DNA of 23,616 nt from an uncultured delta proteobacterium (lineage in GTDB: Bacteria; Desulfobacterota; Binatia; Bin18), in assembly GCA_963733195.1 (NCBI GenBank), contig CAVTCR010000031.1, forward strand, positions 1 through 23,616, read 5' to 3'. This document shows positions 1 through 23,616 of the stretch, in pieces (the first letter of the stretch is position 1; the number at the start of each line of letters is the position of its first letter). The position numbers were made by a program, and so were the translations under genes. Under the pieces are notes generated by a model, which ran no database searches, had not been told where the DNA came from, and saw only the letters and a program-made list of their open reading frames with translations.

Positions 1-1550
1 CGGTCGGTGTCATTCGTGCTCCTAGTCGCTTCGCCATGCTGGCGGAAAAGAGCTTACGTCCAGCATCCGCTAGGCTCTGTGATGCCCGACACACTTTAAG
101 CACTTCCGCAAGCTGGAGCTGATCGAACAAGTCGATCTCCGCGCTAGCGTGTCAGACTCCCAAGCAGCGCAGCCAGCGAGGACTCAGTCGGCTCTTCACG
201 CCAGAGCGCTTGCAGCCTCAGCGATTTCACTCGTCGACCACATCGAGAGCGTGATTCGGCCACCATCCGCGAGCGTGGCCATGCGGGTGACGGAAGCCGA
301 CAGCTCACGGAAGTTCCCTGCCCACACTGCCGTCGGTGCGGTCGCAAAGGCGCAGGTAGTGCTCCCGTCGCTTCTTTGTTAAAGCGGACGGTGACACCGT
401 TCTCCTGCGCGAAGCGCGCCAAGCTCATAGCTCCAGGTTCGGCTCGATGTCCTCGCGCCGCTCAACCAGCGACGGCAGAAAGAACGTCCACAGATTGATG
501 CGGGCAAACGAGATCCTCGCGAAACCGCCCAGCCTTGTACCGCGTCGCGGAGATCACGGTTGGTTCCGGCAATCAACTGAAAGTCGCTCGCGACCTCTCG
601 GTCACTGCCAAAGGGAAAGAACCGCTTTTCTTCGACCGCTTTGAGCAACATCGCTTGCTCATCGAGCCCCAACTCGCCAATCTCATCCAAGAAAATAAGT
701 CCTTTGTCGGCTTTACGCAGCAAGCCGGCACGGTCCGCCATCGCTCCGGTAAACGCCCCTTTGACATGCCCAAACAACGTGGACATCGCGCTCTCGCCAC
801 GCAGCGTCGCGCAATTGACTTCGACGAACTCCCCAGAAAGCCGATGGCGTGCGTGTTTGAGCGCGAAGACGCGTCGAGCCAGGAATGATTTTCCTGCGCC
901 GGTTGGACCAATCAGCAGCACCGGGGCGCGCGAGCGTACGGCGACCCGCTCAATGTCAGTAATCATGCGGTTGAACTGTGCATTGCGCGTTTCAATACCG
1001 GACTTAAGAAAAAGAGACCCGCTCTTCTTGTTCACGTCGGAAACGGGCAGCAATCTGGTTGTACTTGGACAGGTCAAGGTCAATAATCGTGTAGGTGCCA
1101 CTCACGTCGATCCGTTGTCGTTTCGGAGGCGAGGTTTGCAGAGCGGGCAGGAAAAAGACCGTGTTTCCGTTAGCAGGAACATACAAATCTGCGCAACATG
1201 CGTACCGGTGGTGATGTGCATAAAATAGTCTTCGTATGTCTGGATCAAACGGATACCCACGCGCGTAATCGTGGAGGACACTGTAGACCTCTTCAAAATC
1301 CCATGGATCGCGGAGGTCCAGCAGCACCGGTCGCAGCTCGGTTTCTGGTGAGACCTGACGAATATCCGCTGCTCAATTGATCCACCAGACCTTGGTGTGG
1401 TGCGCTGTACAACAATTCAAACCGATGGACCAGCAAGTCCTCATGCTGACACAGCGCCACGCTGGGTCGCCATTTTTCCCATCGCCCTAGCCCTTTTCCT
1501 CCGTTATCAAGCTGCGTTCCGACAAAACCGATGACGACTGTTTTCTTCAT
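1..1550 (-). CDS. rtcR: RNA repair transcriptional activator RtcR (CARF-like sensor + sigma54 AAA+ domain); several frameshifts, 3' end runs off the window
   Basis: Fragments 1293-1550 (MKKTVVIGF..RWEKWRPSVALCQHEDL), 1004-1327 (DPWDFEEVY), 1102-1296 (HITTGTHVAQIC), 379-1101 (Walker A GPTGAGKS, GAFTGA, Walker B FLDEIGE). The C-terminus (IDLFDQLQLAEVLKVCRASQSLADAGRKLF) can be read down to base 1. Divergent from rsr/rtcBA. Confidence 0.93.
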
Positions 1551-1579
1551 AGAAGATATATTTATAGATATTTTTCTAT
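1549..1579. promoter_or_regulatory. AT-rich imperfect inverted repeat, candidate RtcR enhancer (UAS)
   Basis: ATAGAAGATAT...ATATTTTTCTAT abutting the rtcR start, about 120-150 bp upstream of the sigma54 -24 box; function inferred from position. Confidence 0.45.
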
Positions 1580-1698
1580 TTTATAAATAATATTTTTGCC
1601 TTTTTCTTTCAGCGCGATTTTCGTCGCTTGCATCTTTTTTATCAAGAAGACTTTGTAGAATAGGTCCTTACACCAGAAGAGAGATCATTTTCATATCG

Positions 1699-1714
1699 TG
1701 GCACGTCGGTTGCT
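1699..1714 (+). promoter_or_regulatory. Sigma54 (-24/-12) promoter of the rsr-Y RNA-rtcBA operon
   Basis: TGGCAC-gtcgg-TTGCT, an exact consensus match, 48 bp upstream of the rsr ATG and adjacent to a sigma54 activator gene. Confidence 0.92.
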
Positions 1715-1762
1715 CTCTATAACAAAAACAGACGAAAACACAAGGTGAAAGGAACAATACGT

Positions 1763-3362
1763 ATGGCAAACTTCCAGTTATTCCAAACATTACGCGGTGA
1801 AACTCTTACCGTTCGAAACAACGATAGTCAATCAGGAAAACTCCATCGCTTACGAGTATCCGGGCCAAACATAAGCTGAGCACATTACGCGGTGACGGGG
1901 TGCCGCTGAACCAAACTTTTTATGCGTCTGCCGAAGCGCAACTCGAAACCGTGCTTGCGCTTTAACGAAGAAGGTCGAACCCGCCTTTGTCGCCAAAACT
2001 GCCGTGTACTGTCGTGAACAGGGCTTTCTTGAAAGACGTGCCAACACTTTGCTCACTGCCGCACTGTCGGTGAAGGGACGGAATACTTACCAGCAAGTTT
2101 TCTCTCGTGTCATCGATAATGGAAAGATGTTGCGCAACTTCGTGCAGATTCTACAGCAGCCGGGGCTGGTTGGCCGCAAGTCTTTGGGAACGCGCCCGAA
2201 GTTGTTAAGTCCAGAAATGGCTGAACACTGCGAGTGGGAACAGTTCCTTGATCGACGCGGCAGTAGGAACAACACCTTCTCTTCGCTGATGTGGTGAAAA
2301 TGGTCCACCCAAAGCCAGCCGATAAGGCACGGAAAGCATTCTTCCGCGTGGCTCATTGGTAAGCCGTATGCAGCAGACGCCTTACCAGGTGACACTCCAG
2401 GCATTTGAGGAATCTCAAAAGTAAGAAAACTACGATGGGTTACCATCAGTACCGTTTCAGATGCTCACTGCGCTTTGATCTGACAGGAAAGAGGCGTGCG
2501 GCCCACGCCGTCGCGGCAAGCTGGGTGGCGGGCAGCGTGCGGATGAACTTGAATACCTTTGCTCGTCATGCAGTGTTTACGGCGTGGACGGAATGGCTGA
2601 CGAGATTGCCGGGTAGTTCCAGGATGCTCAAGCGATCCGCAAGGCGCGCGTATTTCCATACCAACTGTTGATGGCGTACAAAGCAGCGTCCGAGAGAGAT
2701 CCCATTCGTTGTCCGCGAGGCGTTGCACGATGCACTGGAAGTCGCAGTAGAGAATGTGCCCACATATTCAGGACAGGTTGTGATCTGCCCGGACGTGTCA
2801 GGTTCAATGTCATCACCAGTGACAGGACATCGGGCTGGGGGCACGACCGCCGTGCGGTGTATCAAGTCATCAGCTCTACATCGCAGCGGCATTCGTGCGG
2901 AAGAATTCGCAGACAACACTCGTACTGCCGTTTGAAACAATAAGGTCTGTACAGTCCGTCTTAAATCCACGGGATTGGATTGGCATGACCAACGCCGAGA
3001 AGTTGGCGGCAATCGGCGGTGGTGGGACCAACTGTAGCGCACCGTTAGCGTGGTTGAATAAACAGAAGGAACACGCTCATCTCGTCGTCTTTGTTTCAGA
3101 CAACCAATCTTGGGTCGATAACCGCAAACATGGAGCCACGGAGATGATGCGGCAGTGGGATGCCTTCAAGCAGAAAAATCACAAGGCGAAGTTGGTCTGC
3201 CTGGACCTGCAACCATATGGGACAACCCAAACGGCCGAGTGTGAAGATATTCTCAACATCAGAAGATCCAGTCATACCGCTTTCTCCATCATTGATCGCT
3301 TCGCTCGTGGGCAGCTTGGGCCGGAGCATTGGGTAGGTGAGATTGAGGCGGTGGAACTCTAA
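1763..3362 (+). CDS. rsr: Ro60/TROVE + vWA RNA-binding protein (Rsr); heavily frameshifted in this sequence
   Basis: Starts MANFQLFQTLRG after an AAGGA SD. Fragments carry IDNGKMLRNFVQI, GRKSLGTRPK, the MIDAS motif DVSGSM, GGGGTNCSAPL, VFVSDNQSW and the terminal HWVGEIEAVEL. Context matches rsr-yrl-rtcBA. Confidence 0.88.
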
Positions 3363-3373
3363 AGTATGGAATC

Positions 3374-3438
3374 GCGTCCGAATGCTTGTGTGATTACATT
3401 TACCAATGTACAGGATCACACAACTCCTTGTCGGACGC
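3374..3438 (+). ncRNA. Y-RNA-like RNA 1 (minimal Ro-type stem plus hairpin)
   Basis: GCGTCCGA/TCGGACGC terminal stem, CGAATGC...CTTGTCG motif, TTGTGTGAT/ATCACACAA stem, TACATT-tacc-AATGTA hairpin. Confidence 0.75.
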
Positions 3439-3452
3439 ACTTAACAAGCAGA

Positions 3453-3539
3453 GCGCGAATGCTGATAGGACTACATTGGTATACTGGGTTCAATCCCCAG
3501 CCGGTCGTAAGGCCGGAAGTCTTATCGATCTTGTCGCGC
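3453..3539 (+). ncRNA. Y-RNA-like RNA 2 (T-arm plus GNRA-capped acceptor-like stem)
   Basis: GCGCGA/TCGCGC stem, CGAATGC..ACTACAT..CTTGTCG motif, TGATAGGACT/AGTCTTATCG stem, T-arm CTGGG-TTCAATC-CCCAG (3484-3500), CCGGTC-GTAA-GGCCGG (3501-3516). Confidence 0.8.
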
Positions 3540-3548
3540 CAACAATAC

Positions 3549-3678
3549 GCTGGCGAATGCCGGTGGAACTACATCGCTGATAACGAGGTGGACGCGGGTT
3601 CGAGTCCCGCCGGCTCCAAAAAATATGGAGCCGTAGCTCAGTGGTAGAGCGCCGGTTTCACCAACCCTTGTCGCCGGT
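3549..3678 (+). ncRNA. yrlA: YrlA-like Y RNA 3 with a permuted tRNA domain including an anticodon (GAU) arm
   Basis: GCTGGCGA/TCGCCGGT and GGTGGAAC/GTTTCACC stems enclose the anticodon arm (3574-3586), T-arm (3594-3610), loop-closed acceptor stem CGGCTCC/GGAGCCG and D-arm GCTC-AGTGGTA-GAGC. Confidence 0.88.
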
Positions 3679-4403
3679 TGTAGAATGAAACGAGAGGATA
3701 AGTATGATCACACGAACCTACGACGTACTGCACCATGAAGGAATTGCGCCAATCAAGATGTGGACACAAGGCGTACCTGTTGAGGATTCAGCGAAACAGC
3801 AACTAACAAACACCGCTAAGATGCCGTTCATCCATAAGTGGCTCGCTGTCATGCCGGACGTGCATGTTGGAAAAGGTGCAACAATCGGTAGCGTTATTCC
3901 AACCAAGAGCGCAATTATTCCGGCGGCTGTGGGAGTCGATATTGGCTGCGGAATGATGGCGGTTAAGACAACGATCACGGCAAGTGATTTGCCAGATAGC
4001 CTTTCGGTGTTGCGGAACGCGATCGAACGAGCTGTTCCACACGGAAAAACGTTTGGGAGCCGAGATAAAGGTGCGTGGCAGATTACACCTGAGCTGGTTG
4101 ATCAGGCCTGGGAACAACTCCAGCCCCGCTTTGCCAAAATCGTTGAGAAGTACCCGAAACTAGAGAAGACGAATAATTACATTCATCTCGGAACGCTGGG
4201 TACGGGAAATCATTTTATTGAAGTTTGCTTGGATGAAGCGAATGCAGTTTGGTTTATGTTGCACAGCGGTTCGCGTGGTGTCGGTGGAGCAATCGGAAAC
4301 TTGTTCATCGAGCTGGCGAAACGGGATATGCGAACCTGGTTGATCAATTTGCCAGATATGAACCTTGCATATCTGCCGGAAGGAACTGAGCACTTCAATG
4401 ATT

Positions 4404-5386
4404 AGACATTATGCGAAATAAGCTAGAATGGGGTGGTGCTTGAATATAAACGACTGAAAAAAGACCGACGACAAGTGTTGGCGTTGACAGGATTGACCCC
4501 CAAAGAGTTTGGCGTGTTGCATGAGGCGTTTTGCGTTGCCTATGCAACCCTGTACCCAGCAGACAAGACGGCAGAGGGGCAGGTCCGCAAGCGACAGGGC
4601 GGAGGGGGACGCAAAGGGCAGTTGGGCACGACGGAGCAGAAGCTGTTGTTCAGTCTGGTGTATCTGAAGACCTATCCGCTGCAGGCTCTGTTGGGCGCGA
4701 TGTTTGGGCTGAGCCAGTCGCGGGTGAACCGGTGGTTGCAGCGGTTGCTGCCGATTGTGAAGCACGCCTTGGATGAGTTGGGCGTGCTGCCAGGCCGCGT
4801 GCCGGAGCAGTTTGCTGAGCAGGAACGGGACCAGCAGGAAGCCGCGGAGCTGATTATCGACGGAACGGATCGTCGCCGCCAGCGCCCGAAAAACAAGGTG
4901 AAACAGGCCTTGCACTATAGTGGCAAGCACAAAACGCATAGTGACAAGAACATCGTGGTGGTGAATGCGAAGACCAAACGTGTGGGCTATTTGAGTCAAA
5001 CGTATGCGGGGAAAATGCACGACAAAAAGATCGTGGATACCGAACCGATTTGCTATCCGCCCGACACGATCCTGTATAAGGACACCGGTTTTCAGGGGTA
5101 TGAGCCCAAAGTGCGACAGACGCATCAACCGAAAAAAAGCCATGCAAAGGGACGTTAACCCGGGGACAAAAGCGCCACAATCGCAAGCTGTCACGGGTCC
5201 GCGTTCGCGTGGAGCATGCCCTTGCGGGGGTGAAACGCTCCCGCATTGTGAAGGAGGTCTTTCGCAATACCAAAGAGGAATTGTCAGATCTGGTAATGGT
5301 CGTTGCATGTGGCTTACACAATCTCCGCGTGCGTTACCGCAAGCGGCGGCTGCGAATATGAGGAAAAGTTATTTCGCATAATGTCT
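4404..5386 (+). mobile_element. IS5-family (ISL2/IS702-like) insertion sequence, 983 bp
   Basis: Perfect 18-bp terminal inverted repeats AGACATTATGCGAAATAA (4404-4421) and TTATTTCGCATAATGTCT (5369-5386); 3-bp target duplication ATT (4401-4403, 5387-5389). Confidence 0.93.
4433..5361 (+). CDS. DDE transposase (HTH + DDE_Tnp_4-like) in two frames joined by a -1 shift at A-AAA-AAG
   Basis: IIDGTD, YSGKHKTH and DTGFQG in ORF 4433-5158. The -1 frame after A7G (5132-5139) continues KPCKGTLTRGQKRHNRKLSRVRVRVEHALAGVKRSRIV...ACGLHNLR to TGA at 5359-5361. Confidence 0.88.
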
Positions 5387-5930
5387 ATTATGTTGAAGCC
5401 GTCGAATGGGCGCAGGATTTTGCCCGCCTGAACCGGGAAGTGATGATGCACAATCTCATCCAAGCGGTGCGGGCAGTGATCACCAAACCGTTTGAGACCC
5501 ATGTTGAAGCAGTAAACTGTCATCATAATTACGTCGCCCGCGAACATCATTACGGAGAAGATGTATATGTCACCCGTAAAGGGGCAGTACGAGCACGGCA
5601 AGGAGACCTCGGAATCATTCCTGGGAGCATGGGTGCTCGATCGTATATCGTGCGCGGATTAGGAAACGAAGAAAGTTTCTATAGCTGCAGTCACGGCGCA
5701 GGACGTGTGATGTCACGAACCGAAGCAAAGAAACGTTTCACGGTGGATGATCATATTGCGGCGACGCAAGGGATCGAGTGCCGGAAAGACGAAGACGTGA
5801 TCGACGAAACACCAGCAGCATATAAATCGATTGACGCGGTCATGCATGCGCAGCGAGATTTGGTGGAGATCATGTATACGTTGAAACAGGTTGTGTGTGT
5901 GAAAGGGTAATATCAATATAGTTCATCTCG

Positions 5931-5998
5931 CCCCTCACCCTAATCCTCTCCCCGCTGGGGGAGAGGGCAGCAGACGCGAAGCGGCTGTGGGTGAGGGG
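5931..5998. repeat. BoxC/REP-like multi-branched palindrome between rtcB and rtcA
   Basis: CCCCTCACCC/GGGTGAGGGG outer stem enclosing CCTCTCCCC/GGGGAGAGG and a CGC-GAA-GCG hairpin. Confidence 0.7.
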
Positions 5999-6041
5999 AA
6001 CCAAATGAAACTCCTCAGCGAAGCTTTTCTGAAAGTCCTTC

Positions 6042-7064
6042 ATGATCATCATCGACGGCTCACAGGGTGAAGGTGGCGGGCAGATTTTACGCACCACTCT
6101 GGCCCTTTCTATTCTGACCAAACAACCCGTGCGGATTGAACACATCCGCGCCAAGCGGGCAAAACCCGGCTTATTGCGTCAACACTTGACTGCTGTGCAA
6201 GCAGCAGTTGCCGTCAGTAGCGGGCAAGTCGATGGTGCGGGAGTGGGCTCGCGTGCGCTCACCTTCCATCCGGGAACTGTGAGCGGAGGTAACTACCATT
6301 TTGCCATCGGCACAGCAGGAAGCTGCACGTTGGTGTTGCAGACGATTCTATTGCCACTTCTACGGGCTGACCGTGAGAGTACCGTGACGATTACCGGCGG
6401 GACCCATAATAGAGCCGCACCGCCAGTCGATTTTCTGCAGCGGGCATTTGTACCACTGCTCAAGCGTATGGGTGCGGACATCGAAGTCGAACTCAAAAAG
6501 TACGGCTTCTATCCTGTTGGTGGTGGAGAGATCGTCACGCGTATTCGGCCCTGCTCTACTCTTCTCAGTTTAGAGTTGAATGAGCGTGGAGAGCGCCGCC
6601 GCAGTATTGCGGAAGCGTATGTTGCCAATCTACCTGTGCACATTGCTGAACGTGAGCTACAAACCGTCAGTGAGTTGATGAACTGGCGCAAAGAGCAATT
6701 GTTCATACGTGGCTTGCCACAGCAGAGCGGTCCAGGAAATGTTGTGACTCTCACACTCGAACACGAGCATGTCAATGAAGTCTTCACCGGCTTTGGTGAG
6801 CGCGGCATTCCAGCCGAGGCCGTCGCCAAGACCGCCTGCAAAGGAGCGCTCGACTACATTGCCAGTAACGCCGCCGTCGGCCCGCATCTCGCCGATCAGA
6901 TTCTATTACCATTGGCACTCGCAGGTAGCGGTCGCTTCACCATGCTTGCACCAACGCAGCATTTCACCACCAATGCAGCGGTGATTGAGAAGTTTTTGCC
7001 GGTGAGGATTCAATTTGATCAGAAAGACCATAATTTTTGCTATGTAACTGTAAAAAGCAAATAA
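6042..7064 (+). CDS. rtcA: RNA 3'-terminal phosphate cyclase RtcA
   Basis: IDGSQGEGGGQILR, PGLLRQHL, GTAGSCTLVLQT, GFYPVGGG, HLADQILL, HFTTN; intact 340 aa. Confidence 0.97.
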   Translation: MIIIDGSQGEGGGQILRTTLALSILTKQPVRIEHIRAKRAKPGLLRQHLTAVQAAVAVSSGQVDGAGVGSRALTFHPGTVSGGNYHFAIGTAGSCTLVLQTILLPLLRADRESTVTITGGTHNRAAPPVDFLQRAFVPLLKRMGADIEVELKKYGFYPVGGGEIVTRIRPCSTLLSLELNERGERRRSIAEAYVANLPVHIAERELQTVSELMNWRKEQLFIRGLPQQSGPGNVVTLTLEHEHVNEVFTGFGERGIPAEAVAKTACKGALDYIASNAAVGPHLADQILLPLALAGSGRFTMLAPTQHFTTNAAVIEKFLPVRIQFDQKDHNFCYVTVKSK

Positions 7065-7096
7065 GCGAGGTCGTAATTTTTTCTATGGAGGAATCG

Positions 7097-7759
7097 ATGT
7101 CTCAGTTTGTACGTCCTGATCTCTCGAATTTCCCACTGTTTCAGTATGGAAGAATACGTCTGAAAATCGAAGATAAGATAACAAAAGAAATGCGACCACT
7201 ATGCCGGGCATTAGTTCGTGCCCAAAATTCTGTACACTTTGCGTGGTTCTCGGAAGCGGGCGCAAAACTCATGCACTGTACGAGGAAGAACAACAAGATC
7301 TTCGAGAGGGATTTTTTCGTGCGGCTCTTACGGAATTGGTGTCAATAGAAGACATCTTACATCTCGATTTATCCGCACTTGGAATCTCTAAGCCTTCGTT
7401 AAAACTTAACCACACCACTAATCCTCTCCTGCATCTCTTTCGTGAATTACGCAACCATGAAATACATCTACAACACAACTCGTTATCAGCAAAGGATAAG
7501 GATGTGCTCTGGGGTAATATATAAACGTCCCAGCGAAGCCACGCCACTTCGTATTTCGATCTTCTCTCTTGAAGGCGTGACTATCAAATCGTTTTCGCAA
7601 CTGAATAATGCGAGACGCTATACGCCAACAGAGATTCACTGTCTTGTCGATTGGTTTAACAAATCACAGGCAAAGTGGGGAATACAAGAGCTGTTGTTGA
7701 CCGCTGTTGAGGAGTATTGCCGTGAACTCGTAAGTTTCTACCTGAACAGGAATCCTTAG
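7097..7759 (+). CDS. Hypothetical protein of about 220 aa with a HEPN-like RNxxxH motif (two apparent frameshifts)
   Basis: GGAGG SD then ATG at 7097. Three overlapping ORF pieces join near 7270 and 7520. Helical FFRAALTELVSIED precedes LFRELRNHEIH (R at 7450-7452, H at 7465-7467). Confidence 0.6.
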
Positions 7760-7763
7760 TTTC

Positions 7764-7784
7764 GTAGCCCGGATGAAATCCGGG
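7764..7784 (+). repeat. GTAG-type REP palindrome
   Basis: GTAG-CCCGGAT-GAA-ATCCGGG. Confidence 0.7.
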
Positions 7785-7843
7785 GAGTATTATTTCTACG
7801 TCTAGCTTGGCTTTCCGAGCATGGTCTGAAATAGTACACAAAG

Positions 7844-8077
7844 ATGCACTTCGAGATTGTCGGAGAGATTACCGATATTGAGCCCATTGCAATCAAGACA
7901 AGGATTCACATTTTACCTCTACTCCGAAAACAATATGGCCAGGGACGCTGGCGGAAACTCAAAGGGAATGCAACAGTTCGCCTAGCTGACGGCACTATCC
8001 GTCATGCCGAGGTCCATTGGTTTGAAGCGCACGGAATCGGTAAACGAAAAATGCGGATAAAACACTTCCTGGATTGA
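7844..8077 (+). CDS. Small basic hypothetical protein, putative toxin
   Basis: 77 aa, GRWRKLKG and AEVHWFEAHGIGK motifs, tightly coupled to the next ORF. Confidence 0.75.
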   Translation: MHFEIVGEITDIEPIAIKTRIHILPLLRKQYGQGRWRKLKGNATVRLADGTIRHAEVHWFEAHGIGKRKMRIKHFLD

Positions 8078-8081
8078 AACT

Positions 8082-8315
8082 ATGCCAACTCGACTAAAGC
8101 CGAAACGGCAATTTGCTATTTGTATTCACAGTGACGATACCGACATGCTGACACTACGTCGGATCTACGAAGTGTTGCCGGACGAGAGCGCGGCTAAGTC
8201 GAAATACATTCGCATTATTGATGATGAAGGCGAGGATTATTTGTATCCAGCCTCGTATTTCGTGTTCGTCGACTTCCCACCAGCGATCAAACAAGCACTC
8301 GCACAAGCTTCGTAA
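8082..8315 (+). CDS. Small hypothetical protein with acidic motif, putative antitoxin/immunity protein
   Basis: 77 aa, IYEVL...IRIIDDEGEDYLYPASYF, 4 bp after the upstream stop. Confidence 0.75.
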   Translation: MPTRLKPKRQFAICIHSDDTDMLTLRRIYEVLPDESAAKSKYIRIIDDEGEDYLYPASYFVFVDFPPAIKQALAQAS

Positions 8316-8327
8316 ATGAGATCCACT

Positions 8328-9097
8328 TTACCTCTCCGCCACCAGCACCGCGACCGGATAGGCAAAGTGAATCTTTCCATCCTTTCCGGTGCGCACCAAC
8401 ACCTAAGCCATCATCATCAAGCGATTCAACGAACATCTGCCGCAGTTTGTCAGCATCACCAGGATTAGGGAACGACCGCTGCAAGCTATCCTCAAGGTCA
8501 GCCTCAACTTTGTAGAATGTCTTTCCGTGGAGCAGGTAACCCAACCCATTTGAAGAGCAACTCAAACTCCGGCAACGATAACGCACGGGTATGGGAAGGA
8601 TCGCGGAACTTCTCGGCACGATTGTACGCCGCTGCTTTTGCGGGATCGGGAGATATAGCTGCGTCGATAACAACGATTTTTCCGCCCGGCACACATACAC
8701 GTTTCATCTCGGCCAGGACTCCTTCAGGATCAGTAAAGTGATGAAAAGCATAACGTGAAGTGACGATGGAAAATGACGCATCAGGATATGGCAACGGCAA
8801 GATGTCTCCCACTTGCCAGGTAATGTTAGTCAGGTTTTTCTCTCTTTGAAGTCCCTTCGCGTGTTCGATCATGGCGGGCACCAAGTCGATCCCAGTGGCG
8901 TGCTTAACCACTTTGGCAAAGGCACACACAATAAGGCCGGGACCACAGGCAACATCGAGCAAGGTGTCATTTGGTGTGGTACCAGTGAAATCAATTACCA
9001 ATTTGAGCGCATCTTCGTCTTTGATTCCCGGAGCGGTAGCAAATGGCACGACTTGTTTGGTGAATTGATCGAGAATGAGGTCTTGGTGGGTGGACAC
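8328..9097 (-). CDS. Class I SAM-dependent methyltransferase (frameshifts near 8525 and 8385)
   Basis: LDVACGPG, GIDL, LPYPDASF, AFHHF, RDPSH motifs. GTG start at 9097 after GAGG; reconstructed end FAYPVAVLVAER-stop. Confidence 0.85.
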
Positions 9098-9118
9098 GTT
9101 CTTTTCCTCGTCAAGAAA

Positions 9119-9143
9119 GGGCACGGCAGCGCCGTGCCCCTAC
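9119..9143 (-). repeat. GTAG-type REP palindrome
   Basis: Minus strand GTAG-G-GGCACGGC-GCT-GCCGTGCC within GTAGGGGCACGGCGCTGCCGTGCCC. Confidence 0.7.
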
Positions 9144-9181
9144 AGAGACACATCGACAATCCGCACTCTGCAATCGCCAAT

Positions 9182-10262
9182 CTACAATTGTTGCAGCTTC
9201 TCGCGCACGAGCTTGCCCATCTCTGTGCAGCTCACCAGGCGACACTCGGGCTGGGCGATATCACCTGTGCGGTAGCCACTGGCAAGCACGTCATCTACTG
9301 CTTTCTCGATCGCTTGCGCGGCTTTCTCTTGGTCGAACGAAAGACGGAGCATCAATGCGGTAGAAAGAATCATCGCCAACGGATTGGCCTTATTCTGTCC
9401 GGCAATGTCCGGTGCCGTACCGTGAATCGGTTCGTAGAGCCCTTTCTTGCCTTCACCCAAGTGAGGCTGAAGGCAACAGCCCCATCGATCCCGCCAGCAT
9501 CGAGGCTTCGTCCGTGAGAATGTCACCGAACATGTTCTCCGCCGCGATGACATCGAAGTCCTTCGGACGGCGGATCAGGTGCATCGACATAGCATCAACC
9601 AAAACATCCTCATACTGTACGTCTGGATACTCCTTCGCGACTTCGTGCGCCACTTCACGCCACATCCGTGAGGTCGCCATAATGTTCGCTTTATCGACTG
9701 ACGTGAGCTTCTTGCGCCGCTTCCGAGCCAGTTCAAATGATGCTCGCATGAGGCGGGCAACTTCACCCTCGGTGTAAAAAATCGTATCTACAGCTTCGCG
9801 TCCAGCAGGACCAGTGCGACGTTCGCTGGGCTTGCCGTAATAGACACCACCAGTGAGTTCTCGGACGACAATAAGGTCAACTCCTTGCAAGACTTCCGGC
9901 TTGAGTGTCGACGAGTTGATCAGGTGGCGATTGAGCTGTATCGGCCGCAGGTTGGCAAACAGCCCGAGTTCTTTTCGTAACCCAAGAATTGCTTGCTCTG
10001 GGCGTACGGTCGATTTTGGGTCGTCCCATTTTGGACCACCTACTGCGCCGAGTAGAACGGCGTCACTCTCTTTGGCAACGCGGAGCGCAGAATCTGTCAG
10101 CGCCACACCATGCGCGTCAATTGAACAACCACCTGCAAGTGCTTTTTCGCAATTAAAACTGAGAGCAAATTTCTGCTCGACAACCTTAAGCGCTTGGAGC
10201 GCCTCTTCCATTACTTCCGTGCCAATGCCGTCACCGGCAAAGATTGCTATTTTATGTGCCAT
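9182..10262 (-). CDS. leuB: 3-isopropylmalate dehydrogenase (one frameshift near 9470)
   Basis: [61 protein letters not shown]. Confidence 0.96.
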
Positions 10263-10288
10263 CATCGCTCCTCGCGTTTTATTAAAAT

Positions 10289-10356
10289 GGTGGGCACAGC
10301 CCACCCTACACTACTTCGCTTGCAAAATTTCTTGCGGGCGAGACGCCCGCGCTCCC
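10289..10356 (-). repeat. Two REP-like palindromes (GTAG-type 10289-10309, GGAG-type 10334-10356)
   Basis: Minus strand GTAGGGTGGGCTGTGCCCACC and GGGAGCGCGGGCGTCTCGCCCGC. Confidence 0.65.
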
Positions 10357-10420
10357 AGTTTAGCCATTTTTCGCCTTCCCTCAGACTGAAAGACCCTAGA
10401 CTCCAAGACTCCGGACTGTT

Positions 10421-11975
10421 TCATGGTCCTTCCCGATGCAACCCTGCCTGGTGGCCATAGCGATCGCGGTGGGCAAGCTTGTTCAATGCATTCACAAAGG
10501 CCAGTGCACTCGCCATGATAATGTCGGTGTGTGAACCTTGGCCGTTGACGGAAGTACCATTCTCACGGATCAGGCAGGTCACCTCGCCTTGCGCATCGGT
10601 TCCGCCGGTAATCGATTTCACTGAATAGCGTTCCAGCTTAGGCTCGATTCCGGCGATTTTCGCAATCGCCTTGTAGCACGCATCCACCATCCCGTCGCCG
10701 GACGCGCTATCGATAAACTCCTGCTCTGCAACCTTCATCTTTACCGTCGCGTGCGGCACGGCCATGCTCGACGAGGTCACATTCAGATATAGCAGTTCGT
10801 ATTTCTCGGCCACTCGAGTTGCTTCTTCTGTCACAATCGCAATCAAATCCTCGTCATAGATATTCTTCTTCTTGTCGGCCAAAGCTTTGAAGCGCTCAAA
10901 GGCCTTATTCATATCCACACCGGCATAATCGATGCCAAGATATTTGAGACGATCGATGAATGCATGTCGCCCGGAATGCTTACCCAACACAAGTTTGTTG
11001 CTATCGAGACCCACATCTTGCGGCTTCATGATTTCGTAGGTGAGTTTGTACTTGAGCACTCCATCTTGGTGAATGCCTGCTTCATGGGCAAAGGCATTAG
11101 CACCGACAATCGGTTTGTTTTGTGGCACGGCTAACCCCGTGACTTGCGCGAGCGTTTGGCTTGCTGACGCGATCTGCTCGCTCACCACATTGGTTTTCAC
11201 ATTAGCGAACACATCTTCTCGTGTCCGCAAGGCCATGACCACTTCTTCCATCGACGTGTTTCCGGCACGCTCGCCTATGCCATTGATCGTACATTCGACT
11301 TGTCGCGCACCATTTTCAATCGCCGCGAGTGAGTTGGCCACAGCGAGGCCGAGGTCATTGTGGCAATGCGCGCTCCAGGTAACTTTGTTGCCCCCAGGAG
11401 TTTTCTCTCGCAAGAACTTGAAGAGATCCCCATACTGCTGGGGAATGGCATAACCAACCGTGTCAGGGGCGTTAATGGTTACGGCTCCAGCTTTGATTGC
11501 TTCACCAAAAATCTGCACTAGATACTCACGATCGGAACGAGATGCGTCTTCAGCTGAAAACTCGATGTAATCGAGATACTTTTTTGCGTAACTAATCGCC
11601 CACACGGTGGCATCAAGCGCCTCTTGGCGGCTCATCATCAGTTTATGTTTGAGGTGAATGTCCGAGGTTGCGATGAAAATATGAATACCGGGACTGTTTG
11701 GCTTTCTCAACAGCCTTGATTGCTCGCATCACATCAAGTTCTTTGGTCCGTGCAAGGCTGAGAACGATTGGTGTCGAGACCAGCTCGGACACTCGCTTGA
11801 CCGACTCGAAGTCTCCATCTGAAGACGCAGCAAATCCGGCTTCAATGACATCGACTTTGAGGTTCTCCAATTGTCGGGCGATCATAACCTTTTCTTCGAT
11901 GTTCATGGTTGCGCCGGGAGACTGCTCCCCGTCACGCAATGTCGTATCAAAAATCTTGACAACTTCCCGTTCCAT
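10421..11975 (-). CDS. leuA: 2-isopropylmalate synthase (one frameshift near 11700)
   Basis: [60 protein letters not shown]-terminal regulatory domain. Confidence 0.96.
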
Positions 11976-12003
11976 ACGATTCCTCCTTGCAATTTTACAA
12001 AAT

Positions 12004-12031
12004 AAAAAAGGCTGCGAGTTTACCCGCAGCC
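12004..12031 (-). terminator. Second intrinsic terminator upstream of leuA
   Basis: Minus strand GGCTGCG-8nt-CGCAGCC followed by TTTTTATTTT-rich tail. Confidence 0.7.
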
Positions 12032-12034
12032 CTC

Positions 12035-12078
12035 AAAAACAAGAGGCCACGGGGGTTGGTTATCCCGCCCGTGGCCTC
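12035..12078 (-). terminator. Attenuator terminator upstream of leuA
   Basis: Minus strand GAGGCCACGGG/CCCGTGGCCTC 11-bp stem followed by TTGTTTTT. Confidence 0.8.
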
Positions 12079-12095
12079 CGAGATTCACGTGTGTT

Positions 12096-12194
12096 TTACG
12101 CGCTCCTCTCGGACCCTCCAGGCGGGTTAGTAAGCAGCAGGGCCAGTAGTAGGCCGAGCGTTCCCAGTAGAAGTCCAAGAGAAAGAATAAACAT
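12096..12194 (-). CDS. leuL: Leucine attenuator leader peptide MFILSLGLLLGTLGLLLALLLTNPPGGSERSA
   Basis: 32 aa, 12 Leu codons (three CTA), directly before terminator hairpins and leuA; too short for the ORF track. Confidence 0.85.
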   Translation of the reverse strand: MFILSLGLLLGTLGLLLALLLTNPPGGSERSA

Positions 12195-12203
12195 TATCGG
12201 TAC

Positions 12204-13073
12204 CTATAGACGACTTTTCTCCTCGCTGTCAAGGTCGTAGGGCGGGACAGCGGGGTCTGTCGCTGCTGGTGTCTCTAACATCACTTGCGGTTTCGGTCTT
12301 ATCTGTCGGAAGAGTAGCCGCAGGGGACCAGACATGGCATACGAGGCAAAGATCGTGAACAGCATAATTTGCGGCTCAGCAATTGTGCACTGAATGACAA
12401 TGATGCCGGCAATCAAAATCCAGAATGGCTGTCGATGGCGGAGATTCATGCCTTTAAAACTGTAGTAAGGAATAGTGCTTACCATGAGGCCTGCGAGTGC
12501 GTAAATCAGCAGCAAAAGCGTCAAGTGTTTATTCGTGGCTCCTTCCCCACCAAGAAAATAGTACAGGATGATAGTAACTGCGACCACTGCGGCAGCAGCG
12601 GGAATCGGCAACCCAACAAAATTGTTCTTATCAACAGTCTCGACTTGTACGTTGAACCGCGCCAGACGCAACGCACCGCACGTCACATACAGTGCAGCTG
12701 CCAGCCAGCCCCATGCTCCCCAGGGCTCTAACGCCCAGCGATATGCCAACACCCCAGGAGCAACGCCAAAGGCGATGAGGTCAGATAATGAATCATACTG
12801 CACCCCGAAAGAACTAGAGGTATGAGTCATACGCGCGATACGACCATCAAGCGCGTCAAAGATCTGCGCAACAAGCACCGCCGTCGCTGCAATCAAATAT
12901 TCTTCTCGTAGGGTGGAAATGATCGAGAAAAACCCACAGAACAATCCTCCGGTCGTGAACAGGTTGGGCAAAATGTACACTCCGTTGCGGAAGGGAGGAG
13001 ATATTCTCCTTCTTTCCCGTGGGGTTCCAGTTCTCGTAGGAAGAACACGAATCTTAGGACGTGATGCGTTCAT
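12204..13073 (-). CDS. pssA: CDP-diacylglycerol--serine O-phosphatidyltransferase
   Basis: LPNLFT, DALDGRIAR..SSFGVQYDSLSD CDP-alcohol phosphotransferase motif, LRLARFN, FVGLPIP. Confidence 0.95.
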   Translation of the reverse strand: MNASRPKIRVLPTRTGTPRERRRISPPFRNGVYILPNLFTTGGLFCGFFSIISTLREEYLIAATAVLVAQIFDALDGRIARMTHTSSSFGVQYDSLSDLIAFGVAPGVLAYRWALEPWGAWGWLAAALYVTCGALRLARFNVQVETVDKNNFVGLPIPAAAAVVAVTIILYYFLGGEGATNKHLTLLLLIYALAGLMVSTIPYYSFKGMNLRHRQPFWILIAGIIVIQCTIAEPQIMLFTIFASYAMSGPLRLLFRQIRPKPQVMLETPAATDPAVPPYDLDSEEKSRL

Positions 13074-13126
13074 GCTGAGATCTTCTTTCCCTTCAACAGT
13101 TATGGCGAGGGCATACTGCTTGTATG

Positions 13127-13759
13127 CTATACATACTCGGCGATAATCGTCTCACCAGCTTTAACAGATTGTCCCACCTGGACTTTGACCTGCGCTTCCA
13201 TTGGACAATACAAATCAACGCGCGATCCCAGCATAATCATACCATATCGCTCCCCCTGCCGAACACGTTCTCCGCCGTTGAGCGAACAAATAATCCGGCG
13301 AGCAAGAATTCCAGCCACCTGGACAAAAACTACGCGTCGGCCCTGGGCATCTTGTATCGTCACTCCGTTCTGTTCATTCACTTGTGTCGCATCTTCAGCA
13401 AAGGCAGGGTGAAATTTCCCCGCCTGGTAGCGGACGCTTTCTACCACACCAGAGACCGGTAGACGGTTGACGTGGACATTAAGCGGCGACATAAAAATCC
13501 CGACACGGGTGGCAGGAGCGGACAACCAACGATCATTATTCACATTCTGTTCGATAGTGACAACGCGACCATCGGCAGGAGCAACGAGGTAACGGTCATC
13601 CTCCGGAGCAAACCGTTCTGGGTCACGAAAGAAGTAGGCCACAAAAAAGGTAAGAACGAGAAGCATCAATCCCAGCGTAGGAAAGCCAAGGAGGTTGAAC
13701 ACCAGACAGAGAAGGCCTAAGCCGAAGATGCGGGGATATCCCTCGCGAGCGAAGTGCAT
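13127..13759 (-). CDS. psd: Phosphatidylserine decarboxylase proenzyme
   Basis: FFRDPER, APADG, IFMSPLNVHVNR, GSRVD self-cleavage motif. Start placed at MHFAREG because the upstream ORF extension is repeat-derived. Confidence 0.93.
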   Translation of the reverse strand: MHFAREGYPRIFGLGLLCLVFNLLGFPTLGLMLLVLTFFVAYFFRDPERFAPEDDRYLVAPADGRVVTIEQNVNNDRWLSAPATRVGIFMSPLNVHVNRLPVSGVVESVRYQAGKFHPAFAEDATQVNEQNGVTIQDAQGRRVVFVQVAGILARRIICSLNGGERVRQGERYGMIMLGSRVDLYCPMEAQVKVQVGQSVKAGETIIAEYV

Positions 13760-13902
13760 GTTGGGGGTTGGGTGTTGGGGATTAGGGGTTGGTAGACAGA
13801 CGAGAATCAAGAATGAGAAAATGCGAGAGTGAAATTAGTGAGCTCTGAAGCATTCTTAATTCTCGATGCCCAATTCTTTATACTTCCCTAGCCCCGTAGT
13901 TC

Positions 13903-14925
13903 CTAGTTCCTTGTCTTATCCACCAACTTGTTGCGCTGGAGCCACGGCATCATACCGCGCAGCTCTGCGCCAACCTTCTCTGCCCCGTGTTGCTCGCCCT
14001 GACGCCGGAGGTCTTTGAAACGCGGTAGGCCAGCACGATACTCGCCAATCCACTCGTCGGCAAACTTTCCCGCCTGAATGTCCGCCAGGATCTTTTTCAT
14101 CTCTGCACGCGTTTGCTCACCAATAATCCGCTTCCCGCGCGTCATATCACCATACTCAGCGGTGTTGCTGATCGAGTAGCGCATGTTGGAAATTCCGCCT
14201 TCATAGACGAGGTCCACAATTAACTTCATTTCATGGATGCACTCGAAATAGGCCATCTCTGGAGCGTACCCGGCATCGACTAACGTCTCAAAACCTGCAC
14301 GCATTAATTCAGTCAGACCACCGCAGAGCACAGATTGTTCGCCAAAGAGATCAGTTTCGGTTTCTTCACGGAAGTTGGTTTCCAGTATAGCCGCGCGACC
14401 TCCACCAATCGCCGAAGCCCACGCTAGTGCAATCTGCTTGCTATTGCCGGATGGGTCTTGTGCAACTGCGATCAGGCACGGTACACCTTGCCCTTTTTCA
14501 AACTCGCTGCGTACCAAATGCCCCGGCCCTTTCGGTGCAACCATAAACACGTTGACGTCTGCCGGTGGAACAATCTTTTTGAAGTGAATATTAAACCCAT
14601 GCGCACAGGCCAGGTACTTGCCAGGTTTGAGCTGCTGGCGGATGTCAGACTCATACATCCCGCTCGCGGCTTCATCTGGAGTCAGGATCATAATAATGTC
14701 AGCCTCAGCCGAGGCTTCGGCGACATCTCTGACCGGAAAACCAGCAGTCTCGGCTTTTGGCCATGAACTACTCCCTTTTTTCAAGGCAATACGAACATCC
14801 ATGCCGCTATCGCGCAGGTTGAGCGCATGAGCATGGCCTTGGCTGCCATATCCGACGATGGCAATTTTCTTTCCTTTGAGGAGCGAAAGATTCGCGTCTT
14901 TGTCGTAATAAATGTTCATACTCAT
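13903..14925 (-). CDS. ilvC: Ketol-acid reductoisomerase
   Basis: [44 protein letters not shown]. Confidence 0.97.
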
Positions 14926-15470
14926 GATGCCTTCTCCTTCTTCTTCTTTCCGGTTAACTCAACTACCTCGCCGCGGCCGGAATCGCTTAGGGCTTGTACA
15001 CCACGATGCATCGCCACTTTACCGGTTCGGACAATTTCTTTAATCCCTAGCGGTTTCAGGAGATTGAGAAACGCTCCAATCTTCTCTTCAGCACCGGTAA
15101 TCTCAATAATGTACGAACGGGAATCAACATCGATCACCTTGGCTCGGAAGATGTTCACGATGTTCAACACCTCGGCCCGAGTGCGTTCATCAATGGTGAC
15201 TTTAATCAACGCCATCTCGCGCTCGACAGACGCCGAATCTTGAAAGTCAATGACTTTGATGACGCAGACCAGTTTGTTGAGCTGTTTGGTGATCTGCTCA
15301 ACGATCTGATCATCCCCGCTAGTCACTAAGGTAATACGCGAGAGTGAGGGATCAAGTGTTCTCGCGACGGAGAGACTTTCAATGTTGAATCCTCGCCCGC
15401 TAAAAAGACCGACGACACGGGCAAGAACACCAAATTCATTTTCGACGAGAATAGAGATCGTGTGATCCAT
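14922..15470 (-). CDS. ilvN: Acetolactate synthase small (regulatory) subunit
   Basis: [41 protein letters not shown]. Confidence 0.95.
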
Positions 15471-15591
15471 GGGTGCTCATGGAGAGTACGAGGTAAGCCG
15501 CGACCGAACGGACAGAGAAGGTACTCTCGCCGTCACACGACCCCCACCTGGATAATGTTCAAATCTCGGACAGGAGGGAGACGGTCTTCTT

Positions 15592-15821
15592 TTAGGCTGC
15601 GGGTTGCCGGTGGCGAGACAAGATCTCCATCATCTGTCTTTGCCGGCAAGCTTTTGTTTCTGAATTCGTTTTAGCTCAACTTCTTCTTCCTCTGTCAAAA
15701 AGTGTTGGTGTTTTAGTTCTTCAGAGCGCCGCTTCAACTCCAGATGTTCATGATAGCGAAAGCGAAGCTCAGAATCGGTTTCCATCAGTGAGCGGATCAG
15801 TGTCTCTTCGCGAATTTCCAT
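15592..15821 (-). CDS. DUF465/YdcH-like small coiled-coil protein (probable frameshift near 15632)
   Basis: HEHLEL...LTEEEEVELKRIQKQKLAGKD; the shifted frame continues MMEILSRHRQPAA-stop; GGGAGG SD. Confidence 0.75.
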
Positions 15822-15852
15822 AACACCTCCCTGACAGAAGAAAAGCGTTTAA

Positions 15853-15882
15853 ACTGTAATATACCCTACCGTAAGTTGTCAA
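15853..15882 (-). promoter_or_regulatory. Candidate sigma70 promoter for the DUF465-ilvNC-psd-pssA-leu operon
   Basis: TTGACA-18 nt-TACAGT on the minus strand. Confidence 0.55.
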
Positions 15883-15915
15883 CGTCAGCAAATAAACTTT
15901 CTCTCAGAGGGCCAG

Positions 15916-18005
15916 CTAGCGCGCATGTTCGGCCTGGGCTTGCTTTGCCTCCTGAATAATCTTGTCCGCTAAATGCGGGGGCAGGATTTCATAATGAGAA
16001 AACTCCATATGAAACGTACCCCGACCACTGGTCATCGAACGCAAATCAGGAGCATAGGAGAGCATCTCCGACATCGGGACAGACGCTTTAATGATCTGAT
16101 TATGACCCTTGGCATCAACATTCAGCAACCGCCCACGTCTGCGGTTCATGTCGCCAGTGATGTCACCAACATGTTCTTCCGGTACCGTCACTTCGACCGT
16201 CATAATTGGCTCTAACAGCGCGGGCTTGGCTTTTTCGATCGCATTCTGGACCCCAATCGATCCGGCAATCTGAAACGCGAGATCCGACGAGTCCACATCA
16301 TGATATGACCCATCGTAGAGGGCGACACGGACGTCCACTATGCGATACCCAGCCAGGAAACCTTTATCAAGTGCCGCACGCACCCCTTTCTCGACCGAAG
16401 GAATGTACTGGCGAGGGATTGCTCCACCTTTAATTTCATCGGAAAACTCAAACCCTTTGCCACGTGGGAGCGGTTCGATGCGAATCCAGGTATCGCCAAA
16501 TTGTCCGCGTCCACCGCTTTGTTTTTTCAGCCGCCCTTGGGCGTCAGCCTTGCCAGTAATCGTTTCGCGATAAGGCACTTTGGGAGCCTTGAGATCAACT
16601 TCCACACCGTATTTACGTTTCAGCTTCTCGACGGTCACTTCGACATGGAGTTGACCGGCCCCGGACAGAAGGATGTCATTGTTCTGCGGGTCACGTCCGA
16701 CCTTCAGCGCCATGTCTTCTTCTGTGAGTCGATGCAGCGAGGTCATGATCTTTTCTTCATCACCCCGTGGATTTGAGGCCAAGGGCAAAAGAAATGGATG
16801 GCTCAAAATCCACCAGTGGCTTTAACACCACCGGTGCTTTCTCATCACAAAGCGTATCTCCTGTATGCGTGTCTTTGAGTTTCGCAACTGCAATAACATC
16901 GCCAGCCAAAGCTGTCGTTACTGGCGTCTGTTTTTTCCCGTCAAGATGAAACAAGTGCCCGAGGCGCTCCTTTGTGTCACGCGTAGTATTGAGGACGACA
17001 GAATCGCCATCCACTTTCCCGGAACACACAACAAACACTGACAGGCGGCCGGTCGGCGAATCGACAGTCTTGAACACCCGTGCTGTAAACGGAGCGGTTG
17101 GGTCGGGCTTCCGCTCGATGGCTTCTTGTGTCTTTGGATTAGTGCCACTGGACTGCTGGACGATCGGCTGGGGAAGGCAAATAGTCAATGATCGCATCGA
17201 GAAGGGGCTGGACCCCTGCGCATTTGGATCCTGAACCACAAAACACTGGGAACAGTCGGGCCGAGATCACTCCTTCACGTAACGCCTGCTTCAGTTCGGC
17301 TGTACTGATTTCACCCCCTTCTAAATACCGTGTTAATAGCTCGTCATTCATCTCGGCCACTGCTTCGACAAGCTTTTCGCGGTACTCGTCTGCCTCGCCT
17401 TGCATCTCTGCTGGAATGCTTTCTTCTTTGACCGCTCCGTTGTCCCCTTGGAACATCAACGCTTTCATGTTCAAGAGATCAACCACACCACGGAAATTTG
17501 CTTGCGTGCCAATTGGCACTTGTACCGCTACCAACTTAGCCTCAAGCATTTTACTCATCCCATCCAACGCCTTTTGCAGAGAGCCTTCTTCACGGTCCAT
17601 GCGAGAGAGATACACGAGGCGGGGCAATTGTAGTTCGTCCGCCCATCCCCACAAACGTTCACTTTCAACTTTGAGATTGCCAGTCGGATTCCCGACAAAG
17701 ATCGCACCTCCCATTGCTTCCATCGCGTGGCGCGTATCTGAAAGGAAGTTCGCATACCCAGGCGGGTCAACTAGCACGATATCGTGACGCTTCCAGGACA
17801 AGGAGTGAAAAGCAGTTGACAACGTAATCTTACGGCGGGTTTCTTCGGGCTCGAAATCGAAGGCTGAACTGCCATCCTCAACTCGTCCCATGCGTGTGGT
17901 TGCCCCCGCCGCAAATAACAGCGCTTCCCCAAGCGTCGTTTTTCCCGCTCCACCTTCAGCTAAGAGCCCCACGGTTCTCATTCGGCGGATGTCGTCAACA
18001 GCCAT
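15916..18005 (-). CDS. fusA2: Elongation factor G paralogue (EF-G2-like); frameshifts near 17145 and 16780
   Basis: AEGGAGKTT, DPPG, HTGDTL, GAGQLHVE, PKVPYRET, KKQSGGRGQFG, GSYHDVDSS, LLEPIM. Confidence 0.9.
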
Positions 18006-18121
18006 AGTTCCCTCCCTATAACAGTTCTCAGTGACCAGTCATCAGTTGTCAGTTCTTAAAATAAACTCAGCTTGTCGCGTCGTTCTTAACTGACAACTAA
18101 CATCTAACAACTGACAACTTT

Positions 18122-18886
18122 CTATTGATTTCTCTCGTATAAAATTCGTAATCCTTCCAGCGTCAAAAACTCATCCACTTCTTCAATCGTTGCCGACTCG
18201 GACGCAATCAATTGCGCAAAGCCGCCAGTCGCTATAACCCGTGCCTTCACTTTATGTTCCTTTTGAATGCGTTCAACCATACCATCCACCAACGCGGTAT
18301 AGCCAAAAAACACACCCGACTGGATGGCATGCACGGTGTTCCGTCCCACTGCATGCGGTGGCTTGGCGAGTTCAACACGATAGAGCTTCGCCGTCTTATG
18401 AAACAAGGCATCAAGCGAAATTCCCACACCAGGAACAATCGCACCCCCAAGATACTCGCCGGCTTTGGTGACATAGTCGAAGGTGGTAGCCGTGCCAAAG
18501 TCCACCACGATTGTCACATCATGATAGCGATCGTACGCAGCAACAGCGTTCACGATACGATCGGCCCCAACTTCGCGAGGGTTGTCGTACAGAATAGGCA
18601 TGCCGGTCTTGATACCCGGCCCAACCATCAGTGGCGAGAGACGAAAATACTTATGTGCCAGTTCTTCCATGACGTTGTTCATGGGCGGAACGACACTCGA
18701 CACCACAATCCCTTGGACAGTCGAAAATACAAGGTCTGAAGCAGAAAACAGGCTGCGTAAGAGGACGCCATACTCATCAGCCGTTCGCTCAGCTTCAGTT
18801 AATAAGCGCCAGTGATGGGAGAGCTTTTTTCCTTCATACAGCCCAATCACCGTATGCGTATTTCCAACATCAACGACAAGGATCAT
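18122..18886 (-). CDS. coaX: Type III pantothenate kinase
   Basis: [42 protein letters not shown]. Confidence 0.96.
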
Positions 18887-19715
18887 CTTTTTCTCCACGA
18901 TCGTATCCGTCAATCACACTGACATCACCGGCCAGGAGCCGATGGATTTCACCATCTGCCTCACTGCGCACGAGCAACGCTCCGTCATCATCAAGTCCAA
19001 GAGCAGTTCCCGTCACTGTTCCCTCGGGGGCAGCTACGGCGATACGCTTTCCCAGGACCGACGCTGCATACATCTCCCATGCCGTTCGCAGCGCAGCGAA
19101 TCCCTGTTCTAGCCATAGAACATAGCATTTCTCAAGATGGGTCAGCAGGCTCGCAGTAAATGTACTGCGCTCAACGGTTCTGCCACTGACCAAGAGTAAC
19201 GATGACGCTTTCTCGCGTAACTCATCTGGGAACGCCGAGAGTGGCGCATTGATATTCACCCCAACGCCGAGGATCACCGCACGTAATTCACCAGCTTCAG
19301 TCTGCATTTCGGCTAAGATGCCACAGACTTTTTTCCCAGCGACCAGAACATCATTCGGCCATTTGATAGTAGGTGAAAGCTGGCAGACCTCGGCAATAGC
19401 ATCCGCTACCGCAACCGCCGCGAGGAGATTCAATTGCGGCGCTGCACTCGCCGAGACAGACGGACGCAAAAGAACTGAGAGATAGAGATTAACTCCTGGT
19501 GGCGAAACCCAACTGCGCCCTAGGCGTCCTTTGCCACCACTTTGGGCATCGGCGATAACGATCGTCCCTTCCGTCGCTCCCTCACGAGCAAGCCGGGTAG
19601 CATAGATGTTTGTGGAATCAATGGTCGGAAAATAATGGAAGGGATGACCGAGAGTCTTCGTCTGCAGTTTGGCCCGCAGGGCAGTAGCAAAATCTGGTGC
19701 AGAAGGACCGCTCAT
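18870..19715 (-). CDS. birA: Biotin--[acetyl-CoA-carboxylase] ligase without N-terminal HTH
   Basis: [38 protein letters not shown]. Confidence 0.95.
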
Positions 19716-19748
19716 ACTTTTTCGACTCTGGACTCTAGCCTCTAGACT

Positions 19749-20591
19749 CTAAACTTCGACTGACATGCTTAAATCTACCGCCGGTGCGGAATGGGTCAAT
19801 GCACCCACGGAAATAAAATCCACCCCGGTTTCGGCCACCTCTCGTACTCGCTCAAGACTCATATTGCCAGACGCTTCCAACAGTGCGCGCCCATTCACTA
19901 ATCGCACAGCATCAGCCATCTGTGCAGTAGACATATTGTCGAGCAGAATGATGTCTGCCTTTGCATCTAACGCTTCTTGGACCTCGGTCAACGTCGTACA
20001 TTCGACCTCAATGCGTAACAGTGCCGAGGCGTTACTCCGGGCGCGACGAACGGCAGCTCCAACACCCCCACACACAACAATATGATTATCTTTGATGAGA
20101 ATACCATCATCGAGTCCCATGCGATGATTGGTCCCTCCGCCCTGTGTCACTGCGTATTTGTCAAGCAAGCGAAATCCCGGCAATGTCTTCCGCGTATCGA
20201 TGATTTTGCATTTCGTGCCAGCGATAGCATCGACAAACTTGCGGGTCAGCGTCGCTACTCCAGACAGGTGCTGAAGAAAGTTCAGCATTGTCCGTTCGGC
20301 AATCAGTAACGCCGTCGCGTTGCTAGACATCTCCACTACCACTTGCCCTTTCTTGACCGCAGCCCCTTCGCTGACAAGCAGACGCAGTTTGGCAGAAGCA
20401 TCGACAAGCGCGAGAATACGTTCAGCCAGCGGCAGCCCGGCAATCGTCAGGTCTGCTTTCGCGGTAATCTTTCCCTGTGCACTACGGTCTGGCGGGATTG
20501 TTGCCAGCGTCGTCACATCGCCACGTCCCAGGTCTTCTTCCAAGCCCATATTGATAAGGCGGGCAACAGCGGGATGATCAAAAGGATGCAT
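19749..20591 (-). CDS. nadC: Nicotinate-nucleotide pyrophosphorylase (carboxylating)
   Basis: EDLGRGDVTT, ERTMLNFLQHLSG, DTRKTLPG, NHRMGL, LIKDNH, ILLDNM, EASGN, SVGALTHS. Confidence 0.96.
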   Translation of the reverse strand: MHPFDHPAVARLINMGLEEDLGRGDVTTLATIPPDRSAQGKITAKADLTIAGLPLAERILALVDASAKLRLLVSEGAAVKKGQVVVEMSSNATALLIAERTMLNFLQHLSGVATLTRKFVDAIAGTKCKIIDTRKTLPGFRLLDKYAVTQGGGTNHRMGLDDGILIKDNHIVVCGGVGAAVRRARSNASALLRIEVECTTLTEVQEALDAKADIILLDNMSTAQMADAVRLVNGRALLEASGNMSLERVREVAETGVDFISVGALTHSAPAVDLSMSVEV

Positions 20592-20717
20592 AAGTCGAAT
20601 AAGGGGAAATAGGCTAAAGGGCAAATAGACAAAGCACGAAAAGAGAGAATTATGAAGGACGAGGATTTTCTTCTCGCCATTTCCCCTTTTACCCGTTTCC
20701 CCTTTCCGCCGAAATTC

Positions 20718-23419
20718 CTACATTTGTATCTGTCGCAGCCGCTCAAGGTTCTTCTCTAAAGTCTGTCGTTTCTCTTCAAGCTGAACGGCCCGTTCGCGTT
20801 GTTCTTCAACCACTTCTTCTGGTGCGCGTTCGATGAATTTCGCATCGCCGAGTTTGCGTTGCACTCCGGCAAGATCATTTACCACTTTGCCGATTTCTTT
20901 TTCGATGCGTTTGTTTTCTTCTTGCAGATTCACTAATCCAGCTAACGGCACATGAATCTCCGCGCTGTCGATAACCGCTAATGCTGCCCCACGTGGCCGC
21001 TCGCCATCTTTCTGATAGCGGATCTCGCCGAGGCGAGCGAGCCGACGAATATATGCCTCATTCTGCCGCAGCTCTGCTTCGACCCCATCCGCACTCGGAA
21101 TCACGATCATGGTCAATTCCTGGCCCGGTGGCAGGTTCATCTCCGAGCGAATGTTACGGACCGAGCGAATCGTATCCATCAGCAGCGTCATACGTCGTTC
21201 GGCGTCTTCATCGATCAACGTAGGATCTACTTTCGGATACGGTTGGATCATGATGCTGTCAGCCGCACGGTCGGGATGCAACGCATGCCAGATCTCTTCG
21301 GTGATGTATGGCATCAACGGATGCAACAGTCGCAAAGCTGCATCAAGCACAGTCGCAAGCAGTCTGTTTCGCATTTGCCTGTGCTTTCGCATCACCACTA
21401 TCCAATGCGATCTTGCTGAGTTCCAAGATACCAGTCACAGAACTCATGCCAGATGAACTGATACAGCGAAGTAGCAACTTCATTGAAACGATACTCATCC
21501 AACGCCTGCCGCACATCACCAATCGCGCGCTGCAAACGCGAGAGAATCCACCGATCGGCCAGCCACAAGTCTTCGTTTAGGCTTGAGGCTTGAGGCTTGA
21601 GGCTTAATGTCGAACTTGACTTCTGGACCTTCCCTGGCCGTTCCCTGTCCCTGTCCCTCATCAGAACAAACCGCGCCGCGTTCCACACCTTGTTAGCAAA
21701 ATTGCGGTAGCCGGTAATCCGATCTGCCGAGAGGCGAATGTCACGACCCATCGCTGATAGCGCAGTGAGCGTGAACCGCATTGCGTCCGTGCCAAACGTT
21801 GACATCAGTTCTAAGGGATCAACTACATTGCCTTTCGACTTCGACATCTTCTGTCCACGCTCGTCACGGACAAGGGCGTGAATATAGATGTGACGGAACG
21901 GCACCTCACCCATGAACTTCAGTCCAAGCATCATCATGCGGGCAACCCAGAAGAAGATGATGTCAAAGCCAGTGACTAATACTGATGTTGGATAAAATGT
22001 CTTGAGGTCCTGGGTTTGGTCTGGCCAACCGAGCGTAGAAAACGGCCACAAGCCTGAACTGAACCATGTATCAAGGACATCTGTTTCTTGTGTAAGCTTC
22101 GCTGATTTACACTTTGGACAGGTTGTGATGTCTTCTCGTGAGACGATCATCTCCCCACAGTCACCACAGTACCATGCAGGAATACGATGGCCCCACCACA
22201 ACTGACGCGAGATGCACCAGTCACGAATATTTTCCATCCAGGCGAAATAGGTCTTCTCCCAATGTGTCGGGAAGAATTGCGTTCGCCCATCTTTCACTGC
22301 AGCAATAGCGACATCCGCGAGCGGCTTAATCTTGACGAACCATTGGTTAGACAAGAACGGCTCGACCACGGTCTGACACCGATAGCAGTGACCGAGCATG
22401 ATTTTGTACGGCTCGGTTTTGATCAGCACCCCGGATTGCTGCAGATCCTCGACCAGTTGCTTCCGGCACTCATAGCGATCCATGCCGACATAAGGTCCAG
22501 CTTCGCTCGTCATTCGCGCTTTTTCGTCAAGGATAGAGATGGAGGGCAAACTATGAGTTCTACCGATGTCAAAGTCGGTAAAGTCGTGTGCCGGGGTCAC
22601 TTTCAGTGCGCCAGTGCCGAATTCTTTATCCACATGCTCGTCAGCGATCACTGGAATTTCACGTCCTAAAATGGGCAACGTCAGCGTTTTACCAATCCAG
22701 CTCACTATACCGCTCATCTTCGGGGTGTACGGCAACAGCCGTATCTCCCAGCATGGTTTCAGGGCGCGTCGTCGCGATCGTCACTGCTCCCGTGCCATCG
22801 GTACGCGGATAGGACAGATGATACAGATGTCCTTCGCTCTCTTTCGGTTCGACCTCCAAGTCAGACAGCGCCGTCTCGCAGCGTGGACACCAATTAATGA
22901 GATAGAGACCACGGTAAATTAATCCTTCGTCATAGAGGCGAACAAAGACTTCGCGCACAGCGCGTGACAGTCCGGCGTCCATAGTGAAACGTTCGCGGGA
23001 CCAGTCACACGACGCTCCGAGGACTTTGAGCTGATTGACAATCTGTCCGCCGGATTCCGCTTTCCAGGTCCACACCCGTTCGACAAACTTCTCGCGCCCC
23101 AGCGCCCAGCGGTCAGTTCCTTCTTGCAGCAAGAGGCGTTCAACGACATTTTGTGTCGCAATGCCGGCGTGATCCGTCCCCGGTACCCACAGCACCTGGT
23201 AGCCATCCATGCGTTTATAGCGGGCCAAGAATGTCTTGCAGCGTATTATTGAGCGCATGGCCCATATGCAGCGAGCCAGTGACATTCGGCGGAGGAATCA
23301 CCATCGAGAACGGTTGTCCGGCAGGGTTTTGTTCCGGACGAAAGATAGCCCTTGTCGATCCAGGCATGAGCCCAGCGGTTCTCCACCAAACTTGGGTCGT
23401 AGGTTTTATCGAGTGCCAT
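20718..23419 (-). CDS. valS: Valine--tRNA ligase (several frameshifts)
   Basis: Start [20 protein letters not shown] region, [40 protein letters not shown]-terminal coiled coil. Confidence 0.96.
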
Positions 23420-23428
23420 AAGCAAATG

Positions 23429-23472
23429 AGAAAGGGGTCCTACCCACTTCGTTCAGGCAGAACCCCCTTTCT
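23429..23472. terminator. Hairpin between tRNA-Leu and valS
   Basis: AGAAAGGGG/CCCCTTTCT inverted repeat; U-tail is weak. Confidence 0.45.
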
Positions 23473-23483
23473 TACAGTAGTTA

Positions 23484-23568
<85 letters not shown>

Positions 23569-23581
23569 AAGTGAGCGGGCT

Positions 23582-23611
23582 ACTTTAACCAACAGTCCTT
23601 TTTGCTGTCAA
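23582..23611 (-). promoter_or_regulatory. Sigma70 promoter of tRNA-Leu
   Basis: TTGACA-18 nt-TAAAGT on the minus strand, 13 nt upstream of the tRNA. Confidence 0.7.
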
Positions 23612-23616
23612 TCCCG

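Follow-up and report, generated by a model that had tools for sequence, protein, structure and literature searches.

A complete tRNA look-alike with an anticodon-type arm, an ordinary YrlA-family Y RNA, in a decaying RNA-repair operon

A Y RNA encoded next to the RNA ligase gene rtcB, in the 23,616-nt stretch of DNA analysed here (the window), holds in permuted order all parts of a tRNA-Ile with the anticodon GAU. This raises the question whether it is a reserve tRNA, an intermediate between tRNA and Y RNA, a bait or sensor for anticodon nucleases, or something that its relatives share. Judged from sequence, nothing sets the RNA apart from other YrlA RNAs, and it is a tRNA look-alike, not a spare tRNA, because the permuted shape is common to most of its relatives and the letters of its “anticodon” are variable.

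The family assignment follows from the Rfam model YrlA (RF02553; gathering score 69 bits), which matches positions 3550-3680 of the forward strand end to end with 79.1 bits (E 4.6e-17). Across the window, YrlA and one tRNA are the only Rfam families above their own cut-off. Together with the start of rtcB at 3704, this match bears out the first-pass annotation, which had described a YrlA-type Y RNA adjoining rtcB. Both YrlA motifs as defined in the accessible part of Chen et al. (2014; PMC4201824), GNCGAAN0-1G and YUAY, are present, the former as the Ro-binding motif GGCGAAUG at 3552-3559, inside the terminal stem near the 5′ end, and the latter as CUAC at 3569-3572. The RNA moreover has the near-invariant stem-loops of the T and D arms, which enclose a closed acceptor stem-loop, and it is encoded beside rsr, in this case a frameshifted remnant (1757-3362). 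Relative to the Rfam model, 14 nt (3573-3586) are inserted after the conserved CUAC and before the closing pairs of the tRNA-like domain, for which the Rfam alignment uses the stretch 3′ of the D arm. The hairpin formed here (3574-3586) adjoins in sequence the pairs 3587-3653 and 3588-3652, and the strands of the junction are UACA (3570-3573), zero bases and G3654 (Table 1).

Table 1. Features of the window and, in the last three lines, tandem YrlA copies at other loci (coordinates of the respective locus)
Feature	Position	Strand	Basis or remark
rtcR (sigma-54 activator, RtcR/CARF N-terminus), pseudogene	144..1550	-	At least 3 frames; Pfam, ORF list
Sigma-54 type -24/-12 promoter consensus, upstream of rsr	1699..1714	+	Sequence match; putative function
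rsr (Ro60 orthologue), pseudogene	1757..3362	+	Frames 2/3/2/3; tblastn, Pfam
First Y RNA, plain hairpin resembling YrlB, bearing a Ro-binding motif	3373..3439	+	Rfam YrlB 23.2 bits (gathering 97)
Second Y RNA, partial tRNA look-alike	3452..3543	+	Rfam YrlA 32.7 bits (gathering 69)
YrlA Y RNA	3549..3678	+	Rfam 79.1 bits; RNAalifold on 86 homologues recovers both Y stems
Basal stem	3549-3556/3671-3678	+	Carries the GGCGAAUG motif
Upper stem	3562-3569/3655-3662	+	Ro-type stem attached at the 28/29 break
Anticodon-type hairpin	3574..3586	+	3 bp (3574-3576/3584-3586); 7-nt loop CUGAUAA (3577-3583)
Rest of tRNA-like body	3589..3653	+	Variable loop, T arm, acceptor, D arm
Variable loop	3589-3593	+	
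T arm	3594-3610	+	
Acceptor 3′ strand; A73	3611-3617; 3618	+	
Capping loop	3619-3626	+	
Acceptor 5′ strand	3627-3633	+	
D arm; G26; C27 C28	3636-3650; 3651; 3652-3653	+	
rtcB 5′ part	3704..4402	+	Pfam RtcB profile 1-231 of 426; tblastn
Insertion sequence, 985 bp	4403..5387	+	Perfect 19-bp terminal inverted repeats; DDE_Tnp_4 transposase ORF 4433-5158
rtcB 3′ part	5389..5910	+	Pfam RtcB profile 250-426; tblastn
rtcA (RNA 3′-phosphate cyclase), intact, 340 aa	6042..7064	+	Pfam RTC, RTC_insert
tRNA-Leu(CAG), ordinary	23483-23569	-	
Tandem YrlA copies, locus L095	253-393, 530-670		
Tandem YrlA copies, locus L073	2995-3132, 3146-3285		
Tandem YrlA copies, locus L005	2542-2681, 2762-2898		

The locus follows the known layout rtcR / rsr-Y RNA-rtcB-rtcA. 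Its only zero-mismatch match to TGGCAC-N5-TTGCW in the whole window, which we take to be the sigma-54 -24/-12 consensus, lies at 1699-1714 between the divergent rtcR and rsr. Because of this promoter match, the lack of any terminator-like site on the forward strand between 1400 and 3800, and the start of rtcB only 24 nt past the YrlA RNA, the Y RNAs are most likely cut from the operon transcript. The interval from rsr to rtcB holds three distinct Y-RNA-like modules in succession (3373-3680), the second of which has a T arm and a closed acceptor hairpin and carries neither a D arm nor an anticodon-type hairpin.

The protein-coding part of the operon is largely broken. Pfam recovers rtcR in pieces (RtcR at 1293-1550 and 1004-1327, Sigma54_activat at 379-1101), rsr was traced by tblastn with four Rsr proteins (from loci L063, L068, L011 and L017) and by a vWA_Ro60 Pfam match at 2895-3362, and rtcB is split at 4402/5389 by the insertion sequence, of which diverged copies occur on soil metagenome contigs. 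Since the other 16 kb of the window consist of long unbroken ORFs, these frameshifts and splits are not assembly noise. Contigs from four DNA runs cover the YrlA only in short, low-depth pieces with 0-3 differences and offer no informative joint. The RNA-repair operon thus described is decaying piecemeal, with rtcR, rsr and rtcB broken and with rtcA and the Y RNAs looking intact, and the loss of these three genes makes a function of the YrlA in the present organism doubtful. A second and more decayed rsr-Y RNA-rtcB copy lies at a contig end (L003 1310-1680, i.e., 60250-60620 of contig C29, genome G000); its YrlA is ~90% identical, with the T arm destroyed and C32 and A37 changed, and the middle Y RNA is deleted. 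Beyond these two copies, no further rsr was found in the genome.

Joining 3627-3653 to 3574-3618 yields a 72-nt sequence that ARAGORN calls as tRNA-Ile(gat), with arms of 7/4/5/5 bp and 7-nt loops, and whose MFE fold is a cloverleaf (-35.9 kcal/mol); on the unpermuted window the program made no call at the YrlA site, as expected. The complete circularly permuted cloverleaf noticed in the first pass is hence real as a fold of these letters, and it includes the tRNA positions named there, i.e., U8 (3634), A14 (3640), G15 (3641) with C48 (3593) and A73 (3618) as well as, in the loop, C32 U33 (3577-3578), GAU (3579-3581) and A37 A38 (3582-3583). The anticodon arm has the canonical shape (5-bp stem, 7-nt loop, Y32, U33, purine 37), and its stem is indeed broken between positions 28 (3653) and 29 (3574), at the attachment of the Ro-type stem. 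Folding of the whole RNA as a single sequence favours another structure (-55.0 vs. -47.6 kcal/mol for the proposed fold) and the structural case therefore rests on comparative evidence, namely on homologues: as the arm covaries across 86 of them, chance does not account for the permuted cloverleaf. The module is evidently no copy of the tRNA-Ile(GAU) of its host. That tRNA (contig C62), one of the genome's set of 42 by ARAGORN, shares with it just one 19-nt stretch (17/19), spanning the 3′ strand of the D stem and the anticodon loop, and two exact matches of 8-9 nt.

Homologues were collected from a public genome collection with a pattern of four conserved YrlA motifs and free spacers, which matched at least 121 stretches; after removal of duplicates, at least 146 unique YrlA-type RNAs remained, the window's included. 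The sample thus stems from a single sequence pattern, and related sequences within it are not independent. Classed by the length of the spacer that separates CUA from the T loop, 86 of the 146 among the matches listed belong to a long class (24-26 nt; 25 in the window), 41 to a mid class (16-23 nt) and 19 to a short class (15 nt or less). After un-permuting, ARAGORN called a full-length tRNA in 85/86 long, 32/41 mid and 0/19 short members among the matches listed, in a test that is lenient with its 40 cut combinations per RNA. A stricter picture of the long class comes from a fixed register set from the T arm alone and blind to pairing: among the matches listed, all five arm pairs (27-43, 28-42, 29-41, 30-40, 31-39) are formed in 62 of 86 RNAs and at least four in 77. 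The loop frame is kept to a similar degree (Y32 in 78/86, U33 in 74, A37 in 69, purine 37 in 77 and A38 in 63, among the matches listed). The surrounding tRNA features are present as well, with a purine at position 26 in 84/86 and tRNA-like 26:44 combinations, G46 in 86/86, and a Levitt pair 15-48 that covaries (G:C in 71, A:U in 14 of the 86), all among the matches listed. A complete cloverleaf is consequently no peculiarity of the window's RNA, since the same arm occurs in 86/146 YrlA-type RNAs among the matches listed.

The carriers, among the matches listed, comprise Acidobacteriota, Planctomycetota, Verrucomicrobiota, Myxococcota and alpha-, beta- and gamma-proteobacteria, and Rsr is encoded within 3 kb in 51, and RtcB in 48, of the 53 loci with a hairpin-bearing RNA. 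The nearest sampled loci are distant (YrlA at most 76%, RtcB about 70-79% identical, among the matches listed). A search of 60 related genomes with the Rfam YrlA model gave a single weak match (28.5 bits) that overlaps a real tRNA, so that close relatives yield no homologues. On viral contigs, the same pattern found 13 loci, with a 5-bp arm and 7-nt loop in L129 only; bacterial queries did not find Rsr or RtcB at these 13 loci. Of practical relevance, the Rfam model misses most hairpin-bearing members at its cut-off: only 8 of 21 such RNAs (20 loci tested, within L093-L125) reach the gathering score, and standard annotation will therefore overlook most of them. At L108, the Rfam tRNA model matches with 41.2 bits across 119 nt (604-722), beside or overlapping a YrlA copy.

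Pair counts were made on a MAFFT alignment of the 86 long-class RNAs (A2) trimmed from position 29 to position 28, because full-length MAFFT alignment misaligns position 29 behind a linker that varies by 1-3 nt. Among the matches listed, the three hairpin pairs are 88.3% paired in A2, with changes on both sides in 43, 32 and 48 sequences, and the pairs 27-43 and 28-42 are 98.3% paired, with changes on both sides in 36 and 15. Over the complete structure, pairing in A2 amounts to 96.7% vs. 72.9% in shuffles, 0/500 of which reach 96.7%; the shuffle figures are not probabilities, since the rows are related and the search pattern fixes some columns. Sliding the partners by 1-3 columns drops pairing in A2 to 34-47%. 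Unaided, RNAalifold predicted from the untrimmed alignment the extra hairpin, the two Y stems and the stems of T arm, acceptor and D arm, with compensatory changes in 22 of its 31 pairs. So many pair types per position are hard to explain otherwise than by conserved pairing. The first-pass annotation would have given up its reading had the arm proved unconserved in homologues; instead, the arm is conserved and covaries in 86 of them.

The hairpin as such is not new to the family. Chen et al. (2014; PMC4201824, section 6, accessible text) describe a “V” stem-loop in YrlA RNAs of Rhizobium etli, Pseudomonas fulva and others and equate it with the variable arm; this “V” stem-loop and the extra hairpin of the window's RNA are one element. 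The counterpart of a variable arm would imply that the Y stem itself is the anticodon stem, and the accessible account of the Salmonella crystal (bioRxiv 10.1101/312249), where the hairpin is absent and the Y stem continues the position of the anticodon stem, is in line with that assignment. We nevertheless regard it as improbable for the hairpin-bearing RNAs. A variable arm stands between 45 and 48, 3′ of the anticodon stem, whereas the hairpin lies 5′ of the covarying 42-43, after which a complete 5-nt variable loop N-G-G-U-C (44-48) follows. Its loop has 7 nt with U33 and A37, the same frame as in the 42 real tRNAs of the genome, and ARAGORN takes it as the anticodon arm in 85/86 long-class RNAs among the matches listed. 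From its place 5′ of 42-43, the full variable loop, the purine 26, the Levitt pair and the 7-nt U33/A37 loop, it follows that the hairpin most plausibly occupies the anticodon-arm position, with the Y stem leaving the 5′ strand between 28 and 29. Either the hairpin or the Y stem may stack on 27-28/42-43, and, as the Y stem takes this site in Salmonella, the hairpin could also protrude sideways.

With regard to novelty, the initial claim that YrlA RNAs are not described with a full anticodon arm holds in part: the hairpin had been printed as “V”, which speaks against it, but it was printed as a variable arm, and the Rfam consensus lacks it altogether. The reinterpretation of the “V” stem-loop as an anticodon arm is thus the only possibly new point. 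We did not find it in the accessible YrlA literature, and the words “anticodon” and “variable” are absent from the five of six supplements of Chen et al. (2014; PMC4201824) that were available; the 2018-2020 reviews of the Wolin laboratory may discuss it.

If the arm is that of an anticodon, the triplet GAU could be expected to carry meaning, and the RNA had accordingly been labelled a tRNA-Ile. This identity did not survive the comparison. The 86 long-class RNAs carry 31-32 different triplets among the matches listed, led by GUU (10) and CAU (7), followed by UUU, GAU and GUC (6 each), and 16 of the 86 are unusable as bacterial anticodons (14 A-initial ones other than ACG and 2 of stop type). 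Twenty-five pairs, which are not independent of one another, share at least 90% identity outside the loop. Within them, positions 34, 35 and 36 differ at rates of 0.56, 0.44 and 0.28, positions 32-33 at 0.34 and 37-38 at 0.16, and everything outside the 7-nt loop at 0.10 or less; the triplet is identical in only 6/25. Tandem long-class copies at L005, L073 and L095, all three such loci among the matches listed, also differ in their triplets. The two copies at L095 are 92% identical outside the loop, with the differences mainly in the loop (GUG vs. CAU). Further, the discriminator is unmatched to the triplet in the long-class RNAs among the matches listed. Since the triplet is the fastest-changing part, occurs in 31-32 kinds and is unusable in 16 cases, GAU is very probably incidental and without isoleucine meaning. 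Still, U36 is enriched (52-53/86 among the matches listed vs. 11/42 real tRNAs of the genome), and the triplet and loop are therefore not wholly free. U36-A37-A38 is over-represented in the long-class loops (A2 columns 5-11). In tRNAs reading ANN codons, U36-A37-A38 is the context of the t6A37 modification.

These data also bear on the idea of a stress-induced reserve tRNA-Ile, in which the Ro stem would be excised, RtcB would join 28 to 29, and a decoding tRNA would result once the acceptor loop is opened. The perfect cloverleaf with GAU, A37, A38 and A73, the adjoining RNA ligase gene and a 7-bp acceptor like that of Mycobacterium smegmatis YrlA, which is cleaved by RNase P and receives CCA according to the accessible parts of two sources (PMC4201824; bioRxiv 10.1101/312249), made it attractive. 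Yet the window's RNA shares with a decoding tRNA only the cloverleaf, and has neither a conserved usable anticodon nor a bulge-helix-bulge junction, as its junction consists of 4 nt (3570-3573) and 1 nt (3654) flanking an 8-bp helix. The triplets among the matches listed include 14 A-initial and 2 stop-type ones in 31-32 kinds that differ between close relatives, and the discriminator is not matched to them. Splicing endonucleases are not reported in bacteria, as far as the accessible text of bioRxiv 10.1101/312249 goes. The host, moreover, has its own tRNA-Ile(GAU) with different stems, and its rtcB is broken. We therefore abandon the reserve-tRNA idea as extremely improbable, given fast-changing and often unusable triplets and the missing splicing-type junction.

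A similar fate meets the proposal of a recent tRNA-to-Y-RNA intermediate, caught before the anticodon arm was lost. Although the form is more tRNA-like than the YrlA of Salmonella, an arm that has undergone compensatory changes in at least six phyla is an old and maintained state, and the module is unlike any tRNA of this genome past short conserved stretches; there is next to no chance that it is a young transitional form.

The window's RNA is instead quite probably a non-decoding, complete tRNA mimic of the YrlA family, carried on a Ro-binding stem. A rsr-Y RNA-rtcB-rtcA transcript would start at the sigma-54 promoter, and by analogy with Salmonella, the YrlA would be trimmed from it to about 130 nt. 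Its paired ends would form the stem that bears the Ro60/Rsr binding motif, while the middle would fold as a tRNA body in circularly permuted order, its acceptor stem capped; this body is complete here and in most non-enteric relatives. The 3-bp hairpin with its 7-nt loop would run into two pairs made with the bases past the D arm, with no unpaired base on the 3′ strand. An anticodon-type arm of 5 bp would result, and behind it a variable loop of the normal 5 nt. As the loop frame (Y32, U33, A37, A38) is kept and the triplet is free, the arm would copy a generic anticodon-arm shape and would not decode. Its role is then most likely that suggested for YrlA as a whole, namely to present, held by Rsr, a whole tRNA shape to the tRNA-handling proteins of RNA repair. 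Since rsr, rtcR and rtcB, its partner genes, are all broken in the present organism, the RNA may be without a working partner.

A more specific role could be that of a bait or sensor, if an anticodon-loop nuclease of a toxin or defence system also cuts the YrlA loop. In a sensor, the loop-nicked capped tRNA body with its 2′,3′-cyclic phosphate would activate RtcR and/or be resealed by RtcB; as bait, the uncut YrlA would soak up the nuclease, and an arms race would drive the diversity of triplets. In favour, the loop retains the frame that recognition as an anticodon loop requires while positions 34-35 change faster than any other, all three tandem long-class loci among the matches listed (L005, L073, L095) differ in their triplets, and the RNA lies beside rtcB in 48/53 loci among the matches listed. 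Competitive inhibition of an anticodon nuclease by YrlA was also suggested as a possibility by the authors of PMC7790460, as stated in its accessible part. However, neutral drift in an unconstrained loop would equally give fast change at 34-35, the cyclic-phosphate strand would differ from the natural 5′ half, and the YrlA of Salmonella, which is without such a loop, is not cut according to the same partially accessible source (PMC7790460). We thus consider a bait or sensor role rather unlikely. The wider proposition, that most non-enterobacterial YrlAs are complete tRNA mimics with “V” as anticodon arm, acting as Rsr-held nuclease bait whose cut form goes to RtcR/RtcB, is in our estimate just as speculative.

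For the window itself, these results carry little weight, as it only adds a further YrlA whose operon is decaying. The family as a whole comes into sharper view than in the accessible literature: the tRNA-like domains of most YrlAs would represent a whole tRNA shape, anticodon-type arm included, in which only the triplet is free. A partner of YrlA may accordingly be easier to seek, as something that reads anticodon loops generically, and the link between YrlA, anticodon nucleases, RtcR and RtcB becomes directly testable in culturable carriers.

Among known systems, the closest is the YrlA of Salmonella Typhimurium, which shares with the window's RNA the Ro-binding GNCGAA-type stem, YUAY, T arm, capped acceptor, D arm and Levitt pair as well as the site between rsr and rtcB. 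It differs in that the hairpin is missing from it and that it “lacks the anticodon loop” (bioRxiv 10.1101/312249, accessible text), whereas the window's RNA carries the extra hairpin. The “V” stem-loop of Chen et al. (PMC4201824, as far as accessible) is the same element, assigned there to the variable arm, while here its position, loop and U33/A37 fit an anticodon arm. With the YrlA of Mycobacterium smegmatis, for which RNase P cleavage and CCA addition are reported in the accessible sources cited above, the window's RNA has in common the 7-bp acceptor, followed here by A73. Deinococcus radiodurans Yrn1 is likewise a Y RNA with a T-arm-like hairpin, and Chen et al. note a potential 5-bp “anticodon arm” in the available text; this arm, however, has a 6-nt loop and is differently oriented, with its place between T and D arms, and Yrn1 belongs to another subfamily. 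The circularly permuted tRNA genes known from red algae and from an archaeon resemble the window's RNA in their loop-closed acceptor and paired transcript ends (bioRxiv 10.1101/312249, accessible text). Their transcripts are turned into decoding tRNAs by splicing endonuclease and ligase, whereas the window's RNA is without such a junction and the triplets of YrlA are unconserved and often unusable. Finally, an artificial RNA with a capped acceptor and a tRNA body, nicked in the anticodon loop, is a ligand of RtcR and a substrate of RtcB in the accessible part of the respective report; YrlA differs from it by an intact loop and by the added Ro stem.
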